This document shows, piece by piece, positions 1 through 64,000 of a stretch of 64,000 nt of DNA. This stretch comes from Hyalangium minutum (GTDB lineage: Bacteria > Myxococcota > Myxococcia > Myxococcales > Myxococcaceae), in contig NZ_JMCB01000003.1 in assembly GCF_000737315.1 (NCBI RefSeq), positions 620,001 to 684,000 of the forward strand. The letters run 5' to 3'. Numbering within the stretch: the stretch's first letter is position 1; each line of letters begins with the position of its first letter. Under the pieces are notes generated by a model, which saw only the letters and a program-made list of their open reading frames with translations, was not told the origin of the DNA and did no database searches. A program made the translations under genes and the position numbers.

Positions 1-892
1 CCTGCTCGCGCTCCACGGCCAGCCGGTTCAGCGCGTCGTCCTTCTTGGCCACCACCTTGGAATAGCGCTCCACGCGCGTCAGGATGTCCGCGGGCAGCCC
101 CAGCGACTCGGGGGTGGGCGCGGCGTTCCACGCGTTCTCCGCGTCCCGCACGGCCGCCTTCACGCCCTCGGTGCTCTTCAGCTTCCGCTCGGTCTCGAAG
201 AGCTGCGAGTTCAACCCGTCCAGCTTGAACTGCACCTCCTCCATCTCGCGAGACTTCACCAGTTCCTGCTCCAGCTCCTTCACCTTGGCCTCAGCCGCGG
301 GGATGTTCTCCGCGGGGGCCACCGCCTGGGTGCTGGCCAGGGCCGGCATGTTCGGGTTGCTCGCGAGCCCTCCGTGCCCGTGCCCGCTGTGCAGGCCCGG
401 GTTGCTCGCCGCGCCGGGCATCGACGGCCGCTTGAGATCCGGCTTCGAGGTGCGCACCCGCGGGCGGCGCGACGGGAGCTGGCTCGGCATCAGGCAGCAC
501 ACCTGCTCCCAGACGTTGCGCGACGGCAGGCCCACCTGCACGCGCAGGAACTGGCCGATCTCCGCCGTGTCCCCGGACACCAGCTCCGGAGGCTGCCCCG
601 GCACCGTCTGCTTGTGCAGCGTCCCCGAGCCGCCCAGCTCCCGTAGCAGCCGGTACGTGAGGTTGTCCTGGCCCAGCATGGTGAAGGCGGACTTGCCACG
701 CTTATCGGCCTGCGCCGAGAAGCTGGCATCGTCGCCACGCCCATCGGCGTACAGGAGCGCCAGGGACAGCGCCGCCAGAGGCGTCATCTCGGCGGCTGGG
801 GGCTTGAGGACGAGGTAGCCCGGCTTGAGCTGGAAGCGGCCTTGTGCCGAGAAACCCCGGACGTTTTGGACAGCAACCTCGAGGAAGTGCAT
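1..892 (-). CDS. SMC/SbcC-like coiled-coil protein, 5' part only (runs off window start)
   Basis: Not in ORF track (no stop in window). Manual translation from ATG at 892: MHFLEVAVQNVRGFSAQGRFQLKPGYLVLKPPAAEMTPLAALSLALLYADG..., then a P/G/H-rich linker and heptad-rich AEAKVKELEQELVKSREMEEVQFKLDGLNSQLFETERKLK. Open to position 2 with GC-rich third positions. Confidence 0.75.
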   Translation of the reverse strand, partial: MHFLEVAVQNVRGFSAQGRFQLKPGYLVLKPPAAEMTPLAALSLALLYADGRGDDASFSAQADKRGKSAFTMLGQDNLTYRLLRELGGSGTLHKQTVPGQPPELVSGDTAEIGQFLRVQVGLPSRNVWEQVCCLMPSQLPSRRPRVRTSKPDLKRPSMPGAASNPGLHSGHGHGGLASNPNMPALASTQAVAPAENIPAAEAKVKELEQELVKSREMEEVQFKLDGLNSQLFETERKLKSTEGVKAAVRDAENAWNAAPTPESLGLPADILTRVERYSKVVAKKDDALNRLAVEREQ

Positions 893-917
893 GCGCGGCC
901 CCATCCTAGCGCACCAA

Positions 918-956
918 CGAAAAAAGGAGCGTCCGCGAACGGACACTCCTTTTTCG
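918..956 (-). terminator. Intrinsic terminator of the rpsP-rplS operon
   Basis: Minus strand reads GGAGTGTCCG-TTCG-CGGACGCTCC-TTTTTT, 45 nt after the rplS stop; an A-tract on the other side suggests it could act bidirectionally. Confidence 0.85.
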
Positions 957-1000
957 AAACTGCGGAGACCTGAGAGAGCGGCCCGGGGGGCCTCCCCGAA

Positions 1001-1375
1001 CTAGGACTTCTTGGCGGCCGGGGTGTTCTCTTCCTGCACGTCCACGCGGGAAGCCTTGCCCTTGAGGTTGCGGAGGTAGAAGAGGCGGTTGCGGTTCACG
1101 CTGCCGCGGGAGAGGATCTCGATCTTCTCGTAGCGGGGGCTGTGCAGCGGGAAGATGCGCTCCACGCCGACGCCGAAGGACACCTTGCGCACGGTGAAGC
1201 TGGCGCGGTTGCTGCCCTTCTTCTTGCGGATGACGACACCCTCGAACGCCTGGACGCGCTCCTTCTCGCCCTCCTTCACCTTCCAGTGGACCCGGACGGA
1301 GTCCCCGGTCCGGAAATCGACCAGCTCCTTGCGGAGGTGCTTGGACTCGACGTACTCGATGGCGCTTCGACGCAT
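1001..1375 (-). CDS. rplS: 50S ribosomal protein L19
   Basis: [29 protein letters not shown]...[21 protein letters not shown]; canonical position after trmD. Confidence 0.97.
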
Positions 1376-1506
1376 GACTGTCCTCAGAAATCCTGTGTGG
1401 TGCGAATCGACCAGTAAGAGGGGGGCCTAGTAGCAGAGACGAGCGGGTCGGACAAGTCCGCAGATTGCCCAGTGTTTCCTCTCCCCACCCCCACCCAACC
1501 CGGGTG

Positions 1507-2241
1507 CTACAGGTCTTCCTCCCGGAGGGCGAGCAGTTTCTGATCCGCCTTCCCGAGCTCCAGGCGGCCAAAGAGGTCCGGCCGGCGCTCCCGGGTGAGC
1601 ATCAGGGCCTTCCAGCGGCGCCAGCGGGCGATCCGGGCGTGATCGCCGCTCTGGAGCACGGCGGGTACCTCGGCGCCCCGGAAGACAGGAGGCCGCGTGT
1701 ACTGGGGGTGCTCCAGCAGTCCCTCCTCGAAGCTCTCGCTGACGTGGGACGCCTGGTTGCCCAGCACCCCGGGGAGCAACCGGGCCACCGCATCCACCAC
1801 CGCCAGGGCTGCGATTTCCCCGCCCGTGAGGATGAAGTCCCCCAGGGACAGCTCCTCGTCCAGGAACGGCATGACGCGCTCGTCGACGCCCTCGTAGCGG
1901 CCACAGACGAGGATCAGGCCCGCGGAGTGGCTCACCAGCTCACGCGCCCGCGCCTGGGTGAACGCGGGCCCCCGAGGGCTCATCAGCAGCACCTTGGCGC
2001 CCGGGTGACGGGCCCGCGCCGCCTCGATGGCCGCCACCAGGGGCTCCACCTTCATCACCATGCCCGCCCCGCCGCCGTACGGCGTGTCGTCGGTGACGCG
2101 GTGCTTGCCCTCGGCGTACTCGCGGATGTCCGTGGCGGTGACGGAGAGCTTCCCGCGCTCCTGCGCCTTGCCGAGGATGCTCTCCCCCACGTAGCCGGAC
2201 ACCATGCCTGGGAAGAGCGTGAGGATCTCCACCGGGTACAT
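1507..2241 (-). CDS. trmD: tRNA (guanine37-N1)-methyltransferase
   Basis: [48 protein letters not shown] motifs. Confidence 0.97.
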
Positions 2242-2801
2242 CAGCGGTCCTCCTCCTCGCCATCGCCTTCCTGGCGCTCGCCCTCGTCCTCGAAGAACTC
2301 GGGAGGCTTGATGACGATCTTCCCGCCCGGCATGTCTACCGTGGGCACGAACTCATCCGCGAACGGGATGATCAGCTCGGGCTTGCCAGAGCCGCGGATG
2401 ACGAGATTGGGCACCTCGCCGGTGGCCCAGACTTCCTCCACCTTGCCCAGCTCCTGGCCCTTCTCGTCCACGGCGGTGAGGCCCACCAGATCGCCCTGGA
2501 AGTACTCGCCCTCCTCGGGAGGCTCCAGGTCCTCGCGGTAGACGAACACCGTGGAGCCCACGAGCTCCTCGGAGGCCTCGCGCGTCCTCACGCCCTCGAA
2601 GACCACGAGATCCTCCTTGGAGGCAGGCCTCAGGGACTCGATGCGCAGCTCGCGCTCCTGGCCGGCCCGGGTGCGCACGCGCACGCGCTCGACAGAGTCG
2701 AGCGTCTCCGAGCCGGGATCGAATGCACGAATGGCCACCTCGCCCCGGATGCCGTGGGCCCGGGCCACATAGCCCAGCTCCAGCAGAGGACGAGGTGTCA
2801 C
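2241..2801 (-). CDS. rimM: 16S rRNA processing protein RimM
   Basis: [14 protein letters not shown]-terminus, [11 protein letters not shown] and PRC-barrel [14 protein letters not shown]; operon context. Confidence 0.95.
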
Positions 2802-3091
2802 TGGGCGTCGGGGGCGGGAGGCGCAGCGGGAGCCGCCCCAGGGGCGGGCGCCACGCGCCGATCGTCGAGGATCTCGAGACGAACCTTCTGCCCCTGCTTC
2901 TGGGCCGCGGCATTCAGCAGCGTCCGGAGGGCGTTCACGGTCCGCCCGTCACGGCCGATGACCTTGCCGACGTCCTCGGGGGCGACCTTCAGCTCGAAGA
3001 GCCGGGCACCTTCCGCCTCGGACACACGCAGGCCCACCTGGTCTGGTTGATCGACCAGGGCCCGCGCGAGATAGGTAAGCAGTTGCTCCAC
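2798..3091 (-). CDS. khpA: KH-domain RNA-binding protein (KhpA/YlqC family)
   Basis: LKVAPEDVGKVIGRDGRTVNALRTLL (GxxG loop); lies between rpsP and rimM. Confidence 0.9.
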   Translation of the reverse strand: MEQLLTYLARALVDQPDQVGLRVSEAEGARLFELKVAPEDVGKVIGRDGRTVNALRTLLNAAAQKQGQKVRLEILDDRRVAPAPGAAPAAPPAPDAQ

Positions 3092-3112
3092 GTCCGGTCA
3101 GACCGGCAGGGC

Positions 3113-3370
3113 TTAGGCCGTGGGAGCGGCGGTCTTGGCCGCGCGCTTGATGAGGTCGGCCACCGTCTCAGAGGGGGTCGCGCCCGTCTTCAGCCAGTAC
3201 TGGAGCCGCTCCTGGTTGAACTCCACCTTCGGGGGGCTCAGGTTCGGATCGTAGGCGCCCACGGCCTCGATGAACTTGCCATCCCGGGGGTTCCGGGAGT
3301 CGGTGGCAACCACGTGGTAGTACGGCTTCTTCTTGGCGCCCGCGCGGGCAAGACGGAGAACGACGGCCAT
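3113..3370 (-). CDS. rpsP: 30S ribosomal protein S16
   Basis: MAVVLRLARAGAKKKPYYHVVATDSRNPRDGKFIEAVGAYDP. Confidence 0.97.
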   Translation of the reverse strand: MAVVLRLARAGAKKKPYYHVVATDSRNPRDGKFIEAVGAYDPNLSPPKVEFNQERLQYWLKTGATPSETVADLIKRAAKTAAPTA

Positions 3371-3423
3371 TGAACAGACTCCAGTGAAAACAGCAGGTAA
3401 CGAAAATTGGAGGAGGGCGCGCT

Positions 3424-3451
3424 ATTAGCGTCCCTCCGGCGGGATTGTCAA
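3424..3451 (-). promoter_or_regulatory. Putative sigma70 promoter of the rpsP operon
   Basis: Minus strand TTGACA (3451-3446), 16 bp spacer, GCTAAT (3429-3424); about 55 nt upstream of the rpsP start. Confidence 0.5.
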
Positions 3452-4593
3452 GGAAGCTCGGGAGCTTGCGTCGCCTTCCCCTCACCCTCCCCGCCCCGGT
3501 TGGCGAGCTGACCACAAGCGCCGGCGATATCCCGGCCCCGGTTCTGGCGGATGAAGGCGGCAATATGCCCCTGGGCGAGGATCTCGCGGAAGGCCTCCGC
3601 CCGCTCCTCCATGGTCGTCTGAAAGCCCAGCCCTGGGTTCTCGTTGTAGGGAATGAGGTTCACCTTGGCGGGGACGTCCTTCAGCAGCTCGATGAGCCGG
3701 TGAGCGTCCTCATCGGTGTCGTTGAAGCCCCTGAGCAGCACGTACTCGAAGGTGATGCGGCGGCCCTGGCGCAGGGGGAACTTGCGGCACGCCTCCATGA
3801 GGGCGGCGATGTTCCACTTGCGGTTGACGGGCATCGTCTTGCTGCGCTGCTCGTCCGTGCTGGCGTTGAGCGAGATGGCCAGCTTGACGTCCGTCTCCTG
3901 CCCAAACCGCTCGATCATGGGCACCAGGCCCACGGTGGAGACGGTGATGTGGCGGTGAGAGAAGTTTGGCCCGTCCTCGGACTGGAGGATGGAGAGCGCC
4001 GTCTTGAGGTTCTCGAAGTTGTGGAGCGGCTCGCCCATGCCCATGAACACCAGGTTGCTGAGCGGGCGCCAAGTCTCCAGGTTCTCCAGCTTGCGGACCT
4101 CGCGGTTGACGGTGTGCACCTGTGCGACAATCTCACCCGGGGTGAGGTTGCGCTTGAGGCCCAGGGTGCCCGTCATGCAGAACGAGCAGGCCATGGCGCA
4201 GCCCACCTGGGTGGAGACGCACAGCGTCTTGCGGTCCTCGGACGGCATGTAGACGGACTCGATGTAGCGGCCGTCGCGCGTCTTGAAGCGGTACTTGATG
4301 GTGCCGTCCACCGAGCGCTGCTCGAGGTCCTTCACGAGCGGGACAATCTCGGCGCGCTCCTTGAGCTTCTGGCGGAAGGCCTTGGACAGGTCCGTCATCT
4401 CGTCGAACGAGGTGGCGCCCCGCTGGTGGATCCAGCGGTAGATCTGCCCGGAGCGGAACGCGCGCTCGCCCAACTGCTCGCTGACGAAGCGGGTGAGGCC
4501 CTCCAGCGTGAGGCTGGACACATCCACGAGCTTCGCGGGCGCGGGGGCCGGCAGCGGCGTGGTGTCAGGAGTGGAGACGGCGGGCTCGGACAT
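3448..4593 (-). CDS. rlmN: Dual-specificity 23S rRNA (A2503)/tRNA methyltransferase RlmN (radical SAM)
   Basis: CVSTQVGCAMACSFCMTG (CxxxCxxC), VFMGMGEPLHN, RGRDIAGACGQL. Start moved to ATG 4593 (or 4596); the longer tracked ORF overlaps the divergent gene. Confidence 0.95.
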   Translation of the reverse strand: MSEPAVSTPDTTPLPAPAPAKLVDVSSLTLEGLTRFVSEQLGERAFRSGQIYRWIHQRGATSFDEMTDLSKAFRQKLKERAEIVPLVKDLEQRSVDGTIKYRFKTRDGRYIESVYMPSEDRKTLCVSTQVGCAMACSFCMTGTLGLKRNLTPGEIVAQVHTVNREVRKLENLETWRPLSNLVFMGMGEPLHNFENLKTALSILQSEDGPNFSHRHITVSTVGLVPMIERFGQETDVKLAISLNASTDEQRSKTMPVNRKWNIAALMEACRKFPLRQGRRITFEYVLLRGFNDTDEDAHRLIELLKDVPAKVNLIPYNENPGLGFQTTMEERAEAFREILAQGHIAAFIRQNRGRDIAGACGQLANRGGEGEGKATQAPELP

Positions 4594-4743
4594 CATCGGT
4601 CTTCTAACGAGGGGTGGAGGCGGAAGCCTTCCCACATCTCGGCCCGGCAAGTCAAAGGAGCGATTGCCCAGTCGCCAGGGCTCTGGGGAGTTGAGAGACT
4701 GGGCAGGGACTCTTCCCCTCCCTCCCCCAGGAGCCGGCCTTAC

Positions 4744-5334
4744 ATGAGTGACGAAAGCCCTCAGCAGGACAGCCCTCAGCAGGTGGTGCTGAAGACCTTC
4801 GAAGTCTGGATGAAGAAGGACATGGAGGCGTACAAGAAGCTCATCGCGCCCGACTATGTCGTCACGTCCACCTACCCTGCTCACCTGCCCATCAGCGGCG
4901 AGGGCCACGGACCGGACGGGGCCGTGGAGTACCAGACTCGCATCGCCGCGCCATTCGAACTGCTCGGGGCGGAGGTCAAGGATCTGATCGCCTCGGGCGA
5001 CACGGTCGTCCTCTCCGCCGAGGAGAAGCTGCGCGTCAAGGCGACCGGCAAAGAGGTCCTGAACCGCGTGGTGGCCATCATCAAGGTGCGGGATGGCCAG
5101 CTCGCCTCCACTCGCCTCTTCGGCGACACCTACGCCTTCCACGCCGCGTTCCAGCAGGACGAGGCGCCCAAGCGCACGAGCCGTCCCAAGAAGAACGCTG
5201 TGAAGAACGCGCTCAAGGCGGCCACCACCGGCAAGGCGCGCGCGAGCAAGAGCGCGGGCAAGAACAAGGTGAAGCCGGCCGCCAAGAAGACGAAGGCAGG
5301 CGCACGAAAGAGCACGGCCCGGGCTCGCCGCTGA
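4744..5334 (+). CDS. NTF2/SnoaL-like fold protein with Lys/Ala-rich C-terminal tail
   Basis: ATG 4744. Pattern YKKLIAPDYVV...GHGPDGAVEY...DLIASGDTVVL...IIKVRDGQLASTRLFGDT is typical of SnoaL_2; the last ~55 aa are K/A/R-rich. Confidence 0.8.
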   Translation: MSDESPQQDSPQQVVLKTFEVWMKKDMEAYKKLIAPDYVVTSTYPAHLPISGEGHGPDGAVEYQTRIAAPFELLGAEVKDLIASGDTVVLSAEEKLRVKATGKEVLNRVVAIIKVRDGQLASTRLFGDTYAFHAAFQQDEAPKRTSRPKKNAVKNALKAATTGKARASKSAGKNKVKPAAKKTKAGARKSTARARR

Positions 5335-5375
5335 GGGCGAACGCCGGGCCGTGAGCCTACGAACGGGGCGAGGAG

Positions 5376-5819
5376 CTACTTCTTGCCCTGGTACTCGTAG
5401 GAGTGGATCTCGGTCTCGCGGAAGAAGTAGGCGACCTCGTTCTTCGCGTTCTCGAGGCTGTCCGAGCCGTGCACCGTGTTCTTGTCGATGCTGGTGGCGA
5501 ACTCCTTGCGGATGGTGCCCGCGGCGGCGTTGGCCGGGTTGGTGGCGCCCATGATCTCGCGGTTGGCGGCCACGGCGTTCTCCCCCTCCAGCACCATGAG
5601 CACCACGGGGCCGGAGATCATGAAGCTGACCAGGTCCTTGAAGAAGGGGCGCGCCTTGTGGACGGCGTAGAAGCCCTCGGCCTGCGCCTGGGACAGGTGC
5701 TGCAGGCGGATGGCGACGGGCTTCAGACCCTTCTCCTCGAACTTGGAGATGATCTTCCCGATGATGCCCTTCTCCAGTCCGTCCGGCTTGATGATGGACA
5801 GCGTACGCTCGATGGCCAT
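5376..5819 (-). CDS. ndk: Nucleoside diphosphate kinase
   Basis: [28 protein letters not shown] (catalytic His). Confidence 0.97.
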
Positions 5820-5861
5820 GGTTCGTGGTCCTCGCAGTGACTCGTGTGAAAGGTGGAACGT

Positions 5862-6764
<903 letters not shown>

Positions 6765-6801
6765 GAGGTTGCTCTCGTGAAAGAAGGGGTGACGGAGGGG
6801 C

Positions 6802-7962
<1,161 letters not shown>

Positions 7963-8008
7963 CAAGGCTCCGGTGAGCGGCGATGGCTGGAAGCGTCAAT
8001 CGCGGGCT

Positions 8009-8027
8009 GCGTATTCTCGCAATACGC
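8009..8027. promoter_or_regulatory. Perfect 7-bp inverted repeat upstream of sucC (candidate operator)
   Basis: GCGTATT-ctcgc-AATACGC in the sdhB-sucC intergenic region, 47 nt upstream of the sucC ATG. Confidence 0.35.
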
Positions 8028-8180
8028 GCCTAAGTGCAAGGGTGTTGACAGCCCGGAGGCAGCGGCCCGGATGTAGGCAAGCGAGGCTTCGCCGGGAGGC
8101 GGACATGACACGGCCCTGCCTCGGGACCCAAGGGCACCCGAGTGCAGGGCCGCGGACAACAGAGAACCGAAAGTCCCGGG

Positions 8181-8984
8181 CTAGCCCGGACCCGCGGCGT
8201 GCTTCTGCTCCTCTTCCTTGAAGAAGATGTCCTTGATGAGGAGCTTGCTCACCTCGCGGTTCATCATCGCGATGGAAGACGTGAGCGGGATCTCCTTCGG
8301 GCACACCTTCACGCAGTTCTGGGCCTTGCCACAGTCCTGGATGCCGCCCGGCCCCATGAGCGCGCGGGTGCGCTCCTCGGCGTTCATCTTGCCGGTGGGG
8401 TGCATGTTGAAGAGCCGCGCCTGGCTGATCGGCGCCGCGCCGACGAAGTCGTTGTCCATCGTCACCTGCGGGCACGCCTCGAGGCAGCTGCCGCAGGTGA
8501 TGCACGTGGACAGCACGTACATGGTGGCCTGGTCCTTCGGCGACTGCCGGGGGCCCGGGCCGAGGTTGTGCGTACCATCCACCGGGATCCACGCCTTCAC
8601 CCGCTTGAGCGACTCGAACATGCGCTGGCGGTCCACGGTGAGATCACGCACCACCGGGAACTTCTTCATCGGCTCCAGGGTGATGGGCTGCTCCAGCTTG
8701 TCCACCAGCGCCGAGCACGCCATGCGCACGCGGCCGTTGATGTTCATGGCGCAGCTGCCGCACACCTCCTCGAGGCATGCCGCGTCCCACACCACCGGGG
8801 CGACCTTCTTGCCCTGGACGGTGACGGGGTTGCGCTGGATCTCCATCAGGCTCGAGACGACGTTCGCGCCCTTGGTGTACGGGATGCGGAACTCGTCATA
8901 GTGCCCCTCCCCTCCCGGCCCATCCTGGCGCCAGATGCGGAAGGTGACGGTCTTGGTGGTGGCGCCTGCCTGTGCGTTGTCCAT
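8181..8984 (-). CDS. sdhB: Succinate dehydrogenase iron-sulfur subunit
   Basis: CLEEVCGSC...RMAC (2Fe-2S), CITCGSCLEACP, CGKAQNCVKVCP. Confidence 0.95.
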   Translation of the reverse strand: MDNAQAGATTKTVTFRIWRQDGPGGEGHYDEFRIPYTKGANVVSSLMEIQRNPVTVQGKKVAPVVWDAACLEEVCGSCAMNINGRVRMACSALVDKLEQPITLEPMKKFPVVRDLTVDRQRMFESLKRVKAWIPVDGTHNLGPGPRQSPKDQATMYVLSTCITCGSCLEACPQVTMDNDFVGAAPISQARLFNMHPTGKMNAEERTRALMGPGGIQDCGKAQNCVKVCPKEIPLTSSIAMMNREVSKLLIKDIFFKEEEQKHAAGPG

Positions 8985-8999
8985 GGTGAGTTCCTCTGA

Positions 9000-10877
9000 C
9001 TAAGCGTACCAGCGCGGCTCGGGGTCCAGGACGGGCGTGGCGATGTCCTGGTAGGAGATCTGCGGCCCCTCCACCGAGTGCTTCGCGATCGTCGTCTTCG
9101 CCCACTTCTCGTGGCGCTTCTTCCACAGGTCCATCCAGCTGGGATCCTCGCGGGGATCCTTGCTCTTGGGCTCGGGCAGCGAGAAGTCGGGCTTGTAGTG
9201 GGCGCCGCGGCTCTCGTCGCGCAGCAGCGCGCTGGTGGCGATCACCTCGCCCAGCTCCAGCATGTTCCACAGCTGGTTGGTGAAGGACAGCGAGCGGTTG
9301 GCCACGTTGCCCGTGTCCAGCACGTTGCAGTTCTTCCACCGCTCCTTCATCTCGCGGATCTTCTCGACCGACTTCTTCAGCCGGTCGTTGTAGCGGACGA
9401 CGGTGCAGTTCTCCGTCATCAGCTCGCCCAGCTCCTTGGAGATCTGGTACGGGTTCTCCGCGCCCGCCATCTTCTTGAGGGTGGCGAACCGGTCCTCCCA
9501 GTACTTCTTCGCGTCGGTGAAGTACTTGGCGCTCTGGGCCTCGGCGCTCTTGGCGTTGTTCTTCGCGTAGGCCGCCATGGCCGGGCCGCCGATCATGCCC
9601 GAGTAGATGCACGACAGCAGCGAGTTGGCCCCCAGGCGGTTGGCGCCGTGGAAGGCGTAGTCCGCCTCGCCCGCCGCGTACAGGCCCGGGATGTCCGTGG
9701 ACTGGTTGCGCGGGCTGCCGTCGGCCGGCGTCTGGGTGCGCGGATCAGCCTCGAAGTTCACGTACAGGCCGCCCATCGAGTAGTGCATGCCCGGGAAGAT
9801 GACCATCGGCGTGTGGCGCGGATCATCCCCCACGAACTTCTCGTAGATCTCCATCACGCCCTTGATCTTCGCGTCGAGCGTAGAAGCGGGAATGTGCGTC
9901 ACGTCCAGGTACACGCCGTCCTTGCCGTTGATGCCCATCCCCAGATCGCGGCAGACCATGAAGATCTCGCGAGTGGCCACATCACGCGGCACGAGGTTCT
10001 TGTACTTGGGGTACTTCTCCTCGAGGAAATAGAAGCGCTCGCTCTCGGGGATGTCGCGCGGGTTGCGCGTGTCGCCCTTCTTCCGAGGCACCCACACGCG
10101 GCCGCCCTCGCCACGCACGGACTCGCTCATCAGGCGCAGCTTGTCCTCGCCCGGAATCGACGTCGGGTGCACCTGGATGAACTCGCCGTTGGCGTAGCTG
10201 GCGCCCTCCATGTAGGCGCGGCCTGCCGCGGTGCCGGTGTTGATGATGGAGTTGGTGGAGCGCCCGAAGACGATGCCCGGACCTCCCGTGGCCAGGCACA
10301 CTGCCTCGGCCGGGAAGGTGCGAATCTCCATGGTGCGCAAGTCCAGCGCCACGCTGCCGATGCAGCGGCCAGACTCGTCCTTCACCGTGCCGAGCCACTC
10401 CCAAAACTCGTACTTGGTGACCTTGCCCTCGGACTCGTAGCGACGAACCTGCTCGTCCAGCGCGTAGAGCAGCTGCTGGCCGGTGGTGGCGCCCGCGAAG
10501 GCTGTCCGGTGGTGGAGCGTGCCGCCGAAGCGGCGGAAGTCCAGCAGGCCCTCGGAGGTGCGGTTGAACGTCACCCCCATGCGGTCCAGCATGTAGATGA
10601 TGCCCGGGGCCGCGTAGCACATGCCCTTCACGGACGTCTGCTCCGCGAGGAAGTCGCCGCCGCGCAGCGTGTCCTTCACGTGGATGTCCGGATGGTCACC
10701 CTCGCCCTTGGTGTTCACCGCGCCGTTGATGCCGCCCTGGGCGCAGACCGAGTGCGAGCGCTTCACCGGCACGATGGAGAGCACATCAACCTGGTGTCCG
10801 GCCTCGGCCAGCTTGATGGTCGTCATCAACCCTGCGAGACCGCCACCCACCACCGTGAACCGCGCTGCTGCTGCCAT
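9000..10877 (-). CDS. sdhA: Succinate dehydrogenase flavoprotein subunit (Bacillus-like type)
   Basis: VVGGGLAG, RSHSVCAQGGINGA (FAD-His), IQVHPT, SESVRGEG, HYSMGG, HGANRLGANSL, ESRGAH. Confidence 0.95.
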   Translation of the reverse strand: MAAAARFTVVGGGLAGLMTTIKLAEAGHQVDVLSIVPVKRSHSVCAQGGINGAVNTKGEGDHPDIHVKDTLRGGDFLAEQTSVKGMCYAAPGIIYMLDRMGVTFNRTSEGLLDFRRFGGTLHHRTAFAGATTGQQLLYALDEQVRRYESEGKVTKYEFWEWLGTVKDESGRCIGSVALDLRTMEIRTFPAEAVCLATGGPGIVFGRSTNSIINTGTAAGRAYMEGASYANGEFIQVHPTSIPGEDKLRLMSESVRGEGGRVWVPRKKGDTRNPRDIPESERFYFLEEKYPKYKNLVPRDVATREIFMVCRDLGMGINGKDGVYLDVTHIPASTLDAKIKGVMEIYEKFVGDDPRHTPMVIFPGMHYSMGGLYVNFEADPRTQTPADGSPRNQSTDIPGLYAAGEADYAFHGANRLGANSLLSCIYSGMIGGPAMAAYAKNNAKSAEAQSAKYFTDAKKYWEDRFATLKKMAGAENPYQISKELGELMTENCTVVRYNDRLKKSVEKIREMKERWKNCNVLDTGNVANRSLSFTNQLWNMLELGEVIATSALLRDESRGAHYKPDFSLPEPKSKDPREDPSWMDLWKKRHEKWAKTTIAKHSVEGPQISYQDIATPVLDPEPRWYA

Positions 10878-11028
10878 GAATCGTCTCCTTCGCTACATAG
10901 GAGGCTAGATAACTTGGCGGAATTCCGCCGCAAATCGTGAGGCGCGTCCAATAAGTGGGCGCCATTCACGGCATAAGGCCCGCCCTACCCAAGGAGTTCC
11001 CAGGCAGGACGGGCCCCGAACTGCCAGA

Positions 11029-13293
<2,265 letters not shown>

Positions 13294-13340
13294 GTGAAAG
13301 AGCTCCTGGGTGGGGTGAGACCGTGTATGCAGGGGGGCGG

Positions 13341-13369
13341 ATAGTCGAGAACCCGCCCCTCGCAGTCAA
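13341..13369 (-). promoter_or_regulatory. Putative sigma70 promoter of the icd-mdh operon
   Basis: Minus strand TTGACT (13369-13364), 17 bp, GACTAT (13346-13341); 47 nt upstream of icd ATG. Confidence 0.55.
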
Positions 13370-13477
13370 GCGCTTTGCCACCCTCTTGGCGCGCTGGGCT
13401 AATCGGAGCCAATGCCCCAACGCAGATCCGCCCTCCTTCCGAGGGCGTCCGTGCTTTCATGGTGCCCTGGAGGGCAT

Positions 13478-14047
13478 GTGAACCTGAACCGAACGTCATC
13501 AAGTGCGCTGTACCTGGCGGTGGTGCTGTCCCTGGTGCTGGTCCCGGCGGCCCGGGCTGACAAGGCGCGTGGGCAGGACGAGGCGGCGATCCGCCAGCTC
13601 GTGGCCGCTCAGGCCGAGGCTTGGAACCAGCACGACGCCACGGCCTGGAGCAAGGACTTCGCCCCGGATGCGGACTTCGTGAACATCGTCGGGACCGTGT
13701 TCCAGGGCCGCGAGGAGATCGAGAAGCGCCACGCCGGCATCTTCGCCAGCATCTTCAAGACGAGCCGGACGCTGGTGTCGGTGCGCCGGATCGTATTCCT
13801 GGGGCCGGACGTGGCCATCGTGGACATGGACCACGAGGTGACCGGACACGGCGGGTTGCCTCCCGGTGTGCAGAACACGGATGAGTCCGGCACGCTGCGG
13901 ACGCGGATGAAGTACGTGATGAAGAAGGCCAAGGGCGCGTGGCAGATCGTCACCGGGCAGAACACGGACGTGAAGCCTGCGCCCAAGGGCTCGGCTGCTC
14001 CGCCTGCTTCACCGGCGGCCTCTGCTCCGTCGGAGACGAAGAAGTAG
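13478..14047 (+). CDS. Secreted SnoaL/DUF4440 (SgcJ/EcaC-like) NTF2-fold protein
   Basis: GTG 13478 after GGAGGG; signal peptide ending ARA; DEAAIRQLVAAQAEAWNQHDA...FAPDADFVNIVG...GREEI...KGAWQIV. Confidence 0.85.
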   Translation: MNLNRTSSSALYLAVVLSLVLVPAARADKARGQDEAAIRQLVAAQAEAWNQHDATAWSKDFAPDADFVNIVGTVFQGREEIEKRHAGIFASIFKTSRTLVSVRRIVFLGPDVAIVDMDHEVTGHGGLPPGVQNTDESGTLRTRMKYVMKKAKGAWQIVTGQNTDVKPAPKGSAAPPASPAASAPSETKK

Positions 14048-14206
14048 CCCCTGAGTCGGAGACCGTCTCGGCGCGTCACAGACTCGGGTCGGAGGGGAAC
14101 GTCGAGAAGCTGTCAGGCTCAGGAGAACCAACGCACGGCGTAATGATTTGCGCCGCGCTTGCCTTCATCATGCCCAGCGCACAGTTCCCAAGTGGGGGAG
14201 AATCCA

Positions 14207-14401
14207 ATGGAATGGCTCGAGTTCAACCGCTGGTCGCCGGATGTACAGACGCGCATCGCGCTCCAGGTGGCCCGCCTGAATGAAGTCTCCGTGCACCTGC
14301 CGAAGACGCAGGTCACCGCCACGCAGGCCTATCACCTGCAGTCGATGCTGCGGCGGCACGCTTCCACCAACCCCTGGGGCCACCCCTCCGCCGAGTCCTG
14401 A
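14207..14401 (+). CDS. Small hypothetical protein (64 aa)
   Basis: ATG 14207 preceded by GGGGGAG; most third codon positions are G/C; fills the gap before the convergent menE stop. Confidence 0.65.
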   Translation: MEWLEFNRWSPDVQTRIALQVARLNEVSVHLPKTQVTATQAYHLQSMLRRHASTNPWGHPSAES

Positions 14402-14404
14402 CGC

Positions 14405-15847
14405 TCAAGAGGCCAGGGCTCGCTGGCGGAGCACCGTTCGCTCCACCTTGCCCATGGCGTTGCGTGGCAGCGCTTCGATCGACAGGAAGCGCGCGGGCAC
14501 CTTGAAGCCCGCCAGCGAGCGTCGGCACCACGCGTCGAGATCTCCGGGCAGTGGCTGCCCGGCTCGAGGCACCACAAAGGCTACCGGCACCTCGCCCCAG
14601 CGCGCCTCTGTGACGCCTACCACTGCGACCTCCTGCACGGCTGGGTGCGAGGCGATCACGGTCTCGATCTCCACCGGGTAGAGGTTCTCGCCGCCTCGGA
14701 CGATGAGGTCCGTGCGCCGCGAGAGCACTGTCAGCCGCCCTCGCTCGTCCAGCATTCCCATGTCCTTGGTGCGCAGCCAGCCGTCTCGGAGCGCCTCTCG
14801 CGTGGCCTCGGGGCGGTTCAGGTAACCGGCCATCACGGTGGGGCCGCGAACTTCGATGTCCCCTTCCCTCCCCGGCCCGAGCACCTCTCCCTCGGGTCCG
14901 ACGATGCGCACGTCCAACCCGGGCAGTGGAGGCCCTGCTGTGCGGCCGTCTGCCTCCAAGGGCCGCTCCGTCGTCACCTGCGAGCATGCCTCCGTGAGCC
15001 CGTAGGTTTGAAGCGCCAGGAGCCTCGCCGCCCGGGCCCGCGCCAACAGCGGTGTGGGCACCGGGCCTCCGCCGATCAGCGCGAGATGGAAGGACTCGGG
15101 CATCGGGCGGTCCGCTCGCGCATCGAGGACTCGCTCCAGGGTGGTGGCGACGAAGCTCGCGTGGGTGGCGCCCTCGGCGTCGATGGCCTGGTTCACGGCG
15201 TCCGCATCGAAGCGGTCGTGCAGCAGGAGGCAGCCTCCGTCGTAGGCGCAGCGCGTGAGCATCGCCAAGCCACCGACATGGAAGAGCGGCAGCGTGCCCA
15301 GCCAGCGCGGCGCTGGGTGCTTGCCCAGGTTCGCCTCCGAGCATCTCGCCGATGCGCGGAAGTTGCCTTCCGTGATCACCGCGCCCTTGGGCCGGCCTGT
15401 CGTCCCCGAGGTGAACAGCACGACGCGCGGCGTGGACTCCGCCAGCGGCTCACACGTGGGTGACGGTGACGTCACGGCGTCGGCCCAGGTCTCCAGGGGC
15501 TCGGCTCCGGGAAGGCGATCCACCCAGGAACTCAGGGCCAGGCGCAGGCGTGGGGAGACGTCCTCGACGAGCGGCGCCAGCTCCGCCGAGGTGAGCCGGG
15601 CATTGAGCGGCGCAAGCAGCGCCCCCAACCGTCCGAGCGCGAAGAACAGGAACACGCAACCCGGGTGGCTGGTCGACAGCAGCGCGACCCTATCCCCTGC
15701 CCCCACCCCTCGGGCCTCGAGCGCGGCTACCCAGCGGCCGATCTCCGCGTCCAGCTCCCGGTACGTCCAGGAGCGGCCTGCGAAGGTCAGGGCCTCTGCG
15801 TCGGGACTGCGGAAGGCCCCTTCCCGGATAGGACAGCTTGCAGTCAT
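14405..15847 (-). CDS. menE: O-succinylbenzoate-CoA ligase
   Basis: LFTSGTTGRPKG AMP-binding motif, LPLFHVGG, TYGLTE, GWLRTKD, GGENLYP; men cluster. Confidence 0.92.
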   Translation of the reverse strand: MTASCPIREGAFRSPDAEALTFAGRSWTYRELDAEIGRWVAALEARGVGAGDRVALLSTSHPGCVFLFFALGRLGALLAPLNARLTSAELAPLVEDVSPRLRLALSSWVDRLPGAEPLETWADAVTSPSPTCEPLAESTPRVVLFTSGTTGRPKGAVITEGNFRASARCSEANLGKHPAPRWLGTLPLFHVGGLAMLTRCAYDGGCLLLHDRFDADAVNQAIDAEGATHASFVATTLERVLDARADRPMPESFHLALIGGGPVPTPLLARARAARLLALQTYGLTEACSQVTTERPLEADGRTAGPPLPGLDVRIVGPEGEVLGPGREGDIEVRGPTVMAGYLNRPEATREALRDGWLRTKDMGMLDERGRLTVLSRRTDLIVRGGENLYPVEIETVIASHPAVQEVAVVGVTEARWGEVPVAFVVPRAGQPLPGDLDAWCRRSLAGFKVPARFLSIEALPRNAMGKVERTVLRQRALAS

Positions 15848-16986
15848 TTCGGAAGTCCCAGCCCTGGTGCATCCGGCAGCACGATGCGGCCTCCCACCGG
15901 CCGGAAGGCGCGCTCCGCCGGATCGTTCTCGTCGGTCTTGAAGAGGCTCCCCACGCCCAGCCCCGAGGCGAGCTTCCCCCAGGGCAGCGCCGCCGCCAGA
16001 TGTGCCGCTCCCGCCCGAGACACCACGCCATCAAGAGAGCTCGTTACGTACGCCCCCAGCCCCTGGCGCGCGGCCTGACGGGCGAACATCAGCGCGGGCA
16101 GCAGCCCGCCGAGCACCATGGGCTTGAGCACGAAGATCCTCGCAGCGGGCATTCCTCCCGCTGTTCCCAGTAGCACCGGGATGGAGGCTGGGTTCGCGAT
16201 GGCCTCGTCCGCCGCCAGGGGGAACTGCACGCGCCGCTGCACCCGCCACAAGGCCTGGTGATCGTCCGGCGCCACGGGCTGCTCGCACAGCTCGAGCCCG
16301 TACCATGACAGCCGCTCCAAGGCCTGGAGCGCCTCCTTCTCCGACCAACCCCCGTTCGCATCCAGCCGGAGGTTCACTTCCGAGCCCACGGCCTCACGGA
16401 CCGCCCGGACTCGTGCCTCGTCCGCGTCGATCGGTCGCCCCGCGACCTTGATCTTGAGCGTCCGATACCCCTCGGCCACCGCCCGGCGCGCCTCCTCGGC
16501 CAGCTCCTGCGGCCCGTCCGAGGTCAGCAGCGCATTGACCTCGACCTCCGAGCGCGCGCTCCGGCTCAGCAGCCGGCTCAGCGGGACTCCCAGCCTCTGC
16601 GCGAGCAGATCCAGCAGCGCCAGCTCCACCGCATGGTCCGCGGCAGGGGCCTCAGGCAGATCCTCCTCGACACGCAGGTGAATCCCCTTCCACTGAGTGG
16701 GATCCCCGCGAGGAATCATGAAGGCCTCTTCGATGGCATCCAGGCTGTCGCTGAACACCTGGTCCCGCAGCGCCTTCAGGTGGCTCTGAATCACGAGCTC
16801 ACAGGTGTCGAGCGGCTCGGTTCCGAACTCCGGCAACGGCATCGCCTCGCCCTGGCCGACCCGCCCTTCTTCGTCGACGAGCTGAACCAGGAAGCCCCGC
16901 CGCTCCCAGTAGGTCGCGCGCGCCGTCTTCAACGGACGGACGAGCTCGAGCCGGGAAGGCATCAACCTCGTCTCCGTGACGTGCAT
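15844..16986 (-). CDS. menC: O-succinylbenzoate synthase (enolase superfamily)
   Basis: GEAMPLPEFG, TLKIKVA, RLDANGGW, CEQP, ADEA, VLKPMVLGG. Confidence 0.9.
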   Translation of the reverse strand: MHVTETRLMPSRLELVRPLKTARATYWERRGFLVQLVDEEGRVGQGEAMPLPEFGTEPLDTCELVIQSHLKALRDQVFSDSLDAIEEAFMIPRGDPTQWKGIHLRVEEDLPEAPAADHAVELALLDLLAQRLGVPLSRLLSRSARSEVEVNALLTSDGPQELAEEARRAVAEGYRTLKIKVAGRPIDADEARVRAVREAVGSEVNLRLDANGGWSEKEALQALERLSWYGLELCEQPVAPDDHQALWRVQRRVQFPLAADEAIANPASIPVLLGTAGGMPAARIFVLKPMVLGGLLPALMFARQAARQGLGAYVTSSLDGVVSRAGAAHLAAALPWGKLASGLGVGSLFKTDENDPAERAFRPVGGRIVLPDAPGLGLPK

Positions 16987-16993
16987 CGGCGCC

Positions 16994-17941
16994 TCAGCTC
17001 AGGAACAACCCCACCGCGAAGAGTAGCCCGAAGACCAGCTGCAGACGCGCCGTGCCGCCCAGCGCTGCGTTCAGTGCCGCACCTTGAGCCTTCAACACGA
17101 GCTTCAGCGGCCCCACCGCCAGTGGAACGCTCAGGAGTGCGAGGAACACCCACGCGCTCGCGAGCCCCAGGCCGAACAGGATGAACGGGGTGGCGAACGA
17201 GGCCGCGAGCAGCACGAGGTACTCCGCCTTCCCCGCCCCCGTGCCCAGCCGGACCACCAGCGTGCGCTTGTTCGCCTTCACATCCGTATGCGCGTCGCGC
17301 AGGTTGTTGACGACGAGGAGCGCCGTGCCCAGCGCCCCCACGGGAACGGCGGCCCACCACGCCGCGGGGCTCACCGTGAGCGCCTGCACGTAGTAGGTGC
17401 CCGTCACCGCCACCAGACCGAAGAACACGAAGACGAAGATGTCCCCCAGCCCGTGGTACGCCAGCGGGAGCGGTCCACCCGTGTAGGCGTAGCCGCACAG
17501 CACCGACGTCAGGCCAATGGCCACGATGGGCCACCCGCCAATCCACACCAGGTAGATGCCCGTGAGGATGGCCAGCCCGAAGCACCCGATCGCGCTCGCC
17601 AGCACCGTGCGCGGAGAGATCAGCCCGCTCTGCGTCACGCGCACCGGTCCGAGCCGCTCCTCGGTGTCCGCGCCCTTCTTGAAGTCGTAGTAGTCGTTGG
17701 TGAGGTTGGTGCCGATCTGGATGAGCAGCGCCCCCAGGAGCGCCGCGAGCGCCGGCAGCCAGCGCCCCACGCCCGCCCCAAACGCGAGCCCCGTTCCCAC
17801 CGCCACCGGCACGAGCGCGGCCGTGAGCGTCTTGGGCCGGATGGCCATGATCCACGTCTTCAGCGTGGGCCGAGGTTGGCCCTGCGCTCCGGCAACCGGA
17901 GCGGGCGAACCGAGCGAGGGAGCGGACACTGCAGGCTTCAT
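16994..17941 (-). CDS. menA: 1,4-dihydroxy-2-naphthoate polyprenyltransferase
   Basis: RPKTL, QIGTNLTNDYYDFKKGAD, YTGGP, VNNLRDAHTD...KRTL; multi-TM; ATG 17941 overlaps the menH stop. Confidence 0.93.
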   Translation of the reverse strand: MKPAVSAPSLGSPAPVAGAQGQPRPTLKTWIMAIRPKTLTAALVPVAVGTGLAFGAGVGRWLPALAALLGALLIQIGTNLTNDYYDFKKGADTEERLGPVRVTQSGLISPRTVLASAIGCFGLAILTGIYLVWIGGWPIVAIGLTSVLCGYAYTGGPLPLAYHGLGDIFVFVFFGLVAVTGTYYVQALTVSPAAWWAAVPVGALGTALLVVNNLRDAHTDVKANKRTLVVRLGTGAGKAEYLVLLAASFATPFILFGLGLASAWVFLALLSVPLAVGPLKLVLKAQGAALNAALGGTARLQLVFGLLFAVGLFLS

Positions 17942-18774
17942 GGGGTGATCACAGGAGGCTTCTCGAACTGCGGCGCCTCGTACCACGGGGTGTGCAGGAA
18001 CGAGAGGACTTCGCGCGCGTAGGCCTCGGGCACCTCCAGGTGCGGCGCGTGCCCGCAGTTGGTGAAGGCGTGGCTCCAGACCACGGGCAGCTCGGTCGCC
18101 ATCTTGCGCGCGATCTCCGTGAACTTCTCATCCAGCGCCCCGGTCAGCAGCAGCGTGGGCAGGCGCTGGCGGTGCAGTTCCTGCCAGTAGCTCGGCTGGA
18201 ACCCGAGCCCCAGGCACTCCAGCGCGCCCACCAGCCCCTCCGCCGTGCAGGACTTGCGGCGAGCCCGCAACGCCTCGCTCTGGTCCGGCGGGAGCTGCTT
18301 CAGGCTCTCGAACATCGGCTGGGACTCCCAGCGCTCCAGGAAGGCGTCCACGCCCTGGGTCCGCAGCAAGGACACGAGCCGGCCGTCCGTCTCCCGCCGC
18401 TCCGCGCGCTCCATGCGCCGGCGCAGCCCCGGAGAGCCACTCTCCATGATCAGCCGCCCGAAGCGGTCCGGCCGGTGCAGCGCCGCCCCGAGCGCCAGGC
18501 GCGCTCCCATGGAGTAGCCCAGCACGTCCACCGAGGACACGCCGAGCTTCTCCACCAGCTCCACGAGCGCATCGATGGTCTCGAGGAAGCCGTCGCGGCC
18601 CTTCTTGTTGGGCAGCGGCGTCTCTCCGTGTCCGGGGAGATCCACCGCCACCGCCTTCACCGCGCTGCTCAGCCACGGGCGCAGGTGATCGAAAGCGGTG
18701 CGGTTTCCGGTGAAGCCATGCAGGAGCAGCAGGGGCCGATGCCCCTCTCCCCAGGTGCTGTACGCCAGGGTCAT
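17938..18774 (-). CDS. menH: SHCHC synthase (alpha/beta hydrolase)
   Basis: LLHGFTG, VDLPGHG, GYSMGAR (nucleophile elbow), GALDEKF, GHAPHLE; ATGA overlap with menD. Confidence 0.9.
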   Translation of the reverse strand: MTLAYSTWGEGHRPLLLLHGFTGNRTAFDHLRPWLSSAVKAVAVDLPGHGETPLPNKKGRDGFLETIDALVELVEKLGVSSVDVLGYSMGARLALGAALHRPDRFGRLIMESGSPGLRRRMERAERRETDGRLVSLLRTQGVDAFLERWESQPMFESLKQLPPDQSEALRARRKSCTAEGLVGALECLGLGFQPSYWQELHRQRLPTLLLTGALDEKFTEIARKMATELPVVWSHAFTNCGHAPHLEVPEAYAREVLSFLHTPWYEAPQFEKPPVITP

Positions 18775-20528
18775 GCCCATGGTCCTTCTCCCAGCGCGGC
18801 CCCCATCCGCGCGAAGAGCTGCCGGTGATGCTCTACATTCTGGGCCCGGTTCGTTTGGACCTCAACCAGATGCAACCCACCCTCCAGTCCCACCTTCACC
18901 GAGGTCCGCAGGGCCGGAGGCGAGTCCGGGCGGTGAAACTCCGCGCCATAGAGCGCCGCCGCATGCGACAGGTCCACCCCGTGCGGGGTACCGAAGAGCG
19001 GCTCGAAGTGCTCCGTGGCCTTGGCGATCGGGAGGAAGGAGAAGATGCCACCTCCATCGTTGTTCACCACCACCACGGTGAGCGACAGCTCGTGCCGGTG
19101 CGCGGTCAGCAGCCCGCCCACGTCATGCAGGAAGGCGAGATCGCCCGTGAGCAGCACCGTGGGCCGCCCCGAGGCCGCCGCCACCCCGAGCGCGCTGGAG
19201 GTGATTCCATCGATGCCGTTGGCCCCGCGGTTGGAGAGCACCCGGAGCGGCAGCGCGCTCCCGGGCGCGAAGGCGTCCACATCCCGGATGGGCATGCTGC
19301 TGGAGACGAACAGGTTCGCACCCGACGGCAGCGCGGCCACCACCTCGCGGGCGATGCGCGGCTCGGTGAGCTCGGACTGCTCGGCGAACGCGGCCTCGAG
19401 CGCGTTCCGGGCCAGGCGCTCGGCTTGGAGGAAGCTCTGGGCCCAGCGCCCCAGCCCCCGGGAGAGCCCTCGGGAGAGCGCCTCACATGCGGCCGTGGCC
19501 GAGCCCTCGATGACGTTCGCCGCCCGGTGGGCCGGATCGAACAGCGCGCCCTCGTCGCTGAACACGACGAGCTCCGCGCCCGCCGCCTCCAGCCACTGCT
19601 GCGGGACCTTGGGCGTCAGGCCTCCGCCGAAGCGCAGCACCAGCTCCGGCTTGTGGGCCTGGGCAAAGGGCGCGTGACGGAGGATCGCATCATATAAGGA
19701 GAGCATCCCAGCGCCGCCGCCGAAGCGGGCCTGCGAGGCGGCCTCGGCGATGACGGGGTAGCCCGTGGCGTGCGAGAGCGCGGTGATGGCCTCCGCGAAG
19801 CCGTCCTCCTCGTCCCGGGGTCCACAGACGATGATGCCCTTCTCGGTGCTGGCGATCCGGCGGCGCACCTCATCGATGGCGTGAGGGGCCGGCTGCCGCG
19901 CGGGCGGGGTAATGGCCGTCAGCAGCGCCCCGGGACGGCCCTCGCGAGCGAGCGCGGAGAGACGCTCCGCTCCGAACTCCTCCACCGTGGGCGCCAGGGG
20001 CTCGCGGAACGGCACATTGAGGTGCACAGCCCCTCGAGGTGCCCGCAGCGCCGCGCCCACCGCCCGGGAGGCCGTAGCACGCAGGTGCGTCAGGGCGATG
20101 TCACTGGCCTCGGGCAGGCCCAGGTCCGCGAAGAGGCGAGCGAACTCGCCGAACAGCCGCGCCTGGGGAATGGTCTGCGGCGCACCCCACCCCTGCAGCT
20201 CCAGCGGTCGATCCGCGGTGAGCACCAGGAGCGGCACGTGGGACATGGCCGCTTCGATCACCGCGGGATAGAAGTGCGCTCCCGCAGTGCCACTGGTGGC
20301 CACCAGCACCGCCGGCGCGCGCGAGTGCTTGCCCACGCCGAGCGCGAAGAAGCCAGCGCTCCGCTCGTCGATGACGGACCAGGTCTTCAGCCCTTCCACC
20401 CGATGGCATGCCAGCGCCAGCGGCGAGGAGCGTGAGCCCGGGGCTACCACGGCGTGACGGACGCCGCCGCGCACCAGCTCCTCCATCAGGGCCCGCGCCC
20501 AGAGCTGGTTAAGATTCGCGTCGGACAT
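18771..20528 (-). CDS. menD: SEPHCHC synthase (ThDP enzyme)
   Basis: APGSRSSPL, DERSAGFFALG, TSGTA, TADRP, SNRGANGIDG, GDLAFLHD, NNDGGGIF. Confidence 0.96.
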   Translation of the reverse strand: MSDANLNQLWARALMEELVRGGVRHAVVAPGSRSSPLALACHRVEGLKTWSVIDERSAGFFALGVGKHSRAPAVLVATSGTAGAHFYPAVIEAAMSHVPLLVLTADRPLELQGWGAPQTIPQARLFGEFARLFADLGLPEASDIALTHLRATASRAVGAALRAPRGAVHLNVPFREPLAPTVEEFGAERLSALAREGRPGALLTAITPPARQPAPHAIDEVRRRIASTEKGIIVCGPRDEEDGFAEAITALSHATGYPVIAEAASQARFGGGAGMLSLYDAILRHAPFAQAHKPELVLRFGGGLTPKVPQQWLEAAGAELVVFSDEGALFDPAHRAANVIEGSATAACEALSRGLSRGLGRWAQSFLQAERLARNALEAAFAEQSELTEPRIAREVVAALPSGANLFVSSSMPIRDVDAFAPGSALPLRVLSNRGANGIDGITSSALGVAAASGRPTVLLTGDLAFLHDVGGLLTAHRHELSLTVVVVNNDGGGIFSFLPIAKATEHFEPLFGTPHGVDLSHAAALYGAEFHRPDSPPALRTSVKVGLEGGLHLVEVQTNRAQNVEHHRQLFARMGAALGEGPWA

Positions 20529-21825
20529 CCCCGCCTCCGAGAGCCCGGAGCATCGCCAGGCTCTTCATCTCCGTCTCGCGCCACTCGGTTGCCGAGCTGG
20601 AGCCCTGGACGATCCCCGCGCCCACGAAGAGCCGGGCATGAGCGCCCCGCACCAGCGCCGAGCGCAGCGCCACCGCCATGTGCGCCCCCGACGGACCAAT
20701 CCATCCCACCGGCCCCGCGTACCAGCCCCGATCCAGCGCCTCGTGCTCGTGCAGGAAGCCCAGGGAGTGATCCCTGGGCACACCGCCCACCGCAGGCGTC
20801 GGGTGCAGCGCGGCGACCACCTGCGACGCCGTCACACCCTCGCGCAGCTCGGCACGGATGCCGGTGCGCAGGTGCACCACGTTCTTCAGCGTCAACAGCC
20901 GGGGCTCCTGATCCGCGGTGACGTGGTCGGCCAGGGGCCGCAGCGCCGCGAGGATGTAGCGCACCACCGAGTCATGTTCGCGGCGGTCCTTGTCGCTCGC
21001 GCCCAATCCGTCGGCCTGTCCAGGCGCCGCCGAGCCTGCCAGCGCCTCCGTCTCCAGCACGCGCCCATCGACGCGGCACAGCGTCTCCGGGGTGGCGCCC
21101 AGGAAGGCCACATCGCCCGGAGCCCGGAACAGGAACGTGACACAGCGCGGGTTCTGCTCGCGCAGGCGGGCCAGCACGTCGACCACATCAAACGGGCGAG
21201 AGCCCTCGGCCTCCACGGACCGGGCCATCACCACCTTCTGGAGCCGCCCGGCCGCAATGGCCTCCAGCGCGCGCTCCACCCGCGCCTCGAAGCCCTCGCG
21301 TGAGGAGGAGAGCTCGAGCGCCACGGGTGCGCCGCGTGGGTGCCGGTAGTCCGCGGGGAAGCTCGCCCGCACCCGCTCCAGCCGAGAGCGCACCAGATCC
21401 TCGCCTCCCTCCGCCTCCGGAGCGAAGGCCGCCACCGCCATGCCCTGGGCGACGCGCCACACGAGCAGCTCCGGCAGCGTCCAGCGCGCGAAGCCGAGCG
21501 CCTTCCAGTCCGCATCCGCCGGTGCCGTCGAGGCGAAGCGCATGCCGCCGAACCAGGGCCCGGGCAGCCGCGCGGGGGCTTCGCCCAACCACCTGAGCTC
21601 GAGGTGCGAGGAGAGCGAGCCCAGCACCTCGGACGCCTCCGTGGGGCTCCGAGCCTCCATCACCGCCGCCTCACCCCAGCCCGCGATGGCCTCCTGTTCC
21701 AGCGGCTGCTCCCAGTACAGGGTCGGCACGCCCAGCAGGCCCGCTCCCGCAAGCGGATCCGCGGAGGCCAGGGTCATCATCCCGGCCACCCAGCGTTGCC
21801 CCTTAGCGGGATTGTGCGTGGTCAT
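20509..21825 (-). CDS. menF: Isochorismate synthase
   Basis: KVVMAR, FLGATPETL, EALAGS, DKDRREH, LHPTPAVGG, RGWYAGPVG, LFVGAGIVQGS...EWRETEMK. The start could also be the downstream ATG near 21780. Confidence 0.92.
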   Translation of the reverse strand: MTTHNPAKGQRWVAGMMTLASADPLAGAGLLGVPTLYWEQPLEQEAIAGWGEAAVMEARSPTEASEVLGSLSSHLELRWLGEAPARLPGPWFGGMRFASTAPADADWKALGFARWTLPELLVWRVAQGMAVAAFAPEAEGGEDLVRSRLERVRASFPADYRHPRGAPVALELSSSREGFEARVERALEAIAAGRLQKVVMARSVEAEGSRPFDVVDVLARLREQNPRCVTFLFRAPGDVAFLGATPETLCRVDGRVLETEALAGSAAPGQADGLGASDKDRREHDSVVRYILAALRPLADHVTADQEPRLLTLKNVVHLRTGIRAELREGVTASQVVAALHPTPAVGGVPRDHSLGFLHEHEALDRGWYAGPVGWIGPSGAHMAVALRSALVRGAHARLFVGAGIVQGSSSATEWRETEMKSLAMLRALGGGDVRRES

Positions 21826-21986
21826 CAGCCTCTCTCATCGGGGTTCTTCCGCCTATCACCCCAGGTTGTCTTCTACGCGATTCCGGATATACATGGCTAC
21901 GGAGTTCAAAACCATGTGAACTCCATTGCAGAGGCCATGTGGGAGGAAGGCGGACTGAGGAGCCCGGCCCAGGCCTCGGGGGTCCG

Positions 21987-22676
21987 ATGAGCACTGAAGT
22001 GCGTCAGATGTTCTCCTCGATCGCCACGCGGTACGACGTGACGAACGAGGTGATGTCCTTGGGCATCCACCGGCTGTGGCGCCGGGCCGCCGTGAAGTAC
22101 AGCGGGGCCAAGGAGGGCGACCGAATCCTCGACTGTGCCACTGGCACCGGAGATCTGGCGCTGTCCTTCAAGCGGAAGGTGGGCGCCTCCGGCCACGTGG
22201 TGGGCACGGATTTCTGCCCGGAGATGCTGCAGAGCGCTCCCGGGAAGGCCTCGGAGGCGGGGCTCCAAGTGGAGTTCCAGGTGGCCGATGCCATGGCCCT
22301 CCCCTTCGCCGATGCCTCCTTTGATGTGGCCTCTATCTCCTTTGGCATCCGCAACGTGGATGACCCGGTGAAGTGCCTGAAGGAGATGGCGCGGGTGGTG
22401 AAGCCGGGCGGCCGCGTGGTGGTGCTGGAGTTCGGCCAGCCGCAAGGGCTCTTTGGCGCCCTGTTCCGGGTGTACGCCAAGACGATCATGCCGGCCCTCG
22501 GGGGCCTGCTCACCGGTAACCGGACCGCCTACGAGTACCTTCCCCGGACCGCGGCGGCCTTCCCCTCAGGGGACGCATTCCTGGCGCTGATGGATCAGGC
22601 AGGCGCCTATCACGAGCGGGTAGCCCATCCGCTCACGTTTGGGACATCCTACGTGTATGTCGGAACGGTCCGCTGA
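21987..22676 (+). CDS. menG: Demethylmenaquinone methyltransferase (UbiE/MenG)
   Basis: VRQMFSSIATRYDVTNEVMSLGIHRLWR, LDCATGTGD, ISFGIRNV, GGRVVVLEF, AYEYLP. Confidence 0.93.
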   Translation: MSTEVRQMFSSIATRYDVTNEVMSLGIHRLWRRAAVKYSGAKEGDRILDCATGTGDLALSFKRKVGASGHVVGTDFCPEMLQSAPGKASEAGLQVEFQVADAMALPFADASFDVASISFGIRNVDDPVKCLKEMARVVKPGGRVVVLEFGQPQGLFGALFRVYAKTIMPALGGLLTGNRTAYEYLPRTAAAFPSGDAFLALMDQAGAYHERVAHPLTFGTSYVYVGTVR

Positions 22677-23256
22677 CTCGCGGCGCCTCATTCTGGAGCA
22701 GCTTCTCGATGCGGTAGACCCTCGGCTCAGCCCTAGGCTGAGAGAGGTACTCGGCCAGCCGGGGCCCACCCTACTCCCCGCGGCCGGCCAAACGATGGTG
22801 CTCGCAGGCCACCGCAGCGCGGGCAAGACGCGGCTGCTGCCGGTGGTGAGCCAGTTGCTGGGCCGCCCTGGGTTGGACCTCGACGTGGAGCTCGAGCGGT
22901 CCTCCGGACGCCCGCTGAAGACCTGGGTGGCCGAAGATCCCAAGTCGTTCCGCGCCGCCGAGCGCCAGACGCTGGTGGAGCTGCCACCGGGGAGCCTGGT
23001 CGCCGTGGGAGGCGGGTTTCTCTCCCACCACCCGGACGCGCTGGCGGGAATGTTCACGGTGCTGATTCCAGTCTCCTTCGAGACGTACCGAGAACGCCTG
23101 CTCGCGGATACATCCCGCCCCAGGCTCCGGCCGGGAGTTACATTGGAGGAGGAGATCGCCACGGTGTTCCACGAGCGCGAAGCCCTGCATGCCCGCGTCC
23201 CCACCGTGTCTCTGGTGGACTTTCTCCGGACCTTCTGGCGTGAGGTGGCCCCGTGA
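22657..23256 (+). CDS. aroK: Shikimate kinase
   Basis: LAGHRSAGKT P-loop, DLDVELE, FRAAE, VAVGGG, RPRL; start uncertain (22639/22657). Confidence 0.85.
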   Translation: MSERSADSRRLILEQLLDAVDPRLSPRLREVLGQPGPTLLPAAGQTMVLAGHRSAGKTRLLPVVSQLLGRPGLDLDVELERSSGRPLKTWVAEDPKSFRAAERQTLVELPPGSLVAVGGGFLSHHPDALAGMFTVLIPVSFETYRERLLADTSRPRLRPGVTLEEEIATVFHEREALHARVPTVSLVDFLRTFWREVAP

Positions 23257-24497
23257 GCCCCGCTCTCCGTGTCGTCACGCTGCCTCCCACCCTCCAAGGC
23301 GCCGAGGCCGTTCGCTTCGCCGAGGAAGTCCGCCGCCGGGGCGCCAACATCCTGGAGATCCGCACCGATCTGCACTCGCCCGAGGCCGTGGACGTCCTGG
23401 CCCTGCGGCAGGTGCTGCCGCTGCTGGTGTCCGAGCGCGGGCGTCCCCTGCCCTCTGCCTGGGTGGAGGCGTCCACGCATGTGGACCGGGATGTGACGGT
23501 CTCGGTCGATGCCCCGGCGTCGAAGCTCGTGGCCTCGCACCATGCCGAGCGCCCGCTCTCGACAGCCGAGGCCCTTCGGCTCTGGGACCAGCCGCTGCCC
23601 TCCACGGCCATGGTGAAGCATGTCGAGCCGCTCGGGCCTCCCTCGCGGGCTCCGGAGCTGCTGGAGACCCAGGCGCGGCTCATTGAACGGTTTGGGGCCG
23701 GACGCGTGACGGTGCTCGGGATGGGGCCTGTGGCGCTCCCGATCCGGGCGGTGCTCGCCCGGCGGAATGCGCTGGACTACGTGGCGGCGGGCGGAAGCTG
23801 GAGCGCGGCGCCTGGACAGCGGCTCCTCGACGATGCGGTCCGCGAGGCCCGGGCCGCAGGAGGAGCCACGAACCTGCGCCGAGGCATCCTGGGCACGTCG
23901 ATCGTCCACTCGCGCTCGCCTCGCATCCACCGCCAGCCCTTCGACCGCATCGACATCCCCGAGGATGGGCCTGTCGAGGAACTGGTCGATGCGCTGCTGC
24001 CCCACTACGCCGGCTTTGCGGTCACCAGCCCCTTCAAGCTGCGCCTGGCCAAGCATGCCCGCTCCCCGCTGGAGGCCATCAACACGCTCGTCCGCCGGGG
24101 TGACCACTGGGAGTCCTTCAATACCGACGTCGAGGGCGCTCGGGCCGTTCTGAAGCGGCTTGGGGCCCAAGAGGCGTTCGTACTCGGGGACGGAGGCTCC
24201 ACCGCCGCGCTTCGCGTCGTCGCGGGAGACATGGACTGCCGACTGCGCGTCCTCAAGCGCGCGGAGATCCAGGCGCCCCTCACCGGTGCCGGGGTCTGGA
24301 CCTGGCCGGATCGCGTACCGCCGCCCGAGGAGCTGCGCTTCGACCAGGCTCGCGTGGCGGTCATCGCCTACGGGGCCCCGGGCCGACGTGTCGCCAAGGA
24401 GATCTCGCGCCGCGGAGGCACACCGGTCATGCTGGGTGCCGCGTGGTTCATCGCGCAGGCCCGACGGCAGCGCGAACTCTGGGAGACCGCAACATGA
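23253..24497 (+). CDS. aroDE: Fused type I 3-dehydroquinase / shikimate dehydrogenase (AroD-AroE)
   Basis: N-half: ILEIRTD, VASHH, MVKHV, GMG, SAAPGQ (type I DHQase). C-half: HSRSPRIH, FAVTSPFK, AINTL, FNTDVEG, LGDGGS (AroE). Confidence 0.75.
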   Translation: MSPALRVVTLPPTLQGAEAVRFAEEVRRRGANILEIRTDLHSPEAVDVLALRQVLPLLVSERGRPLPSAWVEASTHVDRDVTVSVDAPASKLVASHHAERPLSTAEALRLWDQPLPSTAMVKHVEPLGPPSRAPELLETQARLIERFGAGRVTVLGMGPVALPIRAVLARRNALDYVAAGGSWSAAPGQRLLDDAVREARAAGGATNLRRGILGTSIVHSRSPRIHRQPFDRIDIPEDGPVEELVDALLPHYAGFAVTSPFKLRLAKHARSPLEAINTLVRRGDHWESFNTDVEGARAVLKRLGAQEAFVLGDGGSTAALRVVAGDMDCRLRVLKRAEIQAPLTGAGVWTWPDRVPPPEELRFDQARVAVIAYGAPGRRVAKEISRRGGTPVMLGAAWFIAQARRQRELWETAT

Positions 24498-25513
24498 ACA
24501 CCTTGGGAGTCCTCTTCCGGCTCACGACCTTCGGCGAGAGCCATGGCGTTGCGCTCGGCTCGATCATCGACGGGTGCCCGGCCGGCGTTCCGCTGACCCG
24601 TGAGCACATTCAGGCCGCGCTGGATCGCCGGCGCCCGGGCCAGTCCGCCATCACCACCGCCCGTGCCGAGGCCGATCAGGTGGAGATCCTCTCGGGCGTC
24701 TTCGAGGACAAGACGCTGGGCACGCCGATCGCGGCCATCGTGCGCAACACGAACCAGCGCTCGCAGGACTACGACAAGCTGAAGTCCGAGGATCGTCCCG
24801 GCCACGCGGACGCGGTCTGGCGCGAGCGCTACAAGCACCGCGATCACCGGGGCGGCGGGCGCACCAGCGGGCGCGAGACGCTCTGCCGTGTCATCGGCGG
24901 TGCGATTGCCGAGGCGTACCTCGCCCGGGATCTGCCCCAGGTCCGCACAGTGGGCTGGGTGTCCCAGGTGGGAGATCTCGTGGCGGCGGTTCCGCCCGCA
25001 GGCGTCACCCGGGCCCAGGTGGACGAGCACGCCACGCGCTGCGCCGATCCGGCCATCCGCGAGGAGATGTCCCGGCGCATCCTGGCGGCCAAGGAGGCCG
25101 GGGACAGTCTGGGCGGATCTATTGATATCCGCGTCGAGGGCCTGCCCGTGGGCCTCGGTGAGCCCATCTTCGGCAAGCTCAAGGCACTGATTGCCCAGGC
25201 GCTCGGGAGCGTGGGCGCGGTGACGGGCGTCGTCTGGGGCCCGCCGGATCTGATGGAGCGGATCGCCGAGCCGGGCAAGATCTTCCACTCGAAGAAGGAG
25301 ATGTACGGCGGCATCCAGGGCGGCCTCGCCAATGGCGAGCCGATGCAGGTGCGTGCCTACTTCAAGCCTCCCGCCACGCTCGCGGAGCACGCGAAGGGTG
25401 GGCGCCACGATCCGTGCATCATGCCGCGCGCGGTCCCGGTCCTCGAGGCGATGGTGTCCCTGGTGATCGCCGATCTCGTCCTGCAGATGAACGCGTTCCC
25501 CCACACCGCATGA
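24494..25513 (+). CDS. aroC: Chorismate synthase
   Basis: TTFGESHG, RRRPGQS, RPGHAD, GGGRTSGRET, GGIQGGLANG, GRHDPC; ATG 24494. Confidence 0.95.
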   Translation: MNTLGVLFRLTTFGESHGVALGSIIDGCPAGVPLTREHIQAALDRRRPGQSAITTARAEADQVEILSGVFEDKTLGTPIAAIVRNTNQRSQDYDKLKSEDRPGHADAVWRERYKHRDHRGGGRTSGRETLCRVIGGAIAEAYLARDLPQVRTVGWVSQVGDLVAAVPPAGVTRAQVDEHATRCADPAIREEMSRRILAAKEAGDSLGGSIDIRVEGLPVGLGEPIFGKLKALIAQALGSVGAVTGVVWGPPDLMERIAEPGKIFHSKKEMYGGIQGGLANGEPMQVRAYFKPPATLAEHAKGGRHDPCIMPRAVPVLEAMVSLVIADLVLQMNAFPHTA

Positions 25514-26580
25514 GCCCCCTTCCTCCTGGCGCGTACAAGCCCGCAACCGATCACTGGGGTTCCTTCACGAAGCTCTCCAAGCGCCTGCCCGAGGGCAGCG
25601 TGGCCGTGGTGGACCGCACCGTGGCCCACTTCCACCCGGGGTTGATCCCGGCGCTCGAGGCGCGCAACCCCCGCGCCATCATCCAGATCACCGGTGGAGA
25701 GAAGGCCAAGAACCTCGCGTCCCTGGAGAAGGTGCTCGTGGGCGGCATCGCCCTGCCCCGCTCCGGGACGCTGGTGGTGGTAGGCGGAGGCACGCTCGGC
25801 GACGTGGCGACAGTGGCCGCGCACCTGCTCAAGCGTGGCGTGCGGCTGGTGCAGGTGCCCACCACGCTGCTCGCGGCGGTGGACAGCAGCCTCGGCGGCA
25901 AGGGCGCCGTGGACCTGATCTCCCGGGGAAACGTGGTGAAGAACCCCGCGGGCGTCTTCCACTATGCCGACGAGGGGTGGATCTGCCCGGAGCTGTTCGC
26001 TTCTCTCTCTGAGTCCCAGCTCCGCGAGGGCGCCATCGAAGCCTGGAAGATGGTGGTCTGCCTCGATGGGCCTCTGTTCCGCCGCTACATGCGCAAGGCT
26101 CCGGAGCTGAAGAAGCTGGTGAAGGACGCCCGGCGCCTCAAGGAGAGCGTCTGCGCACAGGATCCCTACGAGCAAACGGGCCTGCGCCGGGTGCTCAACT
26201 TCGGCCACAGCTTCGGCCACGTGCTGGAGAGCCTCTCCCGCTTCAAGCTGTCCCACGGTGACGCGGTGGGGCTCGGCATGCTCTGCGCGCTCGACGTGGG
26301 CCGGACCATGGGCATCACCCCCGCCTCCGTGGCCGATGAGGTCGAGCAGGTCCTGTACCGCGGGCCAGGCGTGTTGGGTCGCGACCGCATTGCCCACCTG
26401 CTGCGTCGTGCGCCCATCGGCGCCGTGGTGGATCTGCTCGCCGCCGACAAGAAGGCCGGCAAGTCGGGCGAGCTGCGCATGGTGCTCCTCACCGGCATTG
26501 GCGCCTTCGAGGTCCGGGACGTCCCCGAGGCCACGTGGCGCACCCTCTGGCCCGCCTGGAAACAGGGACTCCGCCCATGA
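25510..26580 (+). CDS. aroB: 3-dehydroquinate synthase
   Basis: GGEKAKN, GGGTLGD, VPTTLLAAVDSSLGGK, LNFGHSFGHVLE, HGDAV; ATG 25510. Confidence 0.92.
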   Translation: MSPLPPGAYKPATDHWGSFTKLSKRLPEGSVAVVDRTVAHFHPGLIPALEARNPRAIIQITGGEKAKNLASLEKVLVGGIALPRSGTLVVVGGGTLGDVATVAAHLLKRGVRLVQVPTTLLAAVDSSLGGKGAVDLISRGNVVKNPAGVFHYADEGWICPELFASLSESQLREGAIEAWKMVVCLDGPLFRRYMRKAPELKKLVKDARRLKESVCAQDPYEQTGLRRVLNFGHSFGHVLESLSRFKLSHGDAVGLGMLCALDVGRTMGITPASVADEVEQVLYRGPGVLGRDRIAHLLRRAPIGAVVDLLAADKKAGKSGELRMVLLTGIGAFEVRDVPEATWRTLWPAWKQGLRP

Positions 26581-27854
26581 GCAAGCCCTCCGTCCGCAAG
26601 CTGAACGTTGATCCGAGCCACCTCGTCCCCGCCCGCCTCACGCCTCCGGTGTCCAAGTCGGACGCGCAGCGGGCGCTGGTGCTCGCCCACCTCACCGGCC
26701 ACTGGCCCCTCGCCGTGCTCCAGAACGAGCCCGAGGCCGATCTCGCCGCCGACGTCCGCGTCCTCACCCGAGGCGTGGAGACCCTGCGCCAGTCCCCCGG
26801 GCCCATCCGGGACGTGGACTGCGCGGACGGTGGCGCCCCGTTCCGCATCTTCGTCACCCAGGCCGCGGTGACTCCAGGCGCCAAGGTGCGCATCACCGGC
26901 ACCCCGCGCCTGGGCGAGCGTCCTCACGGTCCGCTCTTCGACTCGCTCCGGGACGCGCTGGGGCCCTCGGGCCTCGTGCTGAGGGAGGGCACCCCCTGGC
27001 CTGTGGAACTCCACGCGCCAGACCGCACCGGGGAGCCCGTCTTCCGCGTCCCTGGTGCTCAGAGCAGTCAATACGCCTCCAGCCTCCTCCTCGGGTGTGC
27101 CGCTCTGTTTCTCCGCGAACATCGCCCCTGGAGCGTGGAGATCCAGGGCCCGCTGACGAGCGCCGGCTACCTGGAGCTCACCGTCTTCTGGCTGCGGCGC
27201 TTCGGCTTCACCGTGGAGGAGACCCCCTCCCGCTTCACGGTGACGGCGCACCAGCCCTCGGCCAAGGCTCCGCCCATGCCGGGAGACTGGTCCTCGCTGG
27301 GCTATCTGCTGCTCATCGCCTGGCGCACGGGCGGCAGCGTGGAGCGCGCCGATCCCTCCAGCGCCCACCCGGATCAGGCCCTCCTCCGGCTGATCCAGCC
27401 CGCGGGCCTCACGCCCATTCCGGGCCCGGACCTCACCATGCGCGTCGAGGGCCAGGCTCGGGCCGGGCTCACCGCCTCCGGCAAAGAGTGCCCAGACCTG
27501 CTGCCCACCCTGGCCGCGCTCGCCCTGGTGCTGCCTCGGCCCTCCACTTTGGAGGACGTCAGCATCCTCCGCTTGAAGGAGAGCGACCGCTTGGAGGGCA
27601 TCCGCACCCTGGTTTCCGCCTACGGCGGATCCACCACCCTGGAGGGCGAGACGCTCACGATCACCCCTCCAGCCGCCCCTCCCGCGCACTTCGAGATGGA
27701 CAGCAAGGGCGATCACCGGCTCGCCATGGTGTCGGCCACCCTCTCCATCCTCTCGGGGGCTCGGCTGACGCTCACCGGACCCGAGTGCGTGGAGAAGAGC
27801 TTCCCGGGGTTCTGGCGGCAGGTGGAGCGGGTGGGTGTACGCCTAACTGAATGA
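26577..27854 (+). CDS. aroA: EPSP synthase (3-phosphoshikimate 1-carboxyvinyltransferase), divergent
   Basis: PPVSKSDAQR, ERP, SSQYASSLLL, PGDWSS, PDLLP, KESDRL, DHRLAM, VEKSFPGFW; ATG 26577. Confidence 0.92.
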   Translation: MSKPSVRKLNVDPSHLVPARLTPPVSKSDAQRALVLAHLTGHWPLAVLQNEPEADLAADVRVLTRGVETLRQSPGPIRDVDCADGGAPFRIFVTQAAVTPGAKVRITGTPRLGERPHGPLFDSLRDALGPSGLVLREGTPWPVELHAPDRTGEPVFRVPGAQSSQYASSLLLGCAALFLREHRPWSVEIQGPLTSAGYLELTVFWLRRFGFTVEETPSRFTVTAHQPSAKAPPMPGDWSSLGYLLLIAWRTGGSVERADPSSAHPDQALLRLIQPAGLTPIPGPDLTMRVEGQARAGLTASGKECPDLLPTLAALALVLPRPSTLEDVSILRLKESDRLEGIRTLVSAYGGSTTLEGETLTITPPAAPPAHFEMDSKGDHRLAMVSATLSILSGARLTLTGPECVEKSFPGFWRQVERVGVRLTE

Positions 27855-27901
27855 GCCTTCAAGTCTCACTGTCGGAGGCAGGCGAAGCCGGTTCTTTTTT
27901 G

Positions 27902-27930
27902 TTGAAAGCACTCTGCTCCCTGTGAATTCT
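27902..27930 (+). promoter_or_regulatory. Putative sigma70 promoter immediately upstream of gltA
   Basis: TTGAAA (27902-27907), 17 bp, AATTCT (27925-27930); the ATG is only 7 nt downstream and no SD is visible. Confidence 0.4.
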
Positions 27931-27937
27931 CCCGCCC

Positions 27938-29239
27938 ATGCCCAAGGACACGCTGACGATCACGGACAACCGAACCGGGAAGACGTACGAAGTCCCGATC
28001 GAGAACGGAACGATTCGCACCCACGCGCTGCGCCAGATCAAGGTTAACGAAGAAGACTTCGGTCTGATGGGGTACGACCCGGCGTTCCTGAACACGGCGA
28101 ACTGTAGGAGCGCAATTACCTTCATCGATGGCGACAAGGGCATCCTCGAGTACCGCGGCTACCCCATCGAGCAGCTGGCCGAGAAGTCCTCCTTCCTCGA
28201 GGTCGCCTACCTGCTGCTCAACGGCGAGCTGCCCACGCCGAAGGAGCTCGAGCAGTTCATCCACCTCGTGACGCACCACACGTACGTTCACGAGAACATC
28301 AAGACGTTCATGGACGGGTTCCGCTACGACGCGCACCCGATGTCCATGCTGGCCTCCACGGTGGCCGCGCTCTCCGGCTTCTACCCGGACGCCAAGCACA
28401 CCAAGGATGAGAAGAGCCGCCGCATCCAGATCACCCGGCTCATCGCCAAGATGCCGACCATCGCGGCCTTCTCGTTCCGGCACAGCATGGGCCTGCCGTA
28501 CATCTACCCGGACAACGAGCTGTCCTACGTCGCCAACTTCCTGGCGATGATCCGCCGCATCGGCACGGCCACCTACAAGGTGCACCCGGTGCTGGAGCGC
28601 GCGCTGGATCTGCTCTTCATCCTCCACGCCGACCACGAGCAGAACTGCTCCACCACGTCGGTGCGCACGGTGGGCTCGTCCGAGGTGGATCCGTACTCGG
28701 CGGTGAGCGCGGGCATCGGCGCCCTGTACGGCCCGCTGCACGGCGGCGCCAACGAGGCCGTGCTGCGCATGCTGCGCGAGATCGGCCACGTCTCGAAGAT
28801 CCCCGACTTCATCAAGGCGGTGAAGAGCGGCGAGGGCGAGAAGAAGCTGATGGGCTTCGGCCACCGCGTCTACAAGTCGTACGATCCGCGCGCCAAGGTC
28901 ATCAAGCGCGTGGCGGACGAGGTGTTCGAGGTGACGGGCAAGAACCCGCTGCTGGACATCGCCGTGGAGCTCGAGCGCATCGCCCTCCAGGACGAGTACT
29001 TCGTGAAGCGCAAGCTGTACCCGAACGTCGACTTCTACTCGGGCCTCATCTACGAGGCGATGGGCTTCCCGGTGGAGATGTTCCCGGTGCTCTTCGCGAT
29101 TCCCCGCACGGTCGGCTGGTGCGCCCAGTGGGAGGAGATGGTGAAGGATCCGGAGCAGAAGATCGCCCGTCCTCGCCAGGTCTACACGGGCTCCTCGCGC
29201 CGCGAGTACGTCCCCATGGAGAAGCGCGCCGCCAAGTAA
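27938..29239 (+). CDS. gltA: Citrate synthase
   Basis: YDPAFLNTA, GILEYRGY, LHADHEQNCST, GPLHGGANE, MGFGHRVYK, YPNVDFYSG. Confidence 0.97.
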   Translation: MPKDTLTITDNRTGKTYEVPIENGTIRTHALRQIKVNEEDFGLMGYDPAFLNTANCRSAITFIDGDKGILEYRGYPIEQLAEKSSFLEVAYLLLNGELPTPKELEQFIHLVTHHTYVHENIKTFMDGFRYDAHPMSMLASTVAALSGFYPDAKHTKDEKSRRIQITRLIAKMPTIAAFSFRHSMGLPYIYPDNELSYVANFLAMIRRIGTATYKVHPVLERALDLLFILHADHEQNCSTTSVRTVGSSEVDPYSAVSAGIGALYGPLHGGANEAVLRMLREIGHVSKIPDFIKAVKSGEGEKKLMGFGHRVYKSYDPRAKVIKRVADEVFEVTGKNPLLDIAVELERIALQDEYFVKRKLYPNVDFYSGLIYEAMGFPVEMFPVLFAIPRTVGWCAQWEEMVKDPEQKIARPRQVYTGSSRREYVPMEKRAAK

Positions 29240-29255
29240 TCCAGGCCACGGCCTG

Positions 29256-29301
29256 AAGCACGAAGGGGCGAGGGACTTCGGTCCCCCGCCCCTTTTGCTT
29301 T
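29256..29301 (+). terminator. Intrinsic terminator after gltA (probably bidirectional with fadD)
   Basis: AAGGGGCG-A-GGGAC-TTCG-GTCCC-C-CGCCCCTT followed by TTGCTTT; cUUCGg tetraloop. Confidence 0.85.
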
Positions 29302-29318
29302 CCCGGGGCCGGCTCGCC

Positions 29319-31136
29319 TCAGCCCGCCTTGGCCTCGGAGTGGGCGCCCTCGGCGTAGAGGGACTCGATGAGGGCGGCGTGCTTCTTTTCCACGGCGCTG
29401 CGGCGGACTTTGAGCGTGGGCGTCATCTCGCCTCCATCGATGGAGAAGTCCTCCGGGAGGATGGCGATGCGCTTGATCGTCTCGAAGCGGGCCAGCTGCG
29501 GGTTCACCTCGCGCTCGATGGCCTGCTCCAGGTACTGGCGCAGGCGCGGATCCCGGACCAGTGCACCCGGCTCCTCCGGCCAGCTCTGGGCCTGGGCCAC
29601 GGCCTTCAGCTTCTCCGCGTCCACCGTCAGCAGCGCCACGAGGTAGTTGCGCCGCTCGCCGATGACGACCGCCTGGCTCACCGGAGCCACGCCCTTGAGC
29701 AGCTGCTCGATGTTGGCGGGCGCCGTCTTCTTGCCGCCCGAGGTGACGATGATCTCCTTCTTGCGGCCGGTGATGTGCGCGAAGCCCTCGCCGTCCAGCA
29801 CCGCCACGTCTCCCGTGTGGAGCCACCCGTCCTGCAGCAACTCCGCGGTGGCGGCGGCCTCCTTGAAGTAGCCCATGCACGTGTTGCCACCGCGCAGGAG
29901 CAGCTCCCCGTCCTCCGCGATGCGGATCTCCATGCCCACCAGGGGCCGGCCCACCGAGCCCAGCCGCGTGGCCTCGTGCGTGTTGAGCGTCCCGGGGCCC
30001 GTCACCTCGGACATGCCCCACACCTCGCGGATGATGATGTCGATGGAGGCGAAGAAGTCCAACACAGTCCGGGCAATGGGCGCCGCACCCACGGAGAAGA
30101 ACTCCACCTGATCGAAGCCGATGCGCTCATGCAACGGCGCGAACACCAGCTTGCGGGCCAGCTGGTACTGGGCCTCCAGCGGCAGGGGCACCTTCTCGTG
30201 GCGCAGTGCCAGCGTGTGGTACTGCGTGGCCACGCCGCGCGCCCAGGCCAGCACCTTCTGCCGCAGCGGCGGCTGCGCGCGGAACCCCTCCTCCGCCTTC
30301 GCCTTGAACTTCTCCCACACGCGGGGCACGCCGAAGAAGAAGGTGGGCCGCACCTCCTTCAGGTTCTGCGGCACCGAGTCGATCGAGTCCGCGAAGAACA
30401 CCTGCGCGCCCAGCATCAGCGGGCCGTAGATGGAGAGCACCTGCTCGGCGATGTGCGAGAGCGGCAGGTACGACAGCATCCGCTTGGACTCCTTGCCGAA
30501 CCGTGCCGCCTGGATGAGCTTCTCCGTCGTCCACACGAGGTTGTGGTGGCTCAGCATCACCCCCTTGGGGTTTCCCGTCGTCCCCGAGGTGTAGATGAGG
30601 GTCGCCAGCCCGTTCTTCTCCAGTGCGTTGACGCGCTCCCAGTAGGGGCCCTCGTCCGCGCCCGTGCCCTTCTCCAGCACGTCCGTGTACCGCAGCACGC
30701 CCGGGGGCAGCTCGTCCGGCGCGTCCATGACGATGATGTGGCGCAGCTTGGGCAGCCGCTCGCGCACCTTCAGCGCGGTGGCCAGGTACTTGGCGTTCTC
30801 CACCAGGAAGAACTCCGCCTCGCTGTGGCCGAGGATGTACTCGATCTGCTCCGCGCTGCTCGTGGTGTAGATGCCCAGCGGCACGCCCCCGAGCGCCATG
30901 GCGGCCAGATCCGACACCAGCCACTCCTCGCGGTTGAAGCTCTGGATGGCCAGCACGCCCTTGGCCTGGAACCCCAGGGCGTGCAGGCCCAGAGCGAAGC
31001 GGGTGACGCGCTGGGCGTACTCGCGCCAGGAGGTGGGGACGTACGTCTTGCCTCGCCGCTTCCAGAGCGCCGGGCGATGCTCGTACCGCGTGGCCTGCTG
31101 GTGGAGCACATGAACCAACGTCGTGGGCTGTTCCAT
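29319..31136 (-). CDS. fadD: Long-chain fatty acid-CoA ligase (AMP-dependent synthetase)
   Basis: IYTSGTTGNPKG, YLPLSHIAE, VPRVWEK, WGMSE, WLHTGD, GRKKEIIVTSGGKK, TPTLKVRR. Confidence 0.9.
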   Translation of the reverse strand: MEQPTTLVHVLHQQATRYEHRPALWKRRGKTYVPTSWREYAQRVTRFALGLHALGFQAKGVLAIQSFNREEWLVSDLAAMALGGVPLGIYTTSSAEQIEYILGHSEAEFFLVENAKYLATALKVRERLPKLRHIIVMDAPDELPPGVLRYTDVLEKGTGADEGPYWERVNALEKNGLATLIYTSGTTGNPKGVMLSHHNLVWTTEKLIQAARFGKESKRMLSYLPLSHIAEQVLSIYGPLMLGAQVFFADSIDSVPQNLKEVRPTFFFGVPRVWEKFKAKAEEGFRAQPPLRQKVLAWARGVATQYHTLALRHEKVPLPLEAQYQLARKLVFAPLHERIGFDQVEFFSVGAAPIARTVLDFFASIDIIIREVWGMSEVTGPGTLNTHEATRLGSVGRPLVGMEIRIAEDGELLLRGGNTCMGYFKEAAATAELLQDGWLHTGDVAVLDGEGFAHITGRKKEIIVTSGGKKTAPANIEQLLKGVAPVSQAVVIGERRNYLVALLTVDAEKLKAVAQAQSWPEEPGALVRDPRLRQYLEQAIEREVNPQLARFETIKRIAILPEDFSIDGGEMTPTLKVRRSAVEKKHAALIESLYAEGAHSEAKAG

Positions 31137-31218
31137 GGAGGCAGGAGGCTACAAGAAACCCACCCGGGGAGGACATCTGTCCCCGGTGCCGCCAGAACGC
31201 GCCCGGGCGTCTCCGTCG

Positions 31219-31248
31219 TTGACAGGCGACTAGGCGGCTATGTATTCC
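31219..31248 (+). promoter_or_regulatory. Putative sigma70 promoter for the zinc-ribbon gene
   Basis: TTGACA (31219-31224), 18 bp, TATTCC (31243-31248); ATG 11 nt downstream, no SD. Confidence 0.45.
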
Positions 31249-31259
31249 GCGCAACGACC

Positions 31260-31628
31260 ATGAGCATCGACTTCACCTGTCAGAAGTGCGAGGCGAGCTT
31301 CGAGCTGGACGCGCAGGATCTCATCGAGGGGACCGAGAAGCTGGTCTGCCCCCACTGCGAAGCGAAAGCCCCCGCCAACATCTCCGAAGACTTCGTCGCG
31401 GCGCTCACGGAGATGCGCGCCCAGATCGCCGTGCTGGGCAAGAAGTTCGCGGTCAGCATGACGCTCGAGTCCGAGGATCTGGAGGATGAGCTCGAGGAGG
31501 AGGACGAGGAGGATGACGACGAGGAGTCCGAGGACGACGACGAGCTCGACTTCGACGAGGACGAAGACGAAGACGAGGATGCCGACGACGACGAGGACTA
31601 CGACGACGAGGATGAGGACGAGCGCTGA
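31260..31628 (+). CDS. Zinc-ribbon protein with long Asp/Glu-rich tail (122 aa)
   Basis: CQKC...CPHC, followed by a ~50 aa tract that is almost entirely D/E; ATG 31260. Confidence 0.85.
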   Translation: MSIDFTCQKCEASFELDAQDLIEGTEKLVCPHCEAKAPANISEDFVAALTEMRAQIAVLGKKFAVSMTLESEDLEDELEEEDEEDDDEESEDDDELDFDEDEDEDEDADDDEDYDDEDEDER

Positions 31629-31741
31629 CTGCGCCGCCTGCCTGACTGCCCTCCTGCCCAGCCAGCTTCCAACGGGGCCGTAGAGCGGCTGGAATCACCC
31701 GAGGGCCTCGCGTACTCAGAGGGGGTGCGTACGTTTGGAGT

Positions 31742-32440
31742 GTGAAAACACCCAATCGCGCCAGCCTCTTTCTCGCCCCGCTCTCCGCCGTCGTGCTGGC
31801 GCTGGTGGGTCTGCTTTTCCTTCCCACCCTCTCGGCGCCGCCAGCGTTCGCCGCATCGCCCTCGGGGCCCAAGCCGGAGCCCTGCGTCACGGAAGCGGGC
31901 GCGGACCCGGCAGCTTGCAAGGAACTCGTCGAGCTCGTGGTCCGCGACGTCGTCCCGCTGGACGAGGCTCAGACCCACGCCGTGGTGCTCACCACCCAGG
32001 ACGGGACCATTGTCCTCCCGGTCTTCGTGGACGAGGCGGCGGCCGTGGCCATCGCCTTCCGCCTGGCTCACCTCGAGCCGCCTCAGCCGCTCGCCCAGGA
32101 TCTGCTGGATGACGTGGTGTCCAAGTTGGGCGCCTCCGTCACCGAGGTCCGCATCGATGACCTGCGCGGCGACATCTACACCGGCCGCGTCTTCATCCAG
32201 CAGGGCAAGAAGAACCTGGAGCTGGACGCCCGCCCGGCGGACTCCATCGCCATGGCCCTGGACGGCAACGCCCGCATCCGCGTGACGCGCAAGGTCCTGA
32301 CGCAGGCGGGCATCAGCCGCGAGGACATCCAGGAGCTGCACGAGCAGTCCCCCGGCGTGGGCGGCAGCGGGAGCTCCGAGGAGCCCGTCGAGGAGCTGCC
32401 GGTGGCGCCCCAGGTCAGGCACAAGGAGATCAGCCTCTAG
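31742..32440 (+). CDS. DUF151/bifunctional nuclease (BFN) domain protein with N-terminal signal peptide
   Basis: VVL...VLPVFVDEAAAVAIA...QPLAQDL...VTEVRIDDLRGDIYTG...LDARPADSIAMAL is the BFN pattern; preceded by hydrophobic LFLAPLSAVVLALVGLLFL...AFA. Confidence 0.85.
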   Translation: MKTPNRASLFLAPLSAVVLALVGLLFLPTLSAPPAFAASPSGPKPEPCVTEAGADPAACKELVELVVRDVVPLDEAQTHAVVLTTQDGTIVLPVFVDEAAAVAIAFRLAHLEPPQPLAQDLLDDVVSKLGASVTEVRIDDLRGDIYTGRVFIQQGKKNLELDARPADSIAMALDGNARIRVTRKVLTQAGISREDIQELHEQSPGVGGSGSSEEPVEELPVAPQVRHKEISL

Positions 32441-32468
32441 CCACCCCTTGCGCGAGGGTGTGACACTG

Positions 32469-32512
32469 GAAAGCCCGGCCCCCCCTCCCAGGGAAGCCGG
32501 GCTTTCACTTTC
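32469..32512 (+). terminator. Intrinsic terminator after the DUF151 gene
   Basis: GAAAGCCCGGC (32469-32479) pairs with GCCGGGCTTTC (32496-32506), followed by ACTTT. Confidence 0.7.
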
Positions 32513-32640
32513 CTCGAGACAAGCTGAGGGTGCAAAGACACGAGGGCCGGGTACGGCTCCGGCGCCCGCGCGAGGTGAACATTCGCCTTCCGCGATCTCA
32601 GCTGTCAAGGGGGCTACCCCCCGCCTAGGATGCCTTGCCC

Positions 32641-34044
32641 ATGCGCAAGGCGAAAATCATCTGCACCCTGGGCCCCGCTTCAAACTCCCCGGAAGTCATC
32701 GAGGGCCTCATCCGCGCCGGTATGAACGTGGCGCGCCTCAACTTCTCCCACGGGACGCAGGACGATCACCGCCGCCGGGTGAACACCATCCGCAAGGTGT
32801 CCCGGAAACTGGGAATTCCCGTGGCCATCCTGCAGGACGTGCAGGGCCCCAAGATCCGGCTCGGTAAGTTCGAGGGCGGCCAGCTCGTGGTGAAGGAAGG
32901 CCAAACCGTGACGGTGACCACGCGCGCCGTCCTGGGAGCGGGGACGGTCATCCCCACGCCGGTGCGCTCGCTGCCGAAGGACGTGGAGCGCGGGCACGTC
33001 ATCCTCCTGGACGACGGCCGGGTGCGACTCCGAGTGCTGCGGGTCGCGGGCCGGGATGTCACCGCCAAGGTGGAGGTGGGGGGACTCCTGAAGGACCACA
33101 AGGGCCTCAACCTGCCGGGCGCGGCGATCTCGGTGCCCACCATTACGGAGAAGGACGCGGTGGATCTGGCGTTCGGCCAGGAGCTCGGCGTGGACTACGT
33201 GGCACTGTCCTTCGTGCGCTCGGCGGACGACATCCGCAAGGCGCGCGAGCACGTGTCCAAGCTGAAGACGCCCTTGATTGCGAAGATCGAGAAGCCCCAG
33301 GCGGTGGAGGACCTGGAGGCCATCGCCGCGGTGGCGGATGGGGTGATGATCGCCCGCGGAGACCTGGGCGTGGAGATGCCGCTGGAGCAGCTGCCGGGCA
33401 TCCAGAAGCGCGCGGTGGCCGAGGTGAACCGGATGGGCGGTCTGGTCATCGTGGCCACGGAGATGCTGGAGAGCATGGTGTCCAACTCCCGGCCTACGCG
33501 CGCCGAGGTGTCCGACGTGGCCAACGCCATCCTGGACGGAGCGGACGCGGTGATGCTCTCGGGCGAGACGGCGGCGGGCCGCTATCCCATCGACGCAGCG
33601 GCCACCATGGCGAGGATTGTCGAAGAAACGGAGCGAGGAGTCGTCTCAGGCGGCCTGCGCCCCTCGCTGGTCGAGCGCAAGGATGACCTGTCCACCGGCG
33701 TGGCGGCGGCGGCGGTGGCGGCGGCCGAGCAACTGGGCATCGACACGATCGTCACCTATACGGAGCGGGGCCACACCGCGCGCCTGATCTCCGAGTTCCG
33801 GCCTCGGGCGCAGATCATCGGCCTGACGCCCAACGCGGACACGGTGAACCGGATGGCGCTGTACTGGGGCGTGAAGGGGCTCCAGGTGGGCCGGCTGCAG
33901 AGCACGGACGCGATGCTCAAGCAGGTCCGCCGGCTGTGCCGTGACCAAGGGCTGTGCAAGGTGGGCTCGCCCGTGGTCATCGTGGCGGGCGTGCCGCTCA
34001 ACGAGCCGGGCAGCACCAACATGATGTCCGTGCACCGCATCTGA
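32641..34044 (+). CDS. pyk: Pyruvate kinase
   Basis: KIICTLGP, ARLNFSHG, DVQGPKIR, AKIEK, MIARGDLGVE, ATEMLESM, DAVMLSGETA. Confidence 0.97.
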   Translation: MRKAKIICTLGPASNSPEVIEGLIRAGMNVARLNFSHGTQDDHRRRVNTIRKVSRKLGIPVAILQDVQGPKIRLGKFEGGQLVVKEGQTVTVTTRAVLGAGTVIPTPVRSLPKDVERGHVILLDDGRVRLRVLRVAGRDVTAKVEVGGLLKDHKGLNLPGAAISVPTITEKDAVDLAFGQELGVDYVALSFVRSADDIRKAREHVSKLKTPLIAKIEKPQAVEDLEAIAAVADGVMIARGDLGVEMPLEQLPGIQKRAVAEVNRMGGLVIVATEMLESMVSNSRPTRAEVSDVANAILDGADAVMLSGETAAGRYPIDAAATMARIVEETERGVVSGGLRPSLVERKDDLSTGVAAAAVAAAEQLGIDTIVTYTERGHTARLISEFRPRAQIIGLTPNADTVNRMALYWGVKGLQVGRLQSTDAMLKQVRRLCRDQGLCKVGSPVVIVAGVPLNEPGSTNMMSVHRI

Positions 34045-34167
34045 AGCCCCCGCTCCAAGCGCTCGCCCGCGGGCCCTTGAAGCGCGCTCTCACTCCCAGT
34101 AAAACGCAACTTCCAGGTTAAAGAGGCGATACTTGGAAGGCTGATCCATGGCCTGGGAGGAGCCTTC

Positions 34168-35217
34168 TTGAGAACGCCGGGAATCCTGGTGGGGATCGCC
34201 CTCGTGGGCCTGGTGGCCTGGCGCGCGCTTGCGCCTCGGGCCGCCCCGGCTGCAGAGGACACGGCTCCCATCGTGGCTCCGGGAGTGTCGGTGCCGCCTC
34301 CGGACGCGCCCTGGCACGCCCGTTCGGACCCTGGCGCGCCCCAGAGTGGTTCAGCTCCCGAGGCGTCGCAGCTCAAGGCCCAGTTCCTGATGGCGAAGGC
34401 CCGGCAGACGCTGGGACAGGCCTACGAGCGCTCTGCCTCGCATGGAGACTTTGCCCTCGCTCCAGGCCGCATCCTGAAGAGCCTCCTGGAGCGGCGCTGT
34501 GGGCTCGTACAGCGCCATGCCCAGGCGCTTGCCGTGGACGCGGCGGGCCTGTGCCGGGAACTGCTGTTCGCGGCCGTGAAGGAGCGGCTGGCCCTTTCCT
34601 CGAATGTCTCTGAGGCCCGGTTCTGGGAGCTCCTGACGCAGGTCGACGAGGCCTATGAGCGGCTCGTGGTGGCGGATCCCTCCACGGCCCGCGACGAGGC
34701 CTTCCGCGCTGCCTTCGAGCGCTTCCGCGAGGCACGGCGCGGCATCGTTGGAGCGGACCTGGATCGGCGCCTGTTCGGGCTCGCGGACGAGGTGCTTCGT
34801 CTGCCCTTCCAGGTGGAAGACCTGCTCCACGATCCCAAGACCTCCGCCGAGCAAAAGCTCGCCGCCTACGAAGAGACGCTCCAGCGCATCGAGCGCGAGT
34901 CCGGCGTGCGGCTGGCGTCCGTCGTGGAGCCCCTGGAACTGGCGAAGCACGCGCTGCGGCTCCAGGAGGCTGCAGGCCCGCTCGGCCCCGAGCAGCGGCA
35001 GGCGGTGCTGGCGCGCTACGCGGGGCCTGAGACCGCCGAGCGCTACCTGGCGAATCAACAGGAGCAACAAGACCGGAGCGAGCGGCTGCACGCCTTCAAC
35101 CAGGAGCGCGATGCCCTGCTGGAGCAACTGGCTCGCGCGGGGCTGGGCCCGGAGCAGCGCCGCCAGCGGATGGCCGAGATCGACCAGCAGCTCTTCGAGA
35201 AGTACCGCCTGCAATAA
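34168..35217 (+). CDS. Membrane-anchored helical protein resembling lipase-specific foldase (Lif/LipB)
   Basis: TTG start after GGAGGAG; N-terminal TM anchor, P/A-rich linker, all-helical body. The C-terminus RSERLHAFNQERDALL...GLGPEQRRQRMAEIDQQLF recalls the foldase C-terminal pattern. Recognised by eye only. Confidence 0.6.
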   Translation: MRTPGILVGIALVGLVAWRALAPRAAPAAEDTAPIVAPGVSVPPPDAPWHARSDPGAPQSGSAPEASQLKAQFLMAKARQTLGQAYERSASHGDFALAPGRILKSLLERRCGLVQRHAQALAVDAAGLCRELLFAAVKERLALSSNVSEARFWELLTQVDEAYERLVVADPSTARDEAFRAAFERFREARRGIVGADLDRRLFGLADEVLRLPFQVEDLLHDPKTSAEQKLAAYEETLQRIERESGVRLASVVEPLELAKHALRLQEAAGPLGPEQRQAVLARYAGPETAERYLANQQEQQDRSERLHAFNQERDALLEQLARAGLGPEQRRQRMAEIDQQLFEKYRLQ

Positions 35218-35247
35218 CCCGCATCGCCGTCACGAAGGAGTTCGCCC

Positions 35248-36420
35248 ATGGAGTCCCACAAGATCGAGTGGCGCAGGGGTGTACTGCCCGCTGCGCTCAC
35301 GCTGCTGCTCGCCGGCCCGGCCTGGGCCGAGGGCACGCCCGCGTTCGACGCCTACTACTCGAGCCATCCCAAGGAGTGGTTCGACGCCGCCAGCGAGGTG
35401 GACTACTTCAATCCCTCGATCACACGCTCCTGGCAGCTCAACGAGACGTGCAGCGACACCGGGTACTTCTCGGTGGCCTCGTACAACATCTTCCACAACG
35501 TCCCATTCGTCACCGACTTCGGAGACGAGATGGAGCAGAGCCTCGGCAAGGTGACGAAGTGCGCCGACGTCGTCCTCTACCAGGAGGCCTGGGATTACGA
35601 CGACATCATCGAGGACGGCCCCAAGGCGGATCTGACCGCGCGCGGCTACAAGATGCTGACGCCGGCCAACTACTACTGCGACGACTCGGGCGAGGGTGCG
35701 ATCGAGAACGACTGCAGCGGGCTGGTGATGTTCTACAAGACGGGCACGACGCTCGTGAAGGAACTGACGCTCCAGCCCTTCACCACGGTGAACGGCGTGG
35801 ACGTGCACAAGGAGAAAGGCATCTGGGGCGCGATCTTCGCCAAGGAGGGCCGCTACTACTACGTCTTCAACACCCACTTCACGTACGGCAACAACAGCCA
35901 CCTGGACGGGGACTCCACCTCCGACGCCTCGCGCATCTCCAACATGAAGCAGTCGCTGGCCTTCATCCGCGATCGCGTGAATGCCAACCGAGCCAGCTAC
36001 CCGCCCGCGCTCATCCTCTTCGGGGGCGACTTCAACGCGGACTTCACGAGCGCCCTCAGCTACTCCAAGGGCTACCAGCTGCTTCTCCAGGCCTCCGCAC
36101 AGAGCAGCTTCTTCGAGCCGTATGAATACGCCACCGGCGGTGCGGCCCTGGGCGGATATGAGACCGCGGGCTTCCAGTCCAACTGGCCCGGCTCCACGGC
36201 CGATACGGGCAACAACGGCATGGCTTCGGGCGCCAAGGGGGACTTTGACACGCTGATGGTCGGCAAGGCCGCCGCGTTCGGCTCCTGCTCGCCAGCCTCC
36301 ATCTCGTACAGCGGCTGGGCGCCGGGCTGGAAGTCGATCGACACGAGCGTGCGGAAGTGGCCGTCGTATACCCACTCGGACCATTACGGCCGCTGGATCC
36401 GGGTGAAGCCCGGCTGCTGA
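35248..36420 (+). CDS. Secreted EEP-superfamily hydrolase, sphingomyelinase C/phospholipase C-like
   Basis: Signal peptide (AWA/EG); SYNI, VVLYQEAW, EKGIW, VFNTHF, GGDFNAD, FDTL, SDHYG reproduce the DNase I-like catalytic set. Confidence 0.82.
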   Translation: MESHKIEWRRGVLPAALTLLLAGPAWAEGTPAFDAYYSSHPKEWFDAASEVDYFNPSITRSWQLNETCSDTGYFSVASYNIFHNVPFVTDFGDEMEQSLGKVTKCADVVLYQEAWDYDDIIEDGPKADLTARGYKMLTPANYYCDDSGEGAIENDCSGLVMFYKTGTTLVKELTLQPFTTVNGVDVHKEKGIWGAIFAKEGRYYYVFNTHFTYGNNSHLDGDSTSDASRISNMKQSLAFIRDRVNANRASYPPALILFGGDFNADFTSALSYSKGYQLLLQASAQSSFFEPYEYATGGAALGGYETAGFQSNWPGSTADTGNNGMASGAKGDFDTLMVGKAAAFGSCSPASISYSGWAPGWKSIDTSVRKWPSYTHSDHYGRWIRVKPGC

Positions 36421-36430
36421 GCCCCCACGG

Positions 36431-37861
36431 ATGGCGCTGCCGAGGCTCGGAGGGCTGGGACGGAGCTGCCTGTGGGCAGGGGGCGGCGCCTTGCTGGTGG
36501 GCGCGTCAGCGCACCTGATCCTCGTCTTCCCGGCCAACGTGCTGGGCCTCGTGGGCGGCTTTGCCTGCTACTTCCGAGCGCTCGGCCACAGCGAAACGCC
36601 ACGCGCGGGGCTGCTCACCGGCTCCGTGTTCGGCCTGCTCCTGGCAGCCAGCAGCCTCTATTGGCTTACCGATGTGCTCTATGTGCTGACGCTCGAAGAG
36701 CGCATCGTTGGGGCCATCGTGGTGGGTGGGTTCCTGGTGCTGATCGCGCTGCCTTACGGGCTCTGGGGGCTCGGAGCGGTGCTCATGAGGCGCCGCGTGC
36801 CTCGGCGCTGGATGTTCCTCCTCGCACCAGGGCTGCTGCTGGCACAAGCGCTCGTCCATGACGTGTGGCTCGGCTTTCCCTGGCTGCACCACGGCTACTG
36901 GCTGGCCTTCGGGCCTCTGGGAAACTGGCTGGCCCTGCTGGGAGCGTGGGGCGTGGGACTGCTCCTGCTCCACCTCGCCGCGTGCGTGGGGCTCTGGAAC
37001 CAGGCCCCGAGCGCCCTTTCGCATGCACTGGCCACGGGTGTGGTGCTCTGCCTTGCCCCCCTGTTCCCCGTCAGCCCTCCCCCCGGCCCGGCTTCCCGGA
37101 GGGTCCAAGCCGCCATCATCAGCATCGATCCTCCCGAGGTGAAGGACAGCCCCCAGGACAACCTCGAGCTGCTCTCGCGCTACGTGATGGCCACGCAGCA
37201 GCTCCGGGCGGATTGGACCTTCTGGCCCGAGTCCGTCATCCGTGACGGCGAAGCCACCCTGGCCCCGCTCAGCGCGGCCTTGGGTCTGCCAGGGGGACGC
37301 ATCTTCGCGGGGGCACTGCTCGCGGCCCCCTCAGGGCGCTACAACGCCCTCGTCGAACTCCCGGGAGGCAGGCCCCTCTACTACAAGCAGAAGCTCGTCC
37401 CATTCTCGGAGTACCTGCCCGGCGAGCCCTTCCGCCGGCTGTTCCGAGTGCTCGGCGTCAACACCCTCAAGACCGACGTGACCGCGTGGCCCCAGCCGCA
37501 GCCCGCGGTGGAAGCCGACGGCGTGAGCCTGCACCCCCTGCTCTGCTACGAGGCCGCCTTCACCGAACTCATCCAGCCCGGCTCCCAGCCGATGGTGTTG
37601 CTCAACGCCGGCAACGAGAGCTGGTTCCGGAGCGCGCTCATGCACCGCATGACCTTAGCGATGGCCGTGGCCCGCTCCCGCGAGTACGGCGTCCCGCTGG
37701 TGCGCTCCGTGGTGGGCGGCTCCAGCGGGACCTTCGACCCTGCCTCGGAACCTGTCTGGCAGGAGGGCGAGGTCCGTGAAGGCACCCTCACCCACCCCGC
37801 CCCGCTCCTCCCCCGGCCCGCAGCGACGCCGTACAGCTACTGGCGCCGCCTGTTCCCCTGA
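36431..37861 (+). CDS. lnt: Apolipoprotein N-acyltransferase-like protein (membrane domain + CN-hydrolase)
   Basis: ~7 TM N-half with GFPW; catalytic triad motifs WPES (E), YYKQKLVPFSEY (K), LCYE (C); GNESWF; RSREYGVPLVR. Confidence 0.85.
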   Translation: MALPRLGGLGRSCLWAGGGALLVGASAHLILVFPANVLGLVGGFACYFRALGHSETPRAGLLTGSVFGLLLAASSLYWLTDVLYVLTLEERIVGAIVVGGFLVLIALPYGLWGLGAVLMRRRVPRRWMFLLAPGLLLAQALVHDVWLGFPWLHHGYWLAFGPLGNWLALLGAWGVGLLLLHLAACVGLWNQAPSALSHALATGVVLCLAPLFPVSPPPGPASRRVQAAIISIDPPEVKDSPQDNLELLSRYVMATQQLRADWTFWPESVIRDGEATLAPLSAALGLPGGRIFAGALLAAPSGRYNALVELPGGRPLYYKQKLVPFSEYLPGEPFRRLFRVLGVNTLKTDVTAWPQPQPAVEADGVSLHPLLCYEAAFTELIQPGSQPMVLLNAGNESWFRSALMHRMTLAMAVARSREYGVPLVRSVVGGSSGTFDPASEPVWQEGEVREGTLTHPAPLLPRPAATPYSYWRRLFP

Positions 37862-37967
37862 GCGCGCAGCGAACCGGTCTACTTGTCAGACAGGTTGGCC
37901 GCGCGCCCAGCCAGCCAGGGCCCCATCACGATGAAGGGTGCTCCCGTACAGGTGAAGCCTCACACGC

Positions 37968-38735
37968 TCAGGCTGGCGTGACACCCGCACGGCGAATCCG
38001 CTCGATGTACTCCGCCGTGGCCCCAGAGAGCTTGCCCACCACGGCCAGAAAGCGCGCTCGCCGCTTCGCGAGCTCCGGCTCCGGTTCACGAACCGCGAGG
38101 GACTCGTCCCACAGCAGGTCGCGCAGCTGCCACACGAACTGGTTGAACGGGAAGTGGTGAACCGCCTGCACGGGCTCGATGAACTCCGCGGAGATGGGCG
38201 TCGTCAGCGTGTCCCAGGCGGAGCTGGACTGCTGCTTCCAGATGCCGGACACGTGCACGAGCACCATGCGGCCATCCACGAGCAGATACACCCGGCGCTC
38301 CACCAACACGCCCATGTCCTTCGGCTGGGAGTCCTGCACGCCGTACCGGAAGTAGTCATGCGCGAGCGGATAGGCGTGCTCCTTCATCCACTCCGCCTCC
38401 CGCAGGCGCGCCGGGTAGCTCCCGAGCCCCGCCTCATACGCCTGCAGCAGTTCCTCGGGCATCCCCTGAACGCCTCGGAGATCCTCGCGGATGGTGCGCA
38501 GCGGAAGCCGATCCAGCTCCGGCAGCGCGAGCTGAATGAGTAGCCCCAGCAGCGTGCCTTGCACTTCCTGGAGCCCCTCGGCCAGGGGGCTCATCGTGGC
38601 CCAGAATTCCTCCCGGAGCCGCAGGTGCTCCGGATCCGGCTCGGGTGGCGCGAAGGCGGGCAGCTCCTTCGGCGTCTGCCGGCGGTCAGACAAGTCGATG
38701 ACGGTCGGCGCCTCGTCCTTGTCTTTGTCTTTCAC
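37968..38735 (-). CDS. Hypothetical protein
   Basis: 255 aa ORF; GTG start overlaps the upstream stop; coding-like codon usage; no recognisable motif. Confidence 0.7.
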   Translation of the reverse strand: MKDKDKDEAPTVIDLSDRRQTPKELPAFAPPEPDPEHLRLREEFWATMSPLAEGLQEVQGTLLGLLIQLALPELDRLPLRTIREDLRGVQGMPEELLQAYEAGLGSYPARLREAEWMKEHAYPLAHDYFRYGVQDSQPKDMGVLVERRVYLLVDGRMVLVHVSGIWKQQSSSAWDTLTTPISAEFIEPVQAVHHFPFNQFVWQLRDLLWDESLAVREPEPELAKRRARFLAVVGKLSGATAEYIERIRRAGVTPA

Positions 38736-39400
38736 AGGGTCTTGTTCTGGAAGTCGTACAGCTTCTCGACGGCGACCTGCCGGTAGCGCTCCACCTTGAG
38801 CGCGCGCATGGCGCAGTCCCAGACCAGCTCCTTGGCGGGCCGATCCGGCTCCTTCTTCTTGCGCCGTTTCACTTCGGCCTTGATGGCCTTCACCGCCACG
38901 CGCGGGTGGTAGCAGAACGCCGCCGAGAACAGCAGGTGCCCGCCGAACGGGATGAGCCGCGCCTCGATGACATCCCCCGTCTCCAGACCGGCGATGTTGC
39001 GGCGCTCGGTGACGTCAAAGTCCTTGCCGGAGAACAGCTCGCGCAGGCGGATGACGCCCTTGCCCAGCTTGCGCACCTCGAACAGCCCGTGCACCGTCTC
39101 CGTGAAGCTGCGGAAGGCGTTGCCCTCCTCGGGGGCCGCGCTCTGCAGCCGCTGCTCGTACAGCTCGGTGGCCGGCGTCTTCCCCGTGAGAGGCGAGACA
39201 CGATCGTACAGGTAGTAGTCCAGGAACGAGGCCATCCGGAGCTCGAAGATCTTGTCGTCCTCGAACACCTCGCCCGTGAGGCGGAAGTACTCGGCCTTGG
39301 CCTCCAAGAGGTCCGCCTTGCGCGGCTCCTGGCTCCCGAAGGCGATGAGCTCGTCCAGGTACGGCTGATACGACAGAGGTGAAGCGGAAGGGGCGTCCAT
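38732..39400 (-). CDS. Conserved hypothetical protein
   Basis: 222 aa; FLDYYLYD...GLFEV...LRELFSGKDFDV...GDVIEARL resembles a domain often seen with SEC-C proteins, but there is no SEC-C motif here. Confidence 0.75.
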   Translation of the reverse strand: MDAPSASPLSYQPYLDELIAFGSQEPRKADLLEAKAEYFRLTGEVFEDDKIFELRMASFLDYYLYDRVSPLTGKTPATELYEQRLQSAAPEEGNAFRSFTETVHGLFEVRKLGKGVIRLRELFSGKDFDVTERRNIAGLETGDVIEARLIPFGGHLLFSAAFCYHPRVAVKAIKAEVKRRKKKEPDRPAKELVWDCAMRALKVERYRQVAVEKLYDFQNKTL

Positions 39401-39414
39401 GGCGCGCGAAGATC

Positions 39415-40530
39415 CTACTCCGCCATCAGCCGCGCGAAACGCTTGAACAGATAGCGGGCATCGTGCGGACCGGGGGAAGACTCCGGGTGATACTGAACAC
39501 TGAAAGCCCGGGCATCCGGGATGGAGAGCCCCTCCACCGTTCCATCATTCAGGTTGATGTGGGTCACCACCGCCCTGCCCTTCAGGCTGGCATCGTCCAC
39601 AGCGAAGCCGTGGTTCTGCGCGGTGATCTCCACCTTCCCGGTGGTCAGGTCTTTCACCGGCTGGTTGGCACCCCGGTGGCCGAACTTCATCTTGTACGTC
39701 CGGCCGCCCAGCGAGAGAGCGAGGATCTGGTGCCCCAGGCAGATGCCAAACACGGGCACCTTGCCGAGCAGCTTGGCCACCGTCTTGTCCGCGCCCGTGA
39801 CCGCCGCCGGATCGCCGGGGCCATTGGCCAGGAAGACGCCGTGCGGCTTGCGCGCGAGCACCTCCTCGGCCGTGGTTGTGGAGGGCACCACCGTGACGCG
39901 GCACCCCTCGTCCACGAGGAACTCCAGCATGGAGCGCTTGAGGCCGTAGTCGTAGGCCACCACGTCGAAGCGGAACTCCGGCGCGGGACGCGGCGAGTTG
40001 CTGAACACGTCCGGGGACGGTGTGGTGAAGGAGTACGGCTGCTTCGTGGAGACGCCCGTGGCCAGGTCCATGCCCTCCATGCCGGGCGCGGTCTTGGCGC
40101 GCTCCACGAGGGCCGCGGTGGAGTGGTTCTCGCTGGAGATGACGCCCATCTGCGCGCCGTGCGTGCGCAGGTGGCGCACGAGCCGCCGGGTGTCCAGGCC
40201 CTGGATGCCCGCGACGCCGTGGCGGGCGAGGTACGCGTTCAGCGTCTCCTTGGCGCGCCAGTTCGAGGGGATCTCCGTGTACGAGCGCACCACCATGCCC
40301 ACCGCGTGCGGGTGCACGGACTCTTCGTCCTGCGGCGTCGCGCCCACGTTGCCCATCTCCGGATAGGCCATGGTGACGATCTGCCCGACGTACGAGGGAT
40401 CCGTGAGGATCTCCTGGTAGCCGAACATGGACGTGTTGAAGACCACTTCGCCCACCCTCTCACCGGTGGCGCCAAACGCGCGCCCCTCGAAGGTGGTGCC
40501 ATCCGCCAACGCGAGCACGGCTCGCTTCAT
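39415..40530 (-). CDS. carA: Carbamoyl-phosphate synthase small subunit
   Basis: [59 protein letters not shown]; ATG 40530. Confidence 0.96.
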
Positions 40531-41831
40531 CACCGGGACTCCTTGATCTGACCGTCCGAGAAAACGAGCCTGCCGCTCACCCACGTCTGGGTCACGCGCC
40601 CCTTGAGCAGGCGGCCATTGAAGGGCGTATTCCGGCTCTTGGAGAAGAACCGCTCCGCGTCTACCGCCCACTCCACCTCCGGGTCGACGAGCGTGACGTC
40701 CGCCGGAGCACCAGCCCCCAGGTGACCGCCCGGCAGCCCGAACGCTCTCGCCGGGCCGTCCGTCAGCAGCTCCACCGCCTTGAGCGGGCTGAGCACGCCA
40801 TCGTGCACCAGCGCCAACGTCAATCCCAGCGCCGTCTCCAGGCCCACCACGCCGTTGATCCCCTTCTCGAACTCCACCTGCTTGTCGAGGATGCCGTGCG
40901 GCGCATGGTCCGTGGCGATGGCGTCGATGGTGCCGTCCGCCAGGGCCTCACGCAGGGCCTCCACGTCGCGGCGCAGGCGCAGTGGCGGGTTCATCTTGGC
41001 GTGGGTGTCATACGAGCCCACGGCGGTGTCATCGAGCGTGAAGTGGTGCGGCGTGGCCTCGGCGGTGACCTTCAGGCCCCGCTTCTTGGCCTCGCGCACC
41101 AGGCGGACGCTGCCCTCGCAGGAGATGTGGGCGATGTGCAGCCGCCCGCCCGTCTCCTCGAGCAGCACCAAGTCCCGCGCCACCATGACGATCTCGGCCG
41201 AGGACGGGATGGGCGCCAGCCCGAGCCGCGTCGCCGTGGGCCCCTCCGTCATCGCGCCCTTGCCAGACAGCGTGAGGTCCTCCTCGTGGACCATGACGGG
41301 GATGTCGAACAGCGTGGAGTATTGGAGCGCGCGGCGCATCAGCGAGGCGCTCATCACCGGGCGTCCGTCGTCCGTGATGCAGACGCAGCCGGCGGAGATC
41401 AGCTCGCCCATCTCCGCGAGCTCCTCGCCCTTGAGGCCCTTGGTGATGGCCCCCGCGGGGTACACGTGGCAGAGGTTGGCCGCGCGGGCGCGAGAGAGCA
41501 CCAGCTCCGTCACGAGCGCGCTGTCGTTGACGATCTTGGTGTTGGGCATGGCCACCACCGCGGTGAAGCCGCCCGCCACCGCCGACCGGCTCCCGGTGAG
41601 GATGGTCTCCTTCCCTTCCTCGCCCGGCTCGCGCAGGTGCACGTGCAGATCGATGAAGCCCGGGAGCACCCAGCGCCCCCGCGCGTCCACCACCTGGGCG
41701 CCCGGAACCTGGAGGGGGGCCTCGGAGATCTCGGCCACCTTGCCGTCCCGGAGGAGCACGTCGCGCACGCCGTCCACCTGGCTGCGTGGATCGATGACCC
41801 GGCCACGGCTGAAGAGGATCGGGGCGCTCAC
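40530..41831 (-). CDS. pyrC: Dihydroorotase (type I)
   Basis: [46 protein letters not shown]; GTG 41831 overlaps the pyrB stop. Confidence 0.95.
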
Positions 41832-42718
41832 GAGCACACCTCCAGGATGGCGCGGCGCACAGCCACTCCGTTCGCCACCTGCTCCAGGATGACGCTGCGG
41901 GCCCCATCGGCGACCGCAGGCGCCAGCTCCACGCCTCGGTTGATGGGTCCCGGGTGCATGACGAGCGCCCCGGACTTCATCTTCTCGCTCCGGGCCACGT
42001 TGAGGCCGAAGAGGCGGGAGAACTCGCGCGTGGAGGGGAAGAACGACTCCGACTGCCGCTCCAGTTGGAGGCGCAGGCACATCACCGCATCCGCCTGGGG
42101 CAACGCCGCGTCCAGGTTCGTGGTGACCTCGGCGCCCAACTCCTTCAGGCCCACGGGCAGCAGCGTGGGCGGGCCACACGCGACCACCCGAGCCCCCAGC
42201 GCCGTGAGGCACAGGATGTTCGAGCGCGCCACGCGGCTGTGGAGGATGTCCCCGACGATGAGGACGGTGCGGCCGTCCAGCTTCCCCCAGTGCTTGCGCA
42301 GCGTGAAGGCATCCAGCAGGGCCTGCGAGGGGTGCTCGTGGGTGCCATCCCCGGCGTTGATGACGGCGCAGCGCACGTGCTTGGCGACCAGGTGAGGCGC
42401 GCCCGAGGAGCGGTGCCGGATGACGAGCGCCACCGGGCCCGTGGCCTCGATGTTGCGCACCGTGTCCAACAGCGTCTCACCTTTGGAGACCGAGGAGCCC
42501 GCTGCCGTCCAGTTGAGCACCTGGGCGCCGAGCATCTTGGCGGCCATCTCGAAGGAGGTGCGAGTCCGGGTGGAGTCCTCGAAGAAGAGGTTGGCCACCA
42601 CCTTGCCCTGGAGGACGGAGGCGTTCGCCGAGCCCCTTGGAAGATGAGCCTCGGCCCGGTCGAGCAGCGTCTCGATCTCTTCCCGCCGCCAGCCTTCGAT
42701 TCCGAGCAGGTGTCGCAT
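41828..42718 (-). CDS. pyrB: Aspartate carbamoyltransferase catalytic subunit
   Basis: FFEDSTRTRTSF, SVSKGETLLDT, NAGDGTHEHPSQALLD, GDILHSRVARS, MHPGPINRG; ATG 42718. Confidence 0.96.
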   Translation of the reverse strand: MRHLLGIEGWRREEIETLLDRAEAHLPRGSANASVLQGKVVANLFFEDSTRTRTSFEMAAKMLGAQVLNWTAAGSSVSKGETLLDTVRNIEATGPVALVIRHRSSGAPHLVAKHVRCAVINAGDGTHEHPSQALLDAFTLRKHWGKLDGRTVLIVGDILHSRVARSNILCLTALGARVVACGPPTLLPVGLKELGAEVTTNLDAALPQADAVMCLRLQLERQSESFFPSTREFSRLFGLNVARSEKMKSGALVMHPGPINRGVELAPAVADGARSVILEQVANGVAVRRAILEVCS

Positions 42719-42731
42719 AGACCGGGGTGGC

Positions 42732-42760
42732 GCCCTAGCAGCGCCACCGCAGAGCGTCAA
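42732..42760 (-). promoter_or_regulatory. Putative sigma70 promoter of pyrB-pyrC-carA
   Basis: Minus strand TTGACG (42760-42755), 17 bp, TAGGGC (42737-42732); ATG 13 nt downstream, no SD; overlapped by the inverted repeat GGTGGCGC/GCGCCACC (42726-42748). Confidence 0.5.
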
Positions 42761-42775
42761 GCGTGTCAGAAGGCT

Positions 42776-44017
42776 TCAACGCACCGGCTCGAAGAATCGA
42801 TCCAGGCGCAGGCCCGTACCGTCGAAGAAGCCACTGAACAGGCCGCCGTAGCCCAGGGACAACCACACCACCATCGCCTTGCCCTTGATGTTCCCGTACG
42901 GCACGTAAGCGGGCGGGTGGCCCATCCCCACGAAGCCCACGCGGCTGTCCGAGCTGTTGTCCCGGTTGTCACCCATCACGAAGACATGGTCCTCGGGGAC
43001 GACGAAGGGGCCCTCGGTGACGTGGCCGTGGGGGTGGCTGGGATCCTGGAGCACGGCGTGGGCAACTTCGCCGAGCTGCTCCTCGTACAGCGCGGAAGGA
43101 TCGTCGTACCACTCGCCTCTCGGCGACAGGTTGCGCGCGATGAAGTCGCTGGAGACGAGCCGGCGCTGCTGCGGCACGCCGTTGACGTGGATCACCTCGT
43201 CGATGACCTCGATCTTGTCGCCCGGCAGGCCCACCACGCGCTTGATGAAGTCCTTGTCCGTCTCGATGGGGTTGTTGAAGACGATCACATCCCCGCGCAT
43301 GGGCGCCCGGATGAACTGGAACGGCACCTTGTTGATGAACGGGATGCGCACCCCGTAGACGAACTTGTTGACGAAGACCTGGTCGCCGATCTCCAGCGTG
43401 GGGAGCATGGAGCCGGAAGGAATCCGGTACGGCTCGATGAAGATGGTGCGGATGAGCAGCGCGATGGCCAGCGCCTTGCCGAAGCCGGAGACCGTCTCCC
43501 AGCCGGACTGCTTCCGGTAGGCGCCAAACAGGTCCTCGTGGAGCTTGTCGAGCGCCCGGACCTCCTTCTCCAGCCGGGGCACGTCCGCGGCGATGGAGGC
43601 GTCCTCCACGCGGATGGACTGCTCGGTGAGGCCCTCGGCGGCGTTGGGGGGCAGCTTGTCCGGGAGGCGCTGGAAGATGCGCTCGGCCTCGTGGAAGAGC
43701 TCGCGGGCCTCGTGGCGGAGCTTGCGCAGCGCCTGCTCGCGCTTGGAGGCCAGGCGCCAGCCCAGCAGCCCCAGCCAGTAGAAGAACATGGCCGCCCCGA
43801 AGAACTGCATGGCCGGCTTGGCCCACGAGGCGGCGGCGCGGGAGCTCTCGATGACGAACAGGTACGGGATGAAGAGCAGGCCCACCAGTGTGAGCGGAGC
43901 CCAGAGGCTGGTGAGGAGCTGCCGCCACATGAGCACGCGCCGGGCCCGCAGCTGCTCGGGCGTCCGGCGGGCGGACAGGGCCTCTGCGAGCTTCACCGGC
44001 GTGGTGGCGGCGGTCAT
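42776..44017 (-). CDS. lepB: Signal peptidase I with N-terminal TM/coiled extension
   Basis: IPSGSMLPTL (Ser), GDQVFVNKF, DFIKRVVGLPGD (Lys), FVMGDNRDNSSDSR. Confidence 0.95.
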   Translation of the reverse strand: MTAATTPVKLAEALSARRTPEQLRARRVLMWRQLLTSLWAPLTLVGLLFIPYLFVIESSRAAASWAKPAMQFFGAAMFFYWLGLLGWRLASKREQALRKLRHEARELFHEAERIFQRLPDKLPPNAAEGLTEQSIRVEDASIAADVPRLEKEVRALDKLHEDLFGAYRKQSGWETVSGFGKALAIALLIRTIFIEPYRIPSGSMLPTLEIGDQVFVNKFVYGVRIPFINKVPFQFIRAPMRGDVIVFNNPIETDKDFIKRVVGLPGDKIEVIDEVIHVNGVPQQRRLVSSDFIARNLSPRGEWYDDPSALYEEQLGEVAHAVLQDPSHPHGHVTEGPFVVPEDHVFVMGDNRDNSSDSRVGFVGMGHPPAYVPYGNIKGKAMVVWLSLGYGGLFSGFFDGTGLRLDRFFEPVR

Positions 44018-44020
44018 CGG

Positions 44021-45832
<1,812 letters not shown>

Positions 45833-45910
45833 GGAAGGGTGCGCTCTGCGCTGTAAGTCAAAGCGCGCCTGAGTAACACCGAAACCACCCAAAATCCATG
45901 CGTCCGAGCA

Positions 45911-46855
45911 CTACCCGGACGCCCGGGCAGGCTCGCGCGCCTTGGACCGGAAGAACTCCACAGTCTTACGCAGGCCCTCGGAGAGCCCCACGGACGGCTC
46001 CCAGCCGAGCACTTTCTTGGCCAGCGACGGGTCGATGCAGGAGCGCCGCTGCTCGCCGGGCTTGCCCGGAGCGTGCGTCACCTGCGCCTTGGAGCCAGCC
46101 GCCTCGGCCAGGCCCGCGTAGAGCTGGTTGATGTCCGTCTCGATGCCGGTGCCGATGTTCACGGCGCCCACGTAGTCCTTCTCGAAGGCCAGCAGGTTGG
46201 CGCGAGCCACCTCCGGCCCGAAGACGAAGTCCCGCGTCTGCCCGCCGTCTCCGAAGATGGTGCACGGCTGCCCGGCGACCAGGCGCTGGGCGAAGATGGC
46301 CACCACGCCCGCCTCGCCGTGCGGGTTCTGCCGGGGTCCGTAGACGTTGGCGTAGCGCAGCGCCACGTACTGCAGGCCGTACTGGGCCTTGTAGTAGCCG
46401 AGGTAGAGCTCGCCCGAGGCCTTGGAGACGCCGTAGGGCGACACCGGGCGCGTCGCGTGGTTCTCCGGCGCGGGGAAGACGTCCTGCTCGCCGTAGATGG
46501 CGCCGCCGGTGGAGCTGAAGATGACCTTCTTCACGCCGGCGATGCGCGCAGCCTCCAGCAGGTTGAGCATGCCCAGGATGTTGGCATCGGCGTCGAAGCG
46601 CGGGTCCTCCACGCTGCGGCGCACATCCATCTGGGCGGCCAGGTGGCAGATCACCTGGGGCCGCTCGTTGCGGATGAGCTCGGCAGCCTCGGGGCTGCGG
46701 ATGTCCCGGACGGACAGACGGACCCGAGGGTCCAGGTTCTCGCGCTTGCCGCTCGACAGGTTGTCGAGGGCGATGACCTCGTGCCCCGCGCGCAGGAATG
46801 CATCGCACACGTGCGACCCGATGAAGCCCGCCCCTCCCGTCACCAGCACTTTCAC
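45911..46855 (-). CDS. NAD-dependent epimerase (UDP-glucose 4-epimerase-like)
   Basis: VTGGAGFIGS, HLAAQMDV, SSTGGAIYG, SPYGVSK (YxxxK), RYANVYGP, QTRDFV. Confidence 0.9.
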   Translation of the reverse strand: MKVLVTGGAGFIGSHVCDAFLRAGHEVIALDNLSSGKRENLDPRVRLSVRDIRSPEAAELIRNERPQVICHLAAQMDVRRSVEDPRFDADANILGMLNLLEAARIAGVKKVIFSSTGGAIYGEQDVFPAPENHATRPVSPYGVSKASGELYLGYYKAQYGLQYVALRYANVYGPRQNPHGEAGVVAIFAQRLVAGQPCTIFGDGGQTRDFVFGPEVARANLLAFEKDYVGAVNIGTGIETDINQLYAGLAEAAGSKAQVTHAPGKPGEQRRSCIDPSLAKKVLGWEPSVGLSEGLRKTVEFFRSKAREPARASG

Positions 46856-46909
46856 GATGAAGCTCCCGCCACCGCCCGTGGCTCGAAAAAGTTCAAAAGT
46901 ACCGCCAAC

Positions 46910-47875
46910 TTAAGAAGCCCCGTGGGTGCTGGCAACGGCGCGAAAGTAGGAGATGGTCTCCCGCAGACCTTCTTCCAAGGGCACGCGGGGCTCCCAGCCG
47001 AGCAGGGTCCGCGCGCGGGTAATGTCCGGTTGACGCTGCTTGGGATCGTTCTGGGGCAGTGGCTGGTAGACAATCTTCCCTCCCCCACCCGCGGCAGCCC
47101 GCACGGCCTCGGCGAACTGGAGGATGGTCATCTCCCGGGGGTTGCCGATGTTCACTGGATCCGTCACGTCCGAGAGCGCCAGGCGCACCAGCCCGTCCAC
47201 CAGGTCCTTCACGTAGCAGAACGAGCGCGTCTGCTTGCCATCCCCGAAGACGGTGAAGTCCTGGCCTCGCAGGGCTTGGCTCACGAAAGCCGGCACCACC
47301 CGGCCGTCGTTCAGGCGCATCCGCGGCCCATAGGTGTTGAAGATGCGAACGATGCGCGTCTTCACGCCACGCACCCGGGCGTAGGCGGAGGTGATGGCCT
47401 CCGCGTAGCGCTTGGCCTCGTCGTACACGGCACGAGGGCCAATGGGGTTGACGTTGCCGTAGTAGCCCTCGTGCTGCGGGTGCACGAGCGGATCGCCGTA
47501 CACCTCGGAGGTGGAGGCCTGGAGGAACACGGCGCCCTTGGCCTCGGCCAGCTGCAGCGCGTGCTCCGTGCCGATAGAGCCTACCCGGAGCGTCTCGAGC
47601 GGCAGCTGCGCGTAGTCGATCGGAGAGGCCGGAGAGGCCAGGTTGAAGACGAAGTCCACCAGCCCATCGACCGAGAGACCCTCGACGATGTCCTGCTTGA
47701 AGAACTCGAACCCGGGACGGCCGCGCAGCCCGCGCAGGTTCTCCTCGGCGCCCGTCAGGAAGTTGTCCACGGCCACCACGGCGGCGCCGTCATCCAGCAG
47801 CCGCTCGCACAGGTGGGAGCCCACGAAGCCCGCCCCACCGAGCACTACCGCCCGCTTGCCTCGCATGTGTGGCAT
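46910..47875 (-). CDS. UDP-glucuronate decarboxylase-like SDR
   Basis: [56 protein letters not shown]-like [11 protein letters not shown]; start 47875 or 47866. Confidence 0.9.
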
Positions 47876-47888
47876 GCGCTTGGCCCGC

Positions 47889-48071
47889 CTAGGAGAGCTC
47901 GTCGAAGGTGGCCTGTCCGGGCAGCTGTGCCTTGTACTTGTCCAGCACCAGATCGATCCCCTGCCGGATGTACTCGGCCACGGGCACCTTGGTCTTCTGG
48001 TTCAGCGCCTTGAGGCGCTCGTTCTGCTCGGGGGTGATGTAGATGGTGGTGCTGATCTTCTTTCGGGCCAT
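47889..48071 (-). CDS. Ribbon-helix-helix DNA-binding protein (60 aa)
   Basis: [43 protein letters not shown] shows the beta strand plus two helices pattern; ATG 48071. Confidence 0.85.
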
Positions 48072-48139
48072 GGCGATATGTGAAAATATATGGAATGTCG
48101 TGGCGCGTGAAGAAAGTGATGCCCACAGACAGGTCTCCA

Positions 48140-48757
48140 ATGAAATCATGGGGTTATGTAGGCATCTGGGCGGTAGCCGCGCTGGTGGGCTGCTCTGGGG
48201 ACAAGGCCGGGAAGAGGCCCGTGGCGGAGGCCGAGCCGATTGGAAATCCGAGCCGTCCTGCGGAGCCCATCCGGCCTGAGCGTGCACCGGGAGAGAAGGT
48301 GCGCGAGCTGGATCTCAACCGCGACAACAAGCCGGACGTGTGGACGTTCTACGTCATGGCCAAGGGCGCGGACGGCCAGGAGCAGGAGCGCCAGGTGCGC
48401 AAGGAGATCGACTTCAACGGGGACGGCCGCGTCGACATCACCCAGTACTTCGACGAGCGCGAGGAGAAGGTGCGCGAGTCGATGGATCAGGACTTCGACG
48501 GGAAGGTGGACTCGGTCCTGTTCTACGAGAAGGGCGTGAACGTGCGCACCGAGCGCGACGTGAGCGGCGACGGCAAGGTGGACGTGTGGCTGTACTACGA
48601 GAAGGGAAAGCTCACCCGGAAGGAGCGCGACACCAACGCCGACGGCCGGGTGGACAACTGGGAGTACTGGGAGAACGGCCAGGTGGACCGCATCGGCGAT
48701 GACCTGGACGGCGACGGGAACGTGGATCGCTGGACGAAGAACCCCAACTCCCAGTAG
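48140..48757 (+). CDS. Lipoprotein with six DxD/NxDG Ca-binding-like repeats
   Basis: Lipobox LVGC; repeats DLNRDNKPD, DFNGDGRVD, DQDFDGKVD, DVSGDGKVD, DTNADGRVD, DLDGDGNVD. Confidence 0.85.
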   Translation: MKSWGYVGIWAVAALVGCSGDKAGKRPVAEAEPIGNPSRPAEPIRPERAPGEKVRELDLNRDNKPDVWTFYVMAKGADGQEQERQVRKEIDFNGDGRVDITQYFDEREEKVRESMDQDFDGKVDSVLFYEKGVNVRTERDVSGDGKVDVWLYYEKGKLTRKERDTNADGRVDNWEYWENGQVDRIGDDLDGDGNVDRWTKNPNSQ

Positions 48758-48764
48758 GCCCGAA

Positions 48765-48787
48765 GGAGGCCCCAACGGTGGGCCTCC
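48765..48787. terminator. Hairpin between convergent genes (possible terminator)
   Basis: GGAGGCCC-caacggt-GGGCCTCC; no U-tract. Confidence 0.4.
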
Positions 48788-48802
48788 CCTGCCCTGCACC
48801 CG

Positions 48803-49165
48803 CTACGGCTTGCTGGTGCCCTGGCGCCCGTAGGCGTCCTCGAGCCGGACCACGTCATCGAGCTCGGGGGTGCTGACCTCGAGGATGTCGCAGTCGGTGA
48901 GGGCCACCATGCGGTGATGGGTGAGCGGCTTGATGTGGTAGCTCTCGCCGGGGTTCATCTGCTTCTCGATGAGCCCCTGTCCCTCGTCGACGACGAGGAG
49001 CAGCTTGCCGCTCTGGACGTGGATCGTCTCGTCCTTCTTGTTGTGGTACTGCAGGCTGAGCTTGTGTCCCTGCTTCACGTGCAGGAGCTTGCCCACGTAG
49101 CGCTCGGTGTGAGCCCAGATCAGCTCATGGCCCCAGGGCTTCTCCACCCGCCTCGTCGCCGTCAT
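48803..49165 (-). CDS. Cupin protein (mannose-6-phosphate isomerase type II C-terminal-like)
   Basis: VEKPWG, LSLQYH..K.E, HRM, ILEVSTPELDDVVRLEDAYGR. Confidence 0.88.
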   Translation of the reverse strand: MTATRRVEKPWGHELIWAHTERYVGKLLHVKQGHKLSLQYHNKKDETIHVQSGKLLLVVDEGQGLIEKQMNPGESYHIKPLTHHRMVALTDCDILEVSTPELDDVVRLEDAYGRQGTSKP

Positions 49166-49195
49166 TTCCTTCCTGCTCTTCCTTGCCCGCCCTCG

Positions 49196-50119
49196 CTAGT
49201 TCGTACCGGCCACGAACGCATCGAGCTGGGTCTCTCGCTTGAAATCCGTCAGGTACCGCGTTGCCGCGTCCTTGCTGGGGAAGCTCCCCATGCGGACGCG
49301 GTACCAGGTGCCCTTGTTGGGAACCTCGGCGGTGACGATATACGGGGCATAGCCCCGGTCGCGCAACCGGCCGGCGAAGCGGTCGGCCTCCTCCCGGGTC
49401 TGGAAGGCGGAGAGCTGGAGCGTGAAGGCGCCACCGGGAGCGGTCTCGGTGGGGCGCTGGGTGGCCCGAGCAATGGCCTCCTTCAGGCCACCACCGGCCG
49501 GAGTGGTGGTACGGGTGGGCACGGTCTCCTCGGCCACCGCACCCGCGGTGGGCTTGGGGGCGGCCACGGGAGCCGAAGCCGTGGTGGAGGCGGGCTTGGG
49601 CGCGGGGGTGGCGGCCGGCGCGGGCTTCTCCGCAGCAGCCTGGGGGCGCTTGGCAGCAGCCAGGGCGGCCAGCTCTTCGTCGGCAGCGCTGTAGGCGGTC
49701 TCCGGCTTCTCGACGGGCTTCTCGGCAGGCTTCTCCGCAGCGGCGGCCGGCGCGGGCTTCGTGGCCGGAGCCGGAGCGGCGGCGGCGGCCGGCGCGGGCG
49801 TGGGCTTGGCCGCAGGAGGCTTGGCGGCGGGCTTCGGCTCGGGGGCCGCAGCGGCGGACGACTTGCGCGTGAGCTCGTCCTGGAAGGTCAGCGGAGGCTC
49901 CTGCTGGGCCTCCTGGAGCACTTGGGCGTTGGCGTCGAGCGCAGAGAGCAGATCCGGCGCGGCGGAGGCCTCGGCGTTGCCGGCGAGCTTCTTGCCGACC
50001 ACGACGCCGAGCACGAACACGGCGCCCATCACGACAATCCCTGCGATCAACAGGCTGACGATCTGCCGATTGTCGAGGGAGACGTCGAACTTCTCCTTCA
50101 TCCGATGAGCATCCCGCAT
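49196..50119 (-). CDS. SPOR-domain cell-division/peptidoglycan-binding protein (FtsN/DedD-like)
   Basis: N-terminal TM (LLIAGIVVMGAVFVLGVVVG), P/A/K-rich linker, C-terminal FTLQLSAF...WYRVRMGSFPSKDAA; start ATG 50119. Confidence 0.88.
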   Translation of the reverse strand: MRDAHRMKEKFDVSLDNRQIVSLLIAGIVVMGAVFVLGVVVGKKLAGNAEASAAPDLLSALDANAQVLQEAQQEPPLTFQDELTRKSSAAAAPEPKPAAKPPAAKPTPAPAAAAAPAPATKPAPAAAAEKPAEKPVEKPETAYSAADEELAALAAAKRPQAAAEKPAPAATPAPKPASTTASAPVAAPKPTAGAVAEETVPTRTTTPAGGGLKEAIARATQRPTETAPGGAFTLQLSAFQTREEADRFAGRLRDRGYAPYIVTAEVPNKGTWYRVRMGSFPSKDAATRYLTDFKRETQLDAFVAGTN

Positions 50120-50220
50120 GGCTTTGGCGTTCCTCGTGCGATGGCGATCTGGCCGGGCGCAGCCCGTGTTGCGGCCTGTAGCGCCAACGCTCTGGAAGGT
50201 ACGCCCCACCCTGGGGTCGG

Positions 50221-50622
50221 TCAAATTCGCGGAGCAACCTCACCTGCGGAGCCAAGGTGGTACGAGGAAAGCCCCGGCTCCCGAGGGTGCGGCGAAGGTG
50301 GGAGGTGGGCAGGTTCTCTGGCCCGAGACTGAGGCAGTGCGCGGACGCGGTTGAGGCGCTCGCGCAGTTCCTTGCCCGCGGCAAAGGTCACGGTGGAGCG
50401 CTGCTGGAGGGAAACGGACGCTCCGGTCTTGGGATTGCGGCAGCTGCGGGCGGGGCGGACCTTGACCGTGAAGCAGCCGAACCCGCGCAGCTCGATGCGT
50501 TGTCCGGCCTGGAGGGCCTGGGTCATGCGCTCGAAGACGGCGTTGACGATGGCCTCGATTCGCCGCAGCGGAACATGAGGGGCCTTCTCCGCGATGCGCT
50601 CGATGAGTTGGCTCTTGGTCAT
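50221..50622 (-). CDS. HU/IHF-family histone-like protein (IHF-beta-like) with C-terminal extension
   Basis: MTKSQLIERIA, RIELRGFGCF, RNPKTG, FAAGKELRERLN; ATG 50622 after GGGAG. Confidence 0.88.
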   Translation of the reverse strand: MTKSQLIERIAEKAPHVPLRRIEAIVNAVFERMTQALQAGQRIELRGFGCFTVKVRPARSCRNPKTGASVSLQQRSTVTFAAGKELRERLNRVRALPQSRAREPAHLPPSPHPREPGLSSYHLGSAGEVAPRI

Positions 50623-50666
50623 GATCTCCCCACGGTACAGCCCGGGGATGACATGGCCCCGAGGGC

Positions 50667-51431
50667 TCACCGCAGGCGCAGATCCGTGGGGCCTTCCACT
50701 TCCAGCGACTGTCCGTTGGCGAAGCGGATCGTCAGCTCGGAGCCTTTGGGGACTATCAATCGAAGGGTATGCCCCAGCGGGATCTGCCGATCCTCGAGCA
50801 GCACCGCAGTGGTGAGGTCATCGGTCTCGGCCACCGCGAAGCCATCGTCAACGGTGACGACAGGGCCCCCCTCCCCGAGCGGTCCCGCGTGGATGTAGGG
50901 CACCTTGGGGCGGAACGGCGGCGGAGGCAGGTCCTTGGACGGCCCATCTGGCCGGGGACCCGAGGAGAGCTTGTCCATCCCGTTGGGAGTGAAGAAGGCC
51001 TTGAAGTAGTCGGACGTGGTGAGCTCGGTATTGGCCTGGGGCGGAGTGAACTCGACGTTCGTGTACCGCGCCGCCACGAGCCGCTGCGCGGGAGGAATCT
51101 CCTGCACGGTGCCGTTGGCCCAGCGCCGTGTGGGGATGTTAGGCCCGAGCAGCTTGGCTTCATCCGCTTCACCCACGTCGAGCTCGTCGCCGCTATCGAG
51201 GAAGCGCATGCCACCGCCGAAGTACTCGATGAGCGCGGGGCCCGTGGCGATGATGTGCTCATCCGAGCGCAGGTGCGAACCCACGGCGATGGGGCGCTTC
51301 TCTTCGCCAACGACGCGCAGCACCGGGGCGCCCGCGGCGTGCAGTCCCGCGACAGACTTGGGAGGCGCCTTCTGGCAGCCTCCGGCCAGGGCGAGCACCG
51401 CGAAACAGAGAACACCCGAGTGCCGCGGCAT
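50667..51431 (-). CDS. Hypothetical lipoprotein with beta-rich (FecR-like) terminal modules
   Basis: Lipobox LAGGC; Pro-rich central linker; start 51431 or 51437. Confidence 0.72.
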   Translation of the reverse strand: MPRHSGVLCFAVLALAGGCQKAPPKSVAGLHAAGAPVLRVVGEEKRPIAVGSHLRSDEHIIATGPALIEYFGGGMRFLDSGDELDVGEADEAKLLGPNIPTRRWANGTVQEIPPAQRLVAARYTNVEFTPPQANTELTTSDYFKAFFTPNGMDKLSSGPRPDGPSKDLPPPPFRPKVPYIHAGPLGEGGPVVTVDDGFAVAETDDLTTAVLLEDRQIPLGHTLRLIVPKGSELTIRFANGQSLEVEGPTDLRLR

Positions 51432-51448
51432 GCCCACCTCCTGCTCGG

Positions 51449-52495
51449 TCAGACGATCCAGCCACCGCCGAGCACGCGATCGCGATCGTAGACCACTGCG
51501 GCCTGCCCGGGCGTCACCGCTCGCGCGGGCTCCTGGAGCTTCACGGAGACCAGCCCGTGCGGGGAGATCTCCACACGGCCGGGCGCGCCTGCGTGACGGT
51601 GGCGAATGCGGACCTCGACGGTCTGGTCCGACGGCGGAGGCGCATCCACCCAGTGAGGCTGTAGCAGCCCAAACGAGTCCCGCCCAGTACCGGCAGCCGG
51701 GCCCACCACCACGCGGTTCGTCTCCGGCTCGAGGCGCTGGACGTAGCGAGCCTCGCCGCCACCGAGGTTGAGCCCGCGCCGCTGGCCCACGGTGAAGCGG
51801 TGGATGCCGTTGTGGGTGCCGAGCACCTGGCCCTCGGGGTCGACGATCTCTCCGGAGGGCTGAGGGCCTGCGACCTTCTCCACAAAGCCCGCGTAGTCGC
51901 CGTCCGGCACGAAGCAGATCTCCATGCTCTCGGGCTTGTGGCTCGTGGGCAGCTGGTGGCGCTCGGCGACGGCGCGAACCTCGGCCTTGGTCATGTCGCC
52001 CACGGGGAAGAGGACGTCACACAACTCGCTCTGGCCGAGTGTGAAGAGGAAGTAGCTCTGGTCCTTGGCGAGATCCTTGGCGCGGCGCAGGACGTGACGG
52101 TCGTCCACCTGCTCAACACGGGCGTAGTGGCCGGTGGCGAGCTTGGCGCCGAGGGCACGGGCCCGCTTGAGGAGGAAGTTGAACTTCACGTCCCGGTTGC
52201 AGCCCACGCAGGGGATGGGCGTGCGGCCGCCGAGGTAGGACTGGACGAAGGGGTTGATGACGCGGTCCTTGAAGATCTCCTCGGCGTTGGCCACGTAGAA
52301 GGGGATCCCGAGCGTCTGGGCGACAGCGCGCGCATCGTCGATGTCATCAGGGCTGCAGCAACTGCCACACTGGGCCTTGCCCTCGTAGGACCAGACCCGC
52401 AGCGTGATGCCGATCACCTCGTGACCCTGCTCCTTGAGGAGCGCGGCGGCGGCCGAGGAGTCCACCCCACCGCTCATGGCAATGACGACTCGCAT
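51449..52495 (-). CDS. mnmA: tRNA-specific 2-thiouridylase
   Basis: [56 protein letters not shown]; ATG 52495. Confidence 0.97.
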
Positions 52496-52664
52496 GACGA
52501 CCTTCTTCCTACACACCGGCCTGTCCGGGTGCGACTCGCGGACGGGAGATTCGAATGCTTCCAGACAGGAGCAGCCCACCCACCGAGGGAGGCTGGACGG
52601 AGGGTTTACCGCCCCTGAGCCTCTCCGGGAAGGAGAGAACGCCCTGGAGGATTCCCGGGTGGGC

Positions 52665-53933
52665 TCAGCGCCCCTTCCCTGCCTGCCAGGTCCGCAGCAG
52701 CTCCTTCAGCTTCTCCGGCTGGTTGAGGGAGGGCTCATCAAGCACGGTATCGAGGAGGAACCGGGTGGCCTCGCCAACGATGGCCGAGGGACCCACGCCG
52801 AGCGTGGCCATGATGTCCCCGCCCGTCAGGGCCAGGTCCTTGGTGGTCAGAGGAGGCTTTGCGGCAGCGAGGGCACGCAGCCGCTCCTGGAGTTGAGTGA
52901 ACTCGGGGAGCCGCTCGGGTGAGCGGACCTGCACCCGGGCACGAGCGACCGCGAGCAAGGGCTCCAGCTGGCCGAGCCCCGTTCGAGCAAGCAGGCGCCT
53001 GAGCGCTGGGTCGCCGTCGCTGAAGCGCTTCTCGAGGACAGCATGCTCAACGAGGAGCCCCACCGTCTCGGCGACCTTATTGGGGAACTTGAGGCGGATG
53101 CCGAGCTCCCGGGCCTGCGGGCCGGTGACGAGATCCGCCAGCAAGGCGGCCATCCGGAGCTCGGCCTCGGCTGGGACGGCATGAGCGGCGGCACGGGCGA
53201 GCCGTGCGGCCTCGGCATCCGCGCGAGCCAGCTCGGGAAGGAAAACCTCGAGCAGCCCCGTCTCGGCCAGCAGCACGAGGCCAGACTCGGCGCGCGGCGA
53301 GAGGAGCACCTTGACGAACTCCTCGCGCACGCGCTCCAGGGCGACCTTGCGGAACACTGGGAGCGTGGGAGGAATGGCGGCGCGAGTGGAGGGCTCGAGC
53401 ATGAAGCCGAGCACCGTCGCGAAGCGCACCGCGCGCATGGGGCGCAGGCCATCCTCGGAGAAGCGCTCGTGCGGGTCGCGCACGCAGCGGATGACATGGG
53501 CCTGCAGGTCCGCTTGGCCACCGAACGGATCGACGAGATCCCGGCTGATGGGATCGTAGGCCATGGCGTTGATGGTGAAGTCGCGGCGAGAGAGGTCCTC
53601 GGTGATGTCGCTCTCGAACTTGACGGTGCTGGGGCGGCGGCCGTCGTGATAGTCGCCCTCGCTGCGGAAGGTGGTGACCTCGACGTGGGTGCCACCGATG
53701 ACGACCGTCACCGTGCCGTGCTGGATGCCAGTGGGGATGACCTTCTTGAAGGCCGCCTGGACCTCGTGCGGGTGAGCGCTGGTGGTGACGTCGAAGTCCT
53801 TGGGAGGGACGCCGCGGACCATGTCACGGACGCAGCCACCGACGAGGAAGACGGCGAAGCCCAGCTCGCGCAGGCGCCGGAGGACGTCGAGGACCGGGCG
53901 CGGGATGTCGGCGTTGTGGAGGTTCGCGAGCAT
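52665..53933 (-). CDS. cca: Class II tRNA nucleotidyltransferase (CCA-adding enzyme family)
   Basis: [20 protein letters not shown], flexible loop [44 protein letters not shown]. Confidence 0.9.
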
Positions 53934-53958
53934 CGGCCGCGCTGCGGGAGGGAGAGAG

Positions 53959-54032
53959 TGACCCCGACAGGAATCGAACCTGTGACCTGTGGTTTAGGAA
54001 ACCACCGCTCTATCCAACTGAGCTACGGGGCC
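53959..54032 (-). tRNA. tRNA-Arg (anticodon CCU); CCA end not encoded
   Basis: Minus strand GGCCCCG TA GCTC AGTTGGATA GAGC G GTGGT TT-CCT-AA ACCAC AGGTC ACAGG TTCGATT CCTGT CGGGGTC A gives a complete cloverleaf; followed by CTC, not CCA. Confidence 0.95.
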
Positions 54033-54146
54033 GGACCACCTAATTGGGTGCCTTATAGCAGGAGACCCGGTGCGCGCAACGAGCGGAAGGACGTAGCCGC
54101 ACTCCCTGGGGCTGACCGAACCGCCAACGCCCACCTGACAGTGTTC

Positions 54147-54938
54147 TCACCCCGTCACTGTCAGGAACTGCGGAGCTTGGTCCCTCCGGAGCGGGAGGGT
54201 CCGCTGGCAGCGTACCTTCAAGGGCAGCCCTCGGGCCCGACGCACCCCCACCGCTGCCATGTGCCGCTGAGAAGGGCCCAGTTGGACGAACTGCCAGGTC
54301 TCCGGGTCGTCCTTCAGCCGTGGATCGAAGGCGATCCGGGGATGCTCTCCGGGCTGAAGTTCGAACGCGAACTGCTCCAGCGGCAGGGAGAGCCCCATCC
54401 CTCGCGCCTTGATGTACGCCTCCTTCAAGGTCCAGTACTCGAAGAAGCGCGCCCGCTGGCGCGAGGCTTCCAACGCCCTGAGTGCCTTGACCTCCGAAGG
54501 CGCGAAGAACCGGTCGGCGATCTCCACCGTCTCTCCCTTCCGGAGGGCATCCTCCACATCCACGCCCACGTCCGTGTCTCGCGCCACCGCCACCATCACC
54601 ATCCCGTCCGTGTGGCTGAGGTTGAAGCGCAGCCATGCGTTCCCCTCCCCCTCCACTCGCGGGCAGCCGTACTCGTTCGTGACGAAGGTCCACTCCTGGG
54701 GCTCCACGGGCGCGTAGCGCGACAGCGTCAGCCGCACCAGCGCATGCGAGACCAGGTACTGCCGCTGGTGCTTCTCGAAATAGAACCGGCGCTGCTTCTC
54801 TCGCTCCTCGGGGTTCAGCAGACCCAGGTACGTATCCAGCAAGCCCGGGTCTTCTATCTCCTCGGGTACAGCCATCCAGACGTGGACCTCGTCCTGCGGC
54901 AGCGGCATCAACGAATGCGGGGAAGAGCCCGGTGTCAT
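54147..54938 (-). CDS. Sfp-type 4'-phosphopantetheinyl transferase
   Basis: YGCP, FNLSHT, VGVDVE, FFEYWTLKEAYIKARGMGL; start 54938 or 54908. Confidence 0.92.
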   Translation of the reverse strand: MTPGSSPHSLMPLPQDEVHVWMAVPEEIEDPGLLDTYLGLLNPEEREKQRRFYFEKHQRQYLVSHALVRLTLSRYAPVEPQEWTFVTNEYGCPRVEGEGNAWLRFNLSHTDGMVMVAVARDTDVGVDVEDALRKGETVEIADRFFAPSEVKALRALEASRQRARFFEYWTLKEAYIKARGMGLSLPLEQFAFELQPGEHPRIAFDPRLKDDPETWQFVQLGPSQRHMAAVGVRRARGLPLKVRCQRTLPLRRDQAPQFLTVTG

Positions 54939-55074
54939 GTAGGGCCAAGCGAAGCAGGCTCCGTCCTCCTTGTCACGAACCCCATACGTCCATGCCTCCC
55001 CGTCCCACCTCCCTCCAGCTAGGCTGATCCCTGACTGCTCGCGGCCATATCCGCCGCGCCTCCCGGGAGCCCCT

Positions 55075-56277
55075 GTGGACCTCCGCACCGCGACGCCCAA
55101 ACTCCAGACGCTCCGCGCTCTGATGACCGGTCACACTGATCGCCACGAGGAGCAGCAGATCCTCCAGCTCTTCGAGGCCGCCACCGCCGCCGAGCTCAAC
55201 TACCTGCTCACCAATGTGGATGTGGAGGCGCTCTTCTCCGACGTGGACGACCGGCTCGTCGGCCCGGACAATCTCACCGCGTTACTCGAGCTGCTGTGCG
55301 TCAAGCGCGCCCACGAACTGGGCTTACCCGTACGCGGCGGCCTCATGTTCTCGCTCCAGAAGGGCCCCACTCCCCTGTTGGCCGAGCGGATGATCCGAGC
55401 CCTCTTCCTCGGCCTGCGCGGCCGCGAGCTCACCGAGTTCAAGAACCTGCTCGATGGCCGGGGCAACTACCGGGACCTGCAGCAGCTCGTGTTCTCCGAT
55501 GTGGATGATCCGGCCATCCGCCAGGACATCCTCGACCACATCCAGCGCGAGGCCCTCACCGCCCCGAGCGGCGAGAACAAGGTCCTCAGCGACATCGACG
55601 ACACGTTCATCTGCAACTGGAAGGACACGCGCTACCCGCCCAAGACCGTGTACCCCGGCGTGCTCCAGTTCTACCGCGAGCTCGATCGCGGTCCCGGCGT
55701 CATCCCCGGCCGCGAGGGCGATCTGACCTTCGTCAGTGCCCGGCCCATGGATCCCCTCGGGTTCATCGAAGACAAGACGCTCGAGACTCTGCGCCAGCAT
55801 GGGGTGGGCGCGGCGGTGATGCTCGCCGGCGCCTTCACCCACCTCATCGGCAACGCCCGCATCGCGGAGAAGAAGTTCGACAACTTCACCCGCTATGCCC
55901 AGCTCTATCCCGAATATGGCTTCGTCTTCACCGGCGACAGCGGCCAGGGAGACGTGGCCTTCGGCGAGCAGATGCTGGCGGCCCACCCGGCCCTGGTCCG
56001 CGCCATCTTCATTCACGACGTCGTCGCCACCCCCGAGTCCGTCCGGAAGGCCTGGCGCGCCCAGCGCATCTTCTTCTTCGACACCTATGTGGGCGCCGCC
56101 GTGGAGGCCTATGAGGTGGGCGTCATCGCCAGGGACGGCGTGGCCCGCGTGGCCCGCGCCACCCAGGAAGAGCTGGAGAAGATCACCTTCACCTCCGAGG
56201 CTCAGCGCCAGGATCGGCGCGAGGAGCTCACCCGGGATCTCCAGCGCGCCGAGGCCCTCAGTGCTCCTCGGCCATGA
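55075..56277 (+). CDS. App1-like phosphatidate phosphatase (HAD-like, DUF2183)
   Basis: KVLSDIDDT (DxDDT), VYPGV, FVSARP, FTGDSGQGD; GTG 55075 after GGAG. Confidence 0.75.
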   Translation: MDLRTATPKLQTLRALMTGHTDRHEEQQILQLFEAATAAELNYLLTNVDVEALFSDVDDRLVGPDNLTALLELLCVKRAHELGLPVRGGLMFSLQKGPTPLLAERMIRALFLGLRGRELTEFKNLLDGRGNYRDLQQLVFSDVDDPAIRQDILDHIQREALTAPSGENKVLSDIDDTFICNWKDTRYPPKTVYPGVLQFYRELDRGPGVIPGREGDLTFVSARPMDPLGFIEDKTLETLRQHGVGAAVMLAGAFTHLIGNARIAEKKFDNFTRYAQLYPEYGFVFTGDSGQGDVAFGEQMLAAHPALVRAIFIHDVVATPESVRKAWRAQRIFFFDTYVGAAVEAYEVGVIARDGVARVARATQEELEKITFTSEAQRQDRREELTRDLQRAEALSAPRP

Positions 56278-58969
56278 CGCCGACATCCAGCGCGAGATCG
56301 AAGGAGAGATCCGGCGAGGTCGCCCCCACCTGCTTCACCATCACCGCGAGGGTGTTCTCCCCCACCACGAACGGATTGGGTGACAGCGCCAGGTTCACGG
56401 TCTCCTGCTGGTTGTTCACGCTCAGCGAGGCGTACTTGGCATGCGCCGGGTTGTTCACGTTGCGCGAGAACACCTGCACTCCATTGACGTAGACCACCAC
56501 CCCGTCATCAAAGAGCGCGCGCAGGGTGGCCGACATGGCCATGCTCGGGAGGGTGAACTTCTTGCGGAAGTAGACGGAGGTCTGCGCGGGAGCTGTCTTG
56601 TTGAGCACCGTGGCCTCGTCCAAGTCTCCGTAGCCCAGCTGCCCCGCGCCGGATCTCCACGCCGAGTCATTGAAGCTTGGCTGGTTCCACGAAGCTCCCG
56701 GATCCAGGCCGCTGTCCTCGTACTTCCACGTGGAGCCGAACGCGATCACCGACAGGCGAAGCTGCTCACTGATCGTGAAGGGAGCATCGCTCGCGTCCGA
56801 TAGCCCCCCCCCTGCCTTGGTGACCCGTACCAGCGCCTGGGTGGTTTCCACGGTGGGCACCCTCCACGAATAGCCCCCCGAACTGGACGACACCCCCGAG
56901 GCAATGGGCGTCCAGGTAGCTCCCAGATCCGTCGAGTACGCCAGATCCACCGCGGTCACGCTCCCCCCGCTGTCCCAGCGAAGAGAGACAATCCGCCCGG
57001 GATGGAGGGTCTCGCCTCCATTGGGCGTCACCATGCGCAGCGAGTCCGGGAGCGGCCCCTGCATCTTCTCCACCTCGAGCCCCAGCGCGAAGGTCAGGTC
57101 ATTCGAGCCGCCACCCACCTGCTTCACGATCGCCGTGATGACGTTCTCGCCGACCACGAACGGGTTGGGTGACATGGGCAGCGTGGCCCGGCTGTACTCA
57201 TTGGTCGCGGACGACGAGGCATAGAGGGAGAAACCAACCCCCCTGTCCACGTACTTGGAGAAGACCGGCACGCCATTGATCCACACCTGCACGCCGTCAT
57301 CGTGCAGCACATCCAGACGCGCGACCGTGATCGGCGCATCCAGGGTGAACTTCTTGCGGAAGTACACGGAGGGCTGCGACGGAATGGTGCGGGGGATCAC
57401 CGTGTTCTCGTCCCCGTCTCCGAAGCCGAGTTGCCCTGGCCCTGACGGCCATGCCGAGTCGTCATAGTCCACCGAGATCCACGACGTGCCGAGATCCACG
57501 TTGCTGGCCTCGTACTTCCAGACGTCGCTGAAGTTGATGACCCGGGTGCCCTTGGGCTTCACCGCCTCCACCCGGACGATCCTCGCCACGGAAGGCACCC
57601 CCTGCGCGTTCACCAGGAAGAGCATGTACGGCCCCGGAGGCGCCGCGATGCTCGTCTCAGGCGCGGTGACGGAGATGCCCCCACCCGCTGGCGTGAAGTT
57701 CAGCGTGAGCAACCGCTGGTTCTGATCGAACGCATGCGTCACCGAGGCCAGGGAGATCAGCGTCACCTTCTGGATCCCCGTATCAGGCGTGGACACGAAG
57801 AAGCGCGTCCCGGGCGTTACCACGGCCGGCGCCGAGGAAATTCTCGGACGCGGCCCCTTGAAGAGGTAGGGAGGCGAGAACACCTGCGCGGTGTGCACCA
57901 GACGTCCGCCCGCACTGAGCACCCGCCCATCCGGCAACAGCACCGAGGTGGAGTGATACCCCCGGTAGGCCGAGCCGTTGGCGAGCGACGTCCACGTGTT
58001 CGTGGCGGGATTCCAGACCTCCGCGTGGTAGGCCGCCCCGTCGGCGTTGTTGAATCCACTGGCACTGCTGCCGCCTGTCACCAGCACCGTGCCATCCGGC
58101 AGCAAGGTGGTGTTGTGCTGCCGCCGAGGCACGCTCATGGGCGCCATGGCCTGCCACGTGGGCGCGTCGCTGTTGAGATCCAGGAGTTCCACCGTTTCCG
58201 TCGGAGGATTCCCTCCCCCCACGAGCAGGATCTTGTTGTCGAACATCACCGCGCCACCGTACGGCCTCCCCTCGCTGAAGAGAGTCTGCGCGGACTCGAA
58301 CCACACCCCCGTCCCCTCCGGCTCCAGGTAGTAGGTCGTCTGCCCCGGCCCGACGTAGAGAAGCTTGCCGTTGGGCGCCAGGAACATTCGCGGGTAGTAC
58401 GGCAGATTCATCCTCGCCGTGGTGAGGCTCCTCCACGTGCTTGAGGCCGCATCCCAGCGCTGCGGGAGATCGTTGTTCGTGCCCGCCCCCGTGGTCTCGC
58501 CGGACAGCACGACCACGTCCCCGTTGGGCAGCGTCGTATTCGTGGGATACCAGCGCTTGTCGTTCATGTCCGGCGCGTGATCCCACGAGGACGTGAGCGG
58601 GTTGAAGATGACCGCGTGGGGCTCGCCCACATGCGACTCCATGTGTCCCCCGGTGATGAGCAGCCGACCATCGGCCAGGTATGAGTGCCCCGAGCAGAAG
58701 ATGTTGTAGTGCGGCTGGGGCAGCTCCGAGAGGTTGTCCGTGACGGGATCCCAGAGATAGGGCCAGAAGCCCTCCTCGAACTCCCCGAAGAAGAACACCT
58801 TGCCCGTAGGCAGCATGGTGACGTGGGTCGCGGAGATGGGCCACGTCACCAGCGGCCCCCACTGGCCAGACTCCGAGGGGCTCTGTGCCTCCGCAGGATT
58901 GTTCCACAAGATCCACGCCACACACAGAACCCGCACTCCAAGTCTCAGCCACGGACCGCAAGCTCTCAT
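56258..58969 (-). CDS. fbfB: Secreted galactose-oxidase-like copper radical oxidase (AA5/Kelch + DUF1929) with C-terminal beta-sandwich domains; FbfB-like
   Basis: Signal peptide (AEA/Q); IFCSG (Cys), RWYPT (Tyr), RGYHS (Tyr-His), SVTHAF (His), APPGPYMLF. The symbol rests on recalled divergent fbfA/fbfB synteny in Stigmatella. Confidence 0.85.
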   Translation of the reverse strand: MRACGPWLRLGVRVLCVAWILWNNPAEAQSPSESGQWGPLVTWPISATHVTMLPTGKVFFFGEFEEGFWPYLWDPVTDNLSELPQPHYNIFCSGHSYLADGRLLITGGHMESHVGEPHAVIFNPLTSSWDHAPDMNDKRWYPTNTTLPNGDVVVLSGETTGAGTNNDLPQRWDAASSTWRSLTTARMNLPYYPRMFLAPNGKLLYVGPGQTTYYLEPEGTGVWFESAQTLFSEGRPYGGAVMFDNKILLVGGGNPPTETVELLDLNSDAPTWQAMAPMSVPRRQHNTTLLPDGTVLVTGGSSASGFNNADGAAYHAEVWNPATNTWTSLANGSAYRGYHSTSVLLPDGRVLSAGGRLVHTAQVFSPPYLFKGPRPRISSAPAVVTPGTRFFVSTPDTGIQKVTLISLASVTHAFDQNQRLLTLNFTPAGGGISVTAPETSIAAPPGPYMLFLVNAQGVPSVARIVRVEAVKPKGTRVINFSDVWKYEASNVDLGTSWISVDYDDSAWPSGPGQLGFGDGDENTVIPRTIPSQPSVYFRKKFTLDAPITVARLDVLHDDGVQVWINGVPVFSKYVDRGVGFSLYASSSATNEYSRATLPMSPNPFVVGENVITAIVKQVGGGSNDLTFALGLEVEKMQGPLPDSLRMVTPNGGETLHPGRIVSLRWDSGGSVTAVDLAYSTDLGATWTPIASGVSSSSGGYSWRVPTVETTQALVRVTKAGGGLSDASDAPFTISEQLRLSVIAFGSTWKYEDSGLDPGASWNQPSFNDSAWRSGAGQLGYGDLDEATVLNKTAPAQTSVYFRKKFTLPSMAMSATLRALFDDGVVVYVNGVQVFSRNVNNPAHAKYASLSVNNQQETVNLALSPNPFVVGENTLAVMVKQVGATSPDLSFDLALDVGVMAEEH
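56270..57545 (-). repeat. Intragenic duplication of a ~160-aa domain (copy 1 ~57065-57545, copy 2 ~56270-56760)
   Basis: VINFSDVWKY...SAWPSGPGQLGFGDGDENTV...SVYFRKKFTL...DDGVQVWING...PNPFVVGENVI...DLTFAL vs VIAFGSTWKY...SAWRSGAGQLGYGDLDEATV...SVYFRKKFTL...DDGVVVYVNG...PNPFVVGENTL...DLSFDL. Confidence 0.9.
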
Positions 58970-59172
58970 TCTGCCCCCTGAGTTCGTCGGTGGGCAGGCA
59001 ACCTAATATCGACACACCCGAGTCCAAGGATCCCTCACAGCCGAGCGCCGTGCGCGACAGAGGACGTCAGCCCGCGCTCAGCCCGGTGCATCACCCTCCA
59101 AGGCAGGTTGCTCCCCAGCGTCGGGGGCTCGACCTTTCGCGCCGCACAGGCACGCGGAGGGCTTCTTGACCG

Positions 59173-60402
59173 ATGGAACTCTTTCCCATCCAGATGCTGT
59201 TCCTCGTTGTGCTGATGAACCGCTACATCCTCGGGCCGCTGCTGCGGCGGCTCCAAGGTCCCCGGTTCGATGCCACGAACGACGACTATGAGCCCACCGT
59301 GGCCATCATCATCCCGCTCTACAACGAGGGTGAGGGCATCTACCACGCCATCCTCAGCCTCCTCGAGCAGGACTACCCAGCGGACAAGCTGCAGATCATC
59401 GTCGTCGACGACTGCTCGAAGGACGACAGCTACGCGTGGGCCCAGAAGGCCGCCCAGGGCCGCCGCAATGTCCTGGTGATGCGCAACCCCACCAACATGG
59501 GCAAGCGCAAGGGCATCAACCGCGGCGTGCGCGCCACCCAGGCGGAGATCATCGTCTCGGTGGACTCGGACGTGATCGTGGATCGCAGCGCCGTGCGCCA
59601 GCTCATCCGCCGGTTCCTCTACCCGAACGTGGCCGCCGTCGGGGGCCGCACGTATGTGACCAACCGCCACCAGAACTGGCTCACGCGCATGATCGAGATC
59701 AAGTTCCACTTCGCCCAGGAGTGGCTCAAGGATCTGGAGCGGAGCTTCCGCACGGTGATGTGCCTGTCGGGCTGCCTCACCGCGTACCGCCGCAGCGTGC
59801 TGGAGGAGCTGGAGCCCATCCTCGAGGCCCGCGCCATCGCGGGTATCCCCATCAAGTACGGCGAGGACCGCTTCCTCACCCGCCAGATCATCAAGGCGGG
59901 CTACGAGACCATCTACACGACCGAGGCGTTCTGCTTCACCGCCGCGCCCGCCAACCTGGCCGGCTACTTCGCGCAGCAGCTGCGCTGGCGGCGCTCCAAC
60001 CTGGTGGACATGATCGGCGGGCTGAGCCACGCGTGGCGGCTGCACCCTGTCGTCGCCGTCCACTACGTCTCGCAGCTCGCGCTGCTGCTCTCCTACCCCA
60101 TCGTCATCATCCACAACGTCCTGAACGATGAGTTCTGGGACATCCTCACCATGCACGTGCTGGTGGTGGCCTTCCTGGGCTTCATCTACCGCAGGGAGAC
60201 CCGCCACCTGCCCGAGGACCGCCGCGTCCCCGCACTCTGCTTCCTTCCCATGGCGCTGATGATGCCGGTCACCTATGCGCTCTTCACTCCCTTGGCCCTG
60301 CTGACCCTGGACTCGGGCAGCTGGGAGACCCGCGGCAGTCCCGCCAGCGCGGTCCCGTCTCCACCCCAGGATCTCTCGCTCTCCTCCTCTTCACCCGGGT
60401 AG
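59173..60402 (+). CDS. fbfA: Processive GT2 glycosyltransferase, hyaluronan-synthase/NodC/chitin-synthase-like; FbfA-like
   Basis: PLYNE, VVDDCSKD, GKR, SVDSD (DxD), CLSGCL, GEDRFLT, QQLRWRR (QxxRW); one N-terminal and about three C-terminal TM segments. Confidence 0.88.
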   Translation: MELFPIQMLFLVVLMNRYILGPLLRRLQGPRFDATNDDYEPTVAIIIPLYNEGEGIYHAILSLLEQDYPADKLQIIVVDDCSKDDSYAWAQKAAQGRRNVLVMRNPTNMGKRKGINRGVRATQAEIIVSVDSDVIVDRSAVRQLIRRFLYPNVAAVGGRTYVTNRHQNWLTRMIEIKFHFAQEWLKDLERSFRTVMCLSGCLTAYRRSVLEELEPILEARAIAGIPIKYGEDRFLTRQIIKAGYETIYTTEAFCFTAAPANLAGYFAQQLRWRRSNLVDMIGGLSHAWRLHPVVAVHYVSQLALLLSYPIVIIHNVLNDEFWDILTMHVLVVAFLGFIYRRETRHLPEDRRVPALCFLPMALMMPVTYALFTPLALLTLDSGSWETRGSPASAVPSPPQDLSLSSSSPG

Positions 60403-60410
60403 GACGTTCC

Positions 60411-61505
60411 ATGAACCAGCAAGTCGCCAACAAAGTGAACTCGGTCGCCGTGAACGCCTACAAGGCGCTGGGCACCGTCCTGCTCGGCCTCATCTTGCTC
60501 GGGTTCATCAGCTACTTGAGCCTCCAAGGCTTCTTCCTCGTGAGCCGGAGCTGGGTGGCACCCACCATCCTCTCCCCCACGGATCCAGAGATCCTCCAAC
60601 TCAACGCGCAGCTCGCCCAGCAGACCTCCGCGCGAGATCAGGTGCTCTCCCACCGAAGAGAGGTCCAGGATCGCCTCAAGGACGCCGAGCGCACCGTCGC
60701 CGCCGAGGAGGACTTCCAGCAGCGCTTCCAAGCCGCGCTGCGCGGTGAGCGCACCTCCCGGAAGCAGGCTCTGCGACGCATGGCCTCCCTGCTCCACACG
60801 TACCAGCAGGCCCGCCAGGAGATCGAGGAGTCCAACCGCGCCTACTCCGGCCTGTCTCGCGTGCGCACCGAGGCGCTCTATGGCGCCCGGCTGCTCGATC
60901 AAGAGGCCCACCTCACCACCAACCACCAGTTGGCGCAGATCGCCCAGAGCAACCTCACGCTGGCGGAGCATGCCGTGGATCTGGAGACGCGGCAGCAAGA
61001 GCTGCGGCGGGAGATTCAGGGCATTGACGCCGCGAGGGCCGGACGCCAAGGCGAAGCCCCCGCGATGACCACGGAGGTGCTCCTGCTGGAGCGCGAGCAC
61101 ACCCGCTCCGTGCTGGAACACGCCCGAACCGAGTCCCTTCGAAATGCGCTCCAGGAGGATCTGCGAGCGCTCGATTCGGCCGCGGAGCGGTACGAGAAGC
61201 TGCTCAGCACCATCCGGGCCGCCCCGCACCTGCGGGCCCTCGAGGGGAACCTCACGGTGGCATTCGTTCCGTACGATAACTTGGAGAGCGCACCTCCTGG
61301 CACGCCGCTCTACGCCTGCTCGGCGAAGTTGGTGTGGTGCCATCAGGTCGGCGTCGTGGGCACGGTGCTGGAGGGAGAGGTGGCGGTGAAGCACCCCATC
61401 CGCCAGCACATCCTGCGAGGCGTCATGGTGGAGCTCCATCTGCAAGACAGGGCCTCTGCCCAGGAAGAGCTGCTGCACCTGGGACGGCCTCCGCTTCTTC
61501 TGTAG
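60411..61505 (+). CDS. Membrane-fusion-protein-like periplasmic adaptor (TM + long coiled coil + beta domain)
   Basis: N-terminal TM (GTVLLGLILLGFISYLSLQGFFLV), ~230 aa Q/E/R-rich helical region, C-terminal beta-rich LTVAFVPYDNL...VGVVGTV...GVMVELHL. Confidence 0.7.
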   Translation: MNQQVANKVNSVAVNAYKALGTVLLGLILLGFISYLSLQGFFLVSRSWVAPTILSPTDPEILQLNAQLAQQTSARDQVLSHRREVQDRLKDAERTVAAEEDFQQRFQAALRGERTSRKQALRRMASLLHTYQQARQEIEESNRAYSGLSRVRTEALYGARLLDQEAHLTTNHQLAQIAQSNLTLAEHAVDLETRQQELRREIQGIDAARAGRQGEAPAMTTEVLLLEREHTRSVLEHARTESLRNALQEDLRALDSAAERYEKLLSTIRAAPHLRALEGNLTVAFVPYDNLESAPPGTPLYACSAKLVWCHQVGVVGTVLEGEVAVKHPIRQHILRGVMVELHLQDRASAQEELLHLGRPPLLL

Positions 61506-61524
61506 CGCCACTGGAGATAGGCAA

Positions 61525-62619
61525 TTGAGGATATCCATCATCGGGAGCACCCTGCTCTGCCTCGCCGCCTGGCATTCGGCGCGAGCCCAGTCAGCCGAGA
61601 CACAGTGGTGCGAGTACATCCGGGGCGTGACCGACTCGGAGACTGCGGTGCTGCTAGCACCCGAGGTCTTCGCCAGCACGGGCATGGTGAACGCCGGAGA
61701 GGCCACGAGCGGAGCCGGAAGTGCTCCGCTGGGGGAACCCAAGCTCCGGATCACCGCGGGCCTGGGCTACGAGCTCGTCGGAGTCTACCGGGGAATGACG
61801 ATCCGACAGCGCGCGGAGGCAGAGTGCCGCCGCCATCAGGCCATTCTGGCGCTTCAGTCCGCGTTGGCGTCCGGACCCGATGCGGGAGCCGGTCCCGCGT
61901 TGAAGGCGCGGCTCGCGGTGCTCGAGCCGGCGCTCCCCGAGGGGGAGCGGATGGTGGAGTCTCTGCGAACGGACGTGCGGGAGGGCCGGGCCACCTTGGA
62001 GGAGCTCGACGCGCTCCAGCTCCGCTTGGATGCCCTCCGGGCCCTGGCGGCGGACACCCTCCGTGCCCAGGAGCGCCTCGCGCACCTGCCTCCCCGGCCG
62101 GAGCAGTCTCTGTCCACGCTGCTCCAGGAGCTACGAGACGCGGAGGATGAGATCGAGCGGCTCTCCGGCAAGGTGCGCCGATCCACCGCCTGGAGCGTTA
62201 CCCTGCGGGGTGGCTACGACGAGCTGATCGACGTGCCCCAGGATCTGCCCCTCTTTGGAACGCTCACCGTCTCCTACAAGCTCGGAGGCCTGAGCCAGTC
62301 CGCGGCCAACCAGCGGGCGCGTTCGGCCCGGCCGAAGGCCCTCGGTGAGGAGGTGGAGGGGCTGCCCCAGCGTGTGGAGCGGCTGCTCGAGCAGCTGCGC
62401 GCCACCCGAAGCGCCGAACAGACCCGGCTGCGAGAGGTCACCGTGCTCATCGGAGATCTGGAAGGCCAGCTCCAGTCCATCCAGTCCCTGGAGACAAGCA
62501 AGATTCGCCGCTTCCATGACTACGTCGTCCTCGAGCTGGCGCGGCTGCGGGCGGAGCAGGCCTGGCTTCGCGCTCACCTGGATGCACTCGGCACTTTTCT
62601 GGGAAGGGAGACACCATGA
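61525..62619 (+). CDS. Exported helical protein with TolC-like beta-strand pairs
   Basis: TTG start after GGAG; signal peptide (ARA/Q); two amphipathic strand pairs (LRITAGLGYELVG; WSVTLRGGY...LFGTLTVSYKLGG) separated by long helices. The TolC likeness is inferred. Confidence 0.6.
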   Translation: MRISIIGSTLLCLAAWHSARAQSAETQWCEYIRGVTDSETAVLLAPEVFASTGMVNAGEATSGAGSAPLGEPKLRITAGLGYELVGVYRGMTIRQRAEAECRRHQAILALQSALASGPDAGAGPALKARLAVLEPALPEGERMVESLRTDVREGRATLEELDALQLRLDALRALAADTLRAQERLAHLPPRPEQSLSTLLQELRDAEDEIERLSGKVRRSTAWSVTLRGGYDELIDVPQDLPLFGTLTVSYKLGGLSQSAANQRARSARPKALGEEVEGLPQRVERLLEQLRATRSAEQTRLREVTVLIGDLEGQLQSIQSLETSKIRRFHDYVVLELARLRAEQAWLRAHLDALGTFLGRETP

Positions 62620-63269
62620 GGTCACCACTGTTCGTCCTGGCGCTGGGGCTCATCAGCCCCGCGCCCATCGCCTGCGCGGGTGAAATGACGCCAACACACT
62701 TCCAGCAAGTCTCCCTCGAGAGTTTCAAAACCACGGAGGGAGTGCTCAAGCCGGGCCAGAAGGAGGGGCAGGTTCTTGTCGACGTCCCCAAGATGCGTGC
62801 GGTCGTCCCCTCCTCCTCCTCCTCAGTGGCGGAGCTGCACTTCACCTACCTGGGACCCACCAGACGCCAACTGCCTCTGGCCTCTGGAGAGAATCGCCTG
62901 CAGGTGGGCCTGAAGCTGCGCGCCCAAGATGCCTGCAATCTGGCGTACGTGATGTGGCGGCTCGCCCCCGAGCCTGGCCTGGTCGTGTCCATCAAGTCCA
63001 ACCCGGGTGACCACGACAGCGACTCTTGCGGGAACCGGGGCTACACCAACTTGGAGCCTCGCCAGGCAGTGCCCGTCCCCCTCATCGTCAAGGGAGACTC
63101 CCACGTGCTCCGCGCGGAGCAGGAAGGGAAGGTGCTGCGCGTCTTCGCGGATGGCATCCTCGTCTGGGAGGGCGAGCTCCCTCGCGAGGCGCTCGCCCTC
63201 AAGGGGCCCGTGGGCCTGCGCTCGGACAACGGCCGCTTCGAGCTGGAGATGTTCGCCCTCCAGCCCTGA
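62616..63269 (+). CDS. Exported ConA-like/DUF1080-like beta-sandwich protein
   Basis: ATGA overlap; signal peptide; SHVLRAEQEGKVLRVFADG...GPVGLRSDNG is a ConA-like end pattern. Confidence 0.65.
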   Translation: MRSPLFVLALGLISPAPIACAGEMTPTHFQQVSLESFKTTEGVLKPGQKEGQVLVDVPKMRAVVPSSSSSVAELHFTYLGPTRRQLPLASGENRLQVGLKLRAQDACNLAYVMWRLAPEPGLVVSIKSNPGDHDSDSCGNRGYTNLEPRQAVPVPLIVKGDSHVLRAEQEGKVLRVFADGILVWEGELPREALALKGPVGLRSDNGRFELEMFALQP

Positions 63270-63282
63270 AGCCTGCTCGAGC

Positions 63283-64000
63283 TCAGGGCTCGGGCCGAAC
63301 CCCCGGCGAGGCCGCAGCCCTGTCACGCTCCGGTTCCCGCTTGAGCTCCGCCTCGTGCGAGCACCGGGCGTCGATCGAGGCCCCGTTCAGCGGACACCGT
63401 CCGCTGTCGCGCAGATCGAACTGCCAGCGGTGCCGAGGACACACCAGGTACCGGCCATCCTCCACCCAGGCCTCGGCCAGATCCGCGCCCTGGTGCGGGC
63501 AGTAGCGCAGCACGGAGTAGCGCATATCCCCTGCCACCACCGTGGTGCGCTCGCGCCGGGACTCCGTGGCGCGGATGCCGTCGCAGAACTCGTGCAGGTC
63601 GTCGATCTCCAGCCCCACGAAGCCGTGGAGGATCGGCTCGTAGACGTCCGGGTTCCGGCTCATCCGGTGCCGCAGGGACAGCAGGAAGTCCTCCCAGTTG
63701 AGCTTGCGCTCCAGGACCCGAGCAATGTCCACCGCGTTCACCGTCATCGTGTACCGGGTCGTGTCCCGGATCGACGGGACGACCTCCACCTGCCGCAACT
63801 GGAAGTCCACCCGCAACAGCCGCGTCGGTGCCTCTCGAACCATGACGTACAGCGGCATTCCCACCCGCTTGTGCAGATCCAGCTGATCCAGCTTGCGCCG
63901 CAGCTCCACCCGCAACAGCTCGTGGATCTCCGCGACCTCGGCGCGCAGGATGTTGTGGTGCCGTGCCGTGAACACGTGCGCCTGGTCCATCGCGTACGCA
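63283..64000 (-). CDS. C-terminal Rieske [2Fe-2S] protein, 5'-truncated by window end
   Basis: RYCPHQGADL...VCPRHRWQFDL (CxH...CxxH). The frame is open past the tracked Met 63990 to the window edge (A-Y-A-M). Confidence 0.8.
   Translation of the reverse strand, partial: AYAMDQAHVFTARHHNILRAEVAEIHELLRVELRRKLDQLDLHKRVGMPLYVMVREAPTRLLRVDFQLRQVEVVPSIRDTTRYTMTVNAVDIARVLERKLNWEDFLLSLRHRMSRNPDVYEPILHGFVGLEIDDLHEFCDGIRATESRRERTTVVAGDMRYSVLRYCPHQGADLAEAWVEDGRYLVCPRHRWQFDLRDSGRCPLNGASIDARCSHEAELKREPERDRAAASPGVRPEP

Follow-up and report, generated by a model that had tools for sequence, protein, structure and literature searches.

Genes A, B, and C and their surroundings

Three genes in the same orientation, here called A, B, and C, are flanked by pyk and a convergent gene in the window (the 64-kb stretch of Hyalangium minutum DNA that was analyzed), with intergenic gaps of 30 and 10 bp (Table 1). 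This layout had been described in the original prediction and was borne out by the open reading frame (ORF) coordinates. As the same A-B-C arrangement recurs in other genomes, it is not a product of chance. A literature search for a description of an A-B or A-B-C module found none.

Table 1. Features of the A-B-C locus and its immediate neighbors, in window coordinates
Feature	Coordinates	Strand	Basis or remark
pyk	32635-34044	+	Upstream of gene A; PF00224 and PF02887
Shine-Dalgarno-like GGGAGGAG	34155-34162	+	Read from sequence; spaced 5 nt from the TTG start codon of A
Gene A, inner-membrane-anchored divergent Lif-family putative steric chaperone, 349 aa	34168-35217	+	PF03280, profile, model
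Gene B, predicted Sec-exported EEP (DNase-I-fold) phosphodiesterase, sphingomyelinase-C-like, 390 aa	35248-36420	+	Alignment, model, profile
Gene C, putative specialized apolipoprotein N-acyltransferase (Lnt) paralogue, 476 aa	36431-37861	+	TIGR00546, PF20154, alignments
Convergent gene	37968-38735	-	Downstream of gene C
Second minus-strand gene	38732-39400	-	4-bp overlap with the 37968-38735 gene

The public gene call for gene A (P0089; 342 aa) begins at 34189, 7 codons later than our start. The Shine-Dalgarno-like sequence ahead of the TTG codon supports the start at 34168, which we favor over the database start. Gene B has a ribosome-binding site (GAAGGAG) 7 nt upstream of its own start. 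The pentapeptide GHS[HQ]GG of family I.1/I.2 lipases was found in none of the ORFs of at least 120 aa in the window, in agreement with the earlier claim that no family I lipase is present.

The products of genes A and B

Gene A appears to encode a true, if divergent, relative of the Lif/LipH/LipB proteins (e.g., LipH of the Pseudomonas aeruginosa LipH-LipA pair and the Lif of the Burkholderia glumae complex 2ES4), with which it has PF03280 (Lipase_chap) in common, scoring 50.8 bits (gathering score, 25.7). When its profile was searched against PDB sequences, the sole match was Lif 2ES4_D (E = 5.6e-4). The AF2 model is all-helical (pLDDT 83), and its best Foldseek match was 2ES4_E, with a probability of 0.99 and a TM-score of 0.25 to 0.29, which is as low as expected for an extended scaffold modeled without its client and is no proof. 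The Lif-like nature of the 34168 product was thus recovered by both of the comparisons proposed with the original prediction, PF03280 and Foldseek against Lif.

The predicted layout is also that of Lif, i.e., an N-terminal membrane anchor (a transmembrane helix at about residues 5 to 20), a variable linker (disordered and Pro/Ala rich, residues 21 to 62), and an extended, all-helical body (residues 64 to 345), and in both cases the gene is tightly coupled, in either order, to a gene for a Sec-exported hydrolase. That hydrolase is an alpha/beta-hydrolase lipase beside Lif, whereas it is an EEP-fold phosphodiesterase beside gene A. Gene A further differs in a clade-specific Cys pair (C111/C129), which is invariant in its clade along with R88, D94, F95, L97, and P99 (GDFALAP), and in the foldase motif. 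The motif RXXFDY(F/C)L(S/T)A, described as universally conserved among foldase families and as required for activity (PMC7046727), is not present in strict form in gene A; only the degenerate GDFALAP stands at a comparable position, and GDFALAP is itself variable in the A-like proteins of Leptospirales and gammaproteobacteria. With only 20 representatives at E <= 1e-3 in a set of 1.84 billion proteins, this is a very small clade. It is also remote from canonical Lifs, those with the FDYFL motif being matched from it in the same protein set at an E value of about 1e-4.

The closest solved relatives of the gene B product, by sequence profile as well as by modeled fold, appear to be the bacterial sphingomyelinases C (SMase C). 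When its AF2 model (pLDDT 77.6; pTM 0.82) was compared with PDB in Foldseek, bacterial SMase C and beta-toxin filled the first 13 places (E from 6e-14 to 1e-12; TM-score on the SMase target, 0.64 to 0.69), and its profile matched only SMase C and beta-hemolysin among PDB sequences at E < 0.01 (best, 6.7e-5), with no nuclease, TDP2, or inositol phosphatase at that threshold. These matches sustain the original description of gene B as sphingomyelinase-like and not a lipase. The EEP catalytic residues N80, E113, H210, D261, N263, D378, and H379 are all invariant in the homologue alignment, and both the fold and this residue set are common to gene B and the SMase C of B. cereus (2DDT), S. aureus (beta-toxin, 3I41), Listeria (SmcL, 1ZWX), and Streptomyces (7CNE), which match it in structure at E values of about 1e-13 and TM-scores on target of 0.64 to 0.71. 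Like these enzymes, gene B is predicted to be secreted, on the basis of a Sec signal peptide (about residues 1 to 27, ending in AWA before EG), and signal peptides are found throughout its family. It has about 90 residues more than SMase C and differs further in a conserved extension at the N terminus (residues 30 to 75, approximately) and in six invariant Cys (68, 105, 144, 156, 347, and 390). To our knowledge, a dedicated chaperone has not been reported as a requirement of the known SMases, and none was found for them in a literature search.

The substrate of gene B is presumably a lipid. Another reading is that B acts on a substrate other than lipid, as a secreted nuclease or some other phosphodiesterase, with A as its dedicated chaperone, and that its likeness to SMases is one of shared fold only. 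NCBI and JGI publicly name the family "endonuclease" or "EEP family metal-dependent hydrolase," and the match to PF03372 (Exo_endo_phos) is weak (16 bits, under the gathering score of 24.5); both count against a lipid enzyme. The identity to SMases is just 15 to 18%, and Foldseek also matched TDP2, CNOT6L, and PDE12 (E = 1e-12 to 1e-10), with TDP2 closely behind the SMases; as TDP2 is a nucleic-acid/protein phosphodiesterase, this too counts against a lipid enzyme. However, the database names are generic fold-level labels, the profile search singled out SMase C and beta-hemolysin despite the many EEP nucleases and phosphatases in PDB, the leading Foldseek matches are SMases without exception, and a frequent neighbor of B is a lipid acyltransferase. 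We therefore regard a non-lipid substrate as unlikely, and a sphingomyelinase-like lipid enzyme as the better description of B.

Gene C and the conservation of the A-B pair

The co-occurrence of these genes elsewhere, on which the original prediction had been made to depend, was found for A and B in full and for C in part. An A-like gene directly abuts a B-like gene in 28 of 28 distinct related loci, which come from Myxococcota, Leptospirales, and Oceanospirillales (three phyla). The order is A-B in two of the phyla (Myxococcota and Leptospirales), most of these loci having gaps of about 20 to 34 bp or a 4-bp overlap, and B-A in the gammaproteobacteria, with overlaps of 10 to 13 bp or gaps of 0 to 13 bp. 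The genes flanking the pair vary between genera. Neighbor-joining trees of A and B contain the same major clades, and their pairwise-identity matrices correlate (r = 0.93), as would those of any vertically co-inherited genes. Gene C is located directly 3' of B in 14 of the 27 loci for which downstream sequence was available, including both Leptospirales loci, and is absent from all gammaproteobacterial loci; it has been lost several times. Its absence from about half of the loci indicates that C is not needed for A-B function. Hence, of the three-gene operon originally claimed, the A-B core stood, whereas C as a constant part, being confined to about half of the loci (in Myxococcota and Leptospirales), did not: the conserved core is A and B and not the three-gene operon.

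All characterized Lifs have lipase clients, and the client of A might accordingly be a classical family I lipase whose gene lies at another site in the genome, with A next to B by coincidence. However, no family I.1/I.2-type lipase gene lies beside the A-B pair at any of the 28 loci, and no lipase was found within about 6 to 8 kb of it except at one locus (L016). There, a lipase-domain gene with GHSQGG lies 3.3 kb off, but it is of the Pfam Lipase type (class 2), is encoded on the other strand, and is separated from the pair by two unrelated genes. Given also the unbroken adjacency of A and B in both orders, often so close that the stop codon of one gene overlaps the start codon of the next, and the congruence of their trees, we consider a remote lipase client highly improbable.

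Gene C appears to encode a divergent Lnt with its acyl-enzyme residues intact. Like Lnt of E. coli (5N6H) and P. aeruginosa (5N6M), it has a membrane domain and a periplasmic nitrilase-like domain, and it matches TIGR00546 (lnt; 141.2 bits, just over the cutoff of 132.9) and PF20154 (LNT_N; 46.5, cutoff 27.1). In alignments to these two structures and within the clade, it retains the GFPW motif, the Glu-Lys-Cys triad (E267/K319/C372), and E327, P330, Y373, E374, and W398 as the equivalents of E. coli E343, P346, Y388, E389, and W415. It differs from canonical Lnts in its low identity to them (about 26% or less), in its PF00795 (CN_hydrolase) score of only 14.4 (gathering score, 23.2), in an 8-residue deletion before the catalytic Lys, and in the replacement of the E. 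coli W237 equivalent by D239 (in KDSP). Retention of the triad and loss of the W237 equivalent extend across the whole clade, in keeping with the earlier claim of a catalytically intact but atypical Lnt. W237 has been reported to be essential only for the second step, acyl transfer to apolipoprotein (PMC6971011).

The gene C clade is narrow and lies beside A and B wherever context is available. Identity in the homologue list falls from 51% directly to 26%, and the homologues of at least 51% identity are on the same contigs as A or B matches; two that were unmatched also adjoin B once checked. The first homologue below the gap, at 26%, is a canonical gammaproteobacterial Lnt in a ybeY-corC-lnt-leuS context, the kind of housekeeping setting in which canonical Lnt is found, whereas gene C was found only beside the A-B pair. 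C could nevertheless be the housekeeping Lnt of this genome, placed beside A-B by chance or shared ancestry and with no functional tie to it, as it passes an equivalog cutoff and retains the triad, and as A-B does without it in half of the loci. However, TIGR00546 is barely passed and the PF00795 score falls short, no member of the clade has kept the Trp without which E. coli Lnt does not acylate apolipoprotein, and the clade is confined to A-B loci, standing again beside A-B in a second phylum, Leptospirales. Further, no homologue of at least 51% identity was found in myxobacteria that lack C beside A-B, such as Archangium lansingense, whose A and B are in the database. A housekeeping role for C is thus quite improbable in our view.

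A candidate chaperone-client module of the cell envelope

We hypothesize, with a probability of roughly 0.6, that A and B are a putative steric chaperone and its non-lipase client, with C as an accessory, in a cell-envelope module. A Lif-like chaperone with a non-lipase client was at the center of the original prediction and is strongly backed by the adjacency of A and B at every locus, across three phyla and two gene orders. In the proposed mechanism, A would be held by its N-terminal membrane anchor and flexible linker with the long helical body facing the periplasm, while B would be exported unfolded via Sec and form up to three disulfides. The tethered A would capture and physically bind freshly exported B, act as a foldase by scaffolding its folding, and probably keep it off the producer's own membrane, and B would then be let go for secretion or act within the envelope. 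As a metal-dependent phosphodiesterase of the DNase-I/EEP fold, B may split lipids at the phosphodiester that joins the head group to the backbone (ceramide, lyso- or diacyl-glycerol). C, as an accessory of the Myxococcota/Leptospirales branch, would still be able to form a Cys-thioester acyl-enzyme from phospholipid; having lost the Trp that E. coli Lnt requires to pass the acyl chain onto apolipoprotein, it probably N-acylates a different amine acceptor, one tied to the reaction of B. The sphingoid or amino-lipid originally suggested as the acceptor is purely speculative.

A comparable logic is seen in PlcH-PlcR of P. aeruginosa, in which a secreted hemolytic phospholipase C/sphingomyelinase is encoded with an operon-borne accessory protein dedicated to its secretion. 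The families are unrelated, as PlcH, which is Tat exported, does not belong to the EEP enzymes and PlcR is not Lif-like, and the likeness is therefore one of analogy only.

Alternatively, A may be a membrane-tethered stoichiometric inhibitor or immunity partner that keeps B, as a membrane-damaging phosphodiesterase, inactive in the periplasm of the producer until export. This reading draws on the same strict adjacency and translational coupling, and A lacks, in its strict form, the foldase motif that lipase activation requires. The lipase in 2ES4 is in a closed state and very firmly bound by its Lif; both binding and inhibition are thus already traits of the Lif family. A KD of 29 nM has been reported for the P. 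aeruginosa Lif (PMC7046727). However, A is homologous to proven foldases, and B has an ordinary Sec signal peptide, whereas immunity proteins against periplasmic toxins usually go with toxins delivered into other cells. A purely inhibitory A is therefore doubtful, although A could be both foldase and inhibitor.

The distribution across taxa does not support the suggested relevance to predation: the A-B module is present in marine Oceanospirillales (Thalassolituus, Bacterioplanes, and a Saccharospirillaceae MAG) and in Leptospirales MAGs, and the searches did not recover it among the proteins of Myxococcus xanthus or Corallococcus. Returning to the chaperone-client reading, since a Lif-like A always lies beside an SMase-like B in three phyla, we suggest that the Lif chaperone family probably has a second, previously undescribed client.

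Gene organization in the window and conservation of the A-B pair

The three co-oriented genes named in the original prediction, which encode a Lif-like chaperone (A; Lif, lipase-specific foldase), a sphingomyelinase-like phosphodiesterase of the DNase I-fold EEP superfamily (B), and a paralogue of the apolipoprotein N-acyltransferase Lnt (C), are open reading frames exactly where that prediction had placed them, with intergenic gaps of 30 bp (A-B) and 10 bp (B-C). The TTG start of A is preceded by a strong Shine-Dalgarno sequence, and GAAGGAG lies 7 nt upstream of the start of B. As C starts only 10 nt after the stop codon of B, translational coupling of these two genes is suggested. No promoter or terminator was found in a scan of 33900-38100, a type of scan that says little in myxobacterial sequence of 69% GC, and Rfam searches of the whole window matched a tRNA alone, with no riboswitch upstream of A.

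Coordinates of genes and features in the window and in related loci
Feature	Location	Coordinates	Strand	Remarks
A-B-C	window	34168-37861	+	three co-oriented genes
Gene A	window	34168-35217	+	Lif-like chaperone
Gene B	window	35248-36420	+	sphingomyelinase-like EEP enzyme
Gene C	window	36431-37861	+	Lnt paralogue
pyk	window	32635-34044		pyruvate kinase; upstream of A, spacer 123 bp
Convergent gene	window	37968-38735	-	255 aa; tail of pyrB-pyrC-carA operon, faces A-B-C
Gene overlapping the convergent gene	window	38732-39400	-	222 aa; end of pyrB-pyrC-carA operon
fadD-like gene	window	29319-31136	-	acyl-CoA ligase
Acidic-tail ORF	window	31260-31628	+	122 aa
PF02577 gene	window	31742-32440		bifunctional-nuclease domain
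tRNA-Arg(CCT)	window	53958-54032	-	sole Rfam or ARAGORN match in the window
B with lipobox	L016	6001-7170		P0033, P0034
Lipase-domain gene	L016	~10520-12150	-	class-2 lipase domain, GHSQGG
B with FG-GAP/VCBS repeats	L027	7001-8956		651 aa
B with FG-GAP/VCBS repeats	L028	6767-8722		651 aa
DDE transposase gene	L029	10974-12371		PF01609

The closest relatives of the window are Hyalangium-type myxobacteria, and identity to a Hyalangium sp. MAG is 87% for B and 91% for pyk. The GC content of the window is about 69%, with a dip to 0.64 to 0.65 over gene B (35000-36500) versus about 0.69 on either side, which may reflect either the amino acid composition of B (rich in Asn, Tyr, Phe, Asp, and Lys) or a foreign origin. 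Upstream of pyk, a short ORF with a zinc-ribbon-like CxxC…CxxC N terminus and 44 Asp or Glu residues among its last 62 sits between the fadD-like gene and the PF02577 gene, the product of which bears a signal peptide. Downstream, neither of the two overlapping genes at the end of the pyr operon matched the local copies of Pfam or NCBIfam. On the related contig L032, the homologue of the 222-aa gene carries the PF25948 (DUF7986) tag and the 255-aa gene has no counterpart, so that the latter is a local addition in the window.

A pattern scan covering one genome per GTDB species identified 23 loci, others were added by contig look-ups of B and C homologues, and removal of duplicates left 28 distinct loci besides the window. 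The Myxococcota loci are from Hyalangium, Archangium, Pyxidicoccus, Stigmatella, a Myxococcus sp., and Polyangia and other MAGs; the remainder are from two Leptospirales MAGs and from Oceanospirillales, namely, two Bacterioplanes, three Thalassolituus, and a Saccharospirillaceae MAG. The original prediction had suggested a possible relevance to predation. The taxon range lends this no support: the module is also present in the marine Oceanospirillales and in the Leptospirales MAGs, and these searches did not recover it from M. xanthus (Myxococcus xanthus) or Corallococcus.

In tblastn and HMM searches, an A-like gene directly abuts a B-like gene in every one of the 28 loci. The order is A-B in Myxococcota and Leptospirales, mostly with gaps of about 20 to 34 bp or a 4-bp overlap, and B-A in the gammaproteobacteria, with an overlap of 10 to 13 bp or a gap of 0 to 13 bp. 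Flanking genes differ between genera, and no locus other than the window and its closest relative has pyk as a neighbor. In Stigmatella sp. ncwal1 (L029), a DDE transposase gene lies about 1.4 kb downstream of A-B-C, which is itself flanked by two glutathione-S-transferase genes, a context that fits a module residing in variable genomic surroundings. Neighbor-joining trees of A and B have the major clades and subclades in common, and the correlation between the two matrices of pairwise identity is r = 0.93, a value that plain vertical co-inheritance would give as well. Within the myxobacteria, A is the fastest evolving of the three (mean identity, 50%) and B the slowest (71%). The strongest evidence obtained here is that adjacency holds in three phyla even though the gene order is inverted in one of them, which argues that A and B work together.

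An atypical Lif relative and its sphingomyelinase-like neighbor

The match of A to PF03280 ("Proteobacterial lipase chaperone") scored 50.8 bits (gathering score, 25.7) and covered residues 165 to 345, corresponding to positions 14 to 189 of the 192-position model. The same family is carried by all 50 homologues of A, with the exception of one fragment, and falls below the cutoff or is not matched in the remote A-like proteins of Leptospirales and gammaproteobacteria. Single-sequence phmmer of A against the PDB returned no match and a profile was needed: with a profile of 24 clade members, exactly one PDB sequence was matched, that of the Burkholderia glumae lipase chaperone (2ES4; E = 5.6e-4). 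The clade itself is tiny, with only 20 proteins at E ≤ 1e-3 when 1.84 billion representatives were searched exhaustively with HMMER, and canonical Lifs with FDYFL (P0154 and P0155) were reached at an E value of about 1e-4 in that search.

The AF2 model of A (pLDDT, 83) has a helix at residues 5 to 20, a low-confidence or disordered stretch at 21 to 62, and helices from 64 to 345 with pLDDT of >90, a predicted arrangement that corresponds to the N-terminal membrane anchor, linker, and helical body of Lif and that all A-like proteins have. Foldseek placed 2ES4_E as the top and sole high-probability PDB match (probability, 0.99; identity, 23% across 249 columns; E = 0.026), but the TM score was only 0.25 to 0.29, so that the resemblance in three dimensions is tentative. 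We read the low score as an expected mismatch, since an embracing scaffold modeled on its own may well differ in shape from the extended, client-bound form.

Mini-domain 1 of the foldases contains the motif RXXFDY(F/C)L(S/T)A, which is reported to be present in every foldase family and to be needed for activity (PMC7046727). This motif is not conserved in A, which has R88-SASHG-D94-F95-A-L97-A-P99 and has only D-aromatic-x-L in common with it. At the comparable position, A reads GDFALAP and the Leptospirales and gammaproteobacterial A-like proteins read DGFSIAP, SQWLVKP, or SEWQADP, so that the distant members retain just an aromatic residue and a proline. Taken together, these comparisons suggest that A is a true but atypical relative of Lif. 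A less likely alternative is that A acts mainly as an inhibitor or immunity partner of B.

The original prediction paired this Lif-like protein with a nonlipase neighbor, and that part of its interpretation stands. A classical lipase near A was considered and rejected, apart from a single case, as the neighbor in all 28 loci is an EEP enzyme. Likewise, no ORF with GHS[HQ]GG was found in the window or the related loci except L016, where Archangium lansingense has its second A-B copy and where a class-2 lipase-domain gene lies 3.3 kb downstream on the strand opposite to A-B, past a kinase gene and a second, uncharacterized gene. The product of this lipase-like gene is a secreted protein in which three repeats, each Cys rich and about 100 aa long, precede the C-terminal lipase domain.

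B carries a Sec-type signal peptide (…LLLAGPAWA|EG). In an alignment of 22 sequences at 39 to 94% identity, its EEP catalytic residues (N80, E113, H210, D261, N263, D378, and H379) are invariant, as are its six cysteines, which would fit with a disulfide-bonded exported enzyme. The match to PF03372 (16 bits) is below the gathering score of 24.5; the Bacterioplanes homologue reaches 24.2 bits, a few homologues have a precomputed match, and NCBIfam holds no family for B.

The database name of B, "endonuclease," raises the alternative that B is a nuclease. A Foldseek search with its AF2 model (pTM, 0.82) ranked sphingomyelinase C (SMase C) structures, including those of Bacillus cereus, Streptomyces, Listeria SmcL, and the Staphylococcus aureus beta-toxin, in all positions from 1 to 13 (E = 6e-14 to 1e-12; TM score on target, 0.64 to 0.69); TDP2 and other EEP enzymes came next, and the margin over TDP2 was small. 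Single-sequence phmmer of B against the PDB gave only a spurious match to MLH1 (E of about 0.3), so that a profile was needed here too. When the B profile was run against all PDB sequences, the only matches with E below 0.1 were to SMase or beta-hemolysin, seven distinct sequences in all (E = 6.7e-5 to 4e-3); none of the EEP nucleases and phosphatases, of which the PDB contains many, was matched. Based on the Foldseek ranking and the profile search, the term "sphingomyelinase-like" is justified for B at the family level, with a lipid as the predicted substrate, and "endonuclease" is a generic fold label. A tblastn search of the plasmid collection found no copy of B, and none of A, B, and C was matched by PADLOC, indicating that A-B-C is not a known defense system.

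Some B homologues have additional features. In L027 and L028, B is fused to about 260 C-terminal residues of FG-GAP/VCBS repeats; an A-like gene still precedes the fused gene, and C is absent. Such a fusion suggests a surface- or matrix-bound variant. In L016, a lipobox (LTLAC or LTFAC) replaces the ordinary signal peptide site, and some members of the B family are thus probably lipoproteins. Acylation of B by C was considered, and the lipobox occurs solely in the L016 copy of B, a locus without C, so that lipobox and C are not correlated.

The Lnt paralogue and its distribution

C narrowly passes TIGR00546 (141.2 bits; cutoff, 132.9) and matches PF20154 (LNT_N; 46.5 versus 27.1), and its match to PF00795 (CN_hydrolase) is below the gathering score (14.4 versus 23.2 bits). 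Among its homologues, those of L019 (33.8 bits) and L020 (26.7 bits) pass PF00795 and that of L030 has a precomputed match. In NCBIfam, both A and C were matched just by the already known lipase chaperone and Lnt labels. Alignment to the Escherichia coli and Pseudomonas aeruginosa Lnt structures and to the clade revealed an intact catalytic triad (E267, K319, and C372), and the equivalents of E. coli E343, P346, Y388, E389, and W415, with E327, Y373, E374, and W398 among them, are intact as well. The triad and the equivalents of E343, Y388, E389, and W415 are conserved throughout the clade, including Leptospirales, although 2 of 18 members have Phe in place of Y373; in L020, the Tyr following E327 is replaced by Arg.

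The position of E. coli W237 is different. This residue, in a mobile loop at the substrate portal, is essential for acyl transfer to apolipoprotein (PMC6971011). The canonical-type protein P0087 has LKW at this position; C of the window has Asp (KDSP), nearly all other clade members have Asp or Gly, L020 (Leptospirales) has Ala, and none has Trp. With the triad and its partner residues intact and W237 lost, C can probably acylate itself but would treat its acceptor differently.

A less likely alternative is that C is simply a housekeeping Lnt. The identities of its homologues run from 94% down to 51% and then jump to 26%, at which point the match is a gammaproteobacterial Lnt of the canonical type, encoded in the ybeY-corC-lnt-leuS housekeeping cluster. 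C homologues on long contigs share these contigs with A or B matches, with two exceptions that were both found beside B. The confinement of the C clade to A-B loci and its absence from Archangium genomes carrying A-B point indirectly against C being the housekeeping lipoprotein N-acyltransferase of its genome.

Of the 27 loci with downstream sequence, 14, including both Leptospirales loci, have C as the gene directly after B. C is missing from several Archangium loci, a Polyangia MAG, the loci with FG-GAP-fused B, and every gammaproteobacterial locus. The loci without C fall at various places on the B tree, among relatives that have it, which points to an A-B-C ancestor of the Myxococcota and Leptospirales branch with repeated loss of C. 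The three-gene module of the original prediction is thus only partly conserved: the Lnt-like gene appears to be a specialized paralogue tied to A-B, an accessory outside the obligatory core. A 732-aa C homologue, P0066, was considered as a B-C fusion, a reading that was rejected. It consists of C and a C-terminal extension of about 250 residues that is Gln/Glu/Arg rich and coiled-coil-like and follows a further hydrophobic segment; the extra length may also come from a downstream gene merged into the call.

A putative periplasmic lipid pathway and its significance

Given the homologies of A, B, and C, their export or anchor signals, the intact catalytic residues, and the tight and conserved gene linkage, the following sequence of events can be envisaged. 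B would cross the inner membrane via Sec, and membrane-tethered A would embrace it, aid its folding and disulfide-dependent maturation, and probably keep it off the producer's own membrane. Once released for secretion or for action in the envelope, B would remove head groups from sphingo-, lyso-, or glycerophospholipids. Where present, C would take an acyl chain from a phospholipid donor and N-acylate an acceptor other than the standard apolipoprotein, one that may somehow be connected with the substrate or product of B. In its most specific form, to which we give a probability of only about 15%, the three genes would constitute a previously unknown periplasmic lipid pathway in which a Lif-type chaperone has been recruited to an SMase-like enzyme and a W237-less Lnt paralogue N-acylates a nonprotein amine tied to the substrate or product of the phosphodiesterase, with a sphingoid base, a lyso- or amino-lipid, and a phosphoethanolamine head group as candidates. 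If true, this would mean that Lnt chemistry is used on a lipid instead of a lipoprotein.

Lif is the textbook example of a private steric chaperone and is treated as specific to family I.1 and I.2 lipases. A search of literature full text found nothing linking Lif or lipase chaperones with a sphingomyelinase, an EEP enzyme, Lnt, or myxobacteria, and a recent survey of Lif dependence began its predictions from lipase genes only (PMC12096544). The public labels of A ("lipase secretion chaperone"), B ("endonuclease"), and C ("apolipoprotein N-acyltransferase") are all misleading. What appears to be new, judging from homology and gene neighborhoods, is a Lif family steric chaperone with a probable nonlipase client, together with an Lnt paralogue whose acceptor is probably altered.

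The proposed pairing is specific and conserved, and it can readily be tested. As a practical matter, expression of SMase-like enzymes of the B family should include coexpression of the neighboring A gene. Because C keeps the acyl-enzyme machinery without the residue for apolipoprotein transfer, it offers a concrete candidate Lnt-type enzyme that may use an acceptor other than a lipoprotein, a question of envelope lipid biology that can be tested directly. With a Lif relative paired with an unrelated fold over three phyla, the "embracing" scaffold would prove to be retoolable for another client, and A-B would offer a second, independent system for understanding how steric chaperones work.

Follow-up and report, generated by a model that had tools for sequence, protein, structure and literature searches.

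Gene content and layout

The window analysed here is a 64,000-nucleotide stretch of Hyalangium minutum DNA. Towards its end, a gene for a copper radical oxidase (CRO) is divergent from a run of four genes that we call GT2, g3, g4 and g5, and the last of these converges on a gene for a Rieske protein (Table 1). ORF calls and reading of the junctions base by base placed all six genes, and the spacings between them, where the first-pass annotation had put them. GT2 and g3 are separated by 8 bp and g3 and g4 by 19 bp, the stop codon of g4 overlaps the start codon of g5 as ATGA, and 13 bp lie between g5 and the Rieske gene. GC3 reaches 83-94% in each called frame against a GC content of 67.8% for the whole window, as expected of real genes in a high-GC genome. 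A site scan detected no terminator-like sites within the four-gene run. The spacer between CRO and GT2 is presumed to be the promoter region of both directions; the scan, which was limited to sites of the sigma-70-like type, found none in it.

Table 1. Coordinates of the genes and of the divergent spacer in the window
Feature	Coordinates	Strand	Length	M. xanthus orthologue	Remark
CRO, copper radical oxidase (FbfB orthologue)	56258-58969	-	903 aa		
CRO-GT2 divergent intergenic region	58970..59172		203 bp		sequence read base by base
GT2 synthase (FbfA orthologue)	59173-60402	+	409 aa	MXAN_3484	
g3, adaptor-like	60411-61505	+	364 aa	MXAN_3483	
g4, short TolC-like	61525-62619	+	364 aa	MXAN_3482	TTG start
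g5, putative exported g4 partner	62616-63269	+	217 aa	MXAN_3481	
Rieske gene, 3' part	63283-63990	-		MXAN_3480	frame open to 63999

Pfam scans, thresholded at E<=0.01, confirmed the earlier domain calls for CRO, GT2 and the Rieske protein. CRO matched GO-like_E_set (1.4e-23), Kelch_6 and Glyoxal_oxid_N. It is a secreted protein with a signal peptide, a kelch propeller joined to an E-set catalytic module (aa ~30-467), and an extension at the C-terminus, in which two 53%-identical repeats of ~160 aa (aa ~477-636 and ~741-899; internal repeat E=3e-47) surround an Ig-like module. This C-terminal region gave only weak hints of GH2-N, BetaGal_ABD2 and Kre9. The PDB matches of CRO include galactose oxidase (9g8h, 8e-48) and GlxA (4unm, 6e-46). 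Relative to 9g8h, the motifs FCSGH (C92), RWYPT (Y141), GYHST (Y338, H339) and VTHAF (H412) are conserved; we take these residues to be those of the Cys-Tyr cofactor, the axial Tyr and the Cu ligands. Judged by these motifs, the active site is intact. Identification of CRO as a GlxA equivalog was rejected, as its score of 229 bits on the NCBIfam GlxA model is far below the cutoff of 800 and covers only model positions 263-644.

Conservation, flanking enzymes and the fbf locus

A synteny check across Myxococcota showed that the order GT2-g3-g4(-g5) recurs in 27 other independent loci at 31-88% amino-acid identity (GT2, 57-88%; g3, 35-79%; g4, 31-75%; g5, 45-60%), so that the arrangement is far beyond chance. 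These loci belong to Myxococcaceae, Archangiaceae, Vulgatibacter, Polyangiaceae, unclassified Myxococcota metagenome-assembled genomes and unassigned metagenome contigs. The four genes are strictly co-conserved and form the core of the cassette. No other porin gene was linked to GT2-g3-g4 in the 27 loci. The cassette is also present in a Vulgatibacter genome, a genus for which no fruiting bodies have been reported (PMC8561891); the tie of the system to stalk or sheath material that was suggested on first reading is weakened and stays speculative.

The Rieske gene (Pfam Rieske, 7.7e-9) was present and convergent with g5, as the first reading had it, but its reading frame is open to base 63999, and the gene is thus cut by the window edge; what lies in the window is one piece of a larger protein. 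Full-length orthologues of 536-604 aa (536-541 aa; the ORF at locus L002 has 604) carry a metallo-beta-lactamase (MBL) fold (Lactamase_B_3) followed by the Rieske domain. PDB matches were NAPE-PLD (7.6e-7) and a non-haem diiron monooxygenase (9e-5). An MBL-Rieske gene is found at <=10 kb from the cassette in 15 of the 27 loci, and MXAN_3480 falls in the same developmental expression group as MXAN_3482-3484. A gene for an MBL fold with a Rieske [2Fe-2S] domain is hence often linked to the operon and co-expressed with it.

The oxidase behaves differently from the core. CRO adjoins GT2 in only 8 of the 27 related loci; the cassettes of M. xanthus, Corallococcus and Vulgatibacter and those of the deep-branching loci have no CRO gene next to them. 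It is therefore a lineage-specific accessory outside the conserved core. Elsewhere, the place beside the GT2 gene is taken by a CE4 deacetylase (Polysacc_deac_1), by a GH16 enzyme and a lyase (Hepar_II_III), or by nothing related, and GH2 with LamG are further carbohydrate-active neighbours among the related loci. Thus, the DNA flanking the operon carries lineage-specific modifying enzymes.

This distribution, and the position of the M. xanthus FbfB-like gene MXAN_5265 elsewhere in the genome, in a metal-responsive locus (PMC4937300), would fit a CRO that is a mere neighbour of the synthase, acting on another substrate (H2O2 generation or oxidation of small alcohols), its divergent position being meaningless. 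We consider this possible but doubtful. The divergent pairing has been kept in four genera (Hyalangium, Stigmatella, Melittangium and Pyxidicoccus) and in an unclassified Myxococcaceae genome at 55-78% identity, other carbohydrate-modifying enzymes adjoin the synthase gene elsewhere, and the two repeats of CRO are weakly similar to sugar-binding domains. In addition, Streptomyces CslA-GlxA is a proven GT2-CRO complex (PMC11022532), and fbfA and fbfB both affect fruiting in Stigmatella according to paper titles.

The relation to Stigmatella is close. Locus L081 of S. erecta matches the window in the order and orientation of CRO, GT2, g3, g4 and g5, with identities of 59, 83, 66, 63 and 56%, respectively. 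In S. aurantiaca DW4/3-1, the g4 and g5 orthologues have consecutive accession numbers, and fbfB (STAUR_4011) adjoins a divergently transcribed glycosyltransferase gene (PMC3543389). By synteny and sequence identity, this locus and fbfA/fbfB of Stigmatella are orthologous, a link that the first-pass annotation had already drawn. A likeness is the divergent CRO/GT2 pair followed by g3-g4-g5; a difference is the length of the oxidase, 903 aa with the C-terminal double repeat in Hyalangium and 743 aa in S. erecta. Paper titles tie fbfA and fbfB to the formation of Stigmatella fruiting bodies. In the literature, we found no main-text description of the three downstream genes or of their MXAN or STAUR tags. 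To our knowledge, phenotypes in the fbf locus have been published for fbfA and fbfB only. The genes downstream of GT2 make up the rest of the fbf locus.

The M. xanthus orthologues are co-expressed in development. Transcripts of MXAN_3484, 3483 and 3482 stand at ~27-48 RPKM between 0 and 12 h and climb to 126-138 RPKM by 48 h, when all three peak together; the three genes belong to developmental group 8. In a second data set, MXAN_3481-3484 share one K-means cluster. The system is thus switched on in development in M. xanthus.

Predicted properties of the core proteins

GT2 matched Glycos_transf_2 (1.3e-31) and Chitin_synth_2 (1.9e-16) in Pfam. Its top NCBIfam model was NodC, with 180 bits over model positions 40-394 of 395 (cutoff 550), followed at a distance by PgaC/IcaA (117 bits, cutoff 422) and CelA (44 bits, cutoff 699). 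Because these scores are below the curated cutoffs, GT2 is a relative of the NodC/chitin-synthase/hyaluronan-synthase group but not an equivalog of any named enzyme. The nearest relatives in the PDB are hyaluronan synthases (8smm, 7e-20), and the alignment extends into the transmembrane region. All 27 orthologues carry, without change, the motifs DDCSKDD (aa 79-85, part of a VVDDCSKDD that starts at aa 77), DSD (131), GEDR (230) and QQLRW (268); the last two align with GDDR and QQTRW of the hyaluronan synthases. Hydropathy indicated one N-terminal and three C-terminal hydrophobic segments (1+3). GT2 itself lacks a periplasmic domain, and the Pfam and NCBIfam scans found no PilZ domain in it. 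From its sequence, GT2 is thus a membrane enzyme of the NodC/chitin-synthase/hyaluronan-synthase type with an intact set of catalytic motifs, which agrees with its earlier designation as a processive-type synthase.

Weak matches of GT2 to Glyco_transf_21 (1.9e-12) and to the HpnI/HpnB models recall enzymes that glycosylate membrane lipids such as ceramide or hopanoids, in which case the adaptor-like and TolC-like proteins would export a glycolipid to the outer membrane. The cyanobacterial DevBCA-HgdD system exports heterocyst glycolipids in this manner, and DevBCA needs an ABC transporter. We regard this reading as very improbable: no ABC transporter is linked to the cassette, NodC, PgaC and the hyaluronan synthases give far stronger matches, and the neighbouring enzymes act on polysaccharides. 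Moreover, GEDR is present in all GT2 orthologues and matches the EDR motif typical of chitin synthases and NodC.

The end-to-end alignment with NodC raises another question. The products of NodC are short oligomers, which the enzyme is not known to carry across the membrane. As GT2 is of NodC-like size and 1+3 topology, a transmembrane channel in it is not assured. GT2 might hence produce short chito-oligosaccharides, which g3 and g4 would export as a diffusible developmental signal, the oxidase or a deacetylase modifying or inactivating it. NodC is the best model for GT2, and size and topology match NodC. In a 1996 study, fbfA mutants were reportedly rescued in part when mixed with other mutants, which would fit a shared extracellular product. 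Such a rescue is equally expected of a shared matrix polymer, however, and the NodC score is far under its cutoff. The closest solved relatives of GT2 are processive, translocating hyaluronan synthases, and the predicted dedicated duct as well as the GH16, lyase and GH2 neighbours suit a polymer better. We therefore judge signal export unlikely. As to the sugar, the CE4 and PIG-L neighbours of related cassettes point to an N-acetylated unit, whereas the heparinase II/III-like lyases found at two distant loci suggest a chain that contains uronate.

The first-pass annotation had called g3, g4 and g5 MFP-like, TolC-like and ConA-like. Searches by sequence in Pfam, NCBIfam and the PDB yielded coiled-coil noise only for these labels. 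g3 belongs to no Pfam or NCBIfam family (NCBIfam returned SMC-type coiled-coil noise only), does not match the HlyD, HlyD_3, HlyD_D23 or Biotin_lipoyl_2 models and shows no sequence similarity to E. coli EmrA by hhalign (probability 0.3%). Its AlphaFold2 (AF2) model (pLDDT 88.5) has an N-terminal transmembrane helix (2-44), a strand (48-52), an alpha-hairpin with an arm of ~100 residues (59-158 descending, 164-210 and 221-269 returning) and, at the C-terminus, a small beta-domain (282-357) with the invariant C303 and C310. Hydropathy revealed a single hydrophobic segment (20-38). The beta-region makes up one compact domain of ~75 residues, unlike the lipoyl and barrel pair of canonical adaptors. 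Among Foldseek matches in the PDB, counted at E<=0.001, EmrA was the only one (4tko, 2.6e-5, 326 columns, whole length); MacA and EmrAB-TolC chains scored more weakly, and the remainder were generic coiled coils. This structural match is modest (TM 0.26-0.29). The model lends moderate support to g3 as an inner-membrane-anchored periplasmic adaptor-like protein.

g4 had no match to OEP in Pfam (E<=0.01), a PDB profile search with it returned coiled-coil noise only, and E. coli TolC aligned with the g4 family profile at a probability of 0.2% (hhalign). In its AF2 model (pLDDT 85.2, pTM 0.72), two pairs of strands (47-56/72-83 and 223-234/243-251) are each followed by long helices, and four strands per protomer are the number needed for a 12-stranded trimeric barrel. 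All 39 Foldseek PDB matches at E<=0.001 are TolC-family channels (CmeC, ST50, SilC, OprN, OprM, TolC, VceC, CusC and MtrE), mostly with E of ~1e-9 to 1e-7, a probability of 1.00 and TM of 0.33-0.44. The N-terminus resembles a signal peptide, and C29 and C101 are invariant, fitting export. Some g4 orthologues already bear the UniRef name "TolC family protein". The predicted fold thus strongly argues for g4 as a compact TolC-like outer-membrane factor. For both g3 and g4, the earlier label agreed with the structural model, even though it was not recoverable from sequence searches.

The claim of a ConA-like g5 came out weakened. g5 had no Pfam hit, and its family, which numbers 924 representatives at 50% identity, is not confined to the cassette. 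Sub-threshold matches recur among 104 members, to 3keto-disac_hyd in eight (best 0.0077) and to Laminin_G_1/2 in six (Laminin_G_2 in four, Laminin_G_1 in two), none of them amounting to a significant family match. A PDB search gave neurexin LNS at E~1, and two orthologues are named "3-keto-disaccharide hydrolase domain-containing" in UniRef. g5 may thus have a ConA-like/LamG fold and, by analogy, may bind or process glycan. It has a hydrophobic leader at the N-terminus and the invariant residues C107 and C138, such that g3, g4 and g5 each contain an invariant Cys pair, in keeping with a place in the envelope. In three distant relatives (P0415, P0458 and P0489), g4 and g5 are naturally fused, g5 being at the C-terminus; the fusions align with the g4 family at a probability of 100 (hhalign, E 1e-51 to 1e-58), and their linkers are hydrophilic and not signal-peptide-like. 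Judging by these fusions, g5 and the periplasmic end of g4 are physically linked. The C-terminus of TolC is periplasmic and outside the channel wall. As g5 follows the C-terminus of a TolC-like protein, it may not touch the passing glycan. At locus L020, a right-handed beta-helix protein (Beta_helix) occupies the g5 position.

A model for glycan secretion and its relation to known systems

We favour, by a modest degree of belief, a four-gene operon that is a self-contained machine for synthase-dependent glycan secretion. We infer the identity of the polymer, the assembly of the conduit and the oxidation chemistry as follows. GT2 would polymerise a GlcNAc-containing beta-glycan from UDP-sugars, and polymerisation itself would drive the chain outward, because the operon has no ABC, RND or MFS transporter gene. 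Held in the inner membrane by a single helix, g3 would span the periplasm by its ~100-residue hairpin arm, roughly 150 A in length; the design logic would be like that of EmrA, whose long hairpin works for the MFS pump EmrB. g3 would dock tip-to-tip with g4, and the nascent chain would pass from synthase to surface in one duct. More tentatively, g5 might bind, gate or trim the glycan, much as periplasmic subunits act on the glycan in other synthase-dependent systems; in one lineage, an unrelated beta-helix carbohydrate-active fold replaces it. Where present, CRO would turn primary alcohols (C6-OH) of the exported glycan into aldehydes, altering cross-linking or adhesion. The operon thereby gives a testable model for the exit of a developmental sugar polymer from the cell.

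It may also be that g3, g4 and g5 are envelope accessories that form no continuous duct, with g3 for instance as a co-polymerase-like factor for chain length or localisation and g4/g5 as an anchor in the outer membrane; the glycan would then either take another route across that membrane or stay periplasmic. The g3 model is without the canonical lipoyl/beta-barrel pair and mostly matches generic coiled coils, and neither g3 nor g4 falls in HlyD or OEP by sequence. Conversely, the g4 model matches only channel-forming proteins, with four strands per protomer, the sole significant match of g3 is a real adaptor that works with TolC, and GT2, g3 and g4 follow one another strictly in this order at all 27 loci, where no further porin gene is linked, as fits one machine. 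We consequently hold the accessory role to be improbable and retain the secretion machine as our working model.

An efflux-pump-type export of a synthase-dependent polysaccharide is not without precedent. XcsAB-TolC of cyanobacteria was proposed in 2018, and rhizobial BgsBA-TolC received genetic support in 2026 (PMC12430437, PMC13438883). XcsA works with HlyD-like XcsB and TolC in cellulose export, and BgsA with HlyD-like BgsB and TolC in that of mixed-linkage beta-glucan (PMC12430437, PMC13438883). Like these systems, the cassette combines an inner-membrane GT2, a neighbouring adaptor gene and a TolC-type exit, here predicted, and does without a TPR/porin of the BcsC, PgaA or AlgK/E type. Indeed, TPR, porin and PilZ models of Bcs/Pga/Alg/Pel-type systems had no Pfam match at E<=0.01 among the scanned proteins of the region. 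The Xcs and Bgs synthases are BcsA-like and regulated by c-di-GMP via PilZ or a C-terminal domain, whereas GT2 is NodC/HAS-like. Their adaptors can be recognised as HlyD proteins, whereas g3 did not match any HlyD model. In both systems the TolC gene is not part of the synthase operon, while the compact 364-aa TolC-like g4 is encoded in the same operon as GT2, and the cassette has a fourth, TolC-associated subunit, g5. What is new here is the dedicated, operon-encoded TolC-like channel; the efflux-pump-type architecture itself was already known. The initial interpretation of the locus is thus supported in part, for GT2, g3, g4, co-conservation and the fbf link, but CRO is no conserved member of the system, and the architecture has precedents.

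The Streptomyces CslA-GlxA complex, which makes cellulose in vitro (PMC11022532), resembles this locus as a pair of membrane GT2 and CRO tied to morphological development, and the catalytic module of GlxA is homologous to that of CRO (4unm, above). CslA is cellulose-synthase-like, whereas GT2 scores far lower on CelA than on NodC. cslA and glxA are co-directional in a putative operon (PMC3543389), whereas the CRO and GT2 genes are divergent. GlxA is membrane-associated (PMC11022532), while CRO has an apparently cleavable signal peptide and extra C-terminal modules. The host here is a diderm, with a predicted export duct, and the GT2-CRO pairing is not obligatory in Myxococcota. As to EmrAB-TolC, the cassette shares with it an inner-membrane partner without a periplasmic domain, a long-hairpin adaptor and a TolC-family exit, the latter two as predicted from models. 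g3 and g4 have no sequence similarity to EmrA and TolC, and all that remains of a beta-region in the g3 model is a single small domain. In EmrAB-TolC, a proton-driven transporter serves as the inner-membrane partner; in the cassette, this place belongs to a glycosyltransferase.

Gene organization and conservation of the operon

ORF reading placed all six genes of the first-pass annotation at the positions it had proposed (see the table), and the junctions showed the same tight spacing, with gaps of 8 bp between GT2 and g3 and 19 bp between g3 and g4, and an ATGA overlap between g4 and g5. The gene of the copper radical oxidase (CRO) is separated from the divergent GT2 gene by 203 bp, and the convergent gap between g5 and the Rieske gene is 13 bp. 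GC3 was 83-94% for every called frame, against 67.8% GC overall. A scan for terminators and for promoters of the sigma-70 type returned nothing, including no terminator-like hairpin within the four-gene run.

Coordinates of the genes of the locus and of the MBL-Rieske orthologues, each in its own sequence
Feature	Sequence	Position	Strand	Product	M. xanthus orthologue
Copper radical oxidase (CRO)	Window	56258-58969	-	903 aa	
GT2	Window	59173-60402	+	409 aa	MXAN_3484
g3	Window	60411-61505	+	364 aa	MXAN_3483
g4	Window	61525-62619	+	364 aa	MXAN_3482
g5	Window	62616-63269	+	217 aa	MXAN_3481
Rieske protein (MBL-Rieske)	Window	63283-64000	-	3′ part only, cut at window end	MXAN_3480
MBL-Rieske orthologue	S. 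erecta locus L081	12068-13678			
MBL-Rieske orthologue	Vulgatibacter sp. locus L083	11012-12637			
MBL-Rieske orthologue	Related locus L002	14316-16130			

Two further genes lie on the other side of the oxidase. An APP1-like phosphatidate phosphatase gene (54970-56277, + strand; APP1_cat, 6.4e-11) converges on the CRO gene with a 3′ overlap of 20 bp, and accompanies the locus in Pyxidicoccus, Corallococcus and some Myxococcus species. A 659-aa ORF (53043-55022, + strand) overlaps an opposite-strand gene of the CCA-adding-enzyme/poly(A)-polymerase family (52665-53933, - strand). As only residues ~380-650 of this ORF are conserved in related loci, the true start of the gene is probably near 54.1 kb.

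We collected 27 related loci, 21 by a GT2 search and 6 by exact look-ups of g3 relatives, and placed the window proteins on them by tblastn. GT2 and g3 were adjoining and in the same direction in all 27 loci. g4 came next in 26, the remaining contig stopping short of it, and g5 followed in 24, with two contigs ending first and one locus carrying a replacement gene. Identity to the window proteins was 57-88% for GT2, 35-79% for g3, 31-75% for g4 and 45-60% for g5. The synteny search suggested by the first-pass annotation thus revealed a co-conserved GT2-g3-g4-g5 run across Myxococcota, present in Myxococcus (including M. xanthus), Corallococcus, Pyxidicoccus, Hyalangium, Stigmatella, Melittangium and Vulgatibacter, as well as in a Polyangiaceae MAG, unclassified Myxococcota MAGs and unassigned metagenome contigs. 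A strict tie of the cassette to fruiting or stalk formation was rejected, given its presence in a Vulgatibacter genome and in deep-branching Myxococcota MAGs; Vulgatibacter is a genus without reported fruiting bodies (PMC8561891). A type I protein secretion system was likewise discarded, as no ABC transporter gene was linked to the cassette in any locus.

The other side of GT2 is variable. A divergent CRO gene was present in 8 of the 27 loci only (Hyalangium, two Pyxidicoccus species, P. fallax, Myxococcus sp. RHSTA-1-4, strain GXIMD 01537, S. erecta and Melittangium), so that the oxidase, initially counted as part of the system, is an optional accessory. By tblastn, the M. xanthus locus has neither the CRO nor the APP1-like gene. 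In Vulgatibacter sp., a CE4 polysaccharide deacetylase gene (L083, 5134-6510, - strand) occupies the position of CRO, which fits an N-acetylated polymer. One metagenomic locus has GH16 and then a heparinase II/III-like lyase on this side, and purine-biosynthesis genes are the closest neighbours in two loci, one of which also has a PIG-L deacetylase nearby. The constant order of the four genes beside a variable flank indicates that the conserved unit is the four-gene operon, and the DNA next to it holds putative lineage-specific glycan-modifying enzymes. The oxidase, deacetylase, lyase and hydrolase neighbours suggest modular tailoring of one exported polymer across lineages.

Other genes were observed around the cassette. 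Heparinase II/III-like lyases flank it in two distant loci (L020, 14926-16902, - strand; L084, 3213-6355, - strand), in one case with GH16. A 1134-aa protein with PA14, GH2 and LamG domains is encoded immediately after g5 in Melittangium (L082, 10982-14386, + strand). S. erecta has, ~5 kb downstream, a gene for a GH19 chitinase that bears ricin-B lectin domains (L081, 15789-17000, + strand). In these two genomes a phosphopantetheinyl transferase gene adjoins CRO, followed in S. erecta by a large PKS gene.

Predicted folds of g3 and g4 and a possible role of g5

Sequence searches of g3 and g4 against Pfam, NCBIfam and the PDB, with single sequences and with profiles, yielded only coiled-coil noise, and hhalign detected no relation between g3 and E. 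coli EmrA or between g4 and E. coli TolC. We predicted both structures from alignments of database relatives. The g4 model (pLDDT 85.2, pTM 0.72) comprises two copies of a unit made of a beta-hairpin and then long helices. All 39 of its PDB matches at E<=0.001 were TolC-family outer-membrane factors, including CmeC, ST50, SilC, OprN, OprM, TolC, VceC, CusC and MtrE, with E values mostly of 1e-9 to 1e-7, a probability of 1.00 throughout and TM-scores of 0.33-0.44, values in keeping with the very elongated shape of the monomer. The earlier description of g4 as TolC-like is thus well supported by its predicted fold, and the UniRef name 'TolC family protein' is already attached to some orthologues. 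Its signal-peptide-like N-terminus and invariant Cys pair are consistent with export.

The g3 model (pLDDT 88.5) has an N-terminal membrane helix followed by a short strand, a ~100-residue helix (residues 59-158), return helices (164-210 and 221-269) and a compact C-terminal beta-domain. Its sole PDB match at E<=0.001 was the adaptor EmrA (2.6e-5, all 326 residues aligned); lower-ranking hits, amid generic coiled coils, were MacA and EmrA chains from the EmrAB-TolC complex. The proposed MFP-like nature of g3 found backing in the predicted structure but none in sequence searches, and we regard its modelled adaptor-like fold as moderately supported. The long g3 hairpin may parallel the EmrA hairpin, which works with the MFS pump EmrB. 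A helix of 100 residues, as in g3, extends over ~150 A, and the helical barrel formed by g4 residues 84-152 over ~100 A, lengths that would provide the span needed across the periplasm from a synthase devoid of a periplasmic domain. Both proteins illustrate that adaptor and TolC folds can hide among 'hypothetical coiled-coil proteins' unrecognised by sequence libraries.

g5 carries an N-terminal hydrophobic leader and two invariant Cys residues, and showed no significant family match in Pfam, NCBIfam or single-sequence and profile PDB searches. The only sub-threshold matches that recurred among 104 members of the family were to families of the ConA-like superfamily (3keto-disac_hyd in 8, Laminin_G_2 in 4 and Laminin_G_1 in 2), and the comparison with neurexin LNS gave E~1 only; 'ConA-like' is no more than a lead. 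A profile search retrieved 924 relatives in the whole library, the best 150 of which contain no informative known domain except for fn3 and polysaccharide-lyase domains in a single protein of 1811 aa.

Three database proteins of 580-627 aa (P0415, P0458 and P0489), each only ~35% identical to g4, are natural g4-g5 fusions. Their N-terminal parts match the g4 family with an hhalign probability of 100 and E values of 1e-51 to 1e-58, and their C-terminal parts are g5 domains. Between the two parts run hydrophilic, proline-rich linkers that do not resemble signal peptides, an argument against frameshift artefacts. These fusions are Rosetta-stone evidence that g4 and g5 function together as a unit, and indicate that g5 operates while joined to the TolC-like protein at its periplasmic end. 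In one deep-branching locus, an unrelated right-handed beta-helix protein (L020, 13618-14913, + strand) replaces g5 with the same stop/start overlap, and is followed by the convergent heparinase II/III-like lyase gene. The right-handed beta-helix is a characteristic fold among polysaccharide lyases, hydrolases and epimerases. The displacement of g5 suggests that a glycan-acting periplasmic subunit occupies the fourth place in the operon. Members of the g5 family are also encoded away from the cassette. A stand-alone g5-family gene is found beside a convergent gene for a 648-aa protein with an ordinary Pfam OEP (TolC family) domain (L087, 7001-9721), which may represent a second, independent pairing of the g5 family with TolC-type channels.

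The synthase and the candidate polymer-modifying enzymes

GT2 matched the Pfam families Glycos_transf_2 and Chitin_synth_2. Its top NCBI curated model was NodC, aligned end to end at 180 bits, well under the 550-bit cutoff, followed by PgaC/IcaA at 117 bits, with only 44 for cellulose synthase. The nearest solved structures are hyaluronan synthases (HAS; 7e-20), the alignment extending into their membrane helices. The motifs DDCSKDD, DSD, GEDR and QQLRW are invariant in all 27 orthologues, and hydropathy indicates one N-terminal and three C-terminal membrane segments. Based on these features, GT2 falls in the GlcNAc-using NodC/chitin-synthase/HAS branch and is an equivalog of no named enzyme. 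It may have either a translocation channel like that of HAS or a closed pocket like that of NodC. We infer that the GT2 product contains GlcNAc, a view supported by the nearby CE4 and PIG-L genes. Given the heparinase-like lyases of two distant loci, a uronate-containing chain is a possible alternative, and the polymer of those lyase-flanked lineages may include uronic acid.

Residues 30-467 of CRO could be aligned to galactose oxidases (8e-48) and to GlxA of Streptomyces (6e-46). Conservation extends to the Cys-Tyr cofactor pair, the axial Tyr and the two His ligands (C92, Y141, Y338, H339 and H412), and the N-terminus resembles a cleavable signal peptide; the enzyme looks active and secreted. 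Unlike fungal galactose oxidases and GlxA, CRO has a C-terminal extension of ~430 aa (residues ~468-903), made of two 53%-identical repeats of ~160 aa around a Kre9/Ig-like module. The repeats are weakly similar to GH2-N, rhamnosidase-N and BetaGal_ABD2/galactose-binding-like sugar-binding domains, and CRO is possibly glycan-tethered. The extension varies among genera, with total lengths of 743 aa in S. erecta, 885 in Melittangium and a 969-aa ORF in Pyxidicoccus. CRO would act on the GT2 product, given the neighbourhood kept in some genera, the other polysaccharide-modifying neighbours elsewhere and the GT2-oxidase pair CslA-GlxA of Streptomyces as a precedent (PMC11022532). Horizontal transfer has been suggested for fbfB (PMC3543389), the Stigmatella orthologue of CRO. 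We found no clear signal of recent transfer of CRO, whose GC content is slightly low (0.650 versus 0.678) but whose GC3 (0.863) resembles that of its neighbours.

The Rieske gene does converge on g5 as annotated, but not as a complete gene. Its reading frame continues without a stop to the final complete codon of the window and its full-length orthologues have 536-604 aa, indicating that the 3′ part only is included. These orthologues consist of an N-terminal metallo-beta-lactamase (MBL) fold and a C-terminal Rieske domain, with PDB matches to NAPE-PLD (7.6e-7) and a non-haem diiron monooxygenase (9e-5). In 15 of the 27 loci the MBL-Rieske gene is no more than 10 kb away from the cassette, and MXAN_3480 has a developmental peak at 48 h like MXAN_3482-3484. 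The sugar N-acetyl hydroxylases CMAH and NamH have a related Rieske-containing architecture. It is possible that the MBL-Rieske protein modifies a sugar or the polymer.

Developmental expression and a model for polymer secretion

Work in 1996-98 reportedly tied fbfA and fbfB to Stigmatella fruiting-body formation. To our knowledge, no product or mechanism came after, and the three downstream genes are apparently undescribed. In the literature that we searched, we found no discussion of these genes, no main-text mention of MXAN_3481-3484 or STAUR_4008-4010, and only unrelated acronyms for fbfC/fbfD. fbfB (STAUR_4011) adjoins a divergently transcribed glycosyltransferase gene (PMC3543389), and the S. 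aurantiaca g4 and g5 orthologues have consecutive accessions, indicating by gene content and order that the fbf locus has its orthologue in the window.

The M. xanthus orthologues MXAN_3484, MXAN_3482 and MXAN_3480 were assigned by position and annotation. MXAN_3484, 3483, 3482 and 3480 all belong to developmental group 8 in a 96-h developmental RNA-seq study, with ~27-55 RPKM from 0 to 12 h and a shared peak of 126-217 RPKM at 48 h (PMC6791715), which bears out the anticipated co-expression. In a K-means clustering of the 2000 most variable genes, MXAN_3481-3484 also share a single cluster (PMC8561891).

The conduit idea of the first-pass annotation gained support from the g3 and g4 models and from the 27 loci, and we somewhat favor a secretion mechanism of this kind for the operon. 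Within it, the identity of the polymer, the assembly of the conduit and the oxidation chemistry are what we infer. A more tentative joint reading, which we consider rather doubtful as a whole, is that of an unrecognised myxobacterial developmental polysaccharide pathway, distinct from the EPS, BPS and spore-coat systems of the Wzx/Wzy type. The NodC/HAS-like synthase would extrude a GlcNAc-based polymer directly through a duct of its own, driven by polymerisation and built of the adaptor and the TolC-like protein, whose families have diverged beyond the reach of present profile libraries. In sporangiole-forming genera, the secreted copper radical oxidase would turn C6 alcohols into aldehydes, cross-linking the fruiting-body or sporangiole wall. 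If true, this would account for the fbfA and fbfB phenotypes, and would be the first whole tripartite synthase secretion machine encoded by a single operon.

A synthase, membrane-fusion protein and TolC route, XcsAB-TolC, was proposed in 2018 for cyanobacterial cellulose; according to a 2025 review, that model is without experimental validation and its parts are not within one operon (PMC12430437). In 2026, S. meliloti tolC was found to be required for BgsBA-dependent mixed-linkage glucan (PMC13438883). These precedents temper the proposed novelty of the export architecture, which is not categorically new. For polysaccharide secretion in general, a route by synthase, membrane-fusion protein and TolC has so far only been proposed. 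The grouping of all parts in one tightly packed, widely conserved operon represents the strongest genomic argument yet for such machines, and offers a cleaner system for structural work. The adaptor-like, TolC-like and channel-associated products turn the fbfA/fbfB puzzle into a concrete, testable machine, with orthologues (MXAN_3481-3484) in the genetically tractable M. xanthus. A 30-year-old developmental locus is thereby reopened as a compact, conserved test case for tripartite synthase-dependent secretion.

This system differs from the XcsAB- and BgsBA-TolC systems in several respects. Its synthase is NodC/HAS-like, whereas theirs are BcsA-like, and we detected no PilZ or other c-di-GMP module. 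The adaptor and the channel are beyond sequence recognition, and the TolC-like channel is compact, dedicated and operon-encoded. Finally, the machine has an extra, channel-associated fourth subunit and modular accessory enzymes, including a copper radical oxidase.
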